From IMG/VR virus record IMGVR_UViG_640753025_000002: a stretch of DNA of 33,781 bases; one strand, written 5' to 3'. The notes beneath the pieces were generated by a model that was not told the DNA's origin, did not search any database, and was given only the letters and a program-made list of their open reading frames with translations. This DNA is from a virus. Lineage: Duplodnaviria > Heunggongvirae > Uroviricota > Caudoviricetes. The translations under genes were made by a program, and so were the position numbers. Numbering within the stretch: position 1 is the stretch's first letter; each line of letters begins with the position of its first letter. Below, in pieces: positions 1 through 33,781 of the stretch.

Positions 1-1032
1 TCAAAAACTTGCTATTGATGTTGGTAGTGTTGCCAGCGGATTAAACCGTAATGCAGTTTCCAGGTGATCCGGTGCCAGATGTGCGTAACGCATAGTCATT
101 TTTATATCGTGATGCCCGAGAATTTTTTGTAAGGCCAGGATATTTCCACCCGACATCATGAAGTGCGCCGCAAACGTATGGCGCAGAACGTGTGTCAGTT
201 GACCGCGAGGGAGCACGATAGACGTTTTTTCCATCACGGATAAAAATTGAAAATAGCAGTCTGTAAAGAAATTGAACCCATCAAGCGCCATGATCTCTTC
301 GTAAAGCTCTTTACTGATAGGGATGCTTCTGTTTTTCTTCCCCTTCGTTCTTACAAAGGTAATTCGGTATTTGGTCACCTGTGAGCGGGTAAGATTTACG
401 GCTTCACGCCAACGTGCGCCTGTGCTTAAGCATATCTTAACTACCAGTGCCAGAATTGGGTCCTGACGTTTGCAATCAGCCAGCAATTCAACAATCTGCT
501 CATGGGTAAGCCATGCCATCTCTTTTTCTGCGATGGTGAATTTTCGCATGTTCTCCAGTGGGTTCGGATACGACCATTCGCCCAGGCGGGATAGTTCGCT
601 AAAAACACTACTTAGATAGCTTTGCTCCAGGTTAATGGTGACCGGGCTTGCTCCTTTCTTCCATTTCTCGCTGAAGTAGATCTCACCTGTCAGGCGTTTA
701 TCTCGATAGTGGGCAAACATTTTAGATGTGAGATCAGTTGCAAGGGGATTGCCCAGAGCGTCAACCATCAGCAGCAATTTGTCATAGACATGCTGCCCAG
801 CAGTCAGTGATTTACCATGTAGTTTGAACCATAGCTCAACCACGTCTTTCAGTGTTCGACGATCCACTGATTCACCCAGCCAGGGCTTTGCTTCGGTTTC
901 TTCCATCGTGTGACGCTCAAAAGCCAGTGCTTCGCCTTTGGTGGCGAATTGTTTACGCACACGACGCCCACTACGTCCGGCGGGGTAACATTCGCAAAGC
1001 CATTTTCCTGTGGTGAGTTTTCGTACAGCCAT
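1..1032 (-). CDS. int: Tyrosine recombinase / phage integrase (P2 Int family)
   Basis: Translation begins MAVRKL... (P2 Int begins MAIKKL...) and carries C-terminal catalytic motifs (ARWREA, HVLRHTFA, MRYAHL). GGAGG-like RBS precedes the ATG at 1032. The in-frame upstream extension to 1188 in the ORF track is not supported by homology. Confidence 0.9.
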   Translation of the reverse strand: MAVRKLTTGKWLCECYPAGRSGRRVRKQFATKGEALAFERHTMEETEAKPWLGESVDRRTLKDVVELWFKLHGKSLTAGQHVYDKLLLMVDALGNPLATDLTSKMFAHYRDKRLTGEIYFSEKWKKGASPVTINLEQSYLSSVFSELSRLGEWSYPNPLENMRKFTIAEKEMAWLTHEQIVELLADCKRQDPILALVVKICLSTGARWREAVNLTRSQVTKYRITFVRTKGKKNRSIPISKELYEEIMALDGFNFFTDCYFQFLSVMEKTSIVLPRGQLTHVLRHTFAAHFMMSGGNILALQKILGHHDIKMTMRYAHLAPDHLETALRFNPLATLPTSIASF

Positions 1033-1220
1033 AAAAAATGCCCTCCAATAGAGAGCATTTTTACTGTATGTATAACCAGTGTCAATGTATGAAATCCTGC
1101 GACCATACATCTCACTGAAGCCATAATGAAGTAGGCTATTCTTTTTGCTATGTGAGCATGTAACTTTTGCGGTTAACCTGTGGCTCATTTTTATTTTAGG
1201 CGCAGATATAAAAGCAAAAG

Positions 1221-1412
1221 TTATCGTGAGTTTTTAGTACAGATTTTTTTGGATTTACTAATAGTTCCATCATTGCAAACGAATTTGCCATCAGAGGTAC
1301 AGTGAGAAACACCTCCCTTTTTCCCTGAGCAGGGATAATTTCTAGCATAGGTAGCTAGTGGGTTTAATAACAAAGAACATGACAAAACCACAAAAAATAC
1401 CTTACCAAGCAT
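1221..1412 (-). CDS. Small secreted protein (63 aa), N-terminal signal peptide, 4 Cys in mature part; function unknown
   Basis: Strong RBS (GGGAGGAA) 5-6 nt upstream of the ATG; starts 15 bp after the cI stop, same strand as cI and int; AT-rich; hydrophobic N-terminus [23 protein letters not shown] followed by a K/C-rich mature peptide. Confidence 0.5.
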
Positions 1413-1427
1413 AATTTCCTCCCGGTA

Positions 1428-1997
1428 CTATTTAACATACTTGACTGTTAAGCTTATAATTTTACCAATTATTTCAATGTCTTCTATCTTGCATTCGAAG
1501 GCTCTGTTTCCACCCTCGACGAAGATTCTTCCACCGGGTAAACGAGTAATGTCACGGATCGTTATTTCGCCATCAATACTTATTACCCATTTACCATCAC
1601 GTATATCATCAAATTCCTTATCACAAATAAATTCAGAATTATTATCTGTGATTACAAAAAGATTCTTGAATGCCGACGGTAGAAATTCTCTATCGAAAAT
1701 ATAAAAACCGTCTTCACACAAGGCCCCATCAGATAATACATATTTAGCAACTTCCATAGTATTTGTATTACCTGAAGTTTGCTTTGAACCATGCCCGGTT
1801 GTGAGCCAATTAAGCGAGGTGCCTGTTTCAAGGGCGCACTGGATTACCCATTCTGCTGGGAATGAGTCACGCATGTAGCGTGTGGCGAGTGTACTTTTAG
1901 AGATTCCTAAATGATCGCACAACGCCTGTCGAGTCTTGAATCCATAAGCTTCTACCATGCGCTCTATAGCGCCTCGTCCGCCTTTCTCCAAATTCAT
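1428..1997 (-). CDS. cI: CI-type immunity repressor (186 CI-like; N-terminal HTH, C-terminal oligomerisation domain)
   Basis: About 190 aa; conserved pattern AYGF...LS.RY.R...CALETG..L.WL.TG.G typical of 186-type CI; ATG at 1997 preceded by GGAG; divergent from apl/cII. No LexA-like Ser-Lys autocleavage motif seen. Confidence 0.8.
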   Translation of the reverse strand: MNLEKGGRGAIERMVEAYGFKTRQALCDHLGISKSTLATRYMRDSFPAEWVIQCALETGTSLNWLTTGHGSKQTSGNTNTMEVAKYVLSDGALCEDGFYIFDREFLPSAFKNLFVITDNNSEFICDKEFDDIRDGKWVISIDGEITIRDITRLPGGRIFVEGGNRAFECKIEDIEIIGKIISLTVKYVK

Positions 1998-2021
1998 GGT
2001 CACTCCAAGTGAACTTTTATC

Positions 2022-2050
2022 TTGACGATTTCACTGTGCGATCGTATGTT
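2022..2050 (+). promoter_or_regulatory. Putative early rightward promoter (pR-like) in the cI/apl switch region
   Basis: TTGACG, 17-nt spacer, TATGTT in the 125-bp divergent intergenic region upstream of apl; position analogous to 186 pR. Not verified. Confidence 0.35.
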
Positions 2051-2122
2051 TATGGTGTTCACAAAATACAAACGATCCGTATTCGTCCTGATTAATCATC
2101 ATTAAACGAGGAATGTTGCATC

Positions 2123-2344
2123 ATGAGACCTAACATTTCAATCACTCTTACCACGCCTCATGTGACTATTGAACGCTATAGCGAGCTGACAGGGCTATCC
2201 ATCGATACCATCAATGACATGTTGGCTGATGGACGCCTTATCCGTCACCGTCTGCGCAAAGATAAAAAACGCGAAAAAGTGATGATCAACATAGCAGCAA
2301 TGACCGTTGATGCGCTTTCAGAATGCAATCTAAACCTTAATTAG
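2123..2344 (+). CDS. apl: Apl/Cox-like excisionase and transcriptional regulator (HTH)
   Basis: 73-aa first gene of the rightward early operon, divergent from cI; HTH-like segment [21 protein letters not shown]; position matches 186 apl / P2 cox. Confidence 0.7.
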
Positions 2345-2376
2345 TTCGATTCTGAGATACATCAGAGGCATTGACC

Positions 2377-2886
2377 ATGTTTGATTACCAAGTTTCCAAA
2401 CATCCACATTTTGATGAAGCCTGTCGTGCATTCGCATTGCGCCACAACCTGGTGCAACTGGCAGAACGTGCTGGCATGAATGTGCAGATTCTGCGGAACA
2501 AGCTGAACCCAGCTCAACCTCATTTATTAACCGCACCAGAAATCTGGCTGCTTACCGATCTGACTGAAGATTCAACGCTGGTAGATGGTTTTCTGGCACA
2601 GATTCATTGTCTGCCATGTGTACCGATTAATGAGGTGGCAAAAGAGAAACTGCCACATTACGTCATGAGTGCAACCGCAGAGATCGGGCGTGTTGCTGCA
2701 GGTGCGGTATCTGGCGATGTAAAAACCTGTGCCGGTCGTCGTGATGCTATCAGCAGCATTAACTCTGTAACACGACTGATGGCGCTGGCGGCTGTTTCAT
2801 TGCAGGCCCGTTTACAGGCTAATCCTGCGATGGCGAGTGCAGTTGATACCGTGACTGGCCTCGGTGCTTCATTCGGTTTGCTGTGA
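2377..2886 (+). CDS. cII: CII-like lysogeny-establishment regulator
   Basis: 169 aa from the ATG at 2377 (RBS AGAGG 8 nt upstream), the same length as 186 CII; second gene of the early operon. Confidence 0.6.
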
Positions 2887-2893
2887 GGTGCTT

Positions 2894-3094
2894 ATGCTGA
2901 CGAAAGAACCATCATTTGCATCGCTGCTGGTAAAACAAAGCCCGGCAATGCACTACGGTCACGGCTGGATCATGGGTGAGGATGGTAAACGCTGGCATCC
3001 GTGCCGTTCACAAGATGAATTGCTGGCAGAACTATCTACGAAAAAACGGGGGAACAAATGGCTATTGAAGGCACTGCGGCGACTGTTCCATTAA
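2894..3094 (+). CDS. Hypothetical early protein (66 aa)
   Basis: ATG at 2894 with GAGGTG RBS just after the cII stop; occupies the position of 186 fil. No motif recognised. Confidence 0.4.
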   Translation: MLTKEPSFASLLVKQSPAMHYGHGWIMGEDGKRWHPCRSQDELLAELSTKKRGNKWLLKALRRLFH

Positions 3095-3399
3095 GCCCCG
3101 GTGAACGCCTGAATGGACTTAATCACATTGCGGAATTAAGGGCGAAAGTTTTTGGCCTGAATATTGAGTCAGAGCTTGAGCGGTTTATTAAAGATATGCG
3201 TGATCCATGGGATATCAATAATGAACAAAATAAAAGGGCACTGGCTGCCATATTCTTTATGGCAAAAATTCCAGCTGAACGTCATAGCACCAGCATTAAT
3301 GAGCTGACCACTGACGAAAAGCGGGAGTTGATTAAAGCAATGAATCATTTTCGTGCAGTGGTGAGCTTATTTCCCAGACGGCTAACCATGCCGAATTAA
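3058..3399 (+). CDS. Hypothetical early protein (113 aa)
   Basis: ORF in the early operon, overlapping the upstream gene by 37 nt; no motif recognised. Confidence 0.4.
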   Translation: MAIEGTAATVPLSPGERLNGLNHIAELRAKVFGLNIESELERFIKDMRDPWDINNEQNKRALAAIFFMAKIPAERHSTSINELTTDEKRELIKAMNHFRAVVSLFPRRLTMPN

Positions 3400-3466
3400 C
3401 CAACTAATGAAATTAATGGCGTAAACCCGCCGGGCATCCCTTTATCTAAATTCAGGAGAATTGATT

Positions 3467-3700
3467 ATGCGTAATATTGAAATCCTCACGACTAAAACCG
3501 GACCGGATGACGCAGGGCTTAATATTTTACTGACAGAGGCTCGTCTGGAAGAACGCCGGGCAAGGGCTGAAGCAATGGCAGCTCGCCTTGATAGCCTGGC
3601 GTGTCATATCACATCCCGCCAGCTAAACCACGTCGAAGCAGCAGAACTGCTGCGTGTGACTGCTGAAGCAATCCAGAGCGAAGCGCAGGAGATCCACTAA
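3467..3700 (+). CDS. Hypothetical early protein (77 aa)
   Basis: ATG at 3467 with AGGAG RBS 8 nt upstream; stop overlaps the next start (TAATG). Confidence 0.45.
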   Translation: MRNIEILTTKTGPDDAGLNILLTEARLEERRARAEAMAARLDSLACHITSRQLNHVEAAELLRVTAEAIQSEAQEIH

Positions 3701-3927
3701 TGGCTGATGCAATGGATCTCGTACAGCAGCGCGTTGAAGAAGAACGCCAGCGCCATATCCGTGCTGCCCGTGCCAAAACACCGGGCGTGTCTCGCGTGCT
3801 TTGTATTGAATGTGAAGCGCCAATTCCGCCAGCACGCCGCCGCGCCATTCCGGGTGTGCAGCTTTGCATTACCTGTCAGGAAATCGCAGAGCTGAAAGGC
3901 AAACATTACAACGGAGGTGTTGTATGA
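3700..3927 (+). CDS. TraR/DksA-family C4 zinc-finger protein
   Basis: 75 aa with CxxC-x17-CxxC (CIECEAP...CITCQ), typical of phage TraR-like zinc fingers; AGGAG RBS. Confidence 0.65.
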   Translation: MADAMDLVQQRVEEERQRHIRAARAKTPGVSRVLCIECEAPIPPARRRAIPGVQLCITCQEIAELKGKHYNGGVV

Positions 3928-4781
3928 GCACCATCCTGAAATGGGCGGGAAATAAAACCGCCATTATGTCCGAACTGAAAAAACATCTTCCTGCTGGCCC
4001 GCGACTGGTTGAACCTTTCGCGGGGTCCTGTGCTGTGATGATGGAGACGGATTATCCCAGCTATCTGGTTGCGGATATTAATCCTGATTTAATCAACCTC
4101 TATAAAAAGGTTGCCGCTGATTGTGAATCGTTTATATCTCGCGCCAGAGTTTTATTTGAGATCGCAAACAGGGAGGTGGCTTATTACAACATAAGGCAGG
4201 AGTTTAATTACTCAACTGAAATTACTGATTTCATGAAAGCGGTATATTTCCTGTATCTCAATCGTCACGGTTACCGTGGTTTATGTCGCTATAACAAGAG
4301 CGGGCATTTCAACATTCCCTACGGTAATTATAAAAATCCGTATTTCCCTGAAAAAGAAATTCGCGCATTTGCAGAAAAGGCCCAGCGAGCAACGTTTATC
4401 TGCGCCAGCTTTGATGAAACGCTGGCGATGTTGAAGGCGGGAGATGTGGTGTATTGCGATCCGCCGTATGACGGTACGTTTTCCGGCTATCACACTGATG
4501 GTTTCACTGAAGATGACCAGTATCACCTGGCATCCGTTCTTGAACATCGGTCATCAGAAGGACATCCGGTCATTGTTTCTAACAGTGACACATCCCTGAT
4601 CCGTTCGCTGTATCGCAATTTTACTCACCACTATATCAAGGTAAAACGCAGCATCGGTGTGGCAGCTGGCGAGGGTAAATCAGCAACAGAAATCATTGCT
4701 GTTTCCGGGCCGCGCTGCTGGATGGGATTTGATTATTCGCGTGGCGTGGATAGTTCTGCCGTGTACGGAGTACGTGCATGA
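3924..4781 (+). CDS. dam: DNA adenine methyltransferase (Dam, N6-adenine GATC MTase family)
   Basis: Begins [11 protein letters not shown]; AdoMet motif FAGSCAV and catalytic DPPY motif (gatccgccgtat near 4447); GGAGG RBS before the ATG at 3924; the upstream extension to 3864 is rejected. Confidence 0.85.
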
Positions 4782-7192
4782 GTCATGCCGATATGAACAA
4801 CTGCTGCGGCTTTAACGAGGCTGCCGCAGCGTTCTCATGGAACAGCCCGAAAAAGGCCATTAACCCTTATCTGGACCCGGCGGAAGTTGCGCCGGTTTCT
4901 ACGCTTTCAAACCTGATCACTCTGTACGCTGCCGATAACGAGCAGGAACAGTTGCGCCGCGAGGCACTGAGTGATCAGGTCTGGGAGCGTTATTTCTTTA
5001 ATGAATCACGTGATCCTGTCCAGCGCGAAATGGAGCAGGATAAGCTCATTAGCCGGGCAAAGCTGGCGCATGAGCAGCAGCGTTTTAATTCAGACATGGT
5101 CATTCTGGCGGACGTCAACGCCCAGCCTTCCCATATCAGCAAGCCGCTGATGCAACGTATTGAATACTTCAGCAGCCTGGGCAGGCCAAAGGCTTATTCC
5201 CGCTATTTACGTGAGACGATTAAGCCATGTCTGGAACGACTGGAGCATGTACGCGACAGTCAGCTATCTGCATCTTTTCGCTTTATGGCAAGCCATGAAG
5301 GGCTGGACGGCCTGCTGATCCTGCCTGAAATGAGTCAGGATCAGGTGAAACGCCTGTCCACCTTGGTAGCTGCGCATATGAGTATGTGCCTTGATGCAGC
5401 TTGTGGTGATTTGTATGCCACCGATGACGTTAAGCCAGAAGAAATCCGCAAGACATGGGAAAAGGTGGCAGCGGAAACCCTGCGTCTGGATGTCATCCCG
5501 CCTGCGTTTGAGCAACTCCGTCGGAAAAGAAACCGCCGTAAACCCGTGCCCTATGAACTCATTCCGGGTTCGCTGGCGCGTATGCTGTGCGCCGACTGGT
5601 GGTATCGGAAATTGTGGAAGATGCGTTGCGAATGGCGGGAAGAGCAGTTGCGTGCTGTCTGCCTGGTCAGCAAAAAAGCATCTCCCTATGTCAGCTATGA
5701 AGCCGTGATGCATAAACGTGAGCAGCGCCGTAAGTCACTGGAGTTTTTCCGTTCTCATGAACTGGTGAACGAAGACGGAGACGCGCTGGATATGGAAGAT
5801 GTGGTAAACGCCAGCAGCAGCAACCCGGCGCATCGTCGCAATGAGATGATGGCCTGTGTTAAAGGTCTGGAGCTTATCGCGGAAATGCGCGGTGACTGCG
5901 CCGTTTTCTACACCATTACCTGTCCGTCACGTTTCCATTCCACGCTCAATAACGGCAGACCCAACCCGACATGGACAAATGCGACGGTAAGACAAAGCAG
6001 CGATTATCTGGTCGGTACGTTTGCTGCATTTCGTAAGGCGATGCACAAAGCCGGGTTGCGCTGGTATGGCGTGCGGGTGGCTGAGCCGCATCATGACGGC
6101 ACAGTTCACTGGCACCTGTTGTGTTTCATGCGCAAAAAAGACCGCCGCGCCATTACTGCATTGTTGCGTAAGTTTGCTATCCGTGAAGACCGTGAGGAGC
6201 TGGGCAATAACACGGGGCCGCGCTTTAAGTCTGAGCTGATTAACCCGCGAAAAGGAACGCCGACAAGCTACATCGCGAAATACATCAGTAAGAACATTGA
6301 TGGGCGTGGTCTGGCTGGCGAAATCAGCAAGGAAACGGGTAAATCCCTGCGTGATAACGCTGAATACGTTAATGCCTGGGCGTCTCTGCATCGTGTTCAG
6401 CAATTTCGCTTCTTTGGTATTCCGGGGCGTCAGGCGTACCGTGAATTGCGATTGCTGGCTGGTCAGGCGGCAAGGCAACAGGGTGACAAAAAAGCAGGTG
6501 CGCCGGTACTGGATAACCCGCGCCTTGATGCCATTCTGGCTGCTGCTGATGCTGGTTGTTTTGCCACCTACATTATGAAGCAGGGCGGCGTACTGGTTCC
6601 CCGCAAATATCACCTTATCAGAACAGCTTATGAAATTAACGAAGAGCCGACCGCCTATGGCGATCACGGTATTCGTATTTATGGCATCTGGTCACCCATT
6701 GCAGAGGGCAAGATTTGTACTCATGCAGTGAAGTGGAAAATGGTTCGTAAGGCCGTTGACGTTCAGGAGGCGGCAGCCGACCAGGGCGCTTGCGCCCCTT
6801 GGACTCGTGGCAATAACTGTCCCCTTGCTGAAAATTTGAACCAACAGGAGAAAGATAAATCAGCTGATGGGGACCCCAGAACGGACTTTACCCGCATGGA
6901 TGACAAGGAGTTGCACGATTACCTGCACAGTATGAACAAAAAGGAGCGCCGGGAACTGGCTGCAAGGTTACGTCTGGTGAAACCGAAACGGCGTAGAGAC
7001 TACAAACAGCGAATTACAGACCATCAACGACAGCAGCTCGTCTATGAACTGAAATCCAGAGGATTTGATGGCAGCGAGAAAGAGGTCGATTTACTCCTTC
7101 GCGGCGGCAGTATTCCGTCAGGAGCAGGCCTGCGTATCTTCTATCGGAACCAGCGTTTGCAGGAAGATGATAAGTGGCGGAACCTGTATTAA
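4778..7192 (+). CDS. A: Rolling-circle replication initiator/endonuclease (P2 gpA family)
   Basis: 804 aa; HUH-type motif [13 protein letters not shown] and the tyrosine pair [12 protein letters not shown] seen at the P2 A active site; start overlaps the dam stop (ATGA). Confidence 0.9.
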
Positions 7193-7287
7193 TTACGCTG
7201 GTTAACAATTCGTGCTCTTAATAATACCAGGCATATCAAGCTGATAAGCGTAAAAAAAACGTTTTACATCAGTAAGATTATTATATA

Positions 7288-7303
7288 CTGTAAATATAAA
7301 CAG
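7288..7303. promoter_or_regulatory. LexA operator (SOS box) CTGTAAATATAAACAG
   Basis: Exact CTGT-N8-ACAG with an AT-rich spacer, overlapping a TATACT -10-like hexamer, 44 bp upstream of the 62-aa ORF and DinI-like ORF; analogous to the LexA-controlled p95/tum promoter of phage 186. Confidence 0.7.
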
Positions 7304-7346
7304 TGGTTATACATACAGTATTTCTTGTGGTGTCATAGGAGGAAAG

Positions 7347-7535
7347 ATGCAGGACTATTTTTTGGAGTCTTTGAAGCTCCAGCGCATTGATTTTTTTCTT
7401 AAGCTTGTAGCGGCTAGTGAGTGTAGTGATGAAGAGAAGGGGCTGGCTCTGCAGTGGGTTTCTGAATTGACTGATGAACTCATGGCAAAAATCAGAAGCC
7501 ACGAATACAACCGCTCAATGGATGTCATCAGCTGA
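7347..7535 (+). CDS. Hypothetical protein (62 aa), first gene of the SOS-controlled module; possible antirepressor component
   Basis: AGGAGG RBS 4 nt upstream of the ATG; immediately downstream of the LexA box; acidic small protein. Confidence 0.45.
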   Translation: MQDYFLESLKLQRIDFFLKLVAASECSDEEKGLALQWVSELTDELMAKIRSHEYNRSMDVIS

Positions 7536-7545
7536 GGTGACTTTT

Positions 7546-7779
7546 ATGCGCATTGAAATAATGATCGATAAAGAGCAGAAGATTAGCCAGTCTACCCTGG
7601 ACGCCCTTGAATCCGAGCTTTACCGCAATCTGCGCCCCCTGTATCCCAAAACGGTAATCCGTATCCGTAAAGGTAGCTCTAACGGTGTGGAACTGACCGG
7701 ACTGCAACTGGACGAAGAAAGAAAACAAGTGATGAAAATTATGCAGAAGGTGTGGGAAGACGACAGCTGGCTGCATTGA
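7546..7779 (+). CDS. DinI-family protein (DNA-damage-inducible protein I homolog)
   Basis: 77 aa; begins MRIEI... and ends ...KIMQKVWEDDSWL, alignable by eye to E. coli DinI (MRIEV...ILQETWESADDWF); GAGGTGA RBS. Confidence 0.75.
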   Translation: MRIEIMIDKEQKISQSTLDALESELYRNLRPLYPKTVIRIRKGSSNGVELTGLQLDEERKQVMKIMQKVWEDDSWLH

Positions 7780-7834
7780 TTTTGTCAATAGACGCTTGTT
7801 TTTACTAATCAAAAAGGGTTACATATGAGTGAGA

Positions 7835-7867
7835 GGCGATGTCAATCGGATATCGCCTTGTTTTTTG
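7835..7867 (+). terminator. Putative rho-independent terminator after the SOS module
   Basis: Stem GGCGAT / ATCGCC with an 11-nt loop, followed by TTGTTTTTTG. Confidence 0.5.
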
Positions 7868-7892
7868 TCAAGAAAAGAATAATAGGCTAAAA

Positions 7893-8570
7893 ATGAAAAT
7901 TAATAATGTAGCGTTACCAATATCTCTTGCTGTAATCCTAACTGGTTGCGTGCCACATGCTTCTAACCGAAATATCACTGCTATTGAAGTGGTGAAGCCT
8001 GCTATTGGGCAAAGTGCTACCGCCTACATGGGCGATCCCATTATCACATCTGCTACTGGATTTAAAACGGACGTACTAGAACTTGGTGCGGCTAATGGTG
8101 CATTGTCTTCTATCGCTGCTGGTACATATTGCAGTGAGGGGAATGGAATTTACCGCAATTATCATAACCCTCAAGCTGTTGCGTTAAAAAATCTCTATGG
8201 GCAAATCGGTAACTATGTTGATTATGTTAGTTACGATGCTGCAAAAAATGAGATATCACCGCCAAATGGTACTTCTTATACTGCATCAGAAATTTCTATC
8301 AAACGTGTTCCTGATGGGCTGTGTCGAGTTAGTAACTCATTGGTTAAGACTATCGAATACAATGGAAATGCAGGCGGTGTAATGAAGTTCACCTATCGTG
8401 AATTTGCAAACGATATGGCTCGTGCAGCATTTACAACAGATTTTTCTGTAGATTCTAAGGGAAGTGACGTTATCGCTTACAAAGGTGCCAAGTTCAAAGT
8501 GAACAAGGCTGATAACTCGTCTATTTCTTATACAATTATTTCTGGCTTTGACAAGGCTGTCACGTTCTAG
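7893..8570 (+). CDS. Lipoprotein of unknown function (226 aa)
   Basis: Signal peptide with lipobox LTGC (MKINNVALPISLAVILTGC); AT-rich relative to phage core genes; lies in the variable region between A and cos. The ORF-track start at 7839 runs through the upstream terminator and is rejected. Confidence 0.6.
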   Translation: MKINNVALPISLAVILTGCVPHASNRNITAIEVVKPAIGQSATAYMGDPIITSATGFKTDVLELGAANGALSSIAAGTYCSEGNGIYRNYHNPQAVALKNLYGQIGNYVDYVSYDAAKNEISPPNGTSYTASEISIKRVPDGLCRVSNSLVKTIEYNGNAGGVMKFTYREFANDMARAAFTTDFSVDSKGSDVIAYKGAKFKVNKADNSSISYTIISGFDKAVTF

Positions 8571-8674
8571 TTTTCACGCTTACTGAGTATGTTACGATTT
8601 TGCACATTCTGCATAAGCGCGCATGTCTATGCTGCATGAGATCGCATGATCGTTTGAGGATCTTTTGTGTTAAG

Positions 8675-8699
8675 GCCCGCCAGTTCTGGCGGGCTTTTG
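8675..8699 (+). terminator. Rho-independent terminator downstream of the lipoprotein gene
   Basis: GCCCGCC-(AGTTCT)-GGCGGGC hairpin followed by TTTTG. Confidence 0.6.
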
Positions 8700-8743
8700 C
8701 GTAGATCATGCAGGTGCATGAAAACCACTACATAAAGCGGGCA

Positions 8744-8762
8744 GGCGTGGCGGGGATACGAG
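8744..8762. other. Probable cos cohesive-end site (GGCGTGGCGGGGATACGAG)
   Basis: Strong resemblance, from memory, to the 19-nt cohesive end of P2/186 (GGCGAGGCGGGGAAAGCAC-like); located in an intergenic region on the Q-proximal side of the genome as in P2. Confidence 0.45.
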
Positions 8763-8855
8763 CGCGCGCAATAAGTGTTTATACCAAAATATTGTCTTAT
8801 GATATCTTTATCGGATTACTCTGGAAGTTCTATAGCGTCATAAAGGATTTTTTTA

Positions 8856-10247
8856 ATGAACGAAAAACTAACTGAATTAAAAGAGAAACTAGATAATTTA
8901 CATACAACACTTAATGGTCTTGTATTCCCTGTGGAAGATTTTATAAACCTTGGGCCGTACACATTTCCTTTTTTACATAAAGATGATCTGATAGAACTAC
9001 CAAAAATGTTATCTGATAGAATTAATCAGATGCAGGAATTTGTACCATCTTCAGATGACATTGCAGTAATTGATGCGCTCATTTACACTCTGGATCATGC
9101 TCAGCAAAATATTAATCATATAAACAATGGTAACGCATCAGTTCAACAGACCGCTATACCATCTTATGTTATTTCAATGTTATATATCTCTCATAGGATT
9201 AATGACCTTTTTTCATTTGAGAGGCTGAAAGATAGAAATTTATTACCAAAGCAAATTTTACGCAGATTAGAATTATATAATTCAGGTATATCTGCAATTG
9301 CAGCTGAAACTGGTAATATAGAAGAGAAAATTAAAACTATAAATGAAGCATATGATGCAGCCGAGAATCTACCGACAACAGTAAAAATGCTTCGTGAAAC
9401 AAATGATGAAGTTAAAAATGTTTACAATAGCGCAGTTGAGCATTGCAGAAATATTAATGGCATGCTTAAAGAGACTGAAGAGAACTCCAAAATCGTAGAT
9501 GAGGCCAGACAAGAAATTTTGGCGCTGAAACAGAATGCAAGCAAGGATGCAAAAGATTATTTACAATCTCTCCGTGAAGAAGCTCAGGGTTATATTAATA
9601 AATGTGAAGAGGCATTTAGAACTACTACTTCAAAAGGTTTGGCTGGGGCATTTCAAGATAAAGCAGAAAAATTAAACCGGAGCATACGTTGGTGGGTATG
9701 TGGACTAATAGGTGCTTTGGTTGCAGGTGCTGCTGTTGGTTATACGCGTTTACATGCTCTCGAAGCATATCTGTCAAACCCTGACGCATCAGGTATAAAG
9801 TTAGCTATTCAACTTTTACTCTCCATTTTAAGTGTTGGAGCACCATTATGGTTTGCTTGGTTAGCAACGAAACAAATTGGTCAGCGATTCAGATTGGCAG
9901 AGGATTATGAATTCAAGGCCTCAGTATCCAAAGCTTATGAGGGATATAGAAGAGAAGCTGTCCAACTTGATAGCGACTTTACCCAAAGGTTATTTGGTAA
10001 TGCACTTACTCGACTGGAGGAGCCGCCATTAAGATTTGTTGAAGAAGCTACCCATTCATCGCCTATAATGGAAATGTTATCATCGGAAAATTTTAAGCAT
10101 TTCTTAGCTAATGGTGGCGATAAAATCGATTCAATTTTAGAAGGTGCAGGCCTTTCTAGAAAAGGTAAAGTCGAACAAACGCGCCATTTTAATAAGGATG
10201 TGATCCAGCCTGTAAATGAAACTTCAAACAAACCAGAAAATGATTAA
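8856..10247 (+). CDS. Membrane-associated protein of unknown function (463 aa): N-terminal coiled-coil-rich domain plus a two-helix transmembrane hairpin; candidate defence/abortive-infection effector
   Basis: Very AT-rich ORF with an AAGGA RBS; two hydrophobic helices (WWVCGLIGALVAGAAVGY and IKLAIQLLLSILSVGAPLWFAWLA) after about 265 aa of K/E/N-rich helical sequence; no NTPase or nuclease motif recognisable by eye; sits between cos and Q. Confidence 0.7.
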   Translation: MNEKLTELKEKLDNLHTTLNGLVFPVEDFINLGPYTFPFLHKDDLIELPKMLSDRINQMQEFVPSSDDIAVIDALIYTLDHAQQNINHINNGNASVQQTAIPSYVISMLYISHRINDLFSFERLKDRNLLPKQILRRLELYNSGISAIAAETGNIEEKIKTINEAYDAAENLPTTVKMLRETNDEVKNVYNSAVEHCRNINGMLKETEENSKIVDEARQEILALKQNASKDAKDYLQSLREEAQGYINKCEEAFRTTTSKGLAGAFQDKAEKLNRSIRWWVCGLIGALVAGAAVGYTRLHALEAYLSNPDASGIKLAIQLLLSILSVGAPLWFAWLATKQIGQRFRLAEDYEFKASVSKAYEGYRREAVQLDSDFTQRLFGNALTRLEEPPLRFVEEATHSSPIMEMLSSENFKHFLANGGDKIDSILEGAGLSRKGKVEQTRHFNKDVIQPVNETSNKPEND

Positions 10248-10272
10248 AAATAGGGGCGTTAGCCCCCTATTT
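10248..10272. terminator. Bidirectional rho-independent terminator between convergent genes
   Basis: AAAAATAGGGGC-(GTTA)-GCCCCCTATTT hairpin flanked by an A-run and a T-run, between the 463-aa gene (+) and Q (-). Confidence 0.5.
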
Positions 10273-10274
10273 CA

Positions 10275-11303
10275 TCAAAGCATATACTCATTAAAATTAA
10301 TTACATCATCATCTAACCAAGTGTTCAGTTCCAGTATTTTTTTTTGTAATACTGTTAACTCATTTCTAACAAATACTTTGCAGGCTTTCTCCACATCCCC
10401 AAATCCCCCAACATTATTAGGCATTATCCCCATCATTTGTGGCGGTACACGGTGCGCAGCCATCATGTCGTCGCGGCTGACATTTTTGATATTCAGAAAT
10501 TCATCCTTCGCCGCGACTTCTGACAACGGGATAATCTGAAGACCATCCTTTTTGCCGTTAGGTGAGTACATAAACAGGTTGCGGAAGTTGCCTGGACCTT
10601 TGGCGCTTTTCATTGCGTTGCGGAGGTTGTTCACATCCTCCTGGTTCTGCGCAGCATCGGTCATGTACATGATGAAGCCAGCATGACTGCCGTTAATGTA
10701 ATACTTTCGGCGGAACAGCGTGGCGGACTCGTTGAGCAGGGCTGACGGAATGGCAGAAAGATAACCGGGCAGGCCGTAGATCTCCTGGTTGATGTCCGGT
10801 TCCATCAGATGAAAGATGCTGCCTTTCGTGAACTGATATGGCTGCGTGGTCATACCGTATTGCACAAACCAGTAGGTATCCAGGTCTAACCCGCGTCGGG
10901 TATATTTTGCCAGGGCAGGTTCAAGGGCGATAACTTCACCGAAGCGGTTCGTGCGTTTCTCCAGGTAGGCGTTACCAAATACCAGATAGTCCTGCACAAA
11001 ACGCGAAAAAGCCTGCTGGCTGAGCAGCGGGTGAGGGATGTAGGTGCTGGTCAGAATGTTGCACTTTACTGCAATCGGGGAACTATGATGCACGGCAGCG
11101 CGGAAGGTGCGCGCCAGTCCGTCAAAGCTGACGGGCGGCTCATACCAGCGGTCCATCTGTACGCATTCCACATAATCCAGCAGTTCTCGGCGGTCCAGAA
11201 CAGGAACGGGATCGCCGAAGCTGAATGCTTCGGCTGTAGTTTGACTTTTAAGCTGGATCTGTTTCGTCGCCGCAGCGCGGTTCTTCTTACTCTTTCCCAT
11301 CAA
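10275..11303 (-). CDS. Q: Portal protein (P2 gpQ family)
   Basis: 342 aa (P2 Q is about 344 aa); position and orientation match P2 Q, with its start overlapping the end of P. Confidence 0.9.
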   Translation of the reverse strand: MMGKSKKNRAAATKQIQLKSQTTAEAFSFGDPVPVLDRRELLDYVECVQMDRWYEPPVSFDGLARTFRAAVHHSSPIAVKCNILTSTYIPHPLLSQQAFSRFVQDYLVFGNAYLEKRTNRFGEVIALEPALAKYTRRGLDLDTYWFVQYGMTTQPYQFTKGSIFHLMEPDINQEIYGLPGYLSAIPSALLNESATLFRRKYYINGSHAGFIMYMTDAAQNQEDVNNLRNAMKSAKGPGNFRNLFMYSPNGKKDGLQIIPLSEVAAKDEFLNIKNVSRDDMMAAHRVPPQMMGIMPNNVGGFGDVEKACKVFVRNELTVLQKKILELNTWLDDDVINFNEYML

Positions 11304-13066
11304 AAAATCTCCACAATATTGCTGGTATTGGCGGACTCGCCCTGCAGCGGTTCGTTAAACAGTGCGTGCATTGTTGCCCAGGCCAGATCGGCATGGCTGG
11401 CTTCTTCGCTGCGGCTGGCTTCATAGGTCGGGCGGTTGCCGCTGGCGGTGGTGGCGCGACGGATTGCCATAAATGACTGCGCTATGTCGGTGTGTCCGGC
11501 GTCAAACTCCAGACGACGGTGACTGATAATGTCGTAGGCTTTGAGTACCAGGGCATTTTTAACGTTGGGGTTGTAGACAAACTCCCGGACGGCAGGAAAG
11601 AACGCTTTCACGTTCTCGTAAACCCCGTGACCGACACCTGTCGAGTCAATGCCGATGTATGTCACGTTGTACTGTTCGGTCAGTTTTTTGATGGCGTCAG
11701 CCTGGGCGCGGAAGTCCATCCCGCGCCACTGGTGACGCTCAAGAATGCGGAACTTACCGCCCGGCACGGCTGGCGGTGCCACCACCACGCACCCGGCGCT
11801 GTCGCCGTTTTGCGTACCTTTTGCCGGGTCATAACCGATCCACACTTCGCGCCAGCCAAACGGGCGCAGGGCCAGTGCATGAAAGTCGGTCCAGACTTCC
11901 CAACTGTCCACCATGCACGCCTGCAGCTCGCTGAGCGGGAACACGGACGCGAGATCGTCCACGAACTCACACATCAGCAGGTTCTGGTATTCGTCCGGGC
12001 TGTACTCCATGCGCAACTGGTCGAGGTCGAACAGGTTACAGCCGCCGCGCACCGCATCTTCCACGGTGACTATCTGGCGGTATTGCCCGTCTGCGCACAG
12101 CAGGCCGGGGGCCAGATTGCTGTGGGACAGGTCGATGTCCACCTTGTCAGCTTTGTTGCGCCCACGGTTGAACAGCGCACCGGACCAGAACGGATAAGCA
12201 CTGTGGGTCAGACTGGATGGCGTGGAAAAATAGGTTTGTCGCCATTTTTTGTGAATAGCCATACCGGAAGCCACTTTGCGCAGCTCCTGGAATTTTGGTA
12301 TCCAGAAATATTCATCCAGATACAGGTTGCCGTGATAACTCTGGGCCGTGCGGGCATTGGTGCCGAGGAAATACAGTGTGGCCCCGTTGGGAAGCACCAT
12401 CGGATCGCCTTTCAGCTCCACCTCTACTTCTTTGGCAAAGTCGATGATGTACTGTTTGAAGACGTGGGCCTGTGCCTTACTGGCAGAAAGGAAAATCTGG
12501 TTACGTCCGGTCAGCAGGGCGTCAATCAGGGCTTCACGGGCAAAATAGAAGGTCGCGCCGATCTGGCGTGACTTCAGCAGGTTGCGGATGCGGTTGGTTT
12601 TTCCGGCTTCCCACCAGTGGCGCTGGTAGTTGAACATGGAGGAATGGAAGATTTCTTCCAGCTTCTCAATCTGTTCATCGGTGAAGACATTTTTTTCCGG
12701 CTGACGGCGCGGGCCTTTGTTGCGGTTGGCGACGTTAGGGTTCAAGTCGGCTTCGTTGCCGCCATTGTTAAACTTGCCGATCCGCGCGTGGCGCTCAGAC
12801 TGGCGCGCCAGCAGGTCAATCTCTTTGAAATCTTTCCCTTCTTTGTGCTCCTTCATAATGAGCTGGCAGTAGCGTGCGGCGGTGGTGAGCTGCATCTGAT
12901 CCAGCGGCCCATAGTCACCCCACTTGTCGCGTTTTTTCCAGCTGTGAACGGTTGCAACTTTCTCGCCCAGCATTTCAGCAATGCGGGCTACGCGGTATCC
13001 CTGAAAGTACAGCAGCATGGCCTGCCGACGGGGATCGAGATCTGCGGGTGTCAGTGTGGTGTTCAT
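11300..13066 (-). CDS. P: Terminase large (ATPase) subunit (P2 gpP family)
   Basis: 588 aa (P2 P is about 590 aa); divergent from O as in P2; several GC-rich antisense ORFs inside it are artefacts. Confidence 0.9.
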   Translation of the reverse strand: MNTTLTPADLDPRRQAMLLYFQGYRVARIAEMLGEKVATVHSWKKRDKWGDYGPLDQMQLTTAARYCQLIMKEHKEGKDFKEIDLLARQSERHARIGKFNNGGNEADLNPNVANRNKGPRRQPEKNVFTDEQIEKLEEIFHSSMFNYQRHWWEAGKTNRIRNLLKSRQIGATFYFAREALIDALLTGRNQIFLSASKAQAHVFKQYIIDFAKEVEVELKGDPMVLPNGATLYFLGTNARTAQSYHGNLYLDEYFWIPKFQELRKVASGMAIHKKWRQTYFSTPSSLTHSAYPFWSGALFNRGRNKADKVDIDLSHSNLAPGLLCADGQYRQIVTVEDAVRGGCNLFDLDQLRMEYSPDEYQNLLMCEFVDDLASVFPLSELQACMVDSWEVWTDFHALALRPFGWREVWIGYDPAKGTQNGDSAGCVVVAPPAVPGGKFRILERHQWRGMDFRAQADAIKKLTEQYNVTYIGIDSTGVGHGVYENVKAFFPAVREFVYNPNVKNALVLKAYDIISHRRLEFDAGHTDIAQSFMAIRRATTASGNRPTYEASRSEEASHADLAWATMHALFNEPLQGESANTSNIVEIF

Positions 13067-13112
13067 GGCACAAACCTACAGCCTTGAATGAAGGCTTTCC
13101 CCGCCTGCGGTT

Positions 13113-13130
13113 TGTGTGGTTGTCGGTACA
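13113..13130. promoter_or_regulatory. Ogr-type late activator binding dyad (TGT-N12-ACA) in the divergent P/O late promoter region
   Basis: TGTgtggttgtcggtACA in the 142-bp P/O intergenic region; P2 late promoters carry this dyad centred near -55. Confidence 0.5.
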
Positions 13131-13208
13131 AATACCGCGCATTGTTTCACTGCCCCCATCACCGCAACCATAAGGCTCCAGTAAGTTTTTTCTAACGGAG
13201 CACGGCTC

Positions 13209-14042
13209 ATGACAGTGAAAGCAAAGCGTTTTCGCATCGGGGTGGAAGGTGCCACCACCGACGGACGCGAAATCCAGCGTGAATGGCTGGAACAGATGGC
13301 AGCCAGCTACAACCCGGCGGTGTATACCGCGCTGATTAACCTTGAGCACATCAAGTCTTATCTGCCGGACAGCACCTTTAACCGCTACGGCAAGGTGACG
13401 GCGCTGTTTGCTGAAGAAATCACGGAAGGTCCGCTGGCAGGCAAGATGGCGCTGTATGCCGACGTTGAGCCAACGGAGTCCCTGGTGGAACTGGTGAAAA
13501 AAGGCCAGAAATTATTCACCTCTATGGAAGTCAGCCCGAAGTTCGCTGATACGGGCAAAGCCTACCTGGTCGGCCTGGCTGCCACTGATGATCCCGCCAG
13601 TCTGGGTACGGAAATGCTGACATTCAGCGCCAGTGCAGCCCATAACCCGCTGGCAAACCGCAAGCAGAATCCTGCCAATCTCTTTACCGCTGCAGAGGAA
13701 ACGGTGATCGAACTGGAAGAAATCCAGGACGACAAACCGTCCCTGTTTGCCCGCGTCACGGCGCTGTTTACCAAAAAAGAGCAGTCCGATGACGCCCGGT
13801 TCTCTGATGTGCATAAGGCCGTGGAGCTGGTCGCCACAGAGCAGCAGAACCTGAGCGCACGCACCGAAAAATCCCTGTCTGAGCAGGAAGAACGCCTGTC
13901 TGAGCTGGAGACTGCCCTGCAGGCACAGCAGACCGCCTTTAACGAACTGGTGGACAAGCTGAGTCATGAAGACAGCCGCCAGGACTACCGTCAGCGTGCA
14001 ACAGGCGGTAACGCCCCCGCTGACACTCTGACCAATTGCTGA
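13209..14042 (+). CDS. O: Capsid scaffolding protein (P2 gpO family)
   Basis: Contains FRIGVEG..DGR, INLEH, YLVGLA.TDDPASLGTE and a C-terminal ATGG...L..C tail, matching P2 O. Confidence 0.9.
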   Translation: MTVKAKRFRIGVEGATTDGREIQREWLEQMAASYNPAVYTALINLEHIKSYLPDSTFNRYGKVTALFAEEITEGPLAGKMALYADVEPTESLVELVKKGQKLFTSMEVSPKFADTGKAYLVGLAATDDPASLGTEMLTFSASAAHNPLANRKQNPANLFTAAEETVIELEEIQDDKPSLFARVTALFTKKEQSDDARFSDVHKAVELVATEQQNLSARTEKSLSEQEERLSELETALQAQQTAFNELVDKLSHEDSRQDYRQRATGGNAPADTLTNC

Positions 14043-14058
14043 TGGAGCACAAAACCCG

Positions 14059-15117
14059 ATGAAGAAGAATACCCGCTTTGCTTTTAACGCTTACCTGCAG
14101 CAGCTGGCGCGTCTGAACGGTGTTGCAGTTGAAGAACTGTCCAGCAAGTTCACCGTCGAACCGTCCGTGCAGCAGACGCTGGAAGACCAGATCCAGCAGT
14201 CCGCCGCTTTCCTGACACTGATTAACGTCACGCCAGTGACTGAGCAGTCCGGTCAGTTGCTGGGGCTGGGTGTTGGCAGCACCATTGCCGGAACCACTGA
14301 TACCACCGCGAAAGAGCGTGAACCTGTCGATCCGACGCTGATGGTCGATGTGGAATATAAATGCGAGCAGACCAACTTTGACACGGTGCTGACCTACGCG
14401 AAGCTGGACCTGTGGGCGAAGTTTCAGGATTTCCAGGTGCGTATCCGTGACGCCATCGTGAAACGTCAGGCACTGGACCGCATCATGATCGGCTTTAACG
14501 GCGTGAAGCGTGCGAAAACCTCCAACCGTAGCGAAAACCCGCTGCTGCAGGATGTGAATAAAGGCTGGCTGCAGAAAATCCGTGAGGATGCACCGGATCA
14601 CGTCATGGGCAGCACCACCACGGGCGGTGAAACTACACCGGGTGCGGTGAAAGTCGGGAAAGGTGGCGAATATGCCAACCTGGACGCCGTAGTGATGGAT
14701 GCCGTCAATGAGCTTATCGACGTGGTTTACCAGGACGATGACGATCTGGTGGTTATTTGCGGGCGTGAACTGCTGTCTGACAAGTATTTCCCGCTGGTCA
14801 ACAAAGAGCAGGAAAACAGTGAAAAACTGGCTGCCGATATGATCATCAGTCAGAAACGCATGGGTGGCCTGCAGGCCGTGCGTGCGCCGTTCTTCCCGCC
14901 GAATGCGCTGCTAATCACCCGTCTGGATAACCTGTCCATCTACTGGCAGGAAGACACCCGCCGCCGTTCAGTTATCGACAACCCGAAACGTGACCGGATT
15001 GAAAACTTTGAATCCGTTAACGAAGCCTATGTGGTTGAGGACTACCGCTGCGCCGCACTGGTGGAAAACATCCAGATTGGCGATTTCAGCGCCGCCGTAG
15101 CAGAAACCGGAGAGTAA
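14059..15117 (+). CDS. N: Major capsid protein (P2 gpN family)
   Basis: Long collinear match to P2 N (TRF.FNAYL, KFTVEPSV, LDLWA.FQDFQ.RIR, GFNGVKRA, KYFPLVNKEQ.NSE.LAAD). Confidence 0.95.
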   Translation: MKKNTRFAFNAYLQQLARLNGVAVEELSSKFTVEPSVQQTLEDQIQQSAAFLTLINVTPVTEQSGQLLGLGVGSTIAGTTDTTAKEREPVDPTLMVDVEYKCEQTNFDTVLTYAKLDLWAKFQDFQVRIRDAIVKRQALDRIMIGFNGVKRAKTSNRSENPLLQDVNKGWLQKIREDAPDHVMGSTTTGGETTPGAVKVGKGGEYANLDAVVMDAVNELIDVVYQDDDDLVVICGRELLSDKYFPLVNKEQENSEKLAADMIISQKRMGGLQAVRAPFFPPNALLITRLDNLSIYWQEDTRRRSVIDNPKRDRIENFESVNEAYVVEDYRCAALVENIQIGDFSAAVAETGE

Positions 15118-15120
15118 TCC

Positions 15121-15771
15121 ATGAGCCTGAGTCCCGCACGGCAGCATCGCCTGCGCGTTCAGGCTGAACAGGCCGCCCGCGAGGGCGGCAGTGTTCGCCA
15201 CGCATCGGGCTATGACCTGATGCTGCTGCAACTGGCGGAAGACCGCCGCCGTCTCAAGGGCGTTCAGTCCACGGTCAAAAAAGCGGAAATCAAGGTGGAG
15301 CTGCTGCCGAAGTACGCCGCCTGGGCAGAGGGTGTCCTGGCTGCCGGAGGCGCTCAACAGGATGACGTGCTGATGTACGTGATGCTGTGGCGCATTGATG
15401 CCGGAGATTATGCCGGGGCGCTGGAGATCGGGCGTCATGCCCTGCGTCATGGCTGGGTGATGCCGCTGGGTAACCGCAACGTGCAGACCGTGCTGGCAGA
15501 GGAAATGGCAGACGCCGCGCAGAGCGCAATGCTTGCCGCCACCGGCTTTGATGCCGATCTGTTGCTGCAGACGCTGGAGCTGACAGACGGTCTGGATATG
15601 CCGGACCAGTCACGGGCGCGTCTGCATAAAGCGATTGGCGCTGTCCTGAGTGAAAACAATCCGGCTTCCGCCCTTAATCATCTCAACCATGCGTTACAGC
15701 TCGATCCCCGCTGTGGCGTGAAAAAAGACAAACAGCAGCTGGAGCGCAGACTGCGCAATGACAGCCGCTGA
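15121..15771 (+). CDS. M: Terminase small subunit / endonuclease (P2 gpM family)
   Basis: Matches P2 M (RHA.GY..ML..LA.D.R.LK, AQQDD.LM.VMLWR.D.GD.AGALEI, LD...GVKK). Confidence 0.85.
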   Translation: MSLSPARQHRLRVQAEQAAREGGSVRHASGYDLMLLQLAEDRRRLKGVQSTVKKAEIKVELLPKYAAWAEGVLAAGGAQQDDVLMYVMLWRIDAGDYAGALEIGRHALRHGWVMPLGNRNVQTVLAEEMADAAQSAMLAATGFDADLLLQTLELTDGLDMPDQSRARLHKAIGAVLSENNPASALNHLNHALQLDPRCGVKKDKQQLERRLRNDSR

Positions 15772-15866
15772 CAGAACGTGCCCCCGCGCACGGGCGGCAC
15801 GGGGTGGCGAAAGGCACTGCCACATCAAAACCCCGTCCACCGCCCTCTATTTCAGGAGAAAGCAGC

Positions 15867-16331
15867 ATGAAGTTTGTTGCGCTAGAACAGGCACCGGAAC
15901 AGGCGGAAATCATCAGAAATACGCCGTTCTGGCCTGATGTGGACCTGTCGGAGTTTCGCAGCGTGATGCGCACTGACGGCACGGTGACGCAGCCGCGTTT
16001 AAAGCAGGTTGCGCTGTCGGCAATTTCGGAGGTCAACGCAGAGCTGTATGAGTTTCGCAGACGTCAGCAGATGCTGGGGTATGTGTCGCTGGCTGAGGTT
16101 CCGGCTGAACAGCTGGACGGCAAAAGTGAGCGCATTCAGCACTATTTCAACGCGGTTTACTGCTGGGCACGCGCCATGCTCAACGAACGTTACCAGGACT
16201 ATGACGCCACGGCATCCGGTGTGAAGCGGGGCGAAGAACTGGCAGAAGCCAGCGGTGATTTGTGGCGTGACGCCCGCTGGGCCATCAGCCGGGTGCAGGA
16301 TGCGCCGCACTGCACAGTGGAGCTTATCTGA
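15867..16331 (+). CDS. L: Head completion/stabilisation protein (P2 gpL family)
   Basis: Begins MKFVALEQAPEQAEIIRNTPFWPD (P2 L: MKFTSLEQAPEQAEVIRNAPFWPD); AGGAG RBS; ends ...CTVELI. Confidence 0.85.
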   Translation: MKFVALEQAPEQAEIIRNTPFWPDVDLSEFRSVMRTDGTVTQPRLKQVALSAISEVNAELYEFRRRQQMLGYVSLAEVPAEQLDGKSERIQHYFNAVYCWARAMLNERYQDYDATASGVKRGEELAEASGDLWRDARWAISRVQDAPHCTVELI

Positions 16332-16534
16332 TGAAAGTGCGTGCGCATCAGTATGACACGGTGGACGCGCTTTGCTGGCGTCATTACGGGCGCACGCAGG
16401 GTGTCACGGAGCAGGTACTGAAGGCAAATCCGGGGCTTGCCGAATACGGCCCCTTTTTACCTCACGGGCTGCAGGTGGAGCTGCCGGACATTCCGACCAC
16501 CACCACCGTGCAGACCGTCCAGCTATGGGACTGA
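16331..16534 (+). CDS. X: Tail protein X (P2 gpX family, LysM-like)
   Basis: 67 aa, the same length as P2 X, with conserved YYGRT.GV.E.VL.ANPGLAE.G..LPHG..VELPD. Confidence 0.85.
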   Translation: MKVRAHQYDTVDALCWRHYGRTQGVTEQVLKANPGLAEYGPFLPHGLQVELPDIPTTTTVQTVQLWD

Positions 16535-16537
16535 ATT

Positions 16538-16753
16538 ATGACGCTTGAGCGAATCAGCGCCTTTATCACGTATTGCATCGCCGTCGTGCTGGCCTGGCTG
16601 GGCGATTTGTCCATCAAGGATGCCTCAACGCTGGGCGGCCTGATGATTGGTGTGCTGATGCTGGCTATCAACTGGTACTACAAACACAAAGCCTACCAGC
16701 TTCTGCGCGACGGGCAGATCTCGCGGGAGGACTATGAATCCATCAATCGTTAA
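16538..16753 (+). CDS. Holin, small two-TMD class (pinholin-like)
   Basis: 71 aa with two hydrophobic helices and a charged C-terminus; immediately upstream of an endolysin carrying an N-terminal signal-anchor-like segment. Confidence 0.6.
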   Translation: MTLERISAFITYCIAVVLAWLGDLSIKDASTLGGLMIGVLMLAINWYYKHKAYQLLRDGQISREDYESINR

Positions 16754-17246
16754 ACGCTGCCTTGTCGGGGCCGTGCTGGCTATTGCTGCCACGCTGCCGG
16801 GTTTTCAGCAGCTTCACACCTCCGTGGAGGGGCTGAAACTGATTGCCGATTACGAAGGTTGTCGTCTGCAGCCGTATCAGTGCAGCGCGGGTGTCTGGAC
16901 CGACGGCATTGGTAATACGTCAGGCGTCATTCCCGGCAAAACCATTACGGAGCGACAGGCAGCAGAAGGGCTGATCTCCAACGTGCTGCGTGTGGAGCGG
17001 GCGCTGGAAAGGTGTGTGAAGCAACAGCCGCCGCAGAAGGTGTATGACGCCGCGGTGTCGTTTGCCTTCAACGTGGGAACGGGCAATGCCTGCAGTTCCA
17101 CGCTGGTGAAATTACTCAATCAGCGGCGCTGGGCAGATGCGTGCCGACAGTTGCCGCGCTGGGTTTATGTGAAAGGTGTTTTTAATCAGGGGCTGGATAA
17201 CCGCCGTGCGCGGGAGATGGCCTGGTGTTTACAGGGAGCAAACTGA
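16734..17246 (+). CDS. Endolysin, lysozyme-like (GH24-type), probable SAR endolysin
   Basis: N-terminal weakly hydrophobic Gly/Ala-rich segment (CLVGAVLAIAATLPG) followed by a lysozyme-like catalytic region (EGLKLIADYEGCRLQPY...GVWTDGIGNT); GGGAGG RBS. Confidence 0.8.
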   Translation: MNPSIVKRCLVGAVLAIAATLPGFQQLHTSVEGLKLIADYEGCRLQPYQCSAGVWTDGIGNTSGVIPGKTITERQAAEGLISNVLRVERALERCVKQQPPQKVYDAAVSFAFNVGTGNACSSTLVKLLNQRRWADACRQLPRWVYVKGVFNQGLDNRRAREMAWCLQGAN

Positions 17247-17247
17247 A

Positions 17248-17625
17248 ATGAAAAAGAAATTAATCAGCGGACTGTTTCTGATGTTATGGATGGCGCTGTT
17301 AATCGCAGCAATGGTGTATCCGCAGGGGATTTTTCCGGTACTGGCAGCGTCCGGCGTTTGGGTAGCCTGTTTGCTGACATGGGCGGTAATTCCGGTAGCA
17401 CTGGCTGCGTTAATTAAGAATGGCCCGCTCTGGCAGGAGTTAAGGGCATCTTTGCTGAAGACAATTACCCGAAAAGAAAACGTATTTACCAGTTGGGTGA
17501 TGCGATTGCTGATTGTTGTAAGTCTCGCCTGGACGGGGTGGGCTATTACCCTGGTCTTTTATCTACTGACCGTTATTGCCTTCTGGATCACCCGTAATCA
17601 GATGGCGCAACAGGTAGCAGCATGA
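17248..17625 (+). CDS. Lysis-associated membrane protein (P2 LysA-like)
   Basis: 125-aa multi-TM protein between the endolysin and the spanin genes, the position of P2 lysA. Confidence 0.55.
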   Translation: MKKKLISGLFLMLWMALLIAAMVYPQGIFPVLAASGVWVACLLTWAVIPVALAALIKNGPLWQELRASLLKTITRKENVFTSWVMRLLIVVSLAWTGWAITLVFYLLTVIAFWITRNQMAQQVAA

Positions 17626-18050
17626 ACCGGTTGCTGCTGGTTGTGCTGGCGTTATTACTGGCGGCGCTGGGCTGGCAGACGTGGCGGCTGGCTGATGCCA
17701 GCCAGACCATCAGCACGCAGGCAGACGAGCTGCAGAGCAAAAGCCAGGCACTGGCAAAGAGCAACAGCCAGCTTATCAGCCTGTCCATTCTGACTGAAAC
17801 CAATAACCGGGAGCAGGCGCGGCTCTATGCCGAAGCAGAACAGACCAGCGCACAGCTGAGACAACGACAACGCCGGATCGAGGAACTGAAACGTGAGAAC
17901 GAGGATTTACGCCGCTGGGCTGATACTCCTTTGCCTGCTGACATTATCCGGCTGCGGGAACGTCCGGCACTCACCGGAGGTGCAGCTTACCGTCAGTGGT
18001 TGTCCGCGAGTGACGCCGTGTCGGCTGGAGCAGGCAGCACCGCGCACTAA
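17622..18050 (+). CDS. lysB: Inner-membrane spanin (Rz-like; P2 LysB family)
   Basis: N-terminal TM helix, then a coiled-coil periplasmic domain; 142 aa; contains the embedded o-spanin gene in another frame. Confidence 0.7.
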   Translation: MNRLLLVVLALLLAALGWQTWRLADASQTISTQADELQSKSQALAKSNSQLISLSILTETNNREQARLYAEAEQTSAQLRQRQRRIEELKRENEDLRRWADTPLPADIIRLRERPALTGGAAYRQWLSASDAVSAGAGSTAH

Positions 18051-18183
18051 CGGTGATCTGAATGCGTTGCTGGATGAAACGGAGGCCGCCTGGGCGGTCT
18101 GTGCAGACAAAGTGGACATGATTATTGCGTGTCAGGAGCGAAACAGTGAACAAACCACAGTCCCTGCGCCACGCCCTCAATAA
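17893..18183 (+). CDS. lysC: Outer-membrane lipoprotein spanin (Rz1-like; P2 LysC family), embedded in and extending beyond lysB
   Basis: GTG start; lipobox LTLSGC; Pro-rich; overlaps lysB in the +1 frame. Confidence 0.65.
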   Translation: MRTRIYAAGLILLCLLTLSGCGNVRHSPEVQLTVSGCPRVTPCRLEQAAPRTNGDLNALLDETEAAWAVCADKVDMIIACQERNSEQTTVPAPRPQ

Positions 18184-18577
18184 AGCAGTGCCTTATGTCC
18201 GCAATAACCCGGACAAACTGCATCTGTTTGTGGATAACGGTTCGCTGGTTGCCACGGGGGCCAGCTCCATGTCATGGGAGTACCATTATACCCTCAACGT
18301 GGTGATTGAGGATTTCAGCGGCGACCAGAATCTGCTGATGGCCCCGGTTTTGCTGTGGCTGCGTGATAACCAGCCCGATGCCATCAATAACCCGGCGTTA
18401 CGGGAAAAACTATTCACCTTTGAGGTGGATATTGTGCGCAACGATGTCTGTGATATCAGCCTTAACCTGCAACTGACGGAGCGTGTGCTGGTCAGTACTG
18501 ACGGCAGTGTGTCGAGTGTTGAAGCTGTAGCGGAACCCGATAAACCTGAAGAAATGTGGACGGTGAAACGTGGCTGA
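18125..18577 (+). CDS. R: Tail completion protein (P2 gpR family)
   Basis: Matches P2 R (LKPDSLRRAL, FVDNGS, YTLNV...DF.GD.DLL..PVLAWLR.NQPD). The track start is TTG at 18125; a GTG at 18146 with an AGGAGCG RBS is the more likely start. Confidence 0.8.
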   Translation: MRVRSETVNKPQSLRHALNKAVPYVRNNPDKLHLFVDNGSLVATGASSMSWEYHYTLNVVIEDFSGDQNLLMAPVLLWLRDNQPDAINNPALREKLFTFEVDIVRNDVCDISLNLQLTERVLVSTDGSVSSVEAVAEPDKPEEMWTVKRG

Positions 18578-19016
18578 ATTGCAGAAGGTGGACGACTGGC
18601 TGAGTGCCTTGCTGGCGAATCTGGAGCCAGCCGCAAGAAGCCGTATGATGCGCCAGCTGGCGCAGGAACTGCGCCGGACACAGCAGCAGAATATCAGGAT
18701 GCAGCGCAATCCAGATGGCAGCAGTTATGAACCGCGCAGGGTAACAGCACGCAGCAAGAAGGGGCGCATCAAACGTCAGATGTTTGCAAAGCTGCGCACC
18801 ACAAAATACCTGAAAACTGCCGCCAGCGCCGACTCTGCCAGCGTACAGTTTGAAGGCAAGGTGCAGCGTATTGCCCGTGTTCACCATTACGGCCTGCGTG
18901 ATCGCGTCAGTCGCAAAGGACCGGAGGTTCGTTACGCAGAGCGCCGCCTGCTGGGTGTAAATGATGATGTTGAGGCAATGACCCGCGACATGATTCTGCA
19001 ATGGCTGGCGGGGTGA
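18570..19016 (+). CDS. S: Tail completion protein (P2 gpS family)
   Basis: 148 aa (P2 S is about 150 aa), immediately after R; GTG start overlapping the R end. Confidence 0.8.
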   Translation: MAELQKVDDWLSALLANLEPAARSRMMRQLAQELRRTQQQNIRMQRNPDGSSYEPRRVTARSKKGRIKRQMFAKLRTTKYLKTAASADSASVQFEGKVQRIARVHHYGLRDRVSRKGPEVRYAERRLLGVNDDVEAMTRDMILQWLAG

Positions 19017-19020
19017 TCTT

Positions 19021-19038
19021 TGTATCAGCACTGATACA
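19021..19038. promoter_or_regulatory. Ogr-type late activator binding dyad (TGTATCAGCACTGATACA) for the V-W-J-I-H late operon
   Basis: Perfect 18-bp palindrome of the TGT-N12-ACA class, about 55 bp upstream of the V start region. Confidence 0.55.
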
Positions 19039-19084
19039 AGTTGCAGCACTGCCGCCTTTCTTCCCCTGATGGCAACCTTTCCCT

Positions 19085-19663
19085 ATGAACGCACAATTAA
19101 CCGAAATCATGCGCCTTATCACCAATCTGATCCGCACAGGTGTAGTCACCGAAGTGGACCGGGAAAACTGGCTTTGTCGGGTGAAAACGGGCGACCTTGA
19201 AACCAACTGGATTAACTGGCTGACGCTGCGCGCGGGTAATGCCTGCACATGGTGGAAACCATCGGAAGGTGAGCAGGTGGTGCTGCTGAGTCTGGGAGGC
19301 AATCTGGAAACCGCGTTTGCGCTGCCCGCCATCTATTCGAATCAGTTCGCGCCACCGTCGACGTCGGCGGACGCCTGCGTGACAGAACATCCTGACGGTG
19401 GCTGGTTTGAATACGAACCCGCCACCGGGCGCTGGTATGTCAGGGGCATCAAATCAATGGTCATTGAGGCCGCTGACAACATCACCATGAAAACCAATGA
19501 GTTTGTACTGGAGGCTGACCGCACGCGCATTAACAGCGAAGTGGTGATCAATGGTGGCGTTACCCAGGGCGGCGGTGCAATGAGTTCTAACGGAATTGTG
19601 GTTGATGCACATCAGCATACTGGCGTCCTGAAAGGCGGCGACACAACCGGAGGCCCGGTATGA
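19085..19663 (+). CDS. V: Baseplate spike/assembly protein (P2 gpV family)
   Basis: Position and size; first gene of the baseplate operon after an Ogr dyad. Confidence 0.8.
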   Translation: MNAQLTEIMRLITNLIRTGVVTEVDRENWLCRVKTGDLETNWINWLTLRAGNACTWWKPSEGEQVVLLSLGGNLETAFALPAIYSNQFAPPSTSADACVTEHPDGGWFEYEPATGRWYVRGIKSMVIEAADNITMKTNEFVLEADRTRINSEVVINGGVTQGGGAMSSNGIVVDAHQHTGVLKGGDTTGGPV

Positions 19664-20019
19664 CGCTTTATAGCGGGATGAACAATACCAGCGGCAAAGT
19701 CATTACTGATATTGACCATCTGCGCCAGTCGGTGCGGGACATTCTGCTGACGCCGCAGGGTAGCCGCATTGCCCGTCGGGAATATGGTTCCCTACTGTCG
19801 GCACTGATAGATCAGCCACAAAATCCGGCATTACGCCTGCAGGTCATGTCGGCAGTGTATGTGGCGCTGAGTCGCTGGGAGCCACGGCTGACGCTGGATT
19901 CCATCACCATCAACAGCAACTTTGACGGTTCTATGGTGGTGGAGCTGACCGGGCGGCGGAATAACGGTGTGCCTGTGTCCCTTTCCGTATCAACAGGAGC
20001 AGAGAATGGCAGTGATTGA
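19660..20019 (+). CDS. W: Baseplate wedge protein (P2 gpW family)
   Basis: 119 aa (P2 W is about 115 aa); start overlaps the V stop. Confidence 0.8.
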   Translation: MTLYSGMNNTSGKVITDIDHLRQSVRDILLTPQGSRIARREYGSLLSALIDQPQNPALRLQVMSAVYVALSRWEPRLTLDSITINSNFDGSMVVELTGRRNNGVPVSLSVSTGAENGSD

Positions 20020-20914
20020 CCTTTCGCAGTTGCCTGCACCGCAGATTGTGGATGTGCCGGACTTTGAGACGCTGCTTGCCGAACGCAAGGCAGAATTTGT
20101 GGCGCTTCATCCGAAAGATGAGCAGGAAGCCATGATCCGCACGCTGGAACTGGAATCTGAACCCGTCACTAAATTGTTGCAGGAGAACGCTTACCGTGAG
20201 TTGCTTCTGCGCCAGCGCATTAACGAAGCCGCGCAGGCGGTGATGGTGGCTTACGCGATGGGCGGCGATCTTGACCAGCTCGCTGCCAACTACAACGTGA
20301 CACGCCTGACGGTGACGCCTGCTGATAATGATGCTGTGCCGCCCGTTGCAGCTGTGATGGAAAGCGATGAAGCGTTACGCCTGCGTGTGCCTGCAGCCTT
20401 TGAAGGGCTTTCTGTTGCGGGGCCAACTGCAGCTTATGAATTTCATGCCCGAAGCGCCGACGGTCGGGTGGCGGATGCCAGTGCAACCAGCCCGGCACCT
20501 GCAGAGGTGGTGCTGACTGTCCTTAGCCGCGAAGGCGATGGAACTGCAGAAAAAGACCTGCTGGACGTGGTGGAAAAAGCTCTGAACAGTGAGAACGTCC
20601 GCCCGGTGGCTGACCGTCTGACGGTTCGCAGCGCAGAAATCATCCCGTATCGCGTGGAAGCCACCATTTTTCTCTATCCGGGACCGGAAGCAGAGCCGGT
20701 AATGGCAGCGGCAAAAGCCAGCCTGCAGAAGTACATCGCCAGTCAGACGCGTCTTGGTCGGGATATTCGCCGTAGCGCCATCTTTGCCGCCCTGCATGTT
20801 GAGGGTGTGCAGCGTGTGGAGCTGGCTTCTCCTCTGGCGGATGTGGTCCTGAACAAAACACAGGCGGCATCATGTACGCAGTGGAGCGTAACCAACGGAG
20901 GAACGGATGAATAG
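20006..20914 (+). CDS. J: Baseplate assembly protein (P2 gpJ family)
   Basis: 302 aa from the ATG at 20006 (the same length as P2 J); collinear match (IDLSQLPAP, LESEP..KLL.ENAYREL, AFEGLSVAG, HARSADGRVAD, LGRDIR.SAI.AALHVEGVQRVELA.PLAD). Confidence 0.85.
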   Translation: MAVIDLSQLPAPQIVDVPDFETLLAERKAEFVALHPKDEQEAMIRTLELESEPVTKLLQENAYRELLLRQRINEAAQAVMVAYAMGGDLDQLAANYNVTRLTVTPADNDAVPPVAAVMESDEALRLRVPAAFEGLSVAGPTAAYEFHARSADGRVADASATSPAPAEVVLTVLSREGDGTAEKDLLDVVEKALNSENVRPVADRLTVRSAEIIPYRVEATIFLYPGPEAEPVMAAAKASLQKYIASQTRLGRDIRRSAIFAALHVEGVQRVELASPLADVVLNKTQAASCTQWSVTNGGTDE

Positions 20915-21512
20915 TCTGCTGCCACCGGGTTCAACACCACTGGAGCGCCGACTGGCGCAAACCTGCAGCGGGATTTCTGATCTGCAGGTGCCGCTTCGTG
21001 ACTTGTGGAATCCGGCAACCTGTCCGGTCAGCTTCCTGCCTTATCTCGCCTGGGCGTTCTCTGTGGATCGCTGGGACGAGGGCTGGACAGAAAGCGTCAA
21101 ACGCCAGGTAGTGAAGGATGCTTTTTATATTCATCAGCATAAAGGAACCACCAGTGCCGTGCGGCGGGTGGTGGAGCCGTTCGGCTTTCTGATCCGCATT
21201 ATTGAGTGGTGGCAGACCGGAGAGGCACCGGGCACGTTTCGCCTGGATATCGGCGTGCAGGACCAGGGCATCACTGAAGATACCTATCTGGAACTTGAGA
21301 GGCTGATAAGCGATGCCAAACCATGTAGCCGTCACATGATCGGCATGTCCATCAATCTGCAGACCAGCGGCCCGTATTGGTTGGGGGCAGCCAGTTATCT
21401 TGGTGAAGAAATCACGATCTTTCCGTATATCAACGAAACAATTATTTCCGGCGGCACCGCGCATGAAGGCGGGGCGGTCCATGTTATTGACACAATGAGA
21501 GTGAATCCATGA
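20907..21512 (+). CDS. I: Baseplate/tail fiber attachment protein (P2 gpI family)
   Basis: Matches P2 I (LLP.GS.PLE, LWNP.TCP...LP.LAWAFSVDRWDE, HKGT..A.RRVVEP.G, PGTFRLDIGV). Confidence 0.8.
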   Translation: MNSLLPPGSTPLERRLAQTCSGISDLQVPLRDLWNPATCPVSFLPYLAWAFSVDRWDEGWTESVKRQVVKDAFYIHQHKGTTSAVRRVVEPFGFLIRIIEWWQTGEAPGTFRLDIGVQDQGITEDTYLELERLISDAKPCSRHMIGMSINLQTSGPYWLGAASYLGEEITIFPYINETIISGGTAHEGGAVHVIDTMRVNP

Positions 21513-23260
21513 GCACAAAATTTTATACCCTGCTGACGGATATTGGCGCGGCGAAACTTGCCAGCGCCGCCGCGCTCGGTGTGCCGTTAAAAATTACCCA
21601 TATGGCGGTCGGCGATGGCGGCGGAACATTACCAACGCCGGACGCAAAGCAGACAGCACTGGTAAATGAGAAACGCCGGGCTGCGCTGAATATGCTCTAT
21701 ATCGACCCGCAGAACAGCAGCCAGATTATTGCTGAACAGGTGATCCCTGAAAACGAGGGCGGTTGGTGGATACGTGAAGTGGGCCTGTTTGATGAGTCCG
21801 GGGCATTGATTGCCGTGGGCAACTGCCCGGAAAGCTATAAGCCGCAACTGGCTGAAGGCAGCGGGCGTACCCAGACCGTGCGCATGGTGCTGATTACCAG
21901 CAGTACGGACAATATCACCCTGAAAATCGACCCTGCTGTAGTGCTGGCAACCCGCAAGTATGTGGATGACAAAATATCAGAGCACGAACAGTCACGACGT
22001 CACCCGGACGCCTCGCTGACCGCAAAGGGTTTTACTCAGTTAAGCAGTGCGACCAACAGTGAATCCGAAATACTGGCCGCAACACCGAAGGCTGTGAAGG
22101 CGGCATATGATCTTGCAGCAGGTAAAGCATCCGCCAGTCACACACACCCGTGGAATCAGATAACGGATGTGCCTGCAGCTTCACTGACGGTAAAAGGCAC
22201 CGTGCAACTCAGCAGCGCCACTAACAGCACGTCAGAAACGCAGGCTGCCACACCAAAGGCAGTGAAGGCGGCATATGACCTTGCAGCAGGTAAGGCACCT
22301 GTCAGTCACACGCACCCGTGGAGCCAGATAACAGATGTGCCTGCAGCTTCACTGACGGTAAAAGGCACCGTGCAACTCAGCAGCGCTACTAACAGCACGT
22401 CAGAAACGCAGGCTGCCACACCAAAAGCCGTGAAGGCTGTATATGACCTTGCCAATGGAAAACAACCTGCCGACGCCACACTGACCGCACTGGCAGGCCT
22501 TGCCACTGCGGCAGACAAACTTCCGTATTTTACGGGGAATGATACAGCCAGCCTGACAACCCTGACTAACGTTGGACGGAATATTCTGGATAAAGCAAGC
22601 ACACAGGCGGTTATTCAATATCTTGGTCTGAGCGATGCAAGTGGATACGTTGGACGCTGGCTGAATACCCAGGTTTTCACCTCATCAGGTACGTACACCC
22701 CGACGCCAGGAACAAAACGGATTAGGGTCACAATAACGGGCGGCGGTGGCGGAGGGGGCGGCTGCAAGGCTATATCCAATAATGAAACGTTTTTCGGTGC
22801 TGGCGGCGGGGCAGGTGGGACAGTAATCACCACGCTGATCCTGACGAAGGATAGTTATCCTGTCACTATCGGCGCAGGTGGGGCCGGCGGCGTTAGTGCG
22901 ACGAACGGCCTCAAGGGCGGTGATAGCTCGTTCGGATCGGTAATAGCCCCTGGTGGTGAAGGTGGTGGAAAATCAGGAGTCACAAACACGAACGGTGGTA
23001 ACGGCGGTGTGCCAAGTACTGGCGGTATCAACATCATTGGTGGAAATGGAGGCGACGGTCAGTCCGGAAATATCGGCGTCAGCGGTGAAGGCGGAACATC
23101 GCACTGGGGTGGCGGTGGACGCGCAGGCGCTGGCGGTGGTGTTAGTGGTAAGGCATATGGTTCAGGTGGCGGTGGCGCATACGATGCCGGTTATAGCGGA
23201 ACCAGTATGACAGGCGGGAAAGGTGCCGCTGGGATTTGTATTATCGAGGAGTTTGCATAA
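21509..23260 (+). CDS. H: Tail fiber protein (P2 gpH-like N-terminus, tandem fibre repeats, Gly-rich C-terminal domain)
   Basis: 583 aa; N-terminus MSTKFYT.LT..G..K...A; three tandem 56-aa repeats; C-terminal third dominated by GGxGG motifs. Confidence 0.85.
   Translation: MSTKFYTLLTDIGAAKLASAAALGVPLKITHMAVGDGGGTLPTPDAKQTALVNEKRRAALNMLYIDPQNSSQIIAEQVIPENEGGWWIREVGLFDESGALIAVGNCPESYKPQLAEGSGRTQTVRMVLITSSTDNITLKIDPAVVLATRKYVDDKISEHEQSRRHPDASLTAKGFTQLSSATNSESEILAATPKAVKAAYDLAAGKASASHTHPWNQITDVPAASLTVKGTVQLSSATNSTSETQAATPKAVKAAYDLAAGKAPVSHTHPWSQITDVPAASLTVKGTVQLSSATNSTSETQAATPKAVKAVYDLANGKQPADATLTALAGLATAADKLPYFTGNDTASLTTLTNVGRNILDKASTQAVIQYLGLSDASGYVGRWLNTQVFTSSGTYTPTPGTKRIRVTITGGGGGGGGCKAISNNETFFGAGGGAGGTVITTLILTKDSYPVTIGAGGAGGVSATNGLKGGDSSFGSVIAPGGEGGGKSGVTNTNGGNGGVPSTGGINIIGGNGGDGQSGNIGVSGEGGTSHWGGGGRAGAGGGVSGKAYGSGGGGAYDAGYSGTSMTGGKGAAGICIIEEFA
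22004..22460 (+). repeat. Tandem direct repeat (about 168-bp unit, about 2.7 copies) inside the tail fiber gene, encoding a phage tail fibre repeat motif
   Basis: Near-identical DNA copies starting near 22166 and 22334, plus a diverged first copy; protein repeat HTHPW(N/S)QITDVPAASLTVKGTVQLSSATNSTSETQAATPKAVKA(A/V)YDLA. Confidence 0.7.
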
Positions 23261-23673
23261 TGAATGCGTCATATGCAGTTATTGAAAATGGGATGGTTGT
23301 GAATGTCATTGTCTGGGATGGCGAGGCTGAATTCACAGTGCCGGATAATCAGCAGCTCATTAATATTTCTGATATCAGTGAGCAGCCCGGAATCGGCTGG
23401 GTTTATTCAGACGGGGGATTTACTGCACCACCCACCCAGGAACGTTCTCATGATGAACTGGTAGCTGACGCTGAACAGAAAAAACAGTCGCTGTTAGACG
23501 CAGCAATGGCCAATATCAGCGTGATTCAGTTAAAGCTGCAGGCCGGGCGCAAACTGACGCAAGAGGAAACTACCCGACTTAACGTTGTGCTGGATTATAT
23601 CGAGGCTGTGACGGCAATAGATACCAGCACCGCACCTGATATCATTTGGCCTGTTTTCCCTGCAAGCAGATAA
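23260..23673 (+). CDS. Putative tail fiber assembly/chaperone protein
   Basis: 137-aa ORF immediately after the tail fiber gene; its start overlaps the H stop (TAATGA) with a GAGGAG RBS; position of P2 gpG but sequence diverged. Confidence 0.55.
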   Translation: MNASYAVIENGMVVNVIVWDGEAEFTVPDNQQLINISDISEQPGIGWVYSDGGFTAPPTQERSHDELVADAEQKKQSLLDAAMANISVIQLKLQAGRKLTQEETTRLNVVLDYIEAVTAIDTSTAPDIIWPVFPASR

Positions 23674-23685
23674 ATACCGTCATTT

Positions 23686-23703
23686 TGTGTGAATAACGGT
23701 ACA
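23686..23703. promoter_or_regulatory. Ogr-type late activator binding dyad (TGT-N12-ACA) for the FI-FII-E-T-U-D late operon
   Basis: TGTgtgaataacggtACA in the 106-bp intergenic region upstream of FI. Confidence 0.55.
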
Positions 23704-23779
23704 ACTGCGCTTAGCTGCTTGTCAGACACAATCACTTCAACATAGGGCGAAGCCTAATCCAATCAGGAGGTTCGCCACT

Positions 23780-24952
23780 ATGGCTCAGGATTACCACCAC
23801 GGAGTGCGCGTTGTTGAAGTCAACGAAGGCACTCGATCCATTACTACGGTGAGCACCGCCATCGTGGGCATGGTCTGCACGGGCGATGATGCCGATGCAA
23901 AAATGTTCCCTCTTAATAAACCCGTGCTGATCACTGATGTGCTTACTGCCAGCGGTAAAGCGGGTGAGTCAGGTACGCTGGCCCGTTCGCTGGATGCCAT
24001 CGCTGACCAGGCAAAACCCGTGACCGTTGTTGTGCGTGTGCCGCAGGGTGAAACGGAAGAAGAAACCACGACCAATATCATCGGAGCAGTGACCGCTGAA
24101 GGTAAAAAAACAGGCATGAAAGCCCTGTTATCTGCCCAGTCACAGCTCGGCGTTAAACCGCGCATTCTCGGCGTGCCAGGCCACGACACCAAGGCGGTAG
24201 CTACTGAGTTGCTGAGCGTGGCGCAAAGCCTGCGTGGATTTGCTTACCTGTCAGCGTATGGCTGCAAGACGGTACAGGAGGCGATCACTTACCGTGAAAA
24301 CTTCAGCCAGCGCGAAGGGATGCTGATCTGGCCTGACTTTACTGGCTGGGACACGGTGCTGAATGCCGAAGCAACGGCATATGCCACCGCCCGTGCGCTT
24401 GGTCTGCGCGCCAAAATTGACGAGCAGACCGGATGGCACAAAAGCCTGTCCAACGTGGGCGTGAACGGTGTCACCGGAATTTCTGCTGATGTGTTCTGGG
24501 ATCTGCAGGACCCGGCAACCGATGCAGGTCTGCTGAACCAGAACGACGTCACCACGCTTGTGCGTAAAGACGGTTTCCGCTTCTGGGGTTCCCGCTGCCT
24601 GAGTGATGACCCGCTCTTTGCCTTCGAAAACTACACCCGCACGGCGCAGGTGCTGATGGACACGATGGCAGAAGCACACATGTGGGCGGTGGATAAACCG
24701 CTTAACCCGTCGCTGGCCCGCGACATTATCGAGGGGATCCGCGCCAAAATGCGCAGCCTGGTCAGTCAGGGCTATCTCATTGGTGGTGATTGCTGGCTGG
24801 ATGAGTCGGTGAACGACAAAGACACGCTGAAAGCCGGAAAACTCACCATCGACTACGACTACACGCCAGTGCCGCCACTTGAAAACCTGATGCTGCGTCA
24901 GCGCATCACCGATCAGTACCTGGTGAATTTCTCTAGCCAGGTCAGCGCGTAA
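23780..24952 (+). CDS. FI: Tail sheath protein (P2 gpFI family)
   Basis: 390 aa (P2 FI is about 396 aa); AGGAGG RBS; position. Confidence 0.9.
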
Positions 24953-24961
24953 GGGGACAAC

Positions 24962-25477
24962 ATGGCTTTACCACGCAAATTAAAACACCTGAACCTGTTT
25001 AATGACGGGAACAACTGGCAGGGGATCGTTGAGTCGCTGACGCTGCCGAAATTCACCCGCAAATATGAGAAGTATCGCGGCGGTGGAATGCCGGGTGCAG
25101 TGGATGTGGATCTGGGGCTTGATGACAGTGCGCTGGACACAGAATTTTCCATTGGTGGTACTGAACTGCTGCTGTTTAAACAGATGGGCAAAGCCACGGT
25201 GGATGGCATCCAGTTGCGCTTCACCGGCTCTATCCAGCGTGACGATACCGGAGAAGTGCAGGCCGTGGAGCTTGTGGTGCGTGGACGTCACAAAGAAGTG
25301 GATTCCGGCGAGTGGAAGACGGGCGAAAGCAACACCACCAAAGTGACCAGTACCAACAGCTACGCGAAGCTGACTATCAATGGTGAGGTGCTCTATGAAG
25401 TGGACCTTATCAACATGGTGGAAATTGTGGACGGTGTGGACCTGATGGAAGCGCACCGCAACGCCCTCGGCCTCTGA
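24962..25477 (+). CDS. FII: Tail tube protein (P2 gpFII family)
   Basis: 171 aa (P2 FII is about 172 aa), immediately after the sheath gene. Confidence 0.9.
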   Translation: MALPRKLKHLNLFNDGNNWQGIVESLTLPKFTRKYEKYRGGGMPGAVDVDLGLDDSALDTEFSIGGTELLLFKQMGKATVDGIQLRFTGSIQRDDTGEVQAVELVVRGRHKEVDSGEWKTGESNTTKVTSTNSYAKLTINGEVLYEVDLINMVEIVDGVDLMEAHRNALGL

Positions 25478-25531
25478 TGTATCTGAACGGCGCGGAATGC
25501 CGCGCCAGAACCCAATTTACAGGACAGCAAA

Positions 25532-25834
25532 ATGAGCGATAAGCAGACTGAAAAGACTATTAAACTGGATACTCCCATCATGCGCGGTAAAACAGAAATT
25601 ACCGAAATTGTGCTGCGTAAACCGCAGTCCGGTGCGCTGCGCGGCACACGCCTGCAGGCCATTATGGATATGGATGTGAACGCGATGATGACCGTGATCC
25701 CCCGCATCTCCAGTCCGGCACTGACTGCACAGGAAATCGCAGAGATGGACCCGGCAGATCTCACTGCCATGTCGGTTGAGGTTGTCACTTTTTTGTTGAA
25801 GAAGTCGGTGCTTGCCGGTTTACCGACAGCCTGA
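25532..25834 (+). CDS. E: Tail assembly chaperone (P2 gpE family)
   Basis: 100-aa ORF upstream of the tape measure gene; contains the slippery heptamer TTTTTTG at 25789-25795. Confidence 0.8.
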   Translation: MSDKQTEKTIKLDTPIMRGKTEITEIVLRKPQSGALRGTRLQAIMDMDVNAMMTVIPRISSPALTAQEIAEMDPADLTAMSVEVVTFLLKKSVLAGLPTA

Positions 25835-25968
25835 CGGTTGACGATCTGGTGGCAGATATCGCCACCATCTTTCACTGGCCGCCATCCGTTACTGACGTTA
25901 TGCCGCTGACCGAAGTGCTGGAATGGCGGTATAAAGCGATTCAGAGAAGCGGGGCCAACGATGAGTGA
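25532..25968 (+). CDS. E': Tail assembly chaperone frameshift product (gpE+E'), made by a programmed -1 ribosomal frameshift at 25789-25795
   Basis: After a -1 slip on T TTT TTG the reading frame stays open for about 57 more codons (VEEVGACRFTDSLTVDDLVADIATIFHWPPSVTDVMPLTEVLEWRYKAIQRSGANDE) and stops at 25966-25968, overlapping the T start exactly as in P2. Confidence 0.65.
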
Positions 25969-28900
25969 TAACAACCTGCGTCTGCAGGTCATTCTTAATG
26001 CGGTTGACAAGCTCACCCGCCCATTTCGATCTGCGCAGGCCAGTTCAAGAGAACTGGCTGCTGCTGTCAAAAAATCCCGCGATGCAATAAAGCAGCTTGA
26101 TCAGGCCGGGAGCAGTCTGGACAGCTTCCGAAAGCTGCAGGCAGAAAATCAGAAATTAGGCGACAGGCTGAACTATGCCCGCCAGCGTGCAAATTTGCTC
26201 AGTCAGGAACTGGGAGCGATGGGGCCGCCTTCGCAACGTCAGGTTGTTGCTCTGGGCCGTCAACGGCTGGCTGTTCAGCGCCTGGAAGAACGCCAGAAAA
26301 AGCTGCAGCAGCAGACGGCGCTTGTGCGTGCTGAACTGTACCGGGCGGGAATTTCTGCGAAAGACGATGCGGGAGCAACTGCCCGTTTAGCCCGTGAAAC
26401 ATCACGTTATAACCAGGAACTTTCGAAACAGGAGGCGCGGCTGAAGCGACTGGGGGAAGCTCAGCGCAGGATGAATGCAGCGCGTGCCAGTTATACCCGT
26501 TCGCTGGAGGTGCGTGATCGTATTGCAGGTGCCGGAGCCACCACCACGGCTGCAGGGCTGGCAATGGGTGCGCCAGTGATGGCGGCAGTAAAAAGCTATA
26601 CCAGCATGGAAGATGCCATGAAAGGTGTGGCAAAGCAGGTCAATGGTCTGCGTGACGATAATGGCAACCGCACTGCACGTTTTTATGAAATGCAGGATGC
26701 CATCAAGGCTGCCAGCGAACAGTTGCCGATGGAAAACGGTGCGGTGGACTTCGCTGCACTGGTTGAAGGTGGTGCGCGCATGAACGTCGCAAACCCTGAC
26801 GACAGCTGGGAAGATCAGAAACGTGACCTGCTGGCCTTCGCCAGTACGGCAGCAAAGGCGGCAACAGCCTTTGAGCTGCCAGCGGATGAACTGTCAGAAA
26901 GTCTGGGGAAAATCGCCCAGCTCTACAAAATCCCTACCCGCAATATTGAACAGCTCGGTGATGCGCTGAATTATCTGGATGATAACGCCATGTCGAAAGG
27001 GGCAGACATCATTGATGTGATGCAACGTCTGGGCGGTGTGGCTGACCGTCTGGATTATCGTAAAGCGGCGGCGCTGGGTTCCACCTTCCTGACACTGGGC
27101 GCTGCGCCGGAGGTTGCAGCCAGTGCAGCAAACGCGATGGTGCGTGAATTGTCCATTGCCACCATGCAAAGCAAGAGTTTTTTTGAAGGGATGAATCTGC
27201 TGAAACTCAATCCTGAAGTGATTGAAAAGCAGATGACGAAGGATGCGATGGGAACCATCCAGCGCGTGCTGGAGAAGGTGAACGCACTGCCGCAGGATAA
27301 GCGCCTGTCTGCCATGACCATGTTGTTTGGTAAAGAGTTTGGCGATGATGCGGCGAAACTGGCAAACAACCTGCCGGAACTGCAGCGCCAGCTAAAACTG
27401 ACAGCGGGCAATGATGCGCTCGGTTCGATGCAGAAAGAATCCGACATTAACAAGGACTCACTTTCTGCGCAGTGGTTGCTGGTTAAAACCGGAGCGCAGA
27501 ACACCTTCAGCAGCCTGGGCGAAACGCTGCGCCAGCCGCTGATGGATATTCTGTACACGGTGAAAAGCATCACGGGGGCGTTGCGCCGCTGGGTGGAAGC
27601 TAACCCGGAACTGACAGGCACACTGATGAAAGTAGCGGCTGTTGTGGCTGCGGTTACCGTAGGCCTCGGCACCTTAGCGGTGGCGCTGGCTGCAGTTCTG
27701 GGGCCGCTGGCAGTGATCCGTCTGGGATTCTCTGTGCTGGGTATCAAAACGTTACCTTCCGTTACGGCAGCAGTAACTCGAACCAGCAGCGCGTTGTCCT
27801 GGCTGGCTGGCGCACCACTGGCACTGCTGCGACGCGGGCTTGCTTCATCGGGCAACGCCGCAGGTTTACTTACTGCGCCGTTGTCGTCTTTGCGCCGCAC
27901 GGCATCACTGACGGGAAATGTCCTGAAAACTGTAGCAGGTGCGCCGGTTGCACTGTTGCGGTCTGGATTATCCGGTTTACGTGCGGTTGCTGTGATGTTT
28001 ATGAATCCACTGGCAGCAATACGCGGCGGGCTGGCTGCCGCAGGCACGGTGCTGCGAGTACTGGCATCTGGTCCACTGGCGATGTTGCGCGTTGCCCTGT
28101 ATGCCGTATCTGGTCTGTTAGGTGCTCTGCTCAGTCCGATAGGTCTTGTGGTTACTGCACTGGCGGGTGTGGCACTGGTTGTCTGGAAATACTGGCAACC
28201 CATCACCGCATTTCTCGGTGGCGTGGTGGAAGGATTCAAAGCGGCGGCAGGTCCCATCAGTGCAGCGTTCGAACCGCTTAAGCCTGTGTTCCAGTGGATT
28301 GGTGACAAAGTGCAGGCGCTGTGGGGCTGGTTTACTGATCTGCTGACGCCCGTTACGTCGACCTCTGCCGAACTGCAGAGCGCAGCGGCAATGGGGCGAC
28401 AATTCGGGGAGGCACTGGCGGAAGGGCTGAATAAGGTTATGCATCCGCTGGACTCCCTGAAATCCGGCGTTTCCTGGTTGCTGGAGAAACTTGGCATTGT
28501 CAGTAAAGAGGCCGCAAAGGCAAAACTGCCGGAAAGCGTGACGCGTCAGCAACCTGCGACGGTGAATGCAGACGGTAAAGTGATGATGCCATCGGGTGGT
28601 TTTCCGTCATGGGGATATGGCTTTGCGGGGATGTATGACAGCGGCGGGTATATCCCGCGCGGGCAGTTTGGCATCGTCGGTGAAAACGGGCCGGAAATTG
28701 TTAACGGCCCGGCAAATGTGACCAGCCGGAGAAATACAGCTGCACTGGCTGCCGTTGTTGCCGGAATGATGGGCGTTGCTGCCGCGCCAGCAGAGCTTCC
28801 ACCGTTGCACCCTTTGGCACTTCCCGCGAAAGGTGGAGAAGCAATTGTGAGTCGCGCAGCCACTGTGCCGCCCGTTCAACGGATTGAGGCACCGACGCAG

Positions 28901-29038
28901 ATCATCATTCAGACGCAGCCAGGACAAAGTGCGCAGGATATTGCGCGGGAGGTGGCACGCCAGCTTGATGAACGTGAACGCAGGCTGAAGGCAAAAGCCA
29001 GGAGTAACTACAGCGATCAGGGGGGATACGACGCATGA
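25961..29038 (+). CDS. T: Tail tape measure protein (P2 gpT family)
   Basis: 1025 aa; helical N-terminal half; internal Ala/Leu/Gly-rich hydrophobic repeats (APLALLRRGL / APVALLRSGL / GPLAMLRVAL); located between E/E' and U. Confidence 0.9.
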   Translation: MSDNNLRLQVILNAVDKLTRPFRSAQASSRELAAAVKKSRDAIKQLDQAGSSLDSFRKLQAENQKLGDRLNYARQRANLLSQELGAMGPPSQRQVVALGRQRLAVQRLEERQKKLQQQTALVRAELYRAGISAKDDAGATARLARETSRYNQELSKQEARLKRLGEAQRRMNAARASYTRSLEVRDRIAGAGATTTAAGLAMGAPVMAAVKSYTSMEDAMKGVAKQVNGLRDDNGNRTARFYEMQDAIKAASEQLPMENGAVDFAALVEGGARMNVANPDDSWEDQKRDLLAFASTAAKAATAFELPADELSESLGKIAQLYKIPTRNIEQLGDALNYLDDNAMSKGADIIDVMQRLGGVADRLDYRKAAALGSTFLTLGAAPEVAASAANAMVRELSIATMQSKSFFEGMNLLKLNPEVIEKQMTKDAMGTIQRVLEKVNALPQDKRLSAMTMLFGKEFGDDAAKLANNLPELQRQLKLTAGNDALGSMQKESDINKDSLSAQWLLVKTGAQNTFSSLGETLRQPLMDILYTVKSITGALRRWVEANPELTGTLMKVAAVVAAVTVGLGTLAVALAAVLGPLAVIRLGFSVLGIKTLPSVTAAVTRTSSALSWLAGAPLALLRRGLASSGNAAGLLTAPLSSLRRTASLTGNVLKTVAGAPVALLRSGLSGLRAVAVMFMNPLAAIRGGLAAAGTVLRVLASGPLAMLRVALYAVSGLLGALLSPIGLVVTALAGVALVVWKYWQPITAFLGGVVEGFKAAAGPISAAFEPLKPVFQWIGDKVQALWGWFTDLLTPVTSTSAELQSAAAMGRQFGEALAEGLNKVMHPLDSLKSGVSWLLEKLGIVSKEAAKAKLPESVTRQQPATVNADGKVMMPSGGFPSWGYGFAGMYDSGGYIPRGQFGIVGENGPEIVNGPANVTSRRNTAALAAVVAGMMGVAAAPAELPPLHPLALPAKGGEAIVSRAATVPPVQRIEAPTQIIIQTQPGQSAQDIAREVARQLDERERRLKAKARSNYSDQGGYDA

Positions 29039-29520
29039 TGATGGTGCTGGGATTGTACGTGTTTATGCTGCGCACCGTTCCGTATCAGGAACTGCAGTAT
29101 CAACGCAGCTGGCGACATGCGGCAAACAGCCGGGTAAATCGTCGTCCGTCCACGCAGTTTCTGGGACCGGACAACGACATGCTGACGCTTTCCGGTGTTC
29201 TTATGCCGGAGATAACAGGCGGCAGGCTGTCGTTGCTGGCACTGGAGCAGATGGCAGAACAGGGGAAAGCATGGCCCCTGATTGAAGGCAGCGGCACGAT
29301 TTACGGCATGTATGTGATTGAGGGACTGAATCAGACTAAAACGGAGTTTTTCCGCGACGGTATGCCGCGCCGGATTGAGTTCACCCTGTCGCTCAAACGC
29401 GTGGATGAATCCCTGTCCGATATGTTCGGTGATCTCAGTGCGCAACTGAATAATCTTCAGGACACGGCAACATCTGTCTTAAGCGATATCAGTAAAACGG
29501 TGGGAGGGCTGCTGTCGTGA
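29035..29520 (+). CDS. U: Tail protein (P2 gpU family)
   Basis: 161 aa (P2 U is about 159 aa); start overlaps the T stop. Confidence 0.85.
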   Translation: MMMVLGLYVFMLRTVPYQELQYQRSWRHAANSRVNRRPSTQFLGPDNDMLTLSGVLMPEITGGRLSLLALEQMAEQGKAWPLIEGSGTIYGMYVIEGLNQTKTEFFRDGMPRRIEFTLSLKRVDESLSDMFGDLSAQLNNLQDTATSVLSDISKTVGGLLS

Positions 29521-30617
29521 ATTTCAGCTCTGAACTGCTTAACAAAGGCAACAAAACTCCCGCATTCAGCATCAGTATTGAGGGCAGGGATATCACCACA
29601 GTGCTGGACAACCGCCTGATGGGGCTGACGCTGACGGATAACCGGGGCTTTGAAGCAGACCAGCTTGATCTGGAGCTGGACGACGCCGACGGAAAAATCG
29701 TGCTGCCGCGTCGTGGTGCGGTCGTTACGCTGGCGCTGGGTTGGAAGGGGCAGCCGCTTTTCCCGAAAGGGGCATTCACGGTGGACGAGATTGAACACAC
29801 TGGCGCACCGGACCGCCTGACTATCCGGGCGCGAAGTGCTGATTTTCGGGAAACGCTGAATACCCGCCGTGAAAAATCGTGGCATAAGACCACCGTCGGG
29901 GAAGTGGTGAAGGAAATAGCCTCGCGGCACAAGCTGAAGATGGCACTGGGTAAAGACCTGTCGGATAAGCTCGTAGAGCATATAGACCAGACTAATGAGA
30001 GTGACGGCAGTTTTCTGATGCGGCTGGCGCGCCAGTACGGTGCCATCGCGTCGGTGAAAAATGGCAATCTGTTATTCATCCGGCAGGGACAGGGCAAAAG
30101 CGCCACTGGTAAACCACTGCCGGTGATCACTATCACACGCAAGGACGGCGACAGTCACCGCTTTACCCTGGCAGATCGCGGAGCCTACACGGGGGTAATT
30201 GCCAGCTGGTTGCATACCCGCGAACCCGCGAAGAAAGAAAGCACTACGGTGAAGCGTAAGCGCAGGACTAAGAAGCAGAAGAAAGAGCCGGAAGCGAAGC
30301 AGGGCGATTACCTGGTGGGGACGGATGAAAACGTGCTGGTACTTAATCGCACTTATGCCAACCGGAGCAACGCTGAACGGGCAGCGAAAATGCAGTGGGA
30401 ACGCCTGCAACGTGGCGTTGCGTCATTCTCGCTACAACTGGCGGAAGGGCGGGCAGATCTCTACACGGAAATGCCAGTGAAAGTCAGTGGCTTTAAACAG
30501 CCGATAGATGATGCGGAATGGACCATTACGACTCTGACGCATACCGTAAGCCCGGATAATGGTTTTACGACCAGTCTGGAGCTTGAAGTGAGGATTGATG
30601 ATTTCGAAATGGAATGA
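29517..30617 (+). CDS. D: Tail/late-control protein (P2 gpD family)
   Basis: 366 aa (P2 D is about 387 aa); GTG start overlapping the U stop, with a GGGAGGG RBS; last tail gene before ogr. Confidence 0.85.
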   Translation: MNFSSELLNKGNKTPAFSISIEGRDITTVLDNRLMGLTLTDNRGFEADQLDLELDDADGKIVLPRRGAVVTLALGWKGQPLFPKGAFTVDEIEHTGAPDRLTIRARSADFRETLNTRREKSWHKTTVGEVVKEIASRHKLKMALGKDLSDKLVEHIDQTNESDGSFLMRLARQYGAIASVKNGNLLFIRQGQGKSATGKPLPVITITRKDGDSHRFTLADRGAYTGVIASWLHTREPAKKESTTVKRKRRTKKQKKEPEAKQGDYLVGTDENVLVLNRTYANRSNAERAAKMQWERLQRGVASFSLQLAEGRADLYTEMPVKVSGFKQPIDDAEWTITTLTHTVSPDNGFTTSLELEVRIDDFEME

Positions 30618-30707
30618 TTCTTCGCAATGGAGAACTTTTAAGTTTGCAAAATGGAATAATGCGGTATCATTATTGTGAATTTAGCAAAAATGGGGAGAAC
30701 TCGAAAA

Positions 30708-30926
30708 ATGATGATTTGCCCACTGTGTGGAAGTGCCGCCCATACTCGCAGCAGTTTTCAGGTATCTTCATTGACCAAAGAGCGTTACAACCAGTGCCAG
30801 AACATTAACTGCAGCCATACTTTTGTTACCCATGAAACTTTTGTTCGTTCGATTGCAACGCCAAAAGAGTCAAATCCGGTTCAGCCGCATCCAATGAAAT
30901 CAGGACAGGTGGCGCTCTCTCTTTGA
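30708..30926 (+). CDS. ogr: Late transcription activator, zinc finger (P2 Ogr / 186 B family)
   Basis: 72 aa from the ATG at 30708 (P2 Ogr is 72 aa); CPLCG...C.NINCSHTF matches Ogr CPLCQ...CQNVNCSATF; upstream extension rejected. Confidence 0.85.
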   Translation: MMICPLCGSAAHTRSSFQVSSLTKERYNQCQNINCSHTFVTHETFVRSIATPKESNPVQPHPMKSGQVALSL

Positions 30927-31012
30927 CGCTGCCGCCATTTTGTCGCCATCGTTAAAAAATAGTGTTTCTAACATCATGATTTTAAACAGCTTAAATTTCA
31001 GGCAACAAAAAA

Positions 31013-31049
31013 CCCATCAACCTTGAACCGAAATGGCGGGGTTGATGGG
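31013..31049 (-). terminator. Hairpin with T-run on the minus strand; putative terminator for ybjL, or part of the prophage/host junction
   Basis: CCCATCAACC / GGTTGATGGG inverted repeat, preceded on the plus strand by AAAAAA (a T-run on the minus strand); about 110 bp beyond the ybjL stop. Confidence 0.4.
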
Positions 31050-31161
31050 CTCCACAAAATGGGGACATCAAAGAAAAGCAGTGGCACTAATTAAGACTGA
31101 TGCCCTGCGGAAAAGTTCTGCGGTTGTGCAAAAAAATTTCATTTTCAGGGCAACTTCAGTT

Positions 31162-32847
31162 TTATCCTAATCCTGGCCATACCATGACGATGATTGTCCC
31201 TGCCAGCGTCAGCAGGACGTTGGCGATTGCATAGGTGCCCGCATAGCCCAGCGCCGGGATGTTACTGCGAGCTGTATCACTGATGATCTCCATTGCCGGC
31301 GCGCAGGTACGTGCGCCCATCATTGCGCCGAACAACAGCGCGCGGTTCATTCGCAATACATAAGCACCGAACAAGAAACAGATAACCACGGGCACCAGAC
31401 TGACAATCAATCCGGCAATCAACATCTGACCGCCAATCGCGCCCAGGCCGTTATTAATACCGCTACCGGCGCTCAGACCAACGCCTGCCATAAACACCAT
31501 CAAGCCGAACTCTTTCACCATGCTTAATGCACCCTGCGGAATGTAACCGAAGGTCGGGTGGTTAGCACGCATAAAGCCCAGCATAATTCCGGCGAATAAC
31601 AACCCGGCAGCGTTCCCCATGCCGAAACTGAATGTGCTGAACTGGAAGGTGATCATCCCGATCATCAGCCCAATAACAAAGAAGGCGCAAAATGCCAGCA
31701 GGTCAGTGACCTGGCTGTGAATCGAGATAAAGCCGATGCGATCGGCGATGGTTTTTACGCGACGGGCATCACCGCTGACTTGTAAAACGTCACCTTTGTT
31801 AAGCACGACGTTGTCATCTATCGGCATCTCAATCTGGCTACGAATGACGCGGTTAAGGAAGCAACCGTGATCGGTCAACTTCAGTTGTGCGAGACGTTTA
31901 CCTACAGCGTTATGGTTTTTAACGACCACTTCTTCAGTGACGATACGCATGTCGAGAAGGTCACGATCGAAAACTTCTTTACCGTTACGGAAGCTGGGAT
32001 CGAGTCGGGCATGGGCGTCGGGATAGCCTACCAACGCTATTTCATCGCCCATTTGTAGCACGGCATCACCGTCTGGATTTGCCAGAATCCCGTTACGTCG
32101 AATACGTTCAATGTAGCAGCCGGTTTGTCGATAAATACCCAGTTCACGCAGATTTTTGCCGTCGGTCCAGGCCACCAGCTCCGGGCCGACGCGATAGGCG
32201 CGGATCACCGGTAAATAAACCTTACGGTTGGCATCAGTGTCCAGGCCACGTTCGCGGGCGATTTGCTGGGCGCTGGTCTGTAAGTCCTGATGCTGCAATT
32301 TCGGCAAGTAACGCGCACCAACAATCAAACTCACCAGACCGATTAAATAGGTTAAGGCATACCCGAGGCTCAGATTATCCAGTGCCAGTGAGAGCTGCCT
32401 GCTTTCCATGCCGGAATGACGCAGTGTATCGCCAGCACCGACCAGAACCGGTGTCGACGTCATAGAGCCTGCTAACATACCGGCCGTCAGGCCAATATCC
32501 CAGCCAAACAGCTTACCTAACCCTAAGGCGATCACCAGCGCACTGCCAACCATCACCAGTGCTAACATTAGGTAATTTTTCCCATCGCGAAAAAAAATGG
32601 AAAAAAAGTTCGGTCCGGCTTCAACCCCAACACAGAAAATAAACAGCATAAAGCCAAGATTAAGCGCATCGGTGTTAATGCTGAAATGTTGTTGGCCTAA
32701 TAACAGCGATACGACTAAAACGCCAATGGAATTACCCAGTTGGATCGAACCAAGTCGTAACTTTCCGAGACATAGCCCAAGCGCGAGGACCACAAATAAT
32801 AACAGAATGTAATTCCCATTTAACAATTCGGCGACGTTTATATTCAC
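31162..32847 (-). CDS. ybjL: Putative transport protein YbjL (AAE-family transporter with TrkA-C domains)
   Basis: 561-aa polytopic membrane protein with a duplicated transporter architecture; recognised as E. coli YbjL by sequence, size and neighbourhood with ybjM/grxA. Confidence 0.85.
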
Positions 32848-33116
32848 GGAGGCTAACTTCTTGTTTACTAGTAAGCTGTTGAAAGAAATGGTAATTTACG
32901 ATAATGTTTTTTACCAGAATTCAGGGCGCAGATTCATTCAGCGCACCTAAACGATAGTAAAGTAACAATATATTTTACTAGTGTAATCACATTAGGTATC
33001 AACGGCTATATGAATTGCGTTGGCCTATATTAGCATGGAATGCGAAGCGGCTTTATCTTACTGAACGCCACACTGGCGAAAAATGTGTTCGATAGACGCA
33101 GTGTCAGGAGGAACGA

Positions 33117-33494
33117 GTGAAACATAAACAACGTTGGGCGGGGGCAATCTGCTGTTTTGTCCTCTTCATTGTGGTGTGCCTTTTTCTGGCGACGCACATG
33201 AAAGGCGCTTTTCGGGCTGCCGGGCATCCTGAAATCGGCTTGCTATTTTTCATTCTTCCTGGAGCAGTCGCCAGCTTCTTTTCACAGCGTAGAGAAGTCC
33301 TGAAACCTCTGTTTGGCGCAATGCTGGCGGCACCCTGTTCGATGCTCATTATGCGGCTGTTTTTTTCACCGACGCGCTCATTCTGGCAAGAGCTGGCATG
33401 GTTATTAAGTGCGGTGTTCTGGTGTGCGCTGGGGGCACTGTGTTTCTTATTTATCAGTAGTTTGTTTAAACCACAGCACAGAAAAAATCAGTAA
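33117..33494 (+). CDS. ybjM: Inner membrane protein YbjM
   Basis: 125-aa hydrophobic protein between ybjL and grxA, matching E. coli K-12 gene order. Confidence 0.75.
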   Translation: MKHKQRWAGAICCFVLFIVVCLFLATHMKGAFRAAGHPEIGLLFFILPGAVASFFSQRREVLKPLFGAMLAAPCSMLIMRLFFSPTRSFWQELAWLLSAVFWCALGALCFLFISSLFKPQHRKNQ

Positions 33495-33523
33495 AGCCCT
33501 CAACGCGAGGGCTTGTCAGACGA

Positions 33524-33781
33524 TCAGGCGTCCAGATTTTCTTTCACCCATGCAGCAAAATCGGTATAGCCGCCGATATGTTGCTGATCGACAAAAATCT
33601 GCGGCACGGTTTCTACGGGTTTACCTGCCTTTTGTTGTAGATCTTCTTTAGTGATCCCTTCCGCACGAATATCTACATAGTGATACTGAAAATCATCGTG
33701 TTCATTGCTCAATTTCTCAGCCAGATCTTTTGCACGCACACAGTAAGGGCAACCCGGACGACCAAAAATAACGGTTTGCAT
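33524..33781 (-). CDS. grxA: Glutaredoxin 1
   Basis: 85 aa beginning MQTVIFGRPGCPYCVRAK with the CPYC active site; the ATG falls exactly at the window end. Confidence 0.9.
   Translation of the reverse strand: MQTVIFGRPGCPYCVRAKDLAEKLSNEHDDFQYHYVDIRAEGITKEDLQQKAGKPVETVPQIFVDQQHIGGYTDFAAWVKENLDA

Follow-up and report, generated by a model that had tools for sequence, protein, structure and literature searches.

Gene order and expression signals

The window, meaning the whole stretch of 33,781 nucleotides that was analysed, held a 186/P2-like prophage, read from the integrase stop codon onward. The genes cI, a short YdcA-like open reading frame (ORF) and int followed one another in this order, all on the minus strand, with the following features:

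1..1032, minus strand: tyrosine integrase gene (int), 343 aa (PF24624, PF00589, phrog_1, RefSeq)
1033..1220, minus strand: ORF-int spacer of 188 nt, with a promoter-like site and a terminator-like hairpin inside
1221..1412, minus strand: YdcA-family coding sequence, RefSeq WP_001513672.1, 63 codons plus stop (ORF listing, NF007463, phrog_6000, dN/dS)
1224..1343, minus strand: predicted mature basic peptide of 40 aa, with cysteines C28, C38, C46 and C58 (family alignment A1)
1344..1412, minus strand: predicted signal peptide, codons 1-23, with a predicted signal peptidase I cut after T-Y-A (n/h/c organisation; -1/-3 rule)
1413..1427, minus strand: cI-ORF intergenic region of 15 nt, TACCGGGAGGAAATT, read directly and containing the SD sequence
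1428..2003, minus strand: 186-type CI repressor gene, with the RefSeq start at 1997 (PF07022, E = 3e-33; PF16452, E = 3e-27; RefSeq)

Direct reading placed the ATG of the ORF at 1412-1410 and its stop codon at 1223-1221; the cI stop (TAG, 1430-1428) lay upstream on the same strand. The intervening gap contained the SD sequence GGGAGGAA at 1423-1416, GGAGG being separated from the ATG by 5 nt. Its length of 15 nt was kept in five diverged E. coli alleles of the YdcA-like gene; three of these had the SD core GGGAGGAA and two (L167 and L169) had TGGAGGAA, GGAGGAA being invariant across all five. An earlier note on this DNA, made from its letters, had described a 63-aa ORF with a good ribosome-binding site, a signal peptide and a lysine-rich mature peptide with four cysteines, situated 15 nt after the cI stop on the same strand, and all of these features were confirmed. 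The note had also placed the ORF in an 'AT-rich 230-bp insert', a description that did not survive measurement: the interval from the cI stop to the int start (1032) was 395 bp (15 + 192 + 188), and the AT-rich tract was not confined to it. G+C content was approximately 35% over the ORF and remained low in cI as far as about position 1800, over the 3' half of that gene. Because the tract continued into cI, composition was ruled out as the mark of an insert and cannot delimit one.

In phage 186, cI and int share one nucleotide and form one lysogenic operon, which agrees with the earlier note, where the two genes were described as adjacent and co-transcribed. A promoter scan between cI and the ORF in the window identified neither a promoter-like nor a terminator-like site; this predicted absence supports the placement of the YdcA-like ORF within the repressor (lysogenic) transcription unit that had been proposed for it. 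A plus-strand site close to the sigma-70 promoter consensus (TTAACA-17-TATAAT, 11/12) was observed at 1432-1460, at the cI/ORF junction, and was directed antisense into cI; its -35 element was not conserved in the E. coli B allele, and it is probably a chance match. A long stem directly after the ORF stop (AACUUUUGC...GCAAAAGUU) was considered and rejected, since the base changes of the E. coli B allele broke pairs instead of compensating; therefore, no structure 3' of the ORF stop is claimed.

The transcribed ORF-int interval gave a better fold than any of 200 shuffled versions (z = -4.64). Immediately ahead of the int AUG there was a hairpin (AAAAAUGCUCUCU-AUU-GGAGGGCAUUUUU, 1062-1034, minus strand) composed of an A-run, a GC stem and a U-run, which contained the int SD. 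A promoter-like site (TTGACA-17-AAAAAT, from 1085 to 1057, minus strand) had its -10 element inside the 5' arm of this hairpin. The combined element was conserved in E. coli variants and formed part of an int module common to Klebsiella phages, homology to which reached window position 1090. Co-transcription of the ORF with int is uncertain, given the promoter-like site and the terminator-like hairpin that immediately precede int. Read-through from cI-YdcA into int may be attenuated, with int transcripts from the gene's own promoter being translatable; if read-through is attenuated in this way, efficient expression in lysogens may extend no further than the YdcA-like gene.

Elsewhere in the window, a ybjL-like transporter gene (Asp-Al_Ex/TrkA_C; 31162-32847, minus strand) and ybjM (33117-33494, plus strand) belonged to the host chromosome. 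This puts the right end of the prophage near 30.7-31.1 kb and means that the window includes host as well as phage DNA. An identical segment was present in E. coli HS, adjoining rcdA/ybjJ. Two plus-strand cargo ORFs (7839-8570, 243 aa; 8856-10247, 463 aa) occupied the classical gpA-gpQ hotspot of P2-like phages; comparison of both with Pfam and PADLOC gave weak matches only (DUF4126, JetC-like), and the pair is a candidate for a defence system not yet recognised.

Membership of the YdcA family

The ORF product is no anonymous peptide but belongs to a named, uncharacterised family (YdcA; NF007463, PF27300, phrog_6000). Residues 5-63 of the protein matched the entire NF007463 model (PRK10040.1-2, an equivalog; model positions 1-58 of 58) at 114.6 bits, against a cutoff of 93 (E = 1e-33). 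The score for NF007462 (PRK10040.1-1), a 57-aa equivalog with the length of chromosomal YdcA, was 68.5 bits and fell below the cutoff of 118. The protein also matched phrog_6000 (E = 3e-34), PF27300 was found precomputed on the identical protein P0001 and on nearly all homologs, and recent RefSeq annotation gives WP_001513672.1 as 'YdcA family protein'. A Pfam scan of the ORF with a model set lacking PF27300 returned only a spurious, sub-threshold GULLO2-like match (E = 0.076). The UniRef name 'Conjugal transfer protein', carried by the identical protein, was taken as an automated label and not as evidence.

In an alignment of 26 family members (A1), the core PCSGKKGG..C..FxCxDG..SxSK..C and its four cysteines were invariant, the individual invariant positions being P27, C28, S29, K32, G33, G34, C38, F44, C46, D48, G49, S52, S54, K55 and C58. 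Comparison of the ORF with the five diverged E. coli alleles gave dN/dS of 0.04-0.09 at dS of 0.31-0.49; the mature part alone had 8-11 synonymous changes against 1-3 nonsynonymous. The ORF is under strong purifying selection. We are highly confident that it is a true coding gene, carried by a 186-like prophage as an accessory gene or 'moron', and that it belongs to the YdcA family. The earlier proposal of a genuine gene for a small exported protein was thus borne out by the NCBIfam and PHROG matches and by dN/dS, with export predicted from the signal-peptide features.

The cI and YdcA-like alleles have been shuffled independently. In E. coli B (L165), dS was 0.07 for cI and 0.31 for the ORF, while in CE10 (L168) it was 0.56 for cI and 0.02 for the ORF, relative to window positions 1221-2003. 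This independent divergence implies that recombination has broken the DNA in or close to the 15-nt junction.

Chromosomal YdcA of E. coli (b1419), 57 aa long, is described as an uncharacterised protein that is predicted to be periplasmic, and its gene adjoins rydC/cybB (PMC11340327). It resembles the ORF product in having a Sec signal peptide, a basic core of about 35 aa and four invariant cysteines; the window ORF differs in falling within a second subfamily (NF007463), in being prophage-borne and in its position behind cI. Literature searches for the prophage copy, the YdcA family, PRK10040, PF27300 and phrog_6000 produced nothing relevant.

Predicted export and the mature peptide

The N-terminus of the ORF product had the organisation of a signal peptide, with an n-region (MLGK), an h-region of mean Kyte-Doolittle hydropathy 2.86 and a c-region (NPLATYA); the Sec signal and the signal peptidase I site were judged by rule only. 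Among the 26 family members, position -1 was alanine in every case and position -3 was A, S, T or V, also in 26 of 26. Pairwise identity across these members was 23% in the signal region, as against 78% in the mature core. The predicted mature peptide comprised 40 aa (4.3 kDa, pI 9.7, net charge approximately +7) and contained four cysteines; a fifth, C12, sits inside the signal peptide. The predicted structural model was moderately confident (pLDDT 73).

Remote homology to Legionella Dis2

The top match to the ORF product in the PDB was Dis2 of Legionella pneumophila (Lpg0823; 7MUC/7MUD), with a phmmer E-value of 3.2e-5 for the full sequence. Searching with the family profile gave E = 1.2e-4 for Dis2, and with the mature part only E = 2.2e-4, where the next match stood at 0.069. 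Both lobes of Dis2 aligned to the ORF product, and a Foldseek search also ranked Dis2 first. The two proteins share the motif C-S-K-x-GG-[IV]-x-x-C ... G-[KR]-[FL]-V-C-N-[DN]-G, and they are alike in being exported and disulfide-rich, these two properties being predicted for the ORF product. Dis2 is a disulfide-pinned component of the Dot/Icm outer-membrane cap, situated near the outer membrane in 13 copies, for which its authors found neither structural relatives nor function (PMC8486379). It has two lobes and five disulfides and belongs to a secretion machine, whereas the ORF product has one lobe and four cysteines and is prophage-borne; YdcA relatives with two or three lobes in tandem exist elsewhere. 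No T4SS genes were found in the window, whose content was a P2/186-like prophage plus the host genes ybjL and ybjM. The similarity to Dis2 is interpreted as a probable remote homology of modest significance.

Distribution

The ORF was present at 90% nucleotide identity or more in approximately 631 of 5426 complete E. coli genomes, and the matching type of cI in 647 of the same 5426; carriers of the ORF included the commensal reference strain HS, the E. coli B laboratory strain C2566 and ATCC 8739, and BL21 has the matching cI. An exhaustive profile search recovered 459 cluster representatives at E <= 1e-3, some of them with two or three tandem domains. Overall, there were hundreds of homologs across the Proteobacteria, in which the cysteines were invariant, and moron-type homologs also occurred in phages of Moraxella, Acinetobacter and Pseudomonas. 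A scan of IMG/VR with the family alignment showed that relatives were encoded by at least 534 of 600 viral-contig candidates among the matches listed. The 80 loci returned from IMG/VR were all 98-100% identical copies and were uninformative on diversity.

Recurrent placement behind repressors

Gene neighbourhoods of the family were surveyed at 80 loci, one per species. This showed that repressors were the only neighbours to recur across taxa. A 186-type cI lay directly upstream on the same strand in seven loci (Escherichia, Buttiauxella, three Yersinia species and Atlantibacter); the three Yersinia species with this order carried an HP2-type integrase. A second, unrelated cluster of repressors lay upstream in five further loci (Iodobacter, Deefgea, Hydrogenophilales and two Comamonas), two members of which were tested against Pfam: one from Comamonas (L140) had HTH_3 and Peptidase_S24 domains, and one from Iodobacter (L092) had HTH_3 only. 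The order of repressor followed by YdcA on one strand was also seen at loci L093 and L101; Comamonas avium and Oceanisphaera had this arrangement. Of the prophages with a repressor unrelated to the 186 type, those of Comamonas, Iodobacter and Oceanisphaera were P2-like. P2-like genes were found within 5 kb in 23 of the 80 loci.

Haemophilus phages HP2 and S2 encode an unannotated 60-aa homolog downstream of cI on the same strand, followed by orf1(S) and int; the final base of the cI stop codon is also the first base of its ATG, so that the two genes overlap. Placement of a YdcA-like gene behind the prophage repressor, on the same strand, recurs in Escherichia, Buttiauxella, Yersinia and HP2/S2.

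The cI-int interval is an already known cargo slot. It holds a 349-aa gene in Klebsiella phage 4LV2017 and orf1-4 in HP1, and a cI-int hotspot has been reported for K139-like phages (PMC9122126); an integrase-primase hotspot is reported to hold 8% of P2 defence systems (PMC13586616). Compared with such accessory and defence hotspots of P2-like phages, the YdcA-like gene is the constant element beside cI, while the other cargo varies downstream. In sister prophages (L167 142-1473 and L169 1-1288, from E. coli JA0072 and FDAARGOS_433), the YdcA-like gene and int are separated by a gene for a KAP-family P-loop NTPase of 443 aa, which matched the PADLOC defence candidate PDC-S20 (2e-171). Neither the ORF nor its HP2 homolog had a match in PADLOC-DB v2 at E <= 1. 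In other P2-like prophages, same-strand ORFs with hydrophobic, signal- or lipobox-like N-termini were observed (L087 4588-4989, L140 4489-4989, L093 4255-5007 and L101 5202-6200); most were located between the YdcA-like gene and the repressor, and that of L101 was just downstream. These suggest that cargo directed to the envelope is common in the repressor operon.

The closest parallel in position came from phage K139, where the order is PL-cI-orf2-glo-int. Glo is described as a soluble periplasmic protein that is expressed in lysogens and involved in exclusion (Nesper et al. 1999, as cited in PMC3952083). The two genes share the same operon slot in a P2-family phage, and Glo is periplasmic, as the ORF product is predicted to be. 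They differ in that Glo has 137 aa and an exclusion function documented in the account given by PMC3952083, whereas exclusion by the ORF product is a proposal. Homology between them was rejected (BLASTP E = 0.17, 7/30 identities).

Association with exported nucleases

Among 20 longer family representatives that were examined, six had a YdcA domain fused to a nuclease (Endonuclease_NS in four, SNase in one and a PLD-like domain in one), and one had it fused to a T6SS VasL domain. In the fusion proteins (P0159, P0132, P0211, P0171, P0094, P0148 and P0098), the YdcA domain was fused N-terminally. Stand-alone genes showed a similar coupling: in three Brucella/Ochrobactrum species (L094/L097/L099, 5179-5670), a gene for an exported SNase began 7 nt after the YdcA stop, and in one MAG (L154, 5213-5902) an exported SNase gene lay 41 nt downstream of YdcA. 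Since these three unrelated nuclease folds share only their substrate, and since the peptide is strongly basic, we infer that the YdcA domain may be a small extracytoplasmic module that binds DNA. Alternatively, the module may tether its partners near the outer membrane.

Discussion

The best explanation of the whole is that the ORF is a YdcA-family moron, co-expressed with cI, exported, and hindering the entry of foreign DNA or phage; this is proposed tentatively, and its probability is put a little below even. Its steps are not equally secure. One transcript from the lysogenic promoter would cover both cI and the ORF, translation of the ORF would use its own strong SD, and the product would be exported by Sec and cleaved after Ala23, leaving a 40-aa, strongly basic peptide held by two disulfides in the periplasm; this much of the scheme is likely, given the expression signals and signal-peptide features at the locus. 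From there, the YdcA domain would act as a small extracytoplasmic binding module, and its likeliest ligand would be a polyanion, DNA or some other, on the inner side of the outer membrane. In a lysogen, the peptide would hinder the entry of a superinfecting phage and possibly of conjugative or transforming DNA, making it an exclusion-type lysogenic-conversion factor, like K139 Glo in position and compartment. A binding role of the YdcA domain in the periplasm, through which the lysogen would be helped to exclude foreign DNA or phage, is an interpretation drawn from association, plausible if somewhat doubtful.

Several considerations count against exclusion. On its way through the periplasm, phage DNA is normally enclosed in a conduit, so that a soluble DNA binder may miss it. 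The nuclease fusions equally fit an anchoring or localisation role in place of DNA binding, and the conserved chromosomal paralogs suggest a housekeeping role in the envelope. The lack of a PADLOC match and the moderate confidence of the structural model (pLDDT 73) also weigh against this reading.

A housekeeping role leads to the first of the rival explanations, in which the prophage copy does the job of chromosomal YdcA, some periplasmic role connected with tolerance of acid or organic-acid stress, to the direct benefit of the lysogen and with no action on incoming phage or DNA. The only functional experiments found for any family member concern chromosomal ydcA: E. coli W became sensitive to 3-hydroxypropionate at 300 mM once ydcA had been deleted, and acid is reported to induce the gene through YdcI (PMC7642389). 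The prophage and chromosomal proteins resemble each other closely in their mature cores, and 57 of the 80 family loci had no phage genes within 5 kb, which also favours such a role. However, the experimental case amounts to one study and one phenotype, without a mechanism; repeated nuclease fusions and operons are left unexplained, as is the repeated position behind two unrelated types of repressor, and a host that already has ydcA gains little from a second copy. A function in envelope fitness is the main rival but is considered rather unlikely.

It is quite improbable that the product is a structural accessory after the manner of Dis2, that is, a disulfide-stabilised subunit docking on and modulating an outer-membrane machine of host or phage (a secretin, T4SS, pilus or injection complex). 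Dis2 is the only solved relative and is stoichiometric in the Dot/Icm outer-membrane cap, at 13 copies, and the VasL fusion joins one family member to a T6SS domain. Yet neither T4SS nor T6SS genes occurred in the window, and machine genes were not recurrent beside family members; moreover, the homology is remote, with two lobes and five disulfides in Dis2 against a single lobe here.

The earlier note had offered a toxin-like peptide among the possible lysogenic-conversion functions. A secreted toxin, or a bacteriocin-like cationic antimicrobial peptide directed against competitors, would agree with a small, cationic, cysteine-stabilised product that is predicted to be exported, and there was a weak, sub-threshold likeness to plant Pin-II proteinase inhibitors (E = 0.07-1). 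These Pin-II matches were not significant, and an adjacent immunity gene, a dedicated exporter and an outer-membrane release function were all absent. A Sec signal delivers a protein to the periplasm only, and the family includes a conserved chromosomal gene of E. coli, ydcA. A toxin is accordingly very unlikely, and this part of the note's suggestion is without support. Its more general part, lysogenic-conversion cargo, is a reasonable reading, because the ORF is a genuine gene for a predicted exported protein, lies in the putative repressor unit and occupies an accessory-gene slot that is shared with Glo and PDC-S20.

The two remaining alternatives concern the nature of the ORF itself. Were Cys12 the cysteine of a lipobox (V-L-S-C), the product would be lipid-anchored; VVLSC does fit the loose PROSITE lipobox pattern and one homolog is named 'Lipoprotein' in UniRef, but Cys12 stands only 12 residues from the start, too near the N-terminus for a normal lipoprotein signal, most family members either lack it or have F, I or V before it, and the A-x-A type of site before the mature core is invariant, making lipidation highly improbable. 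A spurious ORF in an AT-rich spacer, for which shortness and low local G+C might speak, is refuted by the conservation data: family matches at E of about 1e-33, dN/dS of 0.04-0.09, a conserved SD core (GGAGGAA) at 15-nt spacing, and hundreds of proteobacterial homologs with invariant cysteines.

The locus is an annotated family in a known cargo slot and not a new kind of element; the new leads are the repressor-linked placement across phage lineages, the homology to Dis2 and the coupling to nucleases. Of the complete E. coli genomes, approximately one in nine has the gene, in an operon predicted to be on in every lysogen, and this abundance makes it easy to test experimentally. Exclusion by a YdcA-family moron, as preferred here, joins three previously unconnected items in one hypothesis, namely ydcA, the orphan Dis2 and exported nucleases, by way of a 40-residue periplasmic module. 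In its widest form, which is rather unlikely to hold in full, YdcA mini-proteins would be widespread, unrecognised single-gene periplasmic factors that bind DNA, or the entry machinery on the inner side of the outer membrane, placed by temperate phages directly behind their repressors so that each lysogen blocks superinfecting phage and conjugative or transforming DNA, serving exported nucleases as a binding or anchoring domain, and appearing as Dis2 in Dot/Icm. Should the gene prove to be a stress-tolerance factor only, it would be an ordinary moron. If it instead acts in exclusion or on DNA entry, the defence repertoire of prophages would gain a very small system made up of one gene, and the retention of this gene beside the repressor across distant P2-like phages would be accounted for.

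Follow-up and report, generated by a model that had tools for sequence, protein, structure and literature searches.

A cos-flanking accessory hotspot with a conserved SOS module and two cargo slots in a Fels-2/186-type prophage of Escherichia coli HS

Introduction

What is the roughly 3 kb of AT-rich DNA that lies between replication gene A and portal gene Q of a P2-family prophage of Escherichia coli HS, and whom do the genes within it serve? A gpA-gpQ hotspot in the P2 family is said to have been described by Odegrip in 2006. Rousset et al. 2022 (PMC9122126) published the cos-adjacent A-Q hotspot, which Vassallo et al. 2022 (PMC9519451) call 'P2 defence hotspot #1', and NAR 2026 (PMC13586616) covers it too. 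Of eight previously untested systems cloned from it, only three proved active (PMC9122126).

The window analysed here is the whole 33,781-nucleotide stretch of viral DNA. An earlier note on this DNA had taken the A-Q interval for an AT-rich cargo island of four unrelated units at the position of P2 old/tin. The reading favoured here, to which we give a probability of about 80%, is that the region is a cos-flanking accessory hotspot of a Fels-2/186-type P2-family prophage, built as a composite of backbone and cargo, and that its cargo genes are most likely envelope-level anti-phage factors, a function that we infer. The features on which this reading draws are collected in Table 1.

Table 1. 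Features of the A-Q interval and its two anchors, with positions counted from the first nucleotide of the window
Feature	Position	Strand	Evidence
Replication gene A, left anchor, backbone	4778..7192	+	PF05840 Phage_GPA, 1.3e-127
Putative LexA box TACTGTAAATATAAACAGTG in AT-rich A-tumA intergenic promoter region	7285..7304	+	
62-aa ORF, positional equivalent of TumA, backbone	7347..7535	+	phrog_698 at 5.9e-38
DinI-like TumB, 77 aa, backbone, occasionally missing	7546..7779	+	PF06183 at 6.6e-23
Cargo slot 1, DinI stop to conserved pre-cos flank	7780..8620	+	homology breakpoints
Terminator-like hairpin, 11-bp stem and T-run, ahead of lipoprotein gene	7833..7859	+	z -2.3 (91-nt stretch)
225-aa lipoprotein gene, slot 1 cargo	7893..8570	+	lipobox L-T-G-C
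Intrinsic terminator before cos, analogue of 186 t95b	8672..8701	+	-23.6 kcal/mol, z -4.9
cos-like 19-mer GGCGTGGCGGGGATACGAG, probable cohesive-end sequence	8744..8762		
Cargo slot 2, cos core to Q stop	8770..10274	+	homology breakpoints
463-aa membrane protein gene, slot 2 cargo, WP_001003256	8856..10247	+	two hydrophobic segments
Bidirectional terminator-like hairpin between 463-aa gene and Q	10247..10273		z -3.2 and -2.9, two strands
Portal gene Q, right anchor, backbone	10275..11303	-	PF04860

Results and discussion

Base composition of the A-Q interval

The sharp departure of these 3 kb from the base composition of the phage core, as claimed in the earlier note, is confirmed: GC content between 7200 and 10274 is 39.1%, lower than in any other stretch of about 3 kb in the window, and 492 non-overlapping segments of 3,075 bp gave a mean of 0.542 and a minimum of 0.443. 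A uniformly foreign composition was not found, however, because the dip is uneven. GC3 is 0.52 in the 62-aa ORF and 0.58 in the DinI-like ORF, so that the tum module is backbone-like beside A (0.56) and Q (0.59), while the two cargo genes are low: the lipoprotein gene has 0.31 and the 463-aa gene 0.25, where backbone genes range over 0.56-0.70. The low overall GC of the tum module is due largely to its 154-bp intergenic promoter region (7193-7346; GC 0.318); slot 2 as a whole has a GC of 0.358.

Such a profile could in principle reflect functional constraint on promoters, terminators and cos flanks in a regulatory and packaging region, and not foreign origin, and the most AT-rich parts are indeed intergenic, namely the promoter region just mentioned and the segment 8770-8855 (0.267). 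The bulk of the GC dip, on the other hand, consists of the coding sequences of the two cargo genes, whose GC3 lies far below that of the backbone and which are patchy among relatives. For the coding parts, GC3 and the pattern of presence and absence together refute constraint as the explanation, and overall we regard it as very improbable.

Conserved anchors and two cargo slots

Alignment against related prophages bore out the proposal of conserved A and Q anchors with variable content between them. The 3' end of A is 95-100% identical across related prophages, and Q is 93-96% identical in the best 80 of 599 IMG/VR loci. The interval itself was compared in 73 IMG/VR prophages with a portal at least 93% identical and a complete A-to-Q interval. 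Homology breaks at 7779/7780, 8620/8621 and 8769/8770, which delimit two slots. In loci where slot 1 is empty (21 of the 73), homology is lost directly past the DinI stop and is back at 8621, while homology to Fels-2, RE-2010 and 4LV2017 stops at 8769/8770 and is regained only inside Q. Slot 1 ranges in length from 204 to 4508 bp and holds 40 ORF clusters; slot 2 ranges from 182 to 2860 bp and holds 62, and its ORFs lie almost without exception (106/108) on the same (+) strand as the 463-aa gene. Most relatives do not share one gene content, and none of the 73 prophages carries the 463-aa gene. Flanking repeats are absent, which suggests that cargo may be replaced by recombination in the conserved flanks. 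Among 5,426 complete E. coli genomes the cos/Q flanks occur in about 1,277 and the tum module in about 1,125, compared with 50 for the lipoprotein gene and 13 for the 463-aa gene.

The LexA-tum module belongs to the backbone

All the units listed earlier, the LexA-controlled two-ORF module, the lipoprotein gene, the cos-like site and the 463-aa gene, are present together with their terminator-like hairpins; what does not hold is that they are four unrelated pieces of cargo. The putative LexA box and the two ORFs behind it, 62-aa and DinI-like, are backbone and make up the split tum SOS module known from Fels-2/PSP3/186-type phages. Within the putative LexA box, CTGTAAATATAAACAG at 7288-7303 is the sole exact match to CTGT-N8-ACAG in the window; since about 0.5 such matches are expected by chance, it is position, not count, that carries the weight. 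The putative box is kept in Fels-2, and its relative position agrees with that of the LexA site and p95 promoter annotated in phage 186.

Downstream of it, TumB is 78% identical to PSP3 TumB and 41% identical to the C-terminal half (residues 71-145) of 186 Tum. The 62-aa ORF is equivalent to Fels-2 STM2728 and is present in 73/73 of the prophages at 88-100% identity. It differs from its counterparts in 186 and PSP3 in giving no BLASTP alignment with the N-terminal half of 186 Tum or with PSP3 TumA, and agrees with TumA solely in position, size (62 versus 60 aa) and operon order. Because sequence similarity to Tum and TumA is lacking, an antirepressor role is assigned by position (PMC3121763), and the 62-aa ORF presumably encodes the antirepressor half of a split tum gene; the missing similarity might be expected if antirepressors track their cognate repressors.

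The layout as a whole is that annotated for the 186 SOS operon, in the order p95/LexA, tum, t95a, orf97, t95b, cos, and it matches also the annotated layout of PSP3, where tum is split into tumA and tumB as in Fels-2. In 186, as here, the gene downstream of tum has a hairpin before it and a terminator after it, and is followed by cos. The hairpin at 7833-7859 is the positional analogue of t95a, and the pre-cos terminator, a hairpin at about 8672-8697 followed by TTTT, is conserved in Fels-2, RE-2010 and 4LV2017. The first 13 nt of GGCGTGGCGGGGATACGAG agree letter for letter with the cos annotated in phage 186, the context upstream of this 19-mer resembles P2 cosR, and each of the 73 complete loci contains one match to GGCGNGGCGGGG.

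These comparisons bear on whether the entire 3 kb could be one foreign island of four exchangeable units, the LexA module included. The four units do all lie in the low-GC stretch with hairpins between them, and a full-length TumB match is lacking in seven of the 73 loci (six without any match, one truncated). But the tum module is present in 73/73 prophages with a complete interval, about 1,000 E. coli genomes carry it at 95-99% identity, its GC3 matches that of A and Q, its low overall GC comes largely from the promoter region, and it corresponds to the essential SOS-induction operon of 186 and PSP3 (PMC3121763). The idea of a single island is largely refuted by this evidence, and we attach very little probability to it.

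Slot 1 and its lipoprotein gene

In P2, old/tin lie between A and cos and therefore correspond only to the lipoprotein slot, so that the equivalence proposed in the earlier note applies to that slot and not to the 463-aa gene, which lies beyond cos in an interval that is empty in both P2 and 186. At this slot-1 position old/tin are non-essential lysogenic-conversion cargo; they differ in showing no homology to the lipoprotein gene and in being transcribed to the left from a promoter of their own, while the lipoprotein gene runs in the direction of tum. In 186 the slot-1 position is occupied by orf97, which according to the phage 186 record blocks 186 infection when expressed from a plasmid. 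The gene found here is an unrelated one, its product giving a BLASTP E of 4.7 with Orf97 and so no homologue.

The lipoprotein begins with the signal peptide MKINNVALPISLAVILTG-C, which ends in a lipobox of the form [LVI][ASTVI][GAS]C; among 22 homologues G18 and C19 never vary and L16 hardly does, and lipidation is predicted. A 243-aa reading from 7839 is unlikely, its start being inside the hairpin; this reading shares its length with Orf97 by coincidence. The protein belongs to a narrow Enterobacterales family and has no match above noise in PADLOC-DB v2, Pfam-A, NCBIfam, PDB sequences or solved folds.

Slot 2 and the 463-aa membrane protein

The 463-aa protein has two predicted hydrophobic segments of about 20 residues each, at approximately 282-302 and 317-343, with basic residues flanking the sides away from a short connecting loop. 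Both are helical in an AF2 model of moderate quality (pLDDT 70.8, pTM 0.32), and an integral membrane topology with two transmembrane segments is predicted. Conservation is concentrated in a core (246-405) at 83%, against 44-48% in the N-terminal 245 residues, and includes the juxtamembrane motif WFAWLATKQIxQRFxLAEDYxFKxSxSKAYEGYRREA. No family in Pfam-A, PADLOC-DB v2 or NCBIfam and no PDB sequence or solved fold was matched above noise, the only hits being coiled-coil matches below cut-off (JetC 6e-4, DUF4126 0.004). At E<=1e-30 the family nevertheless comprises 424 clusters (50% identity) from Proteobacteria, Bacteroidota, Verrucomicrobiota, Nitrospirota and other phyla, in soil, water and host-associated bacteria.

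Within E. coli the gene is rare, the 13 carriers being set against the approximately 1,277 genomes with cos/Q flanks. Homologues with 51-66% identity occupy the same slot in P2-like prophages of E. coli, Erwinia and Serratia, and the gene is retained in degraded prophages where structural genes have been lost (loci L007, L010 and L176-178). One family member belongs to an island bounded by an integrase and carrying KAP NTPase and DUF3800 genes as well, and another lies at a moron-like position in a Providencia phage. No conserved partner gene was found across 80 species; the nearest neighbours in this set include four integrases, four resolvases, restriction-modification systems of types I, IIG, III and IV, Old, PbeA and mad2, and housekeeping genes such as aconitase and gyrB occur among them too. 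A promoter scan gave no convincing promoter for the gene.

It is conceivable that this protein serves the phage itself, as a membrane-anchored factor for DNA ejection, packaging or lysis timing, or as an anti-defence or anti-satellite (anti-P4) factor: its gene directly adjoins cos and the packaging genes, and P4, whose cos site is the same as that of P2, has a hotspot of its own at it (PMC9122126). Yet nearly all close relatives, otherwise intact phages, do without the gene, degraded prophages no longer able to make particles have kept it, and many genomes carry the family with no phage genes nearby. A function for the phage is accordingly improbable.

Defence context and proposed roles

What relatives carry in the two slots points towards defence. 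Annotated slot-2 genes include retron St85, AIPR, Abi-alpha and Hypoth_Ymh, and PADLOC matches, which cover seven of the ten commonest slot-2 clusters, are to PDC-M03A/B, NsnA/PD-T4-2-like, a retron RT II-A with NDT effector, PD-T7-1 and AbiU. In slot 1, relatives carry 3HP, PD-T4-7, type II restriction-modification and DarTG (DarT and Macro domains). The locus thus resembles the published hotspot in its A and Q anchors, its place beside cos, its size of about 3 kb, its AT-richness, its hypervariability among near-identical phages, and the retrons, Abi proteins, PD-T7-1, DarTG and 3HP found at the same position in relatives; it differs in its resident genes, which belong to none of the named or PADLOC-modelled systems. 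The accessory or defence hotspot suggested earlier is therefore real and already published, but the search of the two larger ORFs against defence databases returned no family match, so that the label 'defence' is given to them by context.

The same two genes might instead be lysogenic-conversion genes with no anti-phage role, acting in envelope remodelling, stress tolerance, colonisation or virulence, or prophage stabilisation. Lambda Bor-type lipoproteins act in serum resistance, neither cargo protein resembles a known defence protein, and in some genomes distant members of the 463-aa family have housekeeping genes as neighbours. Partition systems and cdt toxins, which are non-defence cargo, are also carried at the hotspot (PMC9122126). 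Against this, the spread of the 463-aa family over many phyla and over soil, water and host-associated bacteria argues against a host-specific virulence role, the gene is single and without a partner, it turns up repeatedly in a slot whose commonest alternatives mostly match defence models, and in several genomes it lies next to genes for restriction-modification, Old, an integrase or a resolvase. We consider a pure conversion role possible, though unlikely.

On the favoured reading, of backbone combined with anti-phage cargo, a LexA-repressed promoter would drive the split tum, whose 62-aa presumed antirepressor and 77-aa DinI-like RecA modulator would make up an SOS-induction switch, the backbone including also the pre-cos terminator and the cos site. 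Two independent slots would abut cos, slot 1 at the P2 old/tin and 186 orf97 position and slot 2 from cos to the end of Q, and in packaged linear DNA they would come to lie at opposite genome ends. Both cargo genes would work for the lysogen, against phages and at the level of the envelope. The lipoprotein may be a surface or periplasmic exclusion factor. The slot-2 gene, self-contained and with what is probably its own terminator, may encode an inner-membrane-anchored single-gene defence, in which the fast-evolving, cytoplasmic N-terminal helical domain would sense infection and the conserved part, a two-helix membrane hairpin with the juxtamembrane segment, would keep DNA from entering or damage the membrane.

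Prophage envelope-level exclusion proteins include the T5 Llp and phi80 Cor lipoproteins, P22 SieA and HK97 gp15, membrane-acting Abi effectors include RexB and AbiZ, and one lipoprotein was reportedly among the defence hits of Vassallo in 2022. The likeness to the cargo genes is one of gene type only, all being small, self-contained, non-essential prophage genes for lipoproteins or inner-membrane proteins; the cargo proteins differ in having no sequence or fold similarity to them (PADLOC covers AbiZ and the Vassallo systems). The 463-aa protein is a plausible candidate for a single-gene anti-phage protein. It is tempting to go further, although we hold this only tentatively and at somewhat less than even odds, and to suggest that its family is a new membrane-anchored single-gene system in which the diverging N-terminal domain senses infection while the two-TM hairpin and juxtamembrane motif execute exclusion or abortive infection, and that, as a separate possibility, the slot-1 lipoprotein could act in surface exclusion as a new factor whose expression goes along with that of the SOS operon.

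Conclusions

The hotspot itself is not new, being among the best-documented defence hotspots of E. coli. The published accounts consulted here treat A-Q as one locus, whereas here it resolves into a conserved tum module and two slots split by cos; this anatomy is a refinement and not a new phenomenon. For mining such prophages it supplies a rule: the LexA-tum module, the pre-cos terminator and cos are to be subtracted as backbone and the cargo read as two slots flanking cos, with slot-2 genes nearly always co-directional. The lipoprotein gene, in the slot held by orf97 in 186, is a second candidate for anti-phage function. The first, and a concrete one, is the 463-aa protein, from a large multi-phylum family without a Pfam, NCBIfam or PADLOC model; should it prove active, defence catalogues would gain a membrane-based single-gene system, and hundreds of protein clusters an annotation.

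Composition and layout of the A–Q region

The window matches E. coli HS exactly (NC_009800.1, about 917–951 kb) and contains an entire P2-family prophage of the Fels-2/186 type, whose gene order runs from the integrase through the CI-type repressor, early genes, a Dam-like methylase gene, A, the A–Q region, Q–P and the late genes to ogr, after which host genes follow. At 31004–31082 (minus strand) lies a host flank that also borders P2-like remnants, both in other E. coli (L007, L010) and in Serratia (L176), which suggests that an attachment site at or near rybB is conserved. Between the replication gene A and the portal gene Q, the earlier note had seen a sharply AT-rich island of about 3 kb, made up of four apparently unrelated units. 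The drop in GC was confirmed: positions 7200–10274, at 39.1%, are the lowest 3,075-bp stretch of the window, and non-overlapping windows of that length elsewhere average 0.542 and do not fall below 0.443. The listed units all exist, with three hairpins between them (Table). The dip is uneven among the genes, however: third-position GC (GC3) of the 62-aa and DinI-like ORFs (0.52 and 0.58) resembles that of A (0.56) and Q (0.59), and the values of 0.31 in the lipoprotein gene and 0.25 in the 463-aa gene look foreign.

Table. Features of the prophage in and near the A–Q region
Feature	Position	Strand	Remarks
Integrase ORF	1-1188	-	
CI-type repressor ORF	1428-2003	-	191 aa
Dam-like N6-adenine methyltransferase gene	3864-4781	+	MethyltransfD12 in related loci
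Replication gene A	4778-7192	+	
CTGT-N8-ACAG	7288-7303		sole exact copy in the window
62-aa ORF	7347-7535		
DinI-family ORF	7546-7779		PF06183, 6.6e-23
Hairpin	7833-7859		
Lipoprotein gene	7893-8570		lipobox invariant in 22 homologues
Hairpin	about 8672-8697		
cos-like 19-mer	8744-8762		first 13 nt as in annotated phage 186 cos
463-aa ORF	8856-10247		two hydrophobic helices
Hairpin	10247-10273		bidirectional
Portal gene Q	10275-11303	-	

The sequence upstream of the cos-like 19-mer resembles P2 cosR. The full 186 cos 19-mer finds no match, either exact or with 3 mismatches, because the last 6 nt differ, and a search of the A–Q region against Rfam found no RNA family. A further marked GC dip (0.35–0.36) lies at 1000–1750, between the integrase and CI-type repressor ORFs and reaching into the latter. 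The Dam-like methylase gene, whose annotation in Fels-2 notes a similarity to the methylase of retron Ec67, overlaps the start of A by 4 bp; in L005 and L179 the two are separated by an additional ORF of 273 aa or by a second methylase, and this junction may be another small variable spot.

Backbone and cargo

A megablast search of phage records with positions 6700–10800 showed that the stretch from 6700 to about 8771, which takes in the last part of A, both small ORFs, a terminator, cos and, in some records, the lipoprotein gene, is shared at 95–97% identity by Fels-2, RE-2010 and numerous Klebsiella phages. Q is likewise conserved, and the cos–Q stretch is swapped for other genes. A closer comparison used the best 80 of 599 IMG/VR loci (portal 93–96% identical), in 73 of which the interval is complete. 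The 62-aa ORF was present in all 73, at 88–100% identity, the full-length DinI-like ORF (tumB) in 66, the lipoprotein gene in 11, and the 463-aa gene in none. Among 5,426 complete E. coli genomes the tum module, comprising the LexA box and the two small ORFs, was found in 1,125, mostly at 95–99% identity, and the cos/Q flanks in 1,277; the lipoprotein gene was found in 50 and the 463-aa gene in 13, with a paralogous type of the latter (about 67% nucleotide identity) in 45 more. One of the 13 copies, in E. coli ESDR8, is split by IS1B (NZ_CM169472.1 1345427–1347953; hits H46/H79). The LexA-controlled module, which had been counted as cargo, is thus part of the backbone, judged by its 62-aa ORF, its prevalence and its GC3. 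In the seven loci that lack a full-length tumB (L019, L035, L042, L048, L052, L070 and L074), six gave no match and L042 a truncated one; all keep the 62-aa ORF, and TumB is therefore either dispensable or itself exchangeable.

The variable content falls into two slots. Slot 1, from the DinI stop to cos, measures 204–4508 bp in the 73 loci and is empty in 21 of them (204–205 bp); slot 2, from cos to the Q stop, measures 182–2860 bp. When ORFs of 70 aa or more that do not overlap are counted, slot 1 houses 40 ORF clusters and slot 2 houses 62, between conserved A and Q. The orientation of genes in slot 2 is nearly uniform, 106 of 108 ORFs sharing the strand of the 463-aa gene and converging on Q, and in slot 1 it is mixed (44 plus, 34 minus). 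The edges are sharp. In loci with an empty slot 1, homology is lost directly after the DinI stop (7779/7780) and regained at 8621; all the phages compared diverge at 8769/8770, directly after the cos core, and homology returns only inside Q. No direct repeats of the kind that would point to transposition or site-specific insertion were found flanking either cargo module, so that recombination in the conserved flanks would be the simplest mechanism of replacement.

Contents of the slots in related prophages

In slot 2, 4LV2017 carries a retron St85 effector with its reverse transcriptase, RE-2010 an AIPR protein, Fels-2 a 565-aa hypothetical protein and 813R9 a Hypoth_Ymh protein; Abi-alpha is also among the replacements seen in phage records. 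PADLOC scans of ORF-cluster representatives returned a match for seven of the ten commonest slot-2 clusters, and matches in this slot include retron reverse transcriptases with an NDT effector, RT-Toprim, AbiU, AriA, PD-T7-1, an NsnA/PD-T4-2-like protein and the candidate pair PDC-M03A/B. Slot 1 holds the 3HP system (Hp1–3), PD-T4-7, type II restriction-modification and DarT with a macro-domain DarG, as well as an HNH protein, DUF6694 and several unknowns. The view of the region as an accessory or defence hotspot anchored by A and Q is upheld by conserved flanks and variable content, and it is already published: 1,650 arrangements were described in 18,150 E. coli loci, with several systems validated (Rousset et al. 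2022, PMC9122126), four new systems came from the same hotspot (Vassallo et al. 2022, PMC9519451), and P2-like prophages were surveyed by the thousand in 2026 (PMC13586616).

Comparison with phages 186, PSP3 and P2

The layout of the A–Q region matches the right end of phage 186 as annotated, where A is succeeded in turn by p95 with its LexA site, tum, the partial terminator t95a, orf97, t95b and cos. In 186, transcription from the LexA-controlled promoter reads through into orf97. The 186 W gene, homologous to Q, begins 176 bp past cos, on the other end. In P2, old and tin also lie in slot 1, between A and cosR, and in both P2 and 186 the cos–Q interval is empty. The equation of the whole region with the P2 old/tin position accordingly holds for slot 1 and fails for slot 2.

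Where 186 has tum, PSP3 has tumA and tumB; the gene is split by a stop codon in Fels-2 and PSP3, and in PSP3 antirepressor activity belongs to the upstream half (Lemire et al., PMC3121763). The DinI-like protein shows 78% identity to PSP3 TumB and 41% to the C-terminal half of Tum. For the 62-aa ORF, sequence comparison detected no similarity to Tum or TumA, so that only position, size and conservation speak for an antirepressor role.

The lipoprotein

The family of the lipoprotein (phrog_1353) is narrow, being confined to Enterobacterales with 27 clusters at 90% identity; besides the conserved lipobox, it shows two other cysteines that are invariant. The representative and some members of its own 90%-identity cluster are a 308-aa "branched-chain amino acid transaminase", which looks like an artefact of database clustering and not biology. 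The longest reading of the gene, 7839–8570, gives a protein of 243 aa, precisely as long as 186 Orf97 (186 positions 29604–30335), and Fels-2 annotates the 243-aa form; the start at 7893, which gives 225 aa, is favoured by the position of the lipobox and by the homologues. Despite the shared position and the equal length of this one reading, homology to Orf97 was rejected (BLASTP E = 4.7), and the gene is, as judged from sequence, a different occupant of the orf97 slot. The 186 record states of orf97 that "expression from plasmid blocks 186 infection". For the present protein, the slot that it occupies and the precedents for lipoprotein exclusion factors suggest that it may act as an exclusion factor at the level of the envelope.

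The 463-aa membrane protein

The two larger ORFs went unrecognised by defence databases: against PADLOC, Pfam, NCBIfam and PDB-sequence profiles, nothing rose above coiled-coil noise for the 463-aa protein (WP_001003256), or above noise for the lipoprotein. Neither protein was found, by accession or by sequence, in the supplementary tables of Rousset et al. 2022, two of which were covered in part, and no mention of WP_001003256 was found in a literature search that stopped short of the supplements of PMC13586616.

The protein is a member of phrog_34659, and its family is large, with 1,467 representatives (50% identity) at E ≤ 1e-3 and 424 at E ≤ 1e-30, drawn from many phyla and nearly all 410–470 aa long. 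Identity to 45 homologues averages 44–48% over residues 1–245 and 83% over residues 246–405, and the block conserved in 142 distant relatives consists of a pre-TM1 motif, two transmembrane helices and a post-TM2 segment. Among the invariant residues of the motif behind TM2 are E349, D350, Y351, K359, Y361, E362, G363 and Y364. An AF2 model is all-helical (pLDDT 70.8, pTM 0.32), with a well-predicted N-terminal bundle (1–120) and a very long helix leading into TM1. Foldseek against the PDB returned nothing at E ≤ 0.001, the best matches being the executioner four-helix bundle of MLKL (E 0.2), Vipp1/PspA and Rx-CC.

Homologues with 51–66% identity occupy the same cos–Q slot in P2-like prophages of E. 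coli, Erwinia and Serratia. Degraded P2-like prophages (L007, L010 and L176–L178) keep the homologue next to ogr or host genes, having lost portal, terminase or capsid genes, which is consistent with selection for a function that benefits the host. Elsewhere the setting varies: in Pectobacterium an island bounded by an integrase houses the homologue together with KAP NTPase, HxsD/radical-SAM and DUF3800 genes, and in a Providencia phage it stands alone, with early genes on one side and lysis/terminase genes on the other. No conserved neighbour or partner gene was found across 80 species. The nearest neighbours include integrases, resolvases, several types of restriction-modification, Old, PbeA and mad2, and housekeeping genes too, a tally from which no enrichment is claimed. 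A gene that stands alone, moves horizontally and benefits the host would fit these features. An anti-phage role is the likeliest single reading, at a probability that we place at roughly 0.4–0.5; as a membrane protein in a defence slot, it might then join a sensor domain to a membrane effector.

The A–Q hotspot itself is already known; the interest that remains lies in a candidate family that can be tested, and in a clearer account of how the locus is built.

Follow-up and report, generated by a model that had tools for sequence, protein, structure and literature searches.

A probable SOS operon with split tumA and tumB genes in a Fels-2-like P2-family prophage

How can a prophage be induced by DNA damage if its repressor bears no sign of being able to cleave itself? 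The question is raised by a stretch of caudovirus DNA (IMG/VR virus record IMGVR_UViG_640753025_000002; all 33,781 nucleotides of it are called the window here) in which a predicted LexA operator is followed by a 62-aa open reading frame and then by a second that encodes a relative of DinI. A preliminary description took this arrangement for a LexA-controlled induction switch like the Tum of phage 186, divided between two reading frames and paired with a CI repressor that, as in 186, would not cleave itself. That reading is upheld by synteny, by profile matches, by the membership of the second protein in the DinI family, by the type of CI, and by near-identity to Fels-2. The region is very probably the SOS operon ("tum") of a Fels-2-like prophage of the P2 family (Peduoviridae), in which tum is split into tumA and tumB. 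Such a module is already known, and its LexA control and antirepressor role come from the literature on 186, PSP3, and Fels-2. What was obtained directly here is evidence from sequence features, homology, synteny, conservation, and purifying selection.

The genes around tumAB make up a P2/186-family prophage set, with an integrase, CII (CP76), Fil, DUF2732, a DksA-like zinc finger, and a Dam methylase in the neighbourhood. Transcription runs rightward, and tumA begins at 7347, shortly after gene A ends at 7192, the same order being found in Fels-2, PSP3, and 186. Fels-2 has an identical succession of gene A, a 62-aa ORF, and a DinI family protein. The genes and their ribosome-binding sites are:

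1428-2003, minus strand: cI, 186-type immunity repressor and presumed target of TumA (PF07022 and PF16452)
4778-7192, plus strand: gene A, replication endonuclease (PF05840, E 1.3e-127; synteny with 186, PSP3, and Fels-2)
7337-7342, plus strand: Shine-Dalgarno sequence AGGAGG of tumA, seen in the sequence and invariant in relatives
7347-7535, plus strand: tumA, encoding a 62-aa predicted antirepressor of 186-type CI (phrog_698, E 5.9e-38)
7534-7539, plus strand: Shine-Dalgarno sequence GAGGTG of tumB, overlapping the TGA stop codon of tumA (7533-7535)
7546-7779, plus strand: tumB, encoding a 77-aa DinI-family protein (Pfam PF06183, E 6.6e-23)
10275-11303, minus strand: ORF occupying the position of portal gene Q in Fels-2

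Over positions 7150-7850 the DNA is 96.6% identical to that of Salmonella phage Fels-2, and many Klebsiella prophages match the same region at 97.6-97.9% identity. The 701-bp segment occurs with 100% identity in E. coli HS and in further strains, and given this match E. coli appears to be the host. Some version of the tum segment is held by 1124 of 5426 complete E. coli genomes, about a fifth.

The repressor itself is what gives the question its force. The cI product is 33% identical to 186 CI, and it matches PDB entry 2FJR with an E value of 2.6e-31. It had been remarked earlier that the protein is without a recognisable autoprotease motif, and its domains bear this out: the protein is of the 186 type, composed of PF07022 and PF16452, and its Peptidase_S24 score of 16.3 bits lies below the cut-off of 23.3.

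The proteins of the operon

An alignment by eye had suggested that the 77-aa ORF encodes a DinI homolog, and so it proves. The protein scores 81.3 bits against PF06183, where the gathering cut-off is 24.2, and covers the profile from end to end (positions 1-63 of 63). It also matches the PDB structure of DinI, 1GHH (E 2.7e-6), and residues 71-146 of 186 Tum, the C-terminal part of that protein, are 41% identical to it. TumB begins MRIE, like chromosomal DinI, and is 100% identical to the DinI family protein of Fels-2 and 78% identical to TumB of PSP3. Because its score against NCBIfam NF007893 is 42.7 bits, short of the 111 bits that form the equivalog cut-off for chromosomal DinI, TumB is classed by its sequence as a phage paralogue of DinI, not as host dinI. 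The gene is under strong purifying selection, with dN/dS of 0.05-0.09 in comparison with relatives at dS of about 1.

The 62-aa ORF had been credited with a strong ribosome-binding site, which is the AGGAGG listed above, and dN/dS of 0.06-0.11, again with relatives at dS of about 1, marks it as a real coding gene under equally strong constraint. Its product is 96.8% identical to Fels-2 STM2728. Its likeness to 186 Tum, which the preliminary description supposed, is found at the level of profiles only; a pairwise BLASTP of the 62-aa ORF against 186 Tum gave no alignment. Residues 7-44 of 186 Tum match phrog_698, the family of TumA, with an E value of 2.4e-5. Both TumA and 186 Tum match phrog_8554 (1.1e-8 and 1.4e-11), and both match phrog_1993, the family of PSP3 TumA. 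The PHROG cross-matches with TumA fall in residues 1-61 of 186 Tum. When nine TumA-type sequences were compared by hhalign with the N-terminus of 186 Tum and PSP3 TumA, residues 3-43 were aligned to residues 3-43 (E 5e-5, probability 67%), a region that includes the conserved Cys26 and Ala-Leu 34-35. The profile links are modest; taken with identical position and control, they support a homology between TumA and the antirepressor half of 186 Tum. A single-sequence AlphaFold2 model of TumA gives a simple two-helix hairpin (pLDDT 91.5), which is a generic shape.

It might be argued that the operon is an SOS-regulated moron that serves mainly the host. In that case the DinI-like protein would modulate RecA, with consequences for mutagenesis or for the induction of other prophages, and the 62-aa protein would have some unrelated function. 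TumB is indeed a bona fide member of the DinI family, phage-borne dinI genes are common across many phage types, and TumA offers little to object with, belonging to no family in Pfam or NCBIfam and having no relative in PDB (nor did tumA or its region give a match in PADLOC or Rfam). Yet profiles and synteny tie TumA to the N-terminus of Tum, and in the genomes checked TumA is always found alongside a 186-type CI. There is also the genetic evidence that loss of Fels-2 permits lexA null mutants: Fels-2 was gone from every lexA null survivor of Salmonella LT2, according to the summary of Bunny et al. (2002) contained in PMC12626290. A function mainly in the service of the host is on these grounds very improbable, and a tum operon remains the preferred reading. 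In their 2002 study Bunny et al. reportedly held the Fels-2 tum homologue responsible for the lethality of lexA null mutations.

The operator upstream of tumA

Within the window CTGTAAATATAAACAG, at 7288-7303, is the sole occurrence of CTGT-N8-ACAG. By itself the 16-mer is no better than chance, 0.52 instances being expected per window and at least one being found in 46 of 100 shuffled sequences. It is context and conservation that make a LexA box convincing here. The longer site, TACTGTAAATATAAACAGTG, agrees with TACTGT-N8-ACAGTA at 11 of 12 consensus positions, a match reached in only 2% of 300 dinucleotide-preserving shuffles, and it is placed between gene A and tumA. A LexA box precedes the homologous gene in all 15 of the P2-family relatives examined, at a distance of 38-96 bases from the start codon, and one is also found upstream of the dinI-antA pair in the unrelated phage PY54. 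The control elements of the operon are these:

7263-7268, plus strand: TTTACA, the probable -35 hexamer for tum, which does not vary among 8 diverged Fels-2-type relatives and is positioned like the annotated -35 of 186 p95
7284-7291, plus strand: -10 region TATACTGT, read as TATACT (15-bp spacer) or as TACTGT (17-bp spacer, the choice annotated for 186 p95); overlaps box 1 and is invariant in relatives
7286-7305, plus strand: predicted LexA box 1, TACTGTAAATATAAACAGTG, with its core at 7288-7303; kept in 8 Fels-2-type relatives
7301-7320, plus strand: predicted LexA box 2, CAGTGGTTATACATACAGTA, with 9 of 12 consensus positions matched and 5 bases shared with box 1
7833-7866, plus strand: intrinsic terminator downstream of tumB, an 11-bp stem and a T-run, in a position analogous to that of 186 t95a

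That an exact CTGT-N8-ACAG lies at 7288-7303 and overlaps a -10-like TATACT had been noticed before, and the coordinates are exact, with TATACT at 7284-7289. What stands of the LexA operator first described is box 1, conserved and close to the consensus; what was missed is that the operator is a double SOS box, with a second box at 7301-7320. The right half of box 2, ACAGTA, is perfect and the left half is poor, having GTGG instead of CTGT. The stretch CAGTG is common to the two overlapping boxes, and two parts of box 2, CAGTGG and TACAG, are conserved among relatives. When the upstream regions are aligned, the single perfect box of 186 and of PSP3 falls on 7301-7320, that is on box 2, and not on box 1.

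The promoter is probably composed of TTTACA as its -35 element and a -10 element inside TATACTGT. It was not picked up by a simple scan for consensus promoters. The 186 record places the -10 of p95 on the first six bases of its LexA site, and the -10 assigned here follows that analogy. Across the 8 diverged Fels-2-type relatives, TTTACA (7263-7268), TATACTGTA, CAGT-G, TACAG, AGGAGG, and ATG are all invariant and the DNA between them is variable. The phylogenetic footprint takes in both promoter elements, both LexA boxes (box 1 together with the -10), and the Shine-Dalgarno sequence. At the other end of the operon, the terminator folds with -16.6 kcal/mol (z -3.4), and none of 200 shuffled sequences folds equally well. 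A hairpin between the two cistrons (7524-7541), which might have coupled the translation of tumB to that of tumA, is non-significant (z -1.15) and is not conserved in relatives.

A likeness to the double box is found in plasmids. A plasmid search with 7255-7346 found about 730 plasmid records, mostly of small mobilizable plasmids, that match 7281-7326 at about 85% identity. Two of the matches were inspected: one immediately precedes the colicin N gene (cna), the other the pesticin gene (pst) of pPCP1. Colicin and pesticin promoters have the same architecture as the one described here, in which box 1 leads through the shared CAGTG to box 2. The colicin N operator has 5 differences from the 35-bp TACTGTAAATATAAACAGTGGTTATACATACAGTA of the window and 3 from the Fels-2 version. 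In an alignment of the phages with the bacteriocin promoters, TACTGTA, CAGTGGTT, and TACAGT are invariant, and all the consensus positions of box 2 are identical between 7301-7320 and the operators of colicin N and pesticin. The core of box 1 is the perfect CTGT-N8-ACAG in the window, whereas colicin N has CCAG. The operators also differ in what they drive, a prophage antirepressor in the one case and a toxin in the other, and the LexA sites of the phage are predicted ones.

The predicted operator at 7286-7320 is, then, a colicin-type pair of overlapping SOS boxes. That LexA would bind box 2 is judged only from its identity to the colicin operators. In front of colicin genes, two LexA dimers bind the overlapping boxes, their cooperative binding is documented, and there is no basal expression (PMC2994835). 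Fels-2-type prophages would use such an operator at tumA, whereas 186 and PSP3 have a single box, a reading to which I give about an even chance. A difference of just 3 to 5 bases in 35 from the operators of colicin N and pesticin suggests either that a promoter-operator cassette was exchanged between Col plasmids and P2-family phages or that strong convergence took place. If the reading is true, the double operator predicts a higher damage threshold than in 186, an absence of basal expression, and all-or-none induction in rare cells. Compared with 186, induction should be later, more bimodal, and under tighter control. A colicin-type double SOS box before tumA is the sole element of the module for which no description was found in the literature searched, although Bunny et al. 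(2002) may note it, and the point is a modest one.

Split and fused forms of tum

Tum of 186 is a single polypeptide, and among the traits of the 186 module that were checked this is the only one lacking here. In the window the TGA at 7533-7535 ends tumA, and tumB lies in the +1 frame with a Shine-Dalgarno sequence of its own, which is why the locus is filed under the split tumA/tumB variant and not under the fused form. It consists of two cistrons, an antirepressor and then a DinI homologue, behind one promoter with predicted LexA control.

The two frames could in principle be the remains of a single gene. A recent frameshift in a fused gene like that of 186 would have left a pair of pseudogenes and a prophage that is no longer inducible. 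The frames lend themselves to this view: the DinI frame is open back to 7474, overlapping the end of the 62-aa ORF, and a one-base deletion anywhere within 7474-7535 would join the two into a protein of about 143 aa, near the 146 aa of 186 Tum. The frameshift that had been suggested is thus possible on paper. The relatives, however, contradict recent decay. The offset in frame from tumA to tumB is 0 in PSP3 and Yersinia phage MLG42, 1 in the window, Fels-2, and Klebsiella ST13phi12.1, and 2 in SopEPhi, SEN8, and ST437phi4.1. Their spacers run from 3 to 13 bases and differ in sequence, and each contains a stop codon and a purine-rich Shine-Dalgarno sequence for tumB. At dS of about 1 the dN/dS of both genes is 0.05-0.11, fused tum is far less widespread than split tum, and tumB starts with the same MRIE as chromosomal DinI. 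The notion of a broken gene is so improbable as to be effectively refuted, and what is preferred is an operon of two intact genes. Programmed frameshifting was also considered and rejected: a +1 shift would be needed, inspection revealed no conserved slippery site, and the shift that is needed varies among relatives.

The division into two ORFs had been thought the unusual feature of the locus, but it is the common state and an already published one (PMC3121763; PSP3 record). In the sample of phages examined, fused tum was found only in 186 and four phages with a near-identical Tum (MHG75, EtG, Kp4882-2, and BIS20). The split form is found in several genera, with tumA and tumB adjacent in seven genus-level groups that include Felsduovirus, Elveevirus, Dagavirus, Wadgaonvirus, Gegevirus, and, in Eganvirus, PSP3.

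There is a third state of the locus. ESSI-2-type phages lack a DinI gene but carry a LexA box and a homologue of TumA. In ESSI2_ev015 the TumA homologue is 49% and the 186-type CI 38% identical, a LexA box is present, and a tblastn search of the whole genome gave no DinI-like match. Moreover, the 186 record itself has an internal GTG start, aligned with the start of TumB, that yields a separate DinI-like product of 76 aa annotated 'modulates SOS induction'. Since ESSI-2-type, split, and fused (186) arrangements all occur, the conserved core of the system is TumA, the LexA box, and a 186-type CI, with the DinI module absent, separate, or fused.

Could TumA and TumB nevertheless be obligate partners, both needed against CI, say by pairing into a heterodimer equivalent to 186 Tum? 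Both parts form one polypeptide in 186, and the two genes lie side by side on one transcript and have been kept together in all seven of the genus-level groups. It is difficult to see such a partnership in the ESSI-2-type phages, which keep LexA box, TumA, and 186-type CI and do without DinI. For PSP3, antirepressor activity is reported to reside in the upstream gene by itself, in a personal communication that is cited second-hand in a passage of PMC3121763. The separate expression of the DinI-like part by 186, under an annotation that concerns the SOS response, speaks against a partnership as well, and so does the presence of DinI genes beside unrelated antirepressors, in the reverse order, in PY54 and the Gifsy phages. 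An obligate two-part antirepressor is in consequence quite unlikely. The three states of the locus (TumA alone, TumA with a separate DinI, and the fusion) support the preferred reading, that TumA is the switch and the DinI part an optional tuner.

Mechanism and known systems

I propose that in an undamaged lysogen two LexA dimers would occupy the overlapping SOS boxes at 7286-7320 and so cover the -10 of the promoter whose -35 is TTTACA. Upon DNA damage, RecA would become active, LexA would cleave itself, and a short bicistronic tumAB transcript would be made, ending at 7833-7866. TumA, a predicted helical hairpin of 62 aa and the counterpart of the antirepressor N-terminus of 186 Tum, would then bind the CI that does not cleave itself and keep it off its operators, whereupon the early lytic promoter would fire and the prophage would be induced. 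TumB, the 77-aa paralogue of DinI, most likely attaches to RecA filaments and adjusts how strong the SOS signal is or how long it lasts, as an accessory and not as the switch. The occupancy of both boxes by LexA, the binding of TumA to CI in this phage, and the role of TumB are steps of the proposal. A module of this kind explains how a very common type of prophage in E. coli, Klebsiella, and Salmonella can be induced by DNA damage, including that caused by antibiotics such as fluoroquinolones, despite a repressor that cannot be cleaved.

Systems of similar logic are found in Gifsy-1 and Gifsy-2 (dinI-gfoA/gftA) and in PY54 (dinI-antA), where a LexA box likewise governs a DinI paralogue and a small antirepressor of a non-cleavable repressor. 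In these the gene order is reversed with respect to tumAB, and the antirepressor families are unrelated to TumA. A kinship between TumA and AntA of the PY54/N15 type was rejected, hhalign giving an E value of 0.32 and the proteins belonging to different PHROGs. AntC of N15 is a published case related to antA of PY54.

The SOS operon of 186 (p95, tum, and orf97) resembles the locus in following gene A, in having a LexA operator over the -10, in its 186-type CI, and in the terminator after tum. The N-terminal region of 186 Tum is homologous to TumA, judging by the profiles, and its DinI-like C-terminal region is the one compared with TumB above. Tum of 186, under LexA control, acts as an antirepressor by binding CI and keeping it from its operators (Shearwin et al. 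1998, as cited in a passage of PMC3121763). It differs in being one polypeptide of 146 aa, with internal starts that also give the DinI-like part alone, and in the single LexA box that precedes it. For orf97, which follows tum in 186, there is no homologue in the window: a 243-aa ORF downstream equals its product in length but is unrelated to it (BLASTP E 4.7).

PSP3 has the split arrangement, downstream of gene A and under a LexA box, as here, and the division of tum in two has been reported for both Fels-2 and PSP3 (Lemire et al. 2011, PMC3121763). The PSP3 record describes tumA as 'similar to 5' end 186 tum; UV induction of prophage' and tumB as 'similar to dinI and 3' end of 186 tum'. In PSP3, however, TumA falls in a different PHROG (phrog_1993) and bears only a distant resemblance to the TumA of the window; the LexA box is single and perfect, not double; the two ORFs share a frame and are parted by TAG and three further bases, where the window has a +1 offset; and the annotated cI is much longer, at 861 bp or about 286 aa.

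With Fels-2 the differences come down to two substitutions in the TumA protein and two base changes within the box 2 spacer. STM2728 and STM2726.1 are the same genes in the same order, with the same double SOS box and the same ribosome-binding sites. The Fels-2 record calls STM2728 'hypothetical'; for STM2726.1 it gives 'DinI family protein' and remarks on a 'similarity to TumB [PsP3]'. By sequence comparison, then, the closest known system is that of Fels-2, followed by tumA/tumB of PSP3 and after that by the p95-tum operon of 186.

The tumA operator and a second LexA-like site

7286-7320, predicted tumA operator, two overlapping SOS boxes
1062-1081, LexA-like 20-mer TACTGTATGTATAACCAGTG, matching 10 of 12 consensus positions

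Comparison of sequences predicts that the tumA operator is an overlapping pair of SOS boxes, whereas 186, PSP3 and the ESSI-2-type phages have a single box. The operators of colicin N and pesticin differ from the predicted tumA operator by mismatches at only 3-5 of 35 bases, and 7281-7326 is matched at about 85% by about 730 plasmid records, small mobilizable plasmids making up the majority. The second LexA-like site precedes the probable start of the integrase (ATG 1032, minus strand) by about 30 bases. It may well be a chance match, since about 0.6 20-mers as good as this one are expected per window by chance.

Genes flanking the switch

1221-1412, minus strand, 63-aa ORF between cI and int
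7839-8570, 243-aa ORF as mechanically called, its start falling within the tumB terminator
8856-10247, 463-aa ORF, phrog_34659 (unknown function)
10247-10273, GC-rich hairpin with T-runs on both strands

The ORF that follows tumB probably begins at ATG 7893, giving a 225-aa protein that carries a lipoprotein signal, MKINNVALPISLAVILTGC. Its product belongs to phrog_1353 (unknown function). The ORF was considered as the counterpart of 186 orf97; the two are of equal length, yet unrelated. Between tum and the portal gene lies a region of variable cargo, which houses the 463-aa ORF here and another gene in Fels-2. The 463-aa product has only weak matches, which comprise coiled-coil or SMC-like models, JetC-like at E 6e-4, and a family of membrane domains. 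The gene may act in defence or exclusion. The hairpin separates the 463-aa ORF from the one that converges on it, which occupies the position of the portal gene, and looks, from its sequence, like a bidirectional terminator. The 63-aa ORF next to cI has a signal-peptide-like N-terminus and several cysteines, and a Pfam search with it gave no match. PSP3 has a DUF2511 gene at this position.

TumA and DinI in other phages

Escherichia phage ESSI2_ev015, 20384-20596, locus of the TumA homologue
Yersinia phage PY54, 660-1250, LexA box GACTGTATACATATACAGTA, then dinI, then antA

Escherichia phage 500465-1 has both genes, annotated in its record as longer ORFs. Its tumA (701-889 of the piece examined) contains a brief divergent run of residues, ERGWLCSG in place of EKGLALQW, suggestive of two frameshifts that compensate each other.

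ESSI2_ev015 and Cronobacter phage ESSI-2, both of the P2 family, possess a LexA box, a TumA homologue at 41-49% identity and a 186-type CI. A search of the entire ESSI2_ev015 genome found no DinI-like gene. TumA seems to form the core of the induction switch and to be sufficient by itself. PY54 has the same functional pair as tumA-tumB in reversed order, with an antirepressor from a family unrelated to TumA.

Follow-up and report, generated by a model that had tools for sequence, protein, structure and literature searches.

The window, by which we mean the whole 33,781-nucleotide stretch of DNA that was analysed, is a Fels-2-like prophage of the P2 family and is 100% identical to E. coli HS. 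It carries a lipoprotein gene between gpA (4778-7192) and the portal gene Q (10275-11303), with one further gene (8856-10247) separating it from the portal gene. The lipoprotein gene lies directly 3' of a module made up of a LexA box, orf62 and a DinI-like (TumB) gene (Table 1).

Table 1. Features at the lipoprotein locus, in window coordinates
Feature	Position	Strand	Basis or remarks
LexA box CTGTAAATATAAACAG	7288-7303	+	upstream of tum-type SOS operon
orf62, first gene of the SOS operon (STM2728 equivalent)	7347-7535	+	phrog_698, E 6e-38
DinI-like / TumB gene (STM2726.1/STM2727 equivalent)	7546-7779	+	Pfam DinI, E 1e-22
Lipoprotein cassette (indel unit: upstream hairpin, gene and 50 nt downstream)	7778-8620	+	comparison with CP61_Sichuan
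Terminator-like hairpin (7833-7859) and T6 (7861-7866) between DinI-like and lipoprotein genes	7833-7866	+	terminator scan, folding
Lipoprotein gene	7893-8570	+	225 aa; STM2726 / EcHS_A0921 / WP_000700647; phrog_1353
Signal peptide, residues 1-18, ending in lipobox L-T-G	7893-7946	+	G18 invariant, lipobox pattern present
Cys19 codon, predicted lipidated mature N-terminus (Val20 at +2)	7947-7949	+	C19 invariant in 22 homologues
Intrinsic-terminator-like hairpin and U-run, ending the transcription unit	8672-8698	+	folding; element of the tum/DinI backbone

The lipoprotein gene is a real gene under strong purifying selection

The open reading frame runs from an ATG at 7893 to a TAG at 8568-8570, and its 678 nt encode 225 residues plus a stop, not the 226 residues first reported. 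The Fels-2 record places the start at the in-frame position 7839, giving 243 residues. We rejected this longer form because the upstream start is not conserved: in the aligned locus L041 it begins a 15-codon upstream reading frame closed by a stop, as read off the alignment, and the PGAP annotation uses the 225-residue form. Comparison with a 93.8%-identical allele gave 35 synonymous and 7 non-synonymous differences (dN/dS ~0.05). The lipoprotein ORF is a real gene under strong purifying selection.

The gene is AT-rich, as originally predicted, with a GC content of 40.7% compared to 51.9% for the window. Its GC3 is 0.311, and the corresponding values for gpA are 0.528 (GC) and 0.565 (GC3). Judged against gpA, the base composition of the lipoprotein gene differs from that of its neighbours, as is typical of a moron.

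The protein is predicted to be an outer-membrane lipoprotein

The N-terminus of the protein reads MKINNVALPISLAVILTG followed by C19. Its layout, MK-INNVALPISLAVI-LTG-C19, shows the basic n-region, hydrophobic core and lipobox of bacterial lipoproteins. G18 and C19 were invariant across 22 homologues. Using a PROSITE-type pattern ([LVI][ASTVI][GAS]-C within about 15-35 residues), we observed a lipobox in 22/23 close, 113/142 representative and 100/113 distant family members. These data bear out the lipoprotein signal peptide and lipobox of the original prediction, which had also proposed a check of the residue after the lipobox cysteine. This +2 residue is Val20 here, and Asp was observed at +2 in none of 235 family members. 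Because the +2 residue is Val and not Asp, sorting to the outer membrane is predicted; by this rule the protein would be exported, handled by the Lol system and anchored in the outer membrane.

The mature domain had been described as rich in Gly, Ser, Asn and Tyr. These four residues do make up 32.4% of the mature chain, but the single commonest residue is Ala. An AF2 model (pLDDT 80) predicts that the 207-residue mature chain is all-beta, and it contains two cysteines, C80 and C144, that are invariant among the homologues.

The lipoprotein matched phrog_1353 over nearly its entire length (E 3e-105; residues 1-223 on profile positions 1-230 of 230), a PHROG that has no function label. A profile search returned 2,434 cluster representatives. 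The protein had been called an orphan; this full-length match and the thousands of clusters contradict that label, and the sequence comparisons indicate that it belongs to a large uncharacterised family. Neither the lipoprotein nor ten distant relatives had a match in Pfam, NCBIfam or PADLOC. For the lipoprotein itself, no PADLOC-DB 2.0 defence family and neither of the Pfam Bor and TraT families matched at E <= 1. Profiles of the family had no match among PDB sequences, and no PDB or fold match was found. Across the Pfam, PHROG, PADLOC, PDB and fold searches, nothing resembled Cor, Llp, Bor, TraT, Ltp, SieA or gp15 in sequence or fold. In the literature, WP_000700647, EcHS_A0921 and YP_001718750 were not mentioned in any paper found, STM2726 was named in one paper only, and papers on Acinetobacter phage Ab1656-2 and on prophage lipoproteins contained nothing functional.

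The gene is a self-contained cassette within an SOS operon

In E. coli CP61_Sichuan, 82 unrelated bases take the place of the 843-bp cassette, and the flanks (window 7601-7777 and 8621-9000) are 97-99% identical. The cassette is thus found in some P2-like prophages and missing from others that are otherwise collinear, which is a second hallmark of a moron. The lipoprotein gene is a discrete, self-contained 843-bp cargo cassette in the tum/DinI operon, 5' of the operon terminator.

The upstream hairpin (−16.5 kcal/mol, z = −2.9) is part of this cassette. Locus L039 keeps its stem through a compensatory C-G to T-A change, as read off the alignment. The hairpin ends 33 nt before the lipoprotein ATG, and a consensus promoter scan found no convincing sigma-70 promoter between the two; the sole sigma-70-like match (7865-7894) would place the transcription start within the ORF. 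The downstream hairpin (8672-8697; −21.8 kcal/mol, z = −4.3) is followed by UUUU, and the consensus terminator scan omits it because it has four U only. A relative without the lipoprotein gene keeps this hairpin, so it is part of the shared backbone, which does not support the claim that it is the gene's own terminator.

We assessed the LexA box and the two genes that precede the lipoprotein gene. The box is the sole CTGT-N8-ACAG match in the window, and since 46 of 100 shuffles contained at least one match, a single match is not unusual. It gains weight because it lies ahead of orf62 and the DinI-like gene and because the orthologous operon is induced by DNA damage. The product of orf62 is annotated as hypothetical in both Fels-2 and E. 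coli HS. The DinI-like protein shares 78% identity with PSP3 TumB and 41% with the C-terminal part of phage 186 Tum. The gene had been placed between the SOS module and cos. The first half of this placement holds, with the SOS module directly upstream; for the second half, the P2 cohesive-end sequence had no match in the window within 3 mismatches.

Published array data cover the Salmonella operon STM2726-2727-2728. All three genes were upregulated 2.6 to 14.8-fold 30 min after addition of the mutagen MX (p<0.05), and none of them was below background in the Fels-2 lysogen (PMC2225428). The Salmonella orthologue STM2726 therefore rises with both tum genes after DNA damage. The lipoprotein gene is transcriptionally tied to the SOS response and is not obviously constitutive, which counts against a role in superinfection exclusion.

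The gene is accessory in P2-like phages and constant in the Fels-2 lineage

The gpA-gpQ interval of the P2 family is a defined hotspot, and WP_000700647 is listed among its loci in Table S5A of the study that described it (PMC9122126). The sequence was absent from the searched part of Table S5B. By position, the lipoprotein gene is gpA-gpQ hotspot cargo. We observed it in 49 of 5,426 E. coli genomes, compared to 1,280 genomes matched by other parts of window 7200-10400, and most P2-like phages lack it. Together with its presence or absence between collinear prophages, this supports the accessory position that had been proposed.

The gene had also been assigned to a variable region. In ~50 Fels-2-like viral contigs, however, the order gpA-orf62-DinI-lipoprotein was fixed, and the lipoprotein was ~100% identical where gpA was 88-99% identical. 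The variable stretch begins beyond the lipoprotein gene and spans 0.4 to 3.6 kb. In this lineage the gene is a constant flank, and the cargo that is swapped lies downstream of its terminator.

The lipoprotein shows 99-100% identity among phages of Klebsiella, Salmonella and E. coli. Prophages of clinical Klebsiella pneumoniae ST11/ST258/ST512 commonly carry its gene, as do those of Salmonella Enteritidis and Typhimurium. A close-alignment scan of species-representative genomes found one locus, in Erwinia sp. S63, so the gene is rare in that set, which is not a census.

Distant relatives recur beside tape-measure genes and in islands

Distant relatives of the lipoprotein were found on 198 viral contigs. 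Among the 57 distant-relative loci with enough flank, 41 had an ORF of at least 800 aa within two genes downstream on the same strand, in siphovirus prophages. All seven of these ORFs that were tested were tape-measure proteins, with best matches in three PHROG families. The siphovirus relatives sit within the late tail operon and are likewise bracketed by terminator-like hairpins. The slot upstream of the tape-measure gene is the one occupied by the exclusion moron gene 15 of HK97 (PMC3594210). These sequence comparisons indicate that the family has been repeatedly inserted 5' of siphovirus tape-measure genes, and also into satellites and integrative islands.

In islands, the family neighbours include a putAbiC (AbiC-like) island, an OLD nuclease with nSTAND3, and reverse-transcriptase (RVT_1) and PRTase-CE genes that are retron-like in look. 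HicAB and Arc/Ant modules were also observed nearby. Further relatives occur in environmental Geobacter, Photobacterium and Pseudoalteromonas.

Lipoprotein and tape-measure divergence showed an overall rank correlation of 0.75, which reflects shared backbones. Lipoproteins 68-73% identical to each other adjoin unrelated tape-measure proteins, and we dropped tight co-adaptation of the lipoprotein with its own tape-measure protein for this reason. Because there is adjacency without co-evolution, the tape-measure slot may simply be permissive.

Discussion

Our data describe an optional cargo lipoprotein for which a phage-blocking role is plausible. Superinfection exclusion is our best guess from its context, a tentative one to which we give somewhat less than an even chance. 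The lipoprotein would act at the cell envelope to benefit the element that carries it, most likely as a superinfection-exclusion factor, and we prefer the version in which other phages are excluded over one in which the phage's own receptor is masked. The block would fall after adsorption, as the incoming tail tip and genome pass through the periplasm. Lysogens of P2-like phages would hold a little of the lipoprotein at all times, boosted when the SOS response is triggered and the prophage turns to lytic growth.

We favour exclusion because relatives repeatedly occupy the slot of the HK97 gene-15 moron by tape-measure genes and because they share islands with OLD, nSTAND3, AbiC-like and retron genes, although defence-gene neighbours are weak evidence for any one gene. 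Masking of the phage's own receptor carries less weight because phages with 100% identical lipoproteins share their tail fibre over the N-terminal 65% only, at 53% identity, and have unrelated receptor-binding ends. Besides the SOS coupling and the lack of a convincing sigma-70 promoter ahead of the ORF, other observations count against exclusion. The lipoprotein is conserved far beyond neighbouring essential genes, unlike the usual signature of an arms-race gene, and it has no similarity to known exclusion or defence proteins.

The evidence on cargo status, moron features and lipoprotein sequence also applies to a lysogenic-conversion factor, an envelope protein that would raise host fitness through, for example, serum or complement resistance, adhesion or tolerance of envelope stress, like lambda Bor or F-plasmid TraT. 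Its frequency in prophages of clinical Klebsiella pneumoniae and Salmonella is consistent with such a role, and the high conservation suits a host or environmental target better than a fast-evolving phage target. The lipoprotein has no Bor or TraT match in Pfam, however, and the repeated siting of the family by tape-measure, defence and toxin-antitoxin genes is better suited to phage-phage conflict. The family also spans very different habitats; the Geobacter, Photobacterium and Pseudoalteromonas relatives are at odds with a role confined to animal hosts, though not with one in general envelope fitness. We consider lysogenic conversion unlikely. A helper of the lytic phase, of the type of T5 Llp, would mask receptors or change the envelope so that progeny are spared from debris, vesicles and sister cells and the induced cell is barred to superinfection. 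SOS coupling also fits this role, given the LexA-controlled operon and the induction of the orthologue by DNA damage. The siphovirus relatives lie inside the late tail operon, so transcription during lytic growth is possible in both settings. Against this stand the identical lipoproteins that accompany unrelated receptor-binding fibre ends in hosts with different surfaces, the family members carried by islands and satellites that do not produce their own virions, and the terminator-like hairpins that would insulate the gene from the surrounding operon. We regard a lytic helper as distinctly improbable.

A structural or lysis component, such as an outer-membrane spanin or a tail-assembly factor, has the lowest probability of all, and we consider it very improbable. 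Outer-membrane spanins are lipoproteins, and many siphovirus relatives lie among tail genes by the tape-measure gene. Its export signal and lipobox are invariant, however, and no structural or lysis family in PHROG was matched. Most P2-like phages lack the gene and non-phage islands carry it, and in the P2-like phage it lies far from the tail and lysis genes. The window already contains a complete holin / endolysin / Rz / Rz1 cassette, with its Rz-like gene (17622-18050) and its Rz1-type lipoprotein gene (17893-18183) located elsewhere; we rejected a spanin or lysis role for the lipoprotein on the grounds of this cassette and the lack of a lysis-family match. The original prediction had seen nothing that points to a structural role in the virion, and the lack of virion or lysis homology in Pfam and PHROG agrees with this and effectively excludes those roles.

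Superinfection exclusion is our preferred reading. In its fullest form, the lipoprotein would be the founding member of a large, so far unrecognised family of outer-membrane lipoproteins, carried by phages, satellites and islands, that block the genome entry of rivals in the periplasm. The family would have a fold without a solved relative and would have been captured repeatedly into the tape-measure moron slot, and LexA wiring in P2-like phages would lift exclusion at lytic commitment. We consider it unlikely that all of these parts hold together.

If exclusion is the function, one easily cloned gene would define a new family of phage barriers at the envelope, and a very widespread one. Thousands of clusters in a family without a Pfam entry would gain a function, and the P2 family would gain an exclusion factor boosted by the SOS response. 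The identical protein in prophages of epidemic Klebsiella pneumoniae, Salmonella and E. coli bears on the host range of therapeutic phages and on prophage-shaped susceptibility. If exclusion fails, the gene remains a clean example of a conserved envelope moron.

Comparison with known systems

Within the P2 family, the closest setting is the gpA-gpQ defence hotspot of tin and old, which includes the lipoprotein gene in its interval. The lipoprotein differs in that it is not among the systems validated there (PMC9122126), has no PADLOC match and is constant in the Fels-2 lineage. As for phage 186 and PSP3 tum, the lipoprotein gene is the 3'-terminal gene of a tum operon that is LexA-controlled and of the 186 type. 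Lambda Bor and F-plasmid TraT are also outer-membrane lipoproteins on mobile elements. Both confer serum resistance, TraT also mediates surface exclusion, and TraT is similar in size at about 225 mature residues. They differ in their genomic settings and in the lack of a Pfam match at E <= 1.

T5 Llp and phi80/N15 Cor are phage lipoproteins encoded by accessory genes and located in the outer membrane, as is predicted for our lipoprotein. Llp is made in lytic growth, which resembles the SOS coupling described here. Llp and Cor are much smaller (about 60-80 residues) and inactivate the FhuA receptor. They show no homology to the lipoprotein in PHROG and Pfam scans, and they mask their own receptor, whereas the lipoprotein is identical across phages with unrelated tail-fibre tips. 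TP-J34 Ltp is a prophage lipoprotein that acts post-adsorption, where it binds the tape-measure protein of the incoming phage and so prevents DNA injection. An Ltp-like mode of action is attractive given the genomic association of our family with tape-measure genes. Ltp, however, is anchored in the cytoplasmic membrane of a Gram-positive host and has a helical repeat fold, whereas the lipoprotein is modelled as all-beta with no PDB match and shows no sign of co-evolution with the adjoining tape-measure protein.

HK97 gene 15 encodes a small inner-membrane protein of the YebO family that is not a lipoprotein and has no sequence relation to ours. It is a tail-operon moron with shown exclusion, whereas the lipoprotein gene here lies behind the tum/DinI operon and is an exclusion candidate. 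The two are alike as discrete add-ons of foreign composition, and both proteins are envelope-located (by prediction for the lipoprotein), small or medium in size, and have relatives outside prophages. Distant relatives of the lipoprotein also share the slot of gene 15, between the tail-chaperone genes and the tape-measure gene (PMC3594210).

Gene identity and family size

The window is a Fels-2-like, P2-family (Felsduovirus) prophage, and its region 7200-10400 was 100% identical to E. coli HS. The lipoprotein gene is EcHS_A0921 (RefSeq WP_000700647), and its Fels-2 orthologue, STM2726, was 99.1% identical. The encoded protein is 225 aa long; the 226 aa of the original prediction had included the stop codon. 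In the Fels-2 record, the gene begins at an ATG further upstream (7839), which makes the protein 243 aa long. This start was not conserved, as the extension ran into a stop in a 79%-identical lineage (alignment read by eye). The start at 7893 is used by PGAP and nearly all homologues. Compared with a 93.8%-identical E. coli allele, the gene carried 35 synonymous and 7 non-synonymous changes (dN/dS 0.05), and dN/dS was 0.04-0.19 in comparisons down to 55% protein identity. These substitution patterns show a real gene under strong constraint.

The protein had been called an orphan, which it is not: it matched phrog_1353 end to end (E 3e-105; PHROG function unknown) and that a close-family profile recovered 2,434 cluster representatives at E <= 1e-3, including 1,256 at E <= 1e-10. 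A second search, with distant members as queries, listed 1,359 proteins from gamma-proteobacterial, delta-proteobacterial and other sources, always annotated as "hypothetical" or "lipoprotein" and never with a Pfam domain. The family had zero matches in Pfam, NCBIfam, PADLOC and PDB sequences. Among deposited phages of Klebsiella and Salmonella, 28 carried an identical or near-identical copy, as did 49 of 5,426 complete E. coli genomes and 58 IMG/VR contigs. At least 1,000 contigs carried the exact sequence, which one source labels "Lipoprotein". In the protein collection, the protein (7893-8567) fell into a 90%-identity cluster whose representative, like many of its members, was a branched-chain amino-acid aminotransferase (308 aa). 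This mixture appears to be an artefact of clustering and may explain why the exact protein was missing from the first homologue search.

Features of the window discussed in the text
Feature	Position	Remarks
gpA	4778-7192	
LexA box	7288-7303	perfect, CTGTAAATATAAACAG; 5' of orf62
orf62	7347-7535	
DinI-like gene	7546-7779	
Upstream hairpin	7833-7859	DinI-lipoprotein gap; -16.5 kcal/mol, then T6
Lipoprotein gene	7893-8570	plus strand
Downstream hairpin	8672-8697	3' of lipoprotein gene; -21.8 kcal/mol, z = -4.3, then UUUU
463-aa ORF	8856-10247	plus strand
G+C-rich hairpin	10247-10273	GGGGCGTTAGCCCC
Portal gene Q	10275-11303	minus strand
Holin	16538-16753	
Endolysin	16734-17246	
LysA-like gene		in lysis cassette
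Rz-like gene	17622-18050	
Rz1-like lipoprotein	17893-18183	

Lipoprotein signal and predicted structure

The N-terminus of the protein is MKINNVALPISLAVILTG followed by C. G18 and C19, together with C80 and C144, were invariant in 22 homologues, and a PROSITE-style lipobox pattern was found in 22 of 23 close, 113 of 142 representative and 100 of 113 distant family members. By sequence, the protein is a lipoprotein, as first proposed. In Enterobacterales, the residue after the lipidated Cys determines Lol-dependent sorting to the outer membrane (the established +2 rule). Here this residue is Val, and it was never Asp in the family members scored for the lipobox, which predicts Lol-dependent anchoring in the outer membrane. 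The mature chain is rich in Gly, Ser, Asn and Tyr, as described originally (32.4% in total). An AlphaFold2 model from a 22-sequence alignment was all-beta (pLDDT 80.3, pTM 0.60), with residues 1-27 as a disordered tether. A conserved C-terminal domain of ~75 residues (IEYxG...YREF...AR.AF...YKGA...Y.V) also ends longer proteins (340-380 aa) whose signal peptides are of the ordinary type with no lipobox and whose N-terminal parts are unrelated, which makes this domain a portable module.

Cassette boundaries and expression

The DinI-like protein shared 78% identity with PSP3 TumB and 41% with the C-terminal part of phage 186 Tum. Together with the LexA box, this identifies the "SOS module" reported beside the gene as a 186-type tum operon. 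E. coli CP61_Sichuan has orf62, DinI and the 463-aa gene in common with the window but lacks the lipoprotein gene. There, 82 unrelated bases replace window 7778-8620, and homology returns before the downstream hairpin. The lipoprotein gene is therefore a discrete cargo cassette of 843 bp that includes the upstream hairpin. Because homology restarts before the downstream hairpin, this terminator belongs to the tum-operon backbone and is not the gene's own, as had been claimed.

In a diverged lineage, a compensatory change preserved the stem of the upstream hairpin (alignment read by eye). The in-frame ATG at 7839, preceded by GAGAGG, sits inside this terminator-like structure (7833-7866), which could work in termination, in attenuation or at the level of translation. 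The 79%-identical lineage differs in the region 5' of the gene and has a 15-codon upstream ORF there.

No convincing sigma-70 promoter was found between the upstream hairpin and the lipoprotein ATG; a single consensus match would start transcription within the ORF. In a microarray of Salmonella TA100 (Fels-2+) after 30 min with the mutagen MX, the operon STM2726-STM2727-STM2728 was listed, with all three genes significant, in the same direction and none below background; fold changes were 2.6 to 14.8, given as a range without per-gene assignment (PMC2225428). Judging by gene numbers, we read this as the only Fels-2 operon in the MX table (PMC2225428). The orthologue is thus induced by DNA damage, and its signal in a Fels-2 lysogen runs counter to one refuting condition of the original prediction, lack of transcription in lysogens. 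The simplest inference is read-through of the LexA-controlled transcript across a leaky hairpin.

Variation in the hotspot

Across ~50 Fels-2-like viral contigs, the order gpA-orf62-DinI-lipoprotein was constant, with identities of ~100% for the lipoprotein, 88-100% for gpA and 85-96% for the portal. The lipoprotein-to-portal distance varied between ~0.4 and 3.6 kb. Many E. coli genomes lost identity with the window near 8770. Placement in a "variable region" held in that the gene is accessory across all P2-like phages, but within its own lineage it forms a constant hotspot edge. Fast-swapping cargo starts past the lipoprotein terminator. A P2 hotspot study lists the protein as "hypothetical" in Table S5A, beside various other cargo, and neither singled it out nor assayed it (PMC9122126). 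The P2 cos sequence used as query had no match anywhere in the window within 3 mismatches.

The 463-aa gene fills the slot that really varies, bounded by the lipoprotein terminator and the portal gene, and is very AT-rich (36% GC). Its protein matched phrog_34659 (unknown function) and, weakly, coiled-coil families, with nothing convincing in PADLOC or Pfam; two hydrophobic segments were read by eye at ~residues 270-340. The gene was missing from all 58 related IMG/VR loci and from the ~50 contigs compared for order, and was complete in only 9 E. coli genomes; one 45%-identical match was in a Providencia phage. We rate it above the lipoprotein as a candidate for a swapped-in, single-gene effector of defence or abortive infection. 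Other E. coli carriers (NCTC11121, ESDR8) have different cargo 3' of the lipoprotein (e.g. 355-aa, STAS-like and 162-aa proteins), and IS1 copies have inserted in this slot. The G+C-rich hairpin filling the 27-nt gap between the convergent 463-aa and portal genes has T-runs on both strands and looks like a bidirectional terminator.

Relatives in other elements

Several unrelated phage lineages carry members of the family as cargo, and distant relatives are encoded on 198 viral contigs. Gene orders were toxin-antitoxin-like pair, lipoprotein, small ORF, tape-measure gene in Acinetobacter Vieuvirus phages; Arc, Arc, Ant, pRha, lipoprotein, Zn-ribbon, tape measure in a Klebsiella aerogenes siphovirus prophage; and tape measure, lipoprotein, HicB, HicA, Mnt/Arc, antirepressor in a Providencia prophage. 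In Moraxella Mcat28, the lipoprotein lies amid tail genes. Of 57 loci whose downstream flank reached 3.5 kb or more, 41 had, among the next two genes, a same-strand ORF of 800 aa or longer. All seven such ORFs tested were tape-measure proteins, with best matches spread over three PHROG families. At three tape-measure-adjacent loci, terminator-like hairpins flanked the lipoprotein gene on both sides. The lipoprotein is not tightly co-adapted to this neighbour: lipoproteins 68-73% identical adjoined unrelated tape-measure proteins, and 100%-identical ones adjoined tape-measure proteins at ~35%.

The lipoprotein gene adjoins Arc/Mnt-antirepressor (immI-like) modules in two siphovirus prophages and the Tum antirepressor operon in the P2-like phage; P22 sieA also adjoins mnt (PMC10883804). 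This recurrent pairing may be coincidence or shared regulation.

Outside phages, relatives lay at the edge of a 7.5-kb Klebsiella island that carries a serine recombinase and an AbiC-like gene, alongside an OLD-family nuclease and an nSTAND3 protein in a Pantoea island, in satellite-like elements with only an integrase and small terminase, in a Brenneria mobilisable element, on a Photobacterium chromosome, and in Geobacter beside an integrase, with retron-like genes for a reverse transcriptase and a PRTase ~4-5 kb away. The small elements that carry homologues of 54-57% identity encode a serine recombinase or an integrase along with defence-type proteins (AbiC-like, OLD nuclease, nSTAND3), and some have a small-terminase gene on its own. 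These elements look like Klebsiella and Pantoea phage satellites or defence islands. The family is therefore large, and temperate phages, satellites and islands have captured it repeatedly.

Possible functions

We infer that this apparently exported, lipobox-bearing and strongly constrained protein acts at the envelope to benefit the carrying element. Exclusion of other phages, as first proposed, is our best guess; we hold it only tentatively, mainly because the protein is highly conserved and resembles none of the known exclusion proteins. In Klebsiella phages whose lipoprotein was 100% identical, the tail fibre was shared over residues 1-378 only (53% identity), with unrelated distal ends, which argues against a simple mask of the carrier's own receptor. 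Given this independence of carrier receptor specificity and the analogy with the slot of HK97 gp15, we lean toward exclusion by a block that would act after adsorption, in periplasmic transit. In P2-like phages, the lipoprotein level would rise once SOS fires.

A host-fitness factor like Bor or TraT is less likely, and an Llp-like function in the lytic phase is unlikely. The original prediction saw no structural role, and we found no match to virion or lysis families in Pfam or PHROG. The window also has separate lysis genes, and a structural or lysis role is highly improbable. The rest of the probability falls to something else.

Comparison with known systems

Databases and a published hotspot table had already recorded the gene's product as a hypothetical protein. 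New here are the family size, the repeated tape-measure-proximal slot, the exact cassette boundaries and the tie to the LexA-controlled tum operon. The gene is a good, cheap candidate for experiment, though no surprise. HK97 gene 15, which was the first moron to be described and acts in superinfection exclusion, lies in a tape-measure-proximal slot (PMC3594210). The siphovirus relatives occupy the same slot, making gp15 a positional analogue of the family. Prophage morons for envelope lipoproteins are a well-known category (Cor, Llp, Bor, Ltp), and our gene is the same in kind. Homology tests of the protein against the Cor, Llp, Bor, Ltp and gp15 families all failed, so its family is a further, uncharacterised one among envelope-lipoprotein morons rather than a new kind of system.

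What the first reader, a model, noticed from the sequence alone, without database searches (positions are those of the whole stretch)
8856..10247. Orphan 463-aa coiled-coil plus two-TM-hairpin protein between cos and portal gene Q: candidate undescribed defence or abortive-infection effector
This is the most AT-rich gene in the window and sits in the variable slot of P2-like phages where P2 itself carries old and tin. It has its own RBS and is bracketed by an upstream terminator and a downstream bidirectional terminator, so it is an independent transcription unit. The protein has about 265 aa of K/E/N-rich predicted helical or coiled-coil sequence, then two closely spaced hydrophobic helices (WWVCGLIGALVAGAAVGY and IKLAIQLLLSILSVGAPLWFAWLA), then about 130 aa of soluble C-terminus. 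I see no Walker A, HEPN, PD-(D/E)xK, HNH or other catalytic signature. A long sensor-like helical domain feeding a membrane hairpin is the pattern of membrane-disrupting abortive-infection effectors, but I do not recognise this sequence as any named family.
Basis: partly seen in the sequence, partly recalled or inferred. Interest (0 to 1): 0.85.

Follow-up and report, generated by a model that had tools for sequence, protein, structure and literature searches.

The report
Membrane-hairpin cargo gene in prophage hotspot
A real 463-residue inner-membrane protein gene sits alone in the swap-prone "defence slot" next to the packaging site of a P2/186-like prophage of E. coli HS; it is not an orphan but a member of a large, never-studied protein family spread across many bacterial phyla, and it is a reasonable but unproven candidate for a new single-gene anti-phage protein that acts at the membrane.

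Summary
The ORF (8856-10247, +) is real. It has the lowest GC of any ORF in the window (36.1% against 51.9%), its own RBS, and hairpin terminators on both sides. It lies between cos (8746-8764) and portal gene Q.

"Orphan" is wrong. A profile search finds 1,728 protein clusters, in Pseudomonadota, Bacteroidota, Leptospira and other phyla. All are unannotated, and none reaches a Pfam, NCBIfam, PADLOC or PDB match. The family does match PHROG 34659 (function unknown).

The family's constant part is residues 243-410: a pre-membrane helix, a two-helix membrane hairpin with a glycine-zipper face and a polar stripe, and a nearly invariant EDYxFK...YEG...PLR segment. The N-terminal helical half varies much more.

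No partner gene is conserved across 79 loci. On near-identical prophage backbones the same slot holds bSEFIR, AbiU or other cassettes. Relatives sit on P2-like and other phages, plasmids and integrase islands, sometimes beside known defence genes.

Best reading (about 0.4): a self-contained membrane-acting anti-phage protein, with a variable sensor and a conserved oligomerising hairpin effector. Function is untested, and structural matches are generic helical bundles. Interest is moderate.

The parts
8675..8697 (+). GC-rich hairpin (GCCCGCCAG-TTCT-CTGGCGGGC) followed by TTTTG. It is the likely terminator of the upstream early/accessory operon and belongs to the conserved prophage backbone, not to the cassette.
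   Evidence: Folds at -21.8 kcal/mol, z -4.8. Identical in related prophages. Not listed by the consensus scan because it has only 4 T.
8746..8764 (.). The 19-nt cohesive-end (cos) sequence GGCGTGGCGGGGATACGAG.
   Evidence: Aligns with P2 cosL/cosR GGCGAGGCGGGGAAAGCAC at 14 of 19 positions, with the same upstream 'AAGCGGGC' context. Invariant in five related prophages.
8771..8855 (+). Cassette-specific 5' region with the RBS AAGGA at 8843-8847. Backbone homology with sister prophages stops here, 6-7 nt after cos.
   Evidence: Alignment of five prophages with different cargo: identical up to GCGCGCGC, unrelated afterwards. No strong sigma-70 match.
8856..10247 (+). The 463-aa ORF (WP_001003256.1 / ABV05276.1). 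It is a member of PHROG 34659 and of a large unnamed family.
8856..9224 (+). aa 1-123: a compact, fast-evolving four-helix N-terminal domain.
9369..9689 (+). aa 172-278: the cytoplasmic part of one continuous predicted helix (172-306) that runs into TM1. Its last 36 residues (aa 243-278, nt 9582-9689; CEEAFRTTTSKGLAGAF..KA.KLN.S) are strongly conserved.
   Evidence: Invariant or near-invariant residues: C250, A253, T258, G261, L262, F266, L273, S276.
9690..9746 (+). TM1, aa 279-297. It carries a conserved small-residue ladder G283/A287/G291/G295 flanked by invariant W280, L284 and L288 (glycine-zipper-like).
   Evidence: Hydropathy. Column counts in 146 sequences.
9792..9866 (+). TM2, aa 313-337. 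It carries a conserved polar/small stripe (Q/N/H319, S323, S326, G328, A329, P330) and invariant W332 and W335.
9867..10085 (+). aa 338-410: the post-membrane cytoplasmic module TKQIGQRFRLAEDYEFKASVSKAYEGYRREA...RLFGNALTRLEEPPLRF...SSP.ME. This is the most conserved part of the family.
   Evidence: Mean pairwise identity 0.66 over 146 distant relatives, against 0.16-0.25 for the N-terminal half and the tail. Invariant D350, Y351, K354, G363, L379, P391, R393, P403.
10247..10273 (.). Bidirectional intrinsic terminator shared by the ORF and the convergent portal gene Q (10275-11303, -). It is positionally equivalent to P2's tQ.

Best explanation
ORF463 is accessory cargo of the prophage. It is most likely a self-contained, single-protein anti-phage (phage-exclusion) factor anchored in the inner membrane.

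Proposed working:
- The protein inserts as an N-in/C-in helical hairpin.
- The rapidly diverging N-terminal helical region (a four-helix domain plus a roughly 100-residue stalk helix that is continuous with TM1) acts as the specificity or sensor part.
- The conserved block is the effector: pre-TM helix, glycine-zipper TM1, polar-striped TM2, and the invariant EDYxFK...YEG...PLR juxtamembrane segment.
- On an infection cue the effector oligomerises or rearranges to open a leak or channel in the inner membrane. This collapses the membrane potential and aborts the infection.

What is shown: the gene, its cassette boundaries, its membership of a large family, the conservation pattern, the lack of any partner gene, and the defence-type slot.

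What is inferred: the topology, oligomerisation, pore formation, the trigger, and the anti-phage role itself.
For: Location:
- The gene lies in the gpA-gpQ cos-proximal hotspot of a P2/186-like prophage. This hotspot has been experimentally shown to hold many defence systems (PMC9122126).
- Six of eight randomly chosen unknown hotspot loci in the sister P4 elements protected against phages (PMC13586616).

Slot swapping:
- On backbones identical up to 6-7 nt past cos, the same slot holds bSEFIR, AbiU, a pAgo-associated-like protein, or unknown cassettes.
- The cargo is rare: 13 of 1,277 E. coli genomes with this backbone, plus one genome with a 64%-identical allele.
- Divergent alleles (41-53% identity) recur in the same slot on near-identical backbones.

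Stand-alone mobile gene:
- No conserved neighbour in 79 loci.
- It is found in very divergent P2-like phages, in non-P2 phages, at the end of an inovirus-like module, on plasmids, and next to integrases, an OLD nuclease, ParDE and DarT.
- Among neighbours within two genes are type I R-M, AbiU, Old, capP, NsnA, PD-T4-2, mad2 and Mrr-type enzymes, together with integrases and resolvases.

Architecture:
- The N-terminal half is variable and the hairpin module is strongly conserved.
- Some relatives have non-alignable, shorter N-termini on the same module.
- TM1 carries a small-xxx-small ladder and TM2 a polar stripe. From general knowledge, these features are typical of oligomeric channel-forming helices such as pinholins and glycine-zipper channels.

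Composition:
- GC of 36% against 52% marks a horizontally acquired moron.
Against: - There is no experimental or homology evidence of any function. PADLOC v2, Pfam, NCBIfam and PDB sequence searches are all negative.
- Structure searches return only generic helical-bundle or coiled-coil matches. A designed protein scores as high as any natural hit.
- Defence-gene enrichment among immediate neighbours is only about twofold over ORFs at least 6 kb away in the same loci, and per-protein counts could not be obtained.
- Some relatives sit among ordinary housekeeping genes.
- The invariant charged juxtamembrane residues (E349, D350, K354, E362, R386, E389, R393) suggest a specific binding or catalytic site rather than a simple pore.
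- No promoter was identified.
- P2 hotspots also carry non-defence cargo, such as partition systems and cdt toxin.
Confidence: 0.4

Rival explanations
1. Non-abortive exclusion at the envelope. The membrane-anchored protein sits at or near the phage DNA entry site and blocks or disturbs genome injection, for example by engaging tape-measure or ejection proteins or host entry factors, without killing the cell. In this reading the variable N-terminal domain is the phage-binding part.
For: - It shares the contextual evidence of the best explanation.
- The architecture predicts constitutive membrane anchoring.
- A membrane-bound defence protein acting at injection and contacting tape-measure proteins has a precedent in SNIPE (bioRxiv 10.1101/2025.11.03.685801).
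- From general knowledge, prophage-encoded inner-membrane exclusion proteins such as P22 SieA, T4 Imm and HK97 gp15 are classical.
Against: - Both large soluble parts are predicted to be cytoplasmic, and the periplasmic loop is only about 15 residues.
- There is no nuclease or other enzymatic domain.
- The most conserved part is the hairpin plus juxtamembrane block, across phyla with very different phages and envelopes. This fits a generic effector better than a phage-specific blocker.
Confidence: 0.2
2. Cargo with a role other than phage defence. Possibilities are a membrane-remodelling or stress protein, a factor for maintenance or competition of the mobile element (addiction toxin, contact or colonisation factor), or a lysogenic-conversion function that benefits the host.
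For: - P2 hotspots also contain partition systems and cdt toxin.
- Machine-learning scores flagged only 15-32% of unknown P2 hotspot proteins as antiviral (PMC13586616).
- Some family members lie among housekeeping genes with no mobile-element hallmark within 8 kb.
- The enrichment of defence neighbours is weak.
Against: - The same slot on isogenic backbones holds bona fide defence genes.
- The family is sporadic (252 of about 185,000 species genomes by pattern scan), lies on many kinds of mobile element, and has a fast-evolving N-terminal half. This is the pattern of conflict genes.
- One copy is split by IS1, so the gene is dispensable.
Confidence: 0.3
3. A phage life-cycle protein of the P2-like virus itself: a structural, packaging, ejection (tape-measure-like) or lysis-related component.
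For: Weak PHROG similarities of the coiled-coil region to tail and tape-measure families (E 4e-4 to 0.2), and BFVD tape-measure hits at E above 0.07. The gene is adjacent to cos, the portal gene and the terminase gene.
Against: - It is absent from P2 itself, where nothing lies between cosL and Q.
- It is present in about 1% of E. coli prophages with this backbone and is replaced there by unrelated genes.
- 76 of 80 species-level loci are not P2-like at all.
- Its GC is atypical, and an IS1-disrupted copy exists.
- The tail-family matches cover only low-complexity coiled coil.
Confidence: 0.03

Closest known systems
PHROG phrog_34659 (and the more distant phrog_30912), function unknown
   Same: Full-length HMM match (aa 36-438, E 2.3e-87; second family E 2.4e-16). 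This is the only library family the protein belongs to.
   Different: The PHROG carries no annotation, so membership gives no functional information.
Pfam DUF6161 (PF19658), an uncharacterised 2TM family
   Same: It is the only Pfam family that is not coiled-coil noise and that recurs. Five of 146 distant relatives give weak matches (best E 1.2e-6, 4.1e-5, 0.066). The one match whose coordinates were seen (P0263, aa 250-351) covers TM1 through the post-TM helix. A DUF6161 family was flagged as a possible defence protein by a language model (bioRxiv 10.1101/2025.01.08.631966). A 'DUF6161 (2TM)' protein appears in a hotspot locus of Aliivibrio wodanis in Rousset's supplementary tables.
   Different: ORF463 itself gives no DUF6161 hit at E up to 1. 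Profile-profile comparison with the Vibrio DUF6161-like family found nothing (probability 12%, on an unrelated segment). The conserved motifs differ: EDYxFKA..KAYEGY here, against KENLYRQRGTQ there.
AbiU and bSEFIR single-gene defence proteins
   Same: They occupy exactly the same cos-Q slot on near-identical Fels-2/186-like backbones. They are single genes of similar size (565 and 479 aa) with their own 5' regions and terminators.
   Different: No sequence similarity to ORF463. They are soluble proteins with different domains.
P2 Old and Tin
   Same: Accessory exclusion genes of the same A-Q cos-proximal hotspot.
   Different: They lie on the A side of cos and are transcribed leftward. Old is an ATPase-TOPRIM nuclease. 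There is no homology.
SLATT-type 2TM effectors of conflict systems (Burroughs et al. 2015; recalled from knowledge)
   Same: A predicted N-in/C-in two-helix hairpin with conserved flanking cytoplasmic helices, proposed to permeabilise the membrane; mobile and patchy distribution.
   Different: No SLATT Pfam model matched at E up to 1 for the query, and none appeared in the families listed for 146 relatives (only the 25 top families are shown per scan). BFVD SLATT proteins match only at E 0.4-0.6. There is no associated nucleotide synthase or any partner gene.
Four-helix-bundle cell-death domains (plant NLR CC domain Rx; MLKL N-terminal bundle)
Coiled-coil plus hydrophobic-hairpin pore formers (T3SS translocator IpaB; alpha-pore-forming toxins such as AhlC; colicin-type channels)
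   Different: Those are secreted proteins acting on foreign membranes. Only the coiled coil is matched, and there is no sequence similarity.

Membership tests
PHROG phrog_34659 | Significant full-length match to the family HMM | tested here: met
   E 2.3e-87, aa 36-438 against profile positions 36-413 of 433.
Pfam DUF6161 (PF19658) | Score at or above the Pfam gathering threshold (27 bits) | tested here: not met
   No hit for ORF463 at E up to 1. Five of 146 relatives give weak hits, the best at E 1.2e-6. hhalign against a DUF6161-like Vibrio family was negative. A distant relationship is possible but not shown.
SLATT 2TM effector domains | Match to a SLATT/DUF4231 model | tested here: not met
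   No SLATT family at E up to 1 for the query, and none among the families listed for 146 relatives (only the top 25 families are shown per scan). BFVD SLATT proteins match only at E 0.4-0.6, TM-score about 0.16.
SLATT 2TM effector domains | Genomic or physical linkage to SMODS/SLOG or another signal-generating partner | tested here: not met
   No neighbour family is shared by more than 6 of 79 loci. The gene is a single-gene cassette in the prophage.
Known anti-phage defence families (PADLOC-DB v2.0.0) | Significant match to a defence-protein HMM | tested here: not met
   Only coiled-coil noise: JetC at E 6e-4 and 16 bits; DruC at E 0.09.
Cargo of the P2-like gpA-gpQ cos-proximal diversity hotspot (Rousset et al. 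2022) | Located between the replication gene A and the portal gene Q, next to cos, in a P2-like prophage | tested here: met
   A at 4778-7192, cos at 8746-8764, ORF at 8856-10247, Q at 10275-11303. Hotspot definition.
Cargo of the P2-like gpA-gpQ cos-proximal diversity hotspot (Rousset et al. 2022) | Replaced by unrelated genes in otherwise homologous elements | tested here: met
   Seven different slot contents on matching backbones. The junction lies 6-7 nt after cos. Thirteen of 1,277 backbone-positive E. coli genomes carry the gene.
Anti-phage defence system (functional definition) | Expression reduces phage plating or protects cultures | not testable with these tools
The gene's accessions and locus tags were not found in the text library. 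WP_001003256 is absent from the supplementary tables of Rousset 2022, and the accession and family motifs are absent from those of DefensePredictor.
Abortive-infection membrane effector | Infection-triggered membrane depolarisation or cell death; toxicity on overexpression | not testable with these tools
   Only indirect evidence: a conserved glycine-zipper TM1 and a polar-striped TM2.
Abortive-infection membrane effector | Integral membrane hairpin | tested here: met
   Two hydrophobic segments, aa 279-297 and 313-337 (Kyte-Doolittle above 1.5), both helical in a pLDDT 85.6 model. K/R residues flank both cytoplasmic ends (sequence). This is prediction only.
P2-type core virion, packaging or lysis genes | Conserved at the position in P2-like phages | tested here: not met
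   Absent from P2. About 1% of matching E. coli prophages carry it. 76 of 80 species-level loci are not P2-like.
MLKL / CC-NLR / HeLo-type four-helix-bundle executioner domains | Specific structural or sequence similarity beyond that of generic helical bundles | tested here: inconclusive

The most novel reading that the evidence does not exclude
ORF463 represents a phylum-spanning, so far unrecognised class of one-protein immune sensors with a built-in pore. A constitutively membrane-anchored glycine-zipper hairpin is held closed by its invariant juxtamembrane EDYxFK...YEG...PLR latch. It is opened through a roughly 160 A stalk helix by an N-terminal four-helix bundle that is a true bacterial relative of the MLKL / plant CC-NLR death-executing bundles. 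If so, it would be a prokaryotic counterpart of eukaryotic helical-bundle cell-death executioners, carried as a swappable cassette by phages, plasmids and islands.
Probability: 0.08. Interest if true: 0.8.

Novelty: new member of a known kind. Interest (0 to 1): 0.5.

Why it matters
If the gene protects against phages, it would add a new, very widespread single-gene defence family: 1,728 clusters at 50% identity across many phyla, present on phages, plasmids and islands. Its effector module is absent from Pfam, PADLOC and the PDB.

The family could be annotated at once in thousands of genomes, and it would help explain the 19% of P2-like prophages reported to lack any identifiable defence gene. 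The conserved hairpin with its invariant charged juxtamembrane motif offers a compact system for studying how a membrane effector is kept silent and then triggered.

If it does not protect, it is a useful counter-example. It would show that residence in the cos-Q slot, low GC and a membrane hairpin are not sufficient to call a gene defensive.

Tried and rejected
- Sequence libraries: Pfam, NCBIfam and PADLOC gave only coiled-coil noise for the query. PDB sequence searches with the single protein and with a 36-sequence profile hit only designed or natural coiled coils in the N-terminal half.
- DUF6161 lead: I retrieved the 'DUF6161 (2TM)' protein of Aliivibrio wodanis from Rousset's supplementary tables and built its family. 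hhalign against the ORF463 family was negative. I did not find which member of alignment A2 gave the E 1.2e-6 hit.
- SLATT idea: a weak TIGR04402 hit (E 0.27) prompted it, but there is no supporting match.
- Conserved partner, antitoxin or small RNA: none found. This rests on neighbour clustering, an Rfam scan (only RybB, far away) and a repeat search (nothing meaningful).
- Promoter: no convincing sigma-70 site between cos and the ATG.
- Literature: the gene's accessions and locus tags were not found in the text library. WP_001003256 is absent from Rousset's supplements, and the accession and family motifs are absent from the DefensePredictor supplements. The new P4 systems of PMC13586616 do not resemble it. 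Brenes & Laub 2025 could not be read.
- Neighbour enrichment: the control set of ORFs at least 6 kb away also contained defence genes, so I rejected a strong 'defence island' claim.
- dN/dS on the N-terminal domain was not attempted. The available DNA homologues are too diverged (64% protein identity or less).
Full report
**What the window is.**
The stretch 8600-10300 is 100% identical to the E. coli HS chromosome (NC_009800.1). There it lies in a P2/186/Fels-2-like prophage and is annotated as the hypothetical protein WP_001003256.1. The gene order is:
- replication endonuclease A (4778-7192);
- a 62-aa ORF;
- a DinI-like gene (7474-7779; Pfam DinI, E 1.2e-22);
- a 243-aa lipoprotein-like ORF (7839-8570; phrog_1353);
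- the 19-nt cos sequence (8746-8764);
- the ORF in question (8856-10247);
- the convergent portal gene Q (10275-11303) and terminase gene P.

The cos assignment follows from alignment with P2 cosL/cosR, which matches at 14 of 19 positions in the same flanking context.

**Checking the observation.**
The following points are confirmed:
- The ORF exists as described. It has an AAGGA RBS 8 nt upstream, and its N-terminus is conserved in homologues.
- Its GC content is 36.1%, the lowest of any ORF of at least 100 aa in a 51.9% GC window.
- A bidirectional terminator lies at 10247-10273.
- A strong hairpin followed by UUUUG lies at 8675-8697, upstream of cos.
- There are two hydrophobic helices, aa 279-297 and 313-337.
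- No catalytic domain is detected.

Three points need correction:
- The protein is not an orphan (see below).
- P2's old and tin lie on the A side of cos, and in P2 nothing separates cosL from Q. This is the same hotspot but another sub-slot.
- The N-terminal 123 residues are predicted as a compact four-helix domain rather than coiled coil. Only aa 172-278 form a single long helix.

In addition, no promoter could be recognised in the 85 nt between cos and the ATG.

**A large, unnamed family.**
- A word-indexed search found at least 1,600 homologues. They occur in Citrobacter, Klebsiella, Enterobacter, Cronobacter, Pantoea, Erwinia, Serratia, Pectobacterium and Yersinia. All are 'hypothetical' and none has a Pfam domain.
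- An exhaustive profile search of 1.84 billion representatives found 1,728 clusters with E at or below 1e-3, and 481 with E at or below 1e-30.
- A pattern scan of one genome per species found 252 species. These include alpha-, beta- and gamma-proteobacteria, Bacteroidota, Leptospira, Verrucomicrobiota, Acidobacteriota, Nitrospinota and a Bacillota MAG.
- The only library family it belongs to is PHROG 34659, of unknown function (E 2.3e-87), with phrog_30912 more distant.
- Sequenced phages hold one relative, in Providencia phage PSTCR8lys (45% identity). Plasmids hold 17. IMG/VR holds 70 viral contigs.

**Anatomy of the protein.**
With 146 diverse sequences, AlphaFold2 gives a confident model (pLDDT 85.6, pTM 0.53). 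Its elements, in order, are:
- a four-helix domain (aa 1-123);
- two short helices;
- one continuous helix from aa 172 to 306 that runs straight into TM1;
- a turn at aa 307-312;
- a helix from aa 313 to 368, comprising TM2 and a post-membrane helix;
- shorter helices and a disordered tail.

Conservation is strongly polarised. Mean pairwise identity over the 146 relatives is:

| Region | Mean pairwise identity |
|---|---|
| N-terminal domain | 0.22 |
| Middle helices | 0.25 |
| Pre-TM helix | 0.47 |
| TM hairpin | 0.38 |
| Post-TM module | 0.66 |
| C-terminal tail | 0.16 |

Invariant or near-invariant residues are as follows:
- Pre-TM helix: C250, A253, T258, G261, L262, F266, L273 and S276.
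- TM1: W280, L284, L288 and G295.
- TM2: P330, W332 and W335.
- Post-TM module: T338-K-Q-I341, F345, L347, E349-D-Y351, K354-A, Y361-E-G363, L379, R386, E389, P391-L-R393 and P403.

TM1 carries a small-residue ladder at positions 283/287/291/295, where G, A or S make up 73-100% of residues. TM2 carries a polar/small stripe: Q, N or H at position 319 in 113 of 146 sequences, then S323, S326, G328-A-P330. From general knowledge of glycine zippers and pinholins, such faces are typical of tightly packed oligomeric, often channel-forming, helices. That link is an inference.

Some viral relatives of 360-431 aa share only residues 244-408 and have non-alignable N-termini. The hairpin module is therefore the defining unit of the family.

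**Context in the prophage.**
Five prophages were aligned across cos. They are identical up to GCGCGCGC, 6-7 nt after the cohesive end, and unrelated from about window position 8771 onward. Similarity resumes only within the 3' end of Q. The cassette therefore brings its own 5' region and terminator.

On backbones with the same A, DinI-like and lipoprotein genes, the slot holds:

| Host or phage | Slot content | Evidence |
|---|---|---|
| E. coli H7 | bSEFIR protein (PADLOC E 1.9e-104) | |
| Fels-2 | AbiU (STM2723.1, E 2.7e-112) | |
| E. coli KH_005 | 463-aa protein with pAgo-associated-like similarity (E 1e-19) | |
| E. coli GPEC60-12-649 | two small ORFs (63 aa, and 77 aa annotated DUF6953), no PADLOC hit | |
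| E. coli ESDR8 | ORF463 split by IS1 | |

Further points on distribution in this slot:
- Only 13 of 1,277 E. coli complete genomes that carry this cos backbone have ORF463. One more genome has a 64%-identical allele.
- That allele sits in the same slot while the gene on the other side of cos varies.
- Alleles of only 41-53% identity occur on backbones whose terminase is 100% identical to that of HS.
- P2-like phages with portals only about 34% identical also carry family members at this position.

Rousset et al. showed that this A-Q region is a hotspot with 1,650 gene arrangements and several validated defence systems (PMC9122126). A 2026 study found that 6 of 8 randomly chosen unknown loci of the sister P4 hotspot protect against phages. 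It also found that 15-32% of unknown P2 hotspot proteins score as antiviral (PMC13586616).

**Context elsewhere.**
Of the 80 best species-level loci, only 4 are P2-like. Clustering of the four ORFs on either side in 79 loci found no family shared by more than 6 loci, so there is no conserved partner.

Individual contexts include:
- an integrase plus an OLD-family nuclease;
- a ParDE pair;
- a UvrD_C_2 helicase operon;
- plain housekeeping genes;
- the region between the early genes and the region upstream of the terminase gene in a Providencia phage;
- IS elements on a Xanthomonas plasmid;
- the end of an inovirus-like (Zot) module near DarT on a Vibrio plasmid;
- positions between a YqaJ-like exonuclease and RecT, or just after a terminase gene, in other viral contigs.

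I then scanned 119 neighbours (within two genes, at least 200 aa, from 62 loci).
- Pfam found integrases (6), resolvases (4), ResIII (3) and Mrr (2).
- PADLOC found strong matches to type I R-M, AbiU (7e-163), Old (8e-87), capP, NsnA, PD-T4-2_A, mad2, type IV restriction enzymes and PbeA.
- A control set of 119 ORFs lying at least 6 kb away in the same loci also contained defence genes (Septu PtuAB, a type II methylase, a PD-T4-6-like kinase, and a Gabija/Old-like ATPase), though about half as many strong hits.

The association with defence and mobile-element genes is real but modest. It could not be quantified per protein.

**Comparison with known things.**
- No PADLOC family matches.
- The only recurrent Pfam signal outside coiled-coil noise is DUF6161. 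Five of 146 relatives match, with the best E-values 1.2e-6, 4.1e-5 and 0.066. The one match with known coordinates covers TM1 to the post-TM helix.
- ORF463 itself does not match DUF6161. A profile-profile comparison with the Vibrio 'DUF6161 (2TM)' family taken from Rousset's supplementary tables is negative.
- DUF6161 is itself uncharacterised, although a language model flagged a DUF6161 family as possibly defensive.
- SLATT models do not match.
- BFVD gives nothing with a TM-score above 0.3.
- The gene's accessions and locus tags are not found in the text library. WP_001003256 is absent from Rousset's supplements, and the accession and family motifs are absent from the DefensePredictor supplements.

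**Interpretation.**
The evidence establishes a mobile, single-gene, horizontally acquired cargo. It encodes an integral inner-membrane protein of a large uncharacterised family, and it sits in a slot that otherwise holds single-gene defence proteins.

The polarised conservation fits a sensor-plus-effector protein: a fast-evolving N-terminal half and a near-invariant hairpin with juxtamembrane block, the latter sometimes paired with unrelated N-termini. The helix faces fit an oligomeric membrane assembly.

I therefore favour a self-contained membrane-acting anti-phage protein, probably abortive (confidence about 0.4). The alternatives are:
- Non-abortive interference at the DNA entry site (about 0.2). 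SNIPE is a recent precedent for a membrane-anchored defence acting during injection, although ORF463 lacks any nuclease.
- A non-defence membrane or mobile-element function (about 0.3).
- A virion, packaging or lysis role, which the distribution effectively excludes (about 0.03).

The invariant charged residues next to the membrane hint at a specific ligand or partner site that a simple pore model does not explain.

**Verdict.**
The 'orphan' label is wrong, and the defence interpretation is plausible but unproven.

The gene is best filed as a new, uncharacterised family within a known kind: swappable single-gene cargo of the P2 cos-proximal hotspot, with a predicted membrane effector. Interest is moderate (0.5). 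The candidate is well defined, widespread and cheap to test. However, unknown hotspot genes are numerous and already expected to be defensive, and nothing here demonstrates a new mechanism.

Noticed in passing
window 7839-8570 (+): A 243-aa ORF (RefSeq start gives 225 aa, WP_000700647.1) with a lipobox (LTGC) near its N-terminus. GC is 40%. It matches phrog_1353 (unknown function) and has no Pfam or PADLOC match. It sits on the A side of cos, is conserved in many Fels-2/186-like prophages, and is replaced by DUF8087 or other small ORFs in others. It is a second accessory (lysogenic-conversion or exclusion?) candidate, independent of ORF463.
   Followed up: partly
L101 (E. coli ESDR8, NZ_CM169472.1) 2757-4924: The same ORF463 (99.9% DNA identity) is split by an IS1 insertion. 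The gene is therefore dispensable for the lysogen, and possibly counter-selected.
   Followed up: no
IMG/VR loci L121 and L141: These prophage backbones are nearly identical to HS (terminase 100%, portal 93% identity). Yet they carry family members only 41-53% identical to ORF463 in the same slot. Divergent alleles of one family recur at one site.
   Followed up: partly
IMG/VR loci L158-L173 (e.g. L161 5482-6564, L171 5656-6798, L158 5335-6630): Relatives of 360-431 aa share only the aa 244-408 hairpin module. Their coiled-coil N-termini are different and often shorter. They sit in non-P2 phages, between a YqaJ-like exonuclease and RecT or just after a terminase large subunit.
   Followed up: partly
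L096 4375-5811; L097 4239-5933; L098 3751-5139: The cos-Q slot of sister prophages holds bSEFIR (E. coli H7), AbiU (Fels-2 STM2723.1, annotated only as hypothetical) and a 463-aa protein with similarity to pAgo-associated domains (E. coli KH_005).
   Followed up: yes
window 7474-7779 (+): A DinI-like gene (Pfam DinI, E 1.2e-22). The Fels-2 record likens its counterpart to TumB of phage PsP3, so it is possibly a Tum-type antirepressor. It is preceded by a conserved 62-aa ORF (7347-7535).
   Followed up: no
window 31004-31082 (-): A RybB sRNA gene (Rfam RF00110, 105 bits). It marks host chromosome flanking the right end of the prophage.
   Followed up: no
window 10201-10800 (3' end of Q): The 3' end of the portal gene is unusually AT-rich (GC about 45%) and diverges between sister prophages at the DNA level. 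This suggests that cassette exchange crosses over inside Q rather than at a fixed right-hand junction.
   Followed up: partly
L095 (Vibrio plasmid NZ_CP046164.1) 1-7389: A family member lies at the end of an inovirus-like module (replication initiator, Zot) on a 396-kb plasmid, with a DarT-family gene 3 kb downstream.
   Followed up: no

Follow-up and report, generated by a model that had tools for sequence, protein, structure and literature searches.

A modular tail fibre with a variable-length shaft and a glycine-rich tip inherited with its chaperone in a P2-like prophage of Escherichia coli HS

What kind of tail fibre occupies the gpH position in the P2-like prophage of E. coli HS, and what might it recognise? 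The question arises because the gene joins a P2-like N-terminus to tandem repeats and a glycine-rich C-terminus, a build proposed in a first-pass annotation of the window (the whole 33,781-nt stretch of viral DNA analysed here) and present as claimed according to the open reading frame, Pfam and repeat analysis. The fibre gene lies between a Tail_P2_I gene on its 5′ side (E 7.3e-55, Pfam) and a sheath gene on its 3′ side in a complete prophage, with surrounding synteny to the P2 late operon, and among PHROGs it best matches a family of tail fibres (E 1.9e-251). The sequence is 100% identical in four independent E. coli HS records and in strain C51, and is therefore not an assembly artefact. 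An NCBIfam search yielded nothing useful. A tailocin or defective prophage was ruled out, with portal, terminase subunit, capsid-scaffold, major-capsid, head-completion, lysis and replication genes all annotated at the locus, and the P2-like prophage is apparently intact and temperate. We consider it highly probable that the gene encodes the receptor-recognising fibre of this phage and that the fibre is built from exchangeable modules. Five parts make up the fibre unit: the Phage_tail_fib N-domain is followed by three tandem units of 56 aa, then by a linker also present in P2 H, a 212-aa tip and a coupled chaperone (Table 1).

Table 1. Features of the fibre and chaperone genes, in positions of the window
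Feature	Position	Strand	Basis or remark
Tail fibre gene (583 aa) at the gpH position	21509..23260	+	ORF; stop TAA 23258-23260
Baseplate-attachment N-terminal domain, aa 1-150	21509..21958	+	PF12571 Phage_tail_fib, E 4.1e-65; P2 H identity 57%
Shaft repeats in tandem, unit 168 nt (56 aa)	22010..22455	+	About 2.65 DNA copies (lag-168 limits); three Phage_fiber_2 motifs
Conserved linker 'QPADATLTALAGLATAADKLPYFTGND...YLGL', aa 318-374, junction to tip	22460..22630	+	Last segment common with P2 H
Receptor-binding tip (predicted role), aa 372-583, TNF-like and glycine-rich domain	22622..23257	+	
Four hypervariable tip segments, aa 439-449, 462-481, 484-492 and 503-513	22823..23047	+	From column entropy across 140 close alleles of E. 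coli
Tail fibre assembly chaperone, 137 aa	23260..23673	+	PF02413 Caudo_TAP (77.5 bits; cut-off 22.1)
Chaperone N-terminal tip-specific domain, aa 1-60	23260..23439	+	Linkage to tip in IMG/VR loci
Chaperone C-terminal conserved part	23485..23653	+	Shared with the Tfa genes of numerous unrelated phages, DNA identity about 80%

Hallmarks of the P2 gpH type are present in the fibre up to its linker: a PF12571 N-domain encoded directly 3′ of the gpI homologue, a shaft of Phage_fiber_2 repeats and, after it, the conserved linker LTALAGL...YLGL. P2 H occupies the same position after gpI and is 57% identical and colinear over aa 1-376, its BLASTP alignment passing through the linker and ending at YLGL with nothing aligned past aa about 376-382, which bears out the proposal that the fibre is chimeric. 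P2 H differs in having only two repeats, with other spacing and without the S-H-T-H-P-W linker that closes each full shaft unit of the HS fibre. Its 288-aa C-terminus (Gp34_trimer match) is unrelated to the glycine-rich tip, and the receptor-binding region of P2 H is absent from the HS fibre. Of 5426 complete E. coli genomes, 1025 contain the N-terminal DNA allele, which is also present at 97-98.7% in Klebsiella and Escherichia P2-like phages, where the match stops at window position 21972.

The shaft repeats were placed at 22004-22460 in the earlier reading, in about 2.7 copies, and this description proved right to within the slightly narrower limits of a lag-168 analysis. That analysis found 231 of 278 lag positions identical, with a longest exact run of 53 nt, while TRF reported a period of 168 over 22075-22452 (2.2 copies, 91% matches, score 630) and Pfam three PF03406 Phage_fiber_2 stretches (E 5.2e-55). 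Copies 2 and 3 had been described as nearly identical; this holds for their first 105 nt (100/105) but not for the last 63 nt of copy 3 (22/63), which diverge into the linker. Between copies 1 and 2 the likeness lies in the last 96 nt (85/96). When the whole fibre was searched with phmmer against PDB sequences, the sole match was the Mu S fibre, via the shaft repeat.

Beyond the linker the fibre changes character. Glycine makes up 37% of aa 410-583 (174 aa) compared with 6% of aa 1-371, with GGxGG and poly-G motifs, in line with the earlier description of a C-terminal region of about 170 aa unlike P2 H, in which no Gly_rich_2 match was found. A domain search, suggested with that description, identified Pfam Gly_rich_2 (PF21722) at aa 392-580 (54.2 bits, gathering score 24.3; positions 2-224 in a profile of 226), and a profile of 124 tip relatives matched Pam3 gp24 (E 6.9e-21), a link visible only by profile or fold comparison. 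The AF2 monomer model of the tip is compact, with pLDDT of at least 90 at 199 of 212 residues, and predicts a beta-sandwich running on into stacked glycine-rich strands, as in the Pam3 gp24 type. Sequence diversity for this prediction came from a library of representatives at 50% identity; a second homologue search, with the tip of Jedunavirus ZCEC13, added only about 17 further sequences. The tip is thus of a different kind from that of P2 H, as the idea of a swapped receptor-binding module had proposed, and it belongs to a large family (7708 representatives at E<=1e-3; 270 BFVD matches). Among the 140 close E. coli alleles, variation is concentrated in the four segments of Table 1, whereas the remaining tip domain, including its C-terminal third, is nearly invariant.

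The tip is followed by a dedicated chaperone gene, whose ATG overlaps the fibre stop (TAATG) with GAGGAG 8 nt upstream, so that the two are translationally coupled. Its place in Caudo_TAP, the family of Mu Tfa, P2 G and lambda Tfa, rests on an above-threshold match and a position directly 3′ of the fibre. The view that this chaperone is unlike P2 G thus stands only in part. P2 G belongs to this family as well, and the two proteins are 31% identical across roughly their last 90 aa; the N-terminal 60 aa or so do differ, the N-domain of P2 G (175 aa) being unrelated. In the model that North et al. are said to have put forward in 2019, Tfa combines a conserved C-domain with an N-domain that is not conserved but suited to the tip of its fibre. 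Pam3 gp25 follows the same logic (PMC9608196), and the HS chaperone does so in a test of genetic linkage: IMG/VR loci matching its N-domain carry a complete glycine-rich tip directly upstream in 50 of 55 cases, the other five being contig-cut or partial, whereas loci matching only residues 61-134 carry it in 0 of 25. The C-terminal part (query positions 864-1032) matched HK106, SfIV, KP12, P2-like phages and others in a DNA search of the phage collection. A single-sequence model of the chaperone predicts a helical hairpin at aa 64-118 with pLDDT about 80, but is poor in the N-domain (33-39). A promoter and terminator scan after the chaperone returned only two sites, a weak promoter-like one on the plus strand and a terminator-like one on the other strand; both lie within the chaperone gene and do not exceed chance level.

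Tip and chaperone N-domain travel together as a cassette, which 261 of 5426 complete E. coli genomes carry. The fibres concerned are P2-like, of Mu-type tails or of P1-like plasmids, with locations on chromosomes as well as on P1-like plasmids of about 90 kb, and the cassette is joined to at least five different fibre N-termini. The combination is not rare, fibres of the same architecture as that of HS occurring on hundreds of E. coli contigs. The first-pass annotation would have been contradicted had this C-terminus and chaperone been the common form among most P2-like phages of known receptor specificity, yet no P2-like record in the phage collection carries either, and the jumbo phage Goslar alone covers both. 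A tblastn search of the tip against this collection likewise found Goslar alone, the low-complexity filter masking the glycine-rich part, and a distant DNA search worked better. In literature searches on Gly_rich_2/PF21722 and on glycine-rich tips of P2-like fibres, the combination did not come up in any study, and the fold of the tip is not discussed in the RBPseg atlas paper.

Goslar is the closest relative among cultured phages. Its Goslar_00090 and assembly protein, encoded in the same order, share 70% (tip) and 65% (chaperone, whole length) amino acid identity with those of HS, and the predicted structures superpose at TM 0.98; the Goslar fibre nevertheless has 1324 aa with another N-terminus and shaft, and belongs to an unrelated lytic Chimalliviridae phage. 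Jedunavirus-type ZCEC13 gp53 has a tip 65% identical to that of HS with a Gly_rich_2 match, and TFP_Y is placed beside it on the strength of its description as a gp24-like fibre; these Klebsiella and Escherichia fibres differ in being 285 aa long with a single-domain shaft. No Caudo_TAP gene adjoins the ZCEC13 tip, suggesting that the chaperone may not be needed everywhere. Pam3 gp24 (gp24/gp25, PDB 7YPX / 7YFW; PMC9608196) is a fibre of minimal size, 280 aa, whose shaft is alpha-helical, whereas the HS tip sits on a long P2-type shaft and its chaperone, compared with gp25, is a 137-aa Caudo_TAP member. The glycine-rich (TG) domain of ALK/LTK, a eukaryotic cytokine-receptor ectodomain, shares 20-24% identity over about 120 aligned residues, which does not imply a functional relation.

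The glycine content of 37%, and a BLAST low-complexity filter that masks most of the glycine-rich region, would fit a merely low-complexity or disordered C-terminus, or a cleaved intramolecular chaperone, with no part in receptor binding. We regard this as very improbable, since disorder is at odds with the compact and very confident model, with homology to a solved distal fibre domain and with conserved glycine columns that alternate with variable non-glycine segments, and since a separate dedicated chaperone is encoded downstream. The hypervariable segments are candidate receptor contacts, and the tip most likely binds a host receptor through variable loops, the relatives pointing to a sugar of the LPS core as the probable target. 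Goslar needs the LPS core, with GluII as the assigned sugar, although this is a whole-phage phenotype and its receptor-binding protein is listed as unknown (supplement of 10.64898/2026.04.02.716166), and TFP_Y of the Klebsiella myovirus SCNJ1-Y binds LPS and has host-range mutations in its glycine-rich domain (PMC12671077). The tip could alternatively recognise an outer-membrane protein, in the manner of T2/S16-like gp38 adhesins (OmpC, OmpF, Tsx and others), which likewise use glycine-rich scaffolds with hypervariable loops and, in the case of S16 gp38, resemble Pam3 gp24 (PMC9608196); the placing of hypervariable segments between conserved glycine motifs in HS also fits. We consider this alternative unlikely. 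A gp38-type polyglycine adhesin is a separate small protein capping gp37, with a three-layer PGII sandwich, and the HS tip is not of this type. The LPS core is also the receptor of P2, for which GluIII is assigned as opposed to GluII for Goslar, and the distinct host range proposed in the first-pass annotation is for this reason only plausible.

The shaft raises a different question, since orthologous prophages carry two, three, four, five or six units. Prophages with fibres of different length are syntenic, with flanks 95-96% identical and an N-terminus and linker 99% identical, the linker alone reaching 99-100% in the five- and six-copy relatives. In one five-copy allele the units follow the order a-x, b-y, c-x, b-y, c-z and are 98-100% identical to HS units, which is the expected product of one unequal crossover between two three-copy alleles. 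Judging from this order, the chimeric units would mark in-register unequal crossover, as expected from unequal recombination, and the comparison upholds the earlier suggestion that copy number can change in this way. It is a distinct possibility that the differences are neutral by-products of recombination, or short-read assembly errors, with no effect on infection. Tandem 168-nt units with exact runs as long as those found here are hard to assemble from short reads, and many variant-fibre proteins come from draft assemblies. Assembly error, however, does not account well for fully read variants that all keep the frame and whose lengths are spaced by complete units of 56 aa (527, 583, 639, 695 and 751 aa), for two-, three- and four-copy forms in complete genomes, or for length variants that recur on dozens to hundreds of contigs, including a single four-copy protein on 260 contigs and a single five-copy protein on 149. 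More speculatively, and in our view improbably, repeat number could act as a fast adjuster of reach: with two to six units of 56 aa, altered by one unequal crossover at a time, the shaft would carry a fixed, LPS-core-binding glycine-rich tip through O-antigen or capsule of differing thickness. Were this so, host-range selection in P2-like prophages would act on fibre length and not on tip sequence alone.

We thus propose a working model of exchangeable modules in which the N-terminal domain would dock a presumably trimeric fibre onto a P2-type baseplate, and a shaft of phage tail fibre repeat units would be lengthened or shortened by in-register unequal recombination between near-identical DNA units. 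The conserved linker would serve as a recombination junction, leading to a tip whose TNF-like beta-sandwich of the Pam3 gp24 type extends its strands into the stacked glycine-rich strands and whose variable loops most likely contact the receptor. The coupled Tfa-family chaperone, with a tip-specific N-domain and a generic C-domain, most likely keeps three tips together while they fold and trimerise, a role demonstrated for Mu Tfa and Pam3 gp25, the gp24-gp25 structure being the source of this part of the model (PMC9608196).

The HS fibre illustrates well a modularity already known from phages; it represents no new kind of system and leaves current concepts unchanged. Its value lies in being a clean natural example of modularity at three levels in a P2-type fibre, namely an attachment domain, a variable-length shaft and a cassette of tip plus chaperone. 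Its junctions are exact (the N-domain end near 21972, YLGL at 22630 and chaperone residue ~60) and offer splice points usable for retargeting P2-based phages or tailocins. Studies of the Pam3/ALK-like glycine-rich tip have so far dealt with minimal cyanophage and Klebsiella fibres; in E. coli prophages and on P1-like plasmids it is a common putative module for receptor binding.

The fibre-chaperone stretch (21509-23673) matches the chromosome of the commensal Escherichia coli HS at 100% identity in four records of the strain, and strain C51 likewise. In HS, the 42 kb around the fibre gene form a complete P2/186-like prophage adjoining ybjL, which encodes CI/CII, replication, portal, terminase, capsid, lysis and baseplate V-W-J-I functions followed by fibre, assembly protein, sheath, tube, tape measure, U, D and ogr. 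The fibre gene occupies the gpH position, and its product is named phage tail protein in RefSeq. Two ORFs between the replication/DinI-like genes and the portal gene, a variable cargo site of P2-like phages, have no significant family in Pfam or PADLOC searches (best sub-threshold matches JetC-like, 16 bits, and DUF4126, 17 bits) and may represent accessory or defence genes of an uncharacterised sort.

The HS fibre is colinear with P2 H and 57% identical to it from residue 1 to the '...YLGL' motif (aa 371-374 of the HS fibre), past which no alignment to P2 H was found. Since the match ends at this linker and the C-terminal regions are unrelated, we regard the fibre as a true mosaic, as the first-pass annotation had proposed. 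The two repeats of P2 H are spaced differently from those of HS, and its C-terminal region is of Gp34_trimer type with no Pfam match to Gly_rich_2. The glycine-rich C-terminus described earlier is likewise evident (37% glycine in the last 174 aa versus 6% in aa 1-371), and that description of the fibre is accurate except for details of unit identity. The chaperone had been called unlike P2 G, which holds for its N-terminal domain; the two proteins nevertheless belong to one Pfam family and align over the C-terminal ~90 residues (31% identity, E 7e-4). Judging from this alignment, the HS chaperone is a member of the P2 G family with a different N-terminal domain. Fibre mosaicism across P2, Mu, P1 and lambdoid phages is textbook matter, reportedly described by Haggard-Ljungquist et al. 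in 1992, and the tip fold and Tfa logic are already solved in other phages. Literature searches turned up no work on P2-like fibres bearing this glycine-rich tip, nor on a fibre repeat-number series.

Features of the HS fibre region and of related fibre genes (locus coordinates are those of each locus)
Feature	Position	Strand	Size or support
Fibre ORF	21509-23260	+	583 aa
Phage_tail_fib (PF12571)	aa 1-150		Pfam E 4e-65
Phage_fiber_2 (PF03406)	three stretches		Pfam E 5e-55
Gly_rich_2 (PF21722)	aa 392-580		Pfam 54 bits, cut-off 24
S-H-T-H-P-W motif	22133-22150 (aa 209-214)
S-H-T-H-P-W motif	22301-22318 (aa 265-270)
Chaperone, Caudo_TAP tail fibre assembly protein	23260-23673	+	137 aa; Pfam 77.5 bits, cut-off 22.1
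Cargo-position ORF	7893-8567	+	225 aa
Cargo-position ORF	8856-10247	+	463 aa
Fibre gene with extra domain, L007 (CX12)	301-2280
Fibre gene with extra domain, L008 (D7)	301-2406
Fibre gene with extra domain, L009 (HUM3355)	301-2376

The tip (aa 372-583) has 753 matches among 90% clusters and 7708 representatives at 50% identity with E ≤ 1e-3, including 1185 with E ≤ 1e-10, while phmmer found no match among PDB sequences. A structure predicted from an alignment of 124 tip relatives (mean pLDDT 95.7, pTM 0.90) matched the cyanophage Pam3 fibre best in a Foldseek search of the PDB (7ypx_A, E 2.3e-8, TM 0.69), followed by Bxb1 tail-tip proteins and then ALK/LTK glycine-rich domains. Because the 124-sequence profile also reaches Pam3 gp24 over the whole domain (E 6.9e-21), structure and sequence both show the tip to be homologous to the distal module of gp24, for which a structure has been solved. 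In that module the strands of a TNF-like sandwich continue into a glycine-rich strand lattice; its distal end is variable, and the chaperone gp25 holds it while the fibre assembles (PMC9608196). Among viral models in BFVD, 270 proteins have the tip fold at E ≤ 1e-3, the best being the Goslar fibre (TM 0.98). Variation among 140 close E. coli alleles falls mostly in aa 439-449, 462-481, 484-492 and 503-513, making these segments the obvious candidates for receptor contact; the glycine motifs and final 70 tip residues hardly vary. The profile also matches 8gl8_D, a bacterial protein of 1114 aa deposited under the name 'RemZ', over its N-terminal ~200 residues (E 3.8e-5), and the domain may thus also be present in surface proteins outside phages.

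Tip and chaperone are distributed as a cassette. Their 1052-nt stretch is present at ≥80% coverage in 261 of 5426 complete E. coli genomes, 76 of the places being on plasmids, and in 46 PLSDB plasmids of ~80-120 kb, almost all non-mobilisable; one example, with darA, holin and recombinase genes, is a P1-like phage-plasmid. A Mu-type tail module adjoining stfP provides a further context, and IMG/VR loci place the tip behind fibre N-termini of at least five distinct kinds. The HS N-terminal allele is found in 1025 of the 5426 genomes, and only 30 match the full fibre-chaperone query at a single place with ≥80% coverage. In some P2-like alleles (CX12, D7, HUM3355) an extra non-glycine domain of 130-190 aa lies between linker and tip, the same tip then beginning '...DLGLSD(A/E)SGYVGR'. 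Within the phage collection, the P2-like match to the fibre gene ends at nt 464, and only the jumbo phage Goslar covers tip and chaperone (67% DNA identity; 70% and 65% aa identity, respectively). Jedunavirus ZCEC13 gp53 (locus L002, 2727-3584) has a tip 65% identical to that of HS; convergent spanin/endolysin genes come next, with no Caudo_TAP gene among the genes following the fibre, so either its chaperone gene lies at another site or the tip can fold unaided. Hundreds of 308-aa E. coli fibres combining a 'MHRIDTKTAQKDKFG...' N-terminus with this tip (P0006-P0116; e.g. loci L019, L028, L031) are named 'carbohydrate kinase' in NCBI, apparently a phage-fibre misannotation that has spread between records.

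The chaperone ATG overlaps the fibre stop codon (TAATG, 23258-23262), with GAGGAG 8 nt upstream. RefSeq places the HS start 33 nt downstream at 23293 (126 aa); the start at 23260 agrees with the 137-aa length annotated for Goslar and for other genomes. Pseudogene or partial flags on this gene in several genomes possibly have similar annotation causes. Of 80 IMG/VR loci retrieved with the chaperone, 55 match from its N-terminus, and a complete glycine-rich tip ends at the chaperone start in 50 of these, the other five being cut by contig ends or having partial tips; the 25 loci matching residues 61-134 only have no tip (0/25). The last 170 nt of the gene are ~80% identical to Tfa genes from a range of phages, including HK106, SfIV, KP12 and P2-like phages. 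Linkage of the N-domain to the tip combined with a common C-part fits the two-domain organisation known for Tfa proteins, and a single-sequence model has beta strands in the N-part, an unreliable region, and a helical hairpin at 64-118. Three IMG/VR loci (L045, L046, L048) retain just the last 37-90 tip residues before an intact chaperone at 3001, and these may be left over from tip replacement or belong to an invertible fibre segment.

Relatives of the tip point to LPS. Goslar was assigned LPS, GluII in a genome-wide screen with galU, hldE and waaF among the hits, an assignment at phage level in a table naming no RBP for Goslar, where P2vir is listed as LPS, GluIII (bioRxiv 10.64898/2026.04.02.716166, supplement). 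TFP_Y, a gp24-like fibre of a Klebsiella myovirus, interacts with LPS and prevents LPS from triggering DNA ejection, and host-range mutations lie within its glycine-rich domain; the same behaviour is cited there for another Klebsiella phage related to Pam3 (PMC12671077). By analogy with these relatives, an LPS-core sugar is our best guess for the HS tip, at slightly better than even chances, with an outer-membrane protein as the alternative. P2 itself uses the LPS core, so exchange of the tip does not have to bring in a radically new class of receptor and is probably a switch of core epitope or core type.

In the shaft, TRF detects a repeat with a period of 168 nt (22075-22452; 2.2 copies, 91% matches, score 630), while comparison at a lag of 168 nt extends the array to 22010-22455, or ~2.65 copies (231 of 278 positions identical, longest exact run 53 nt), in line with the ~2.7 copies first proposed. 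The claim that copies 2 and 3 are nearly identical stands for their first 105 nt (100/105) but not for the last 63 nt, where unit 3 turns into linker (22/63); units 1 and 2 have their last 96 nt in common (85/96). Orthologous fibres in complete genomes have two units in strain D3 (527 aa), three in HS and strain 127 (583 aa) and four in K99B (639 aa). The protein database adds five- and six-unit fibres of the same architecture (695 and 751 aa), with single proteins on 260, 149, 72 and 68 contigs, and IMG/VR prophage contigs also encode fibres of 527, 583, 639 and 695 aa. The five- and six-unit genes sit in syntenic P2-like prophages, with 4-kb flanks 95-96% identical to the window and N-terminus and linker 99-100% identical. 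When each unit is divided into a 5' 105-nt part (a, b, c in HS) and a 3' 63-nt part (x, y, z), HS reads a-x, b-y, c-z and the five-unit allele a-x, b-y, c-x, b-y, c-z, its units being 98-100% identical to those of HS. This is exactly the pattern expected from one unequal crossover between two three-unit alleles offset by two units. The range of two to six units among orthologues and the chimeric unit of this allele thus lend comparative support to the earlier suggestion that recombination alters copy number, and repeat-length polymorphism is the one aspect of the fibre that might repay experiment. H-x-H motifs of trimeric phage fibres and spikes such as T4 gp37 and gp12 coordinate iron octahedrally through six histidines. 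S-H-T-H-P-W closes each full shaft unit, and these putative metal sites would vary with repeat number, from one to five across the alleles seen.
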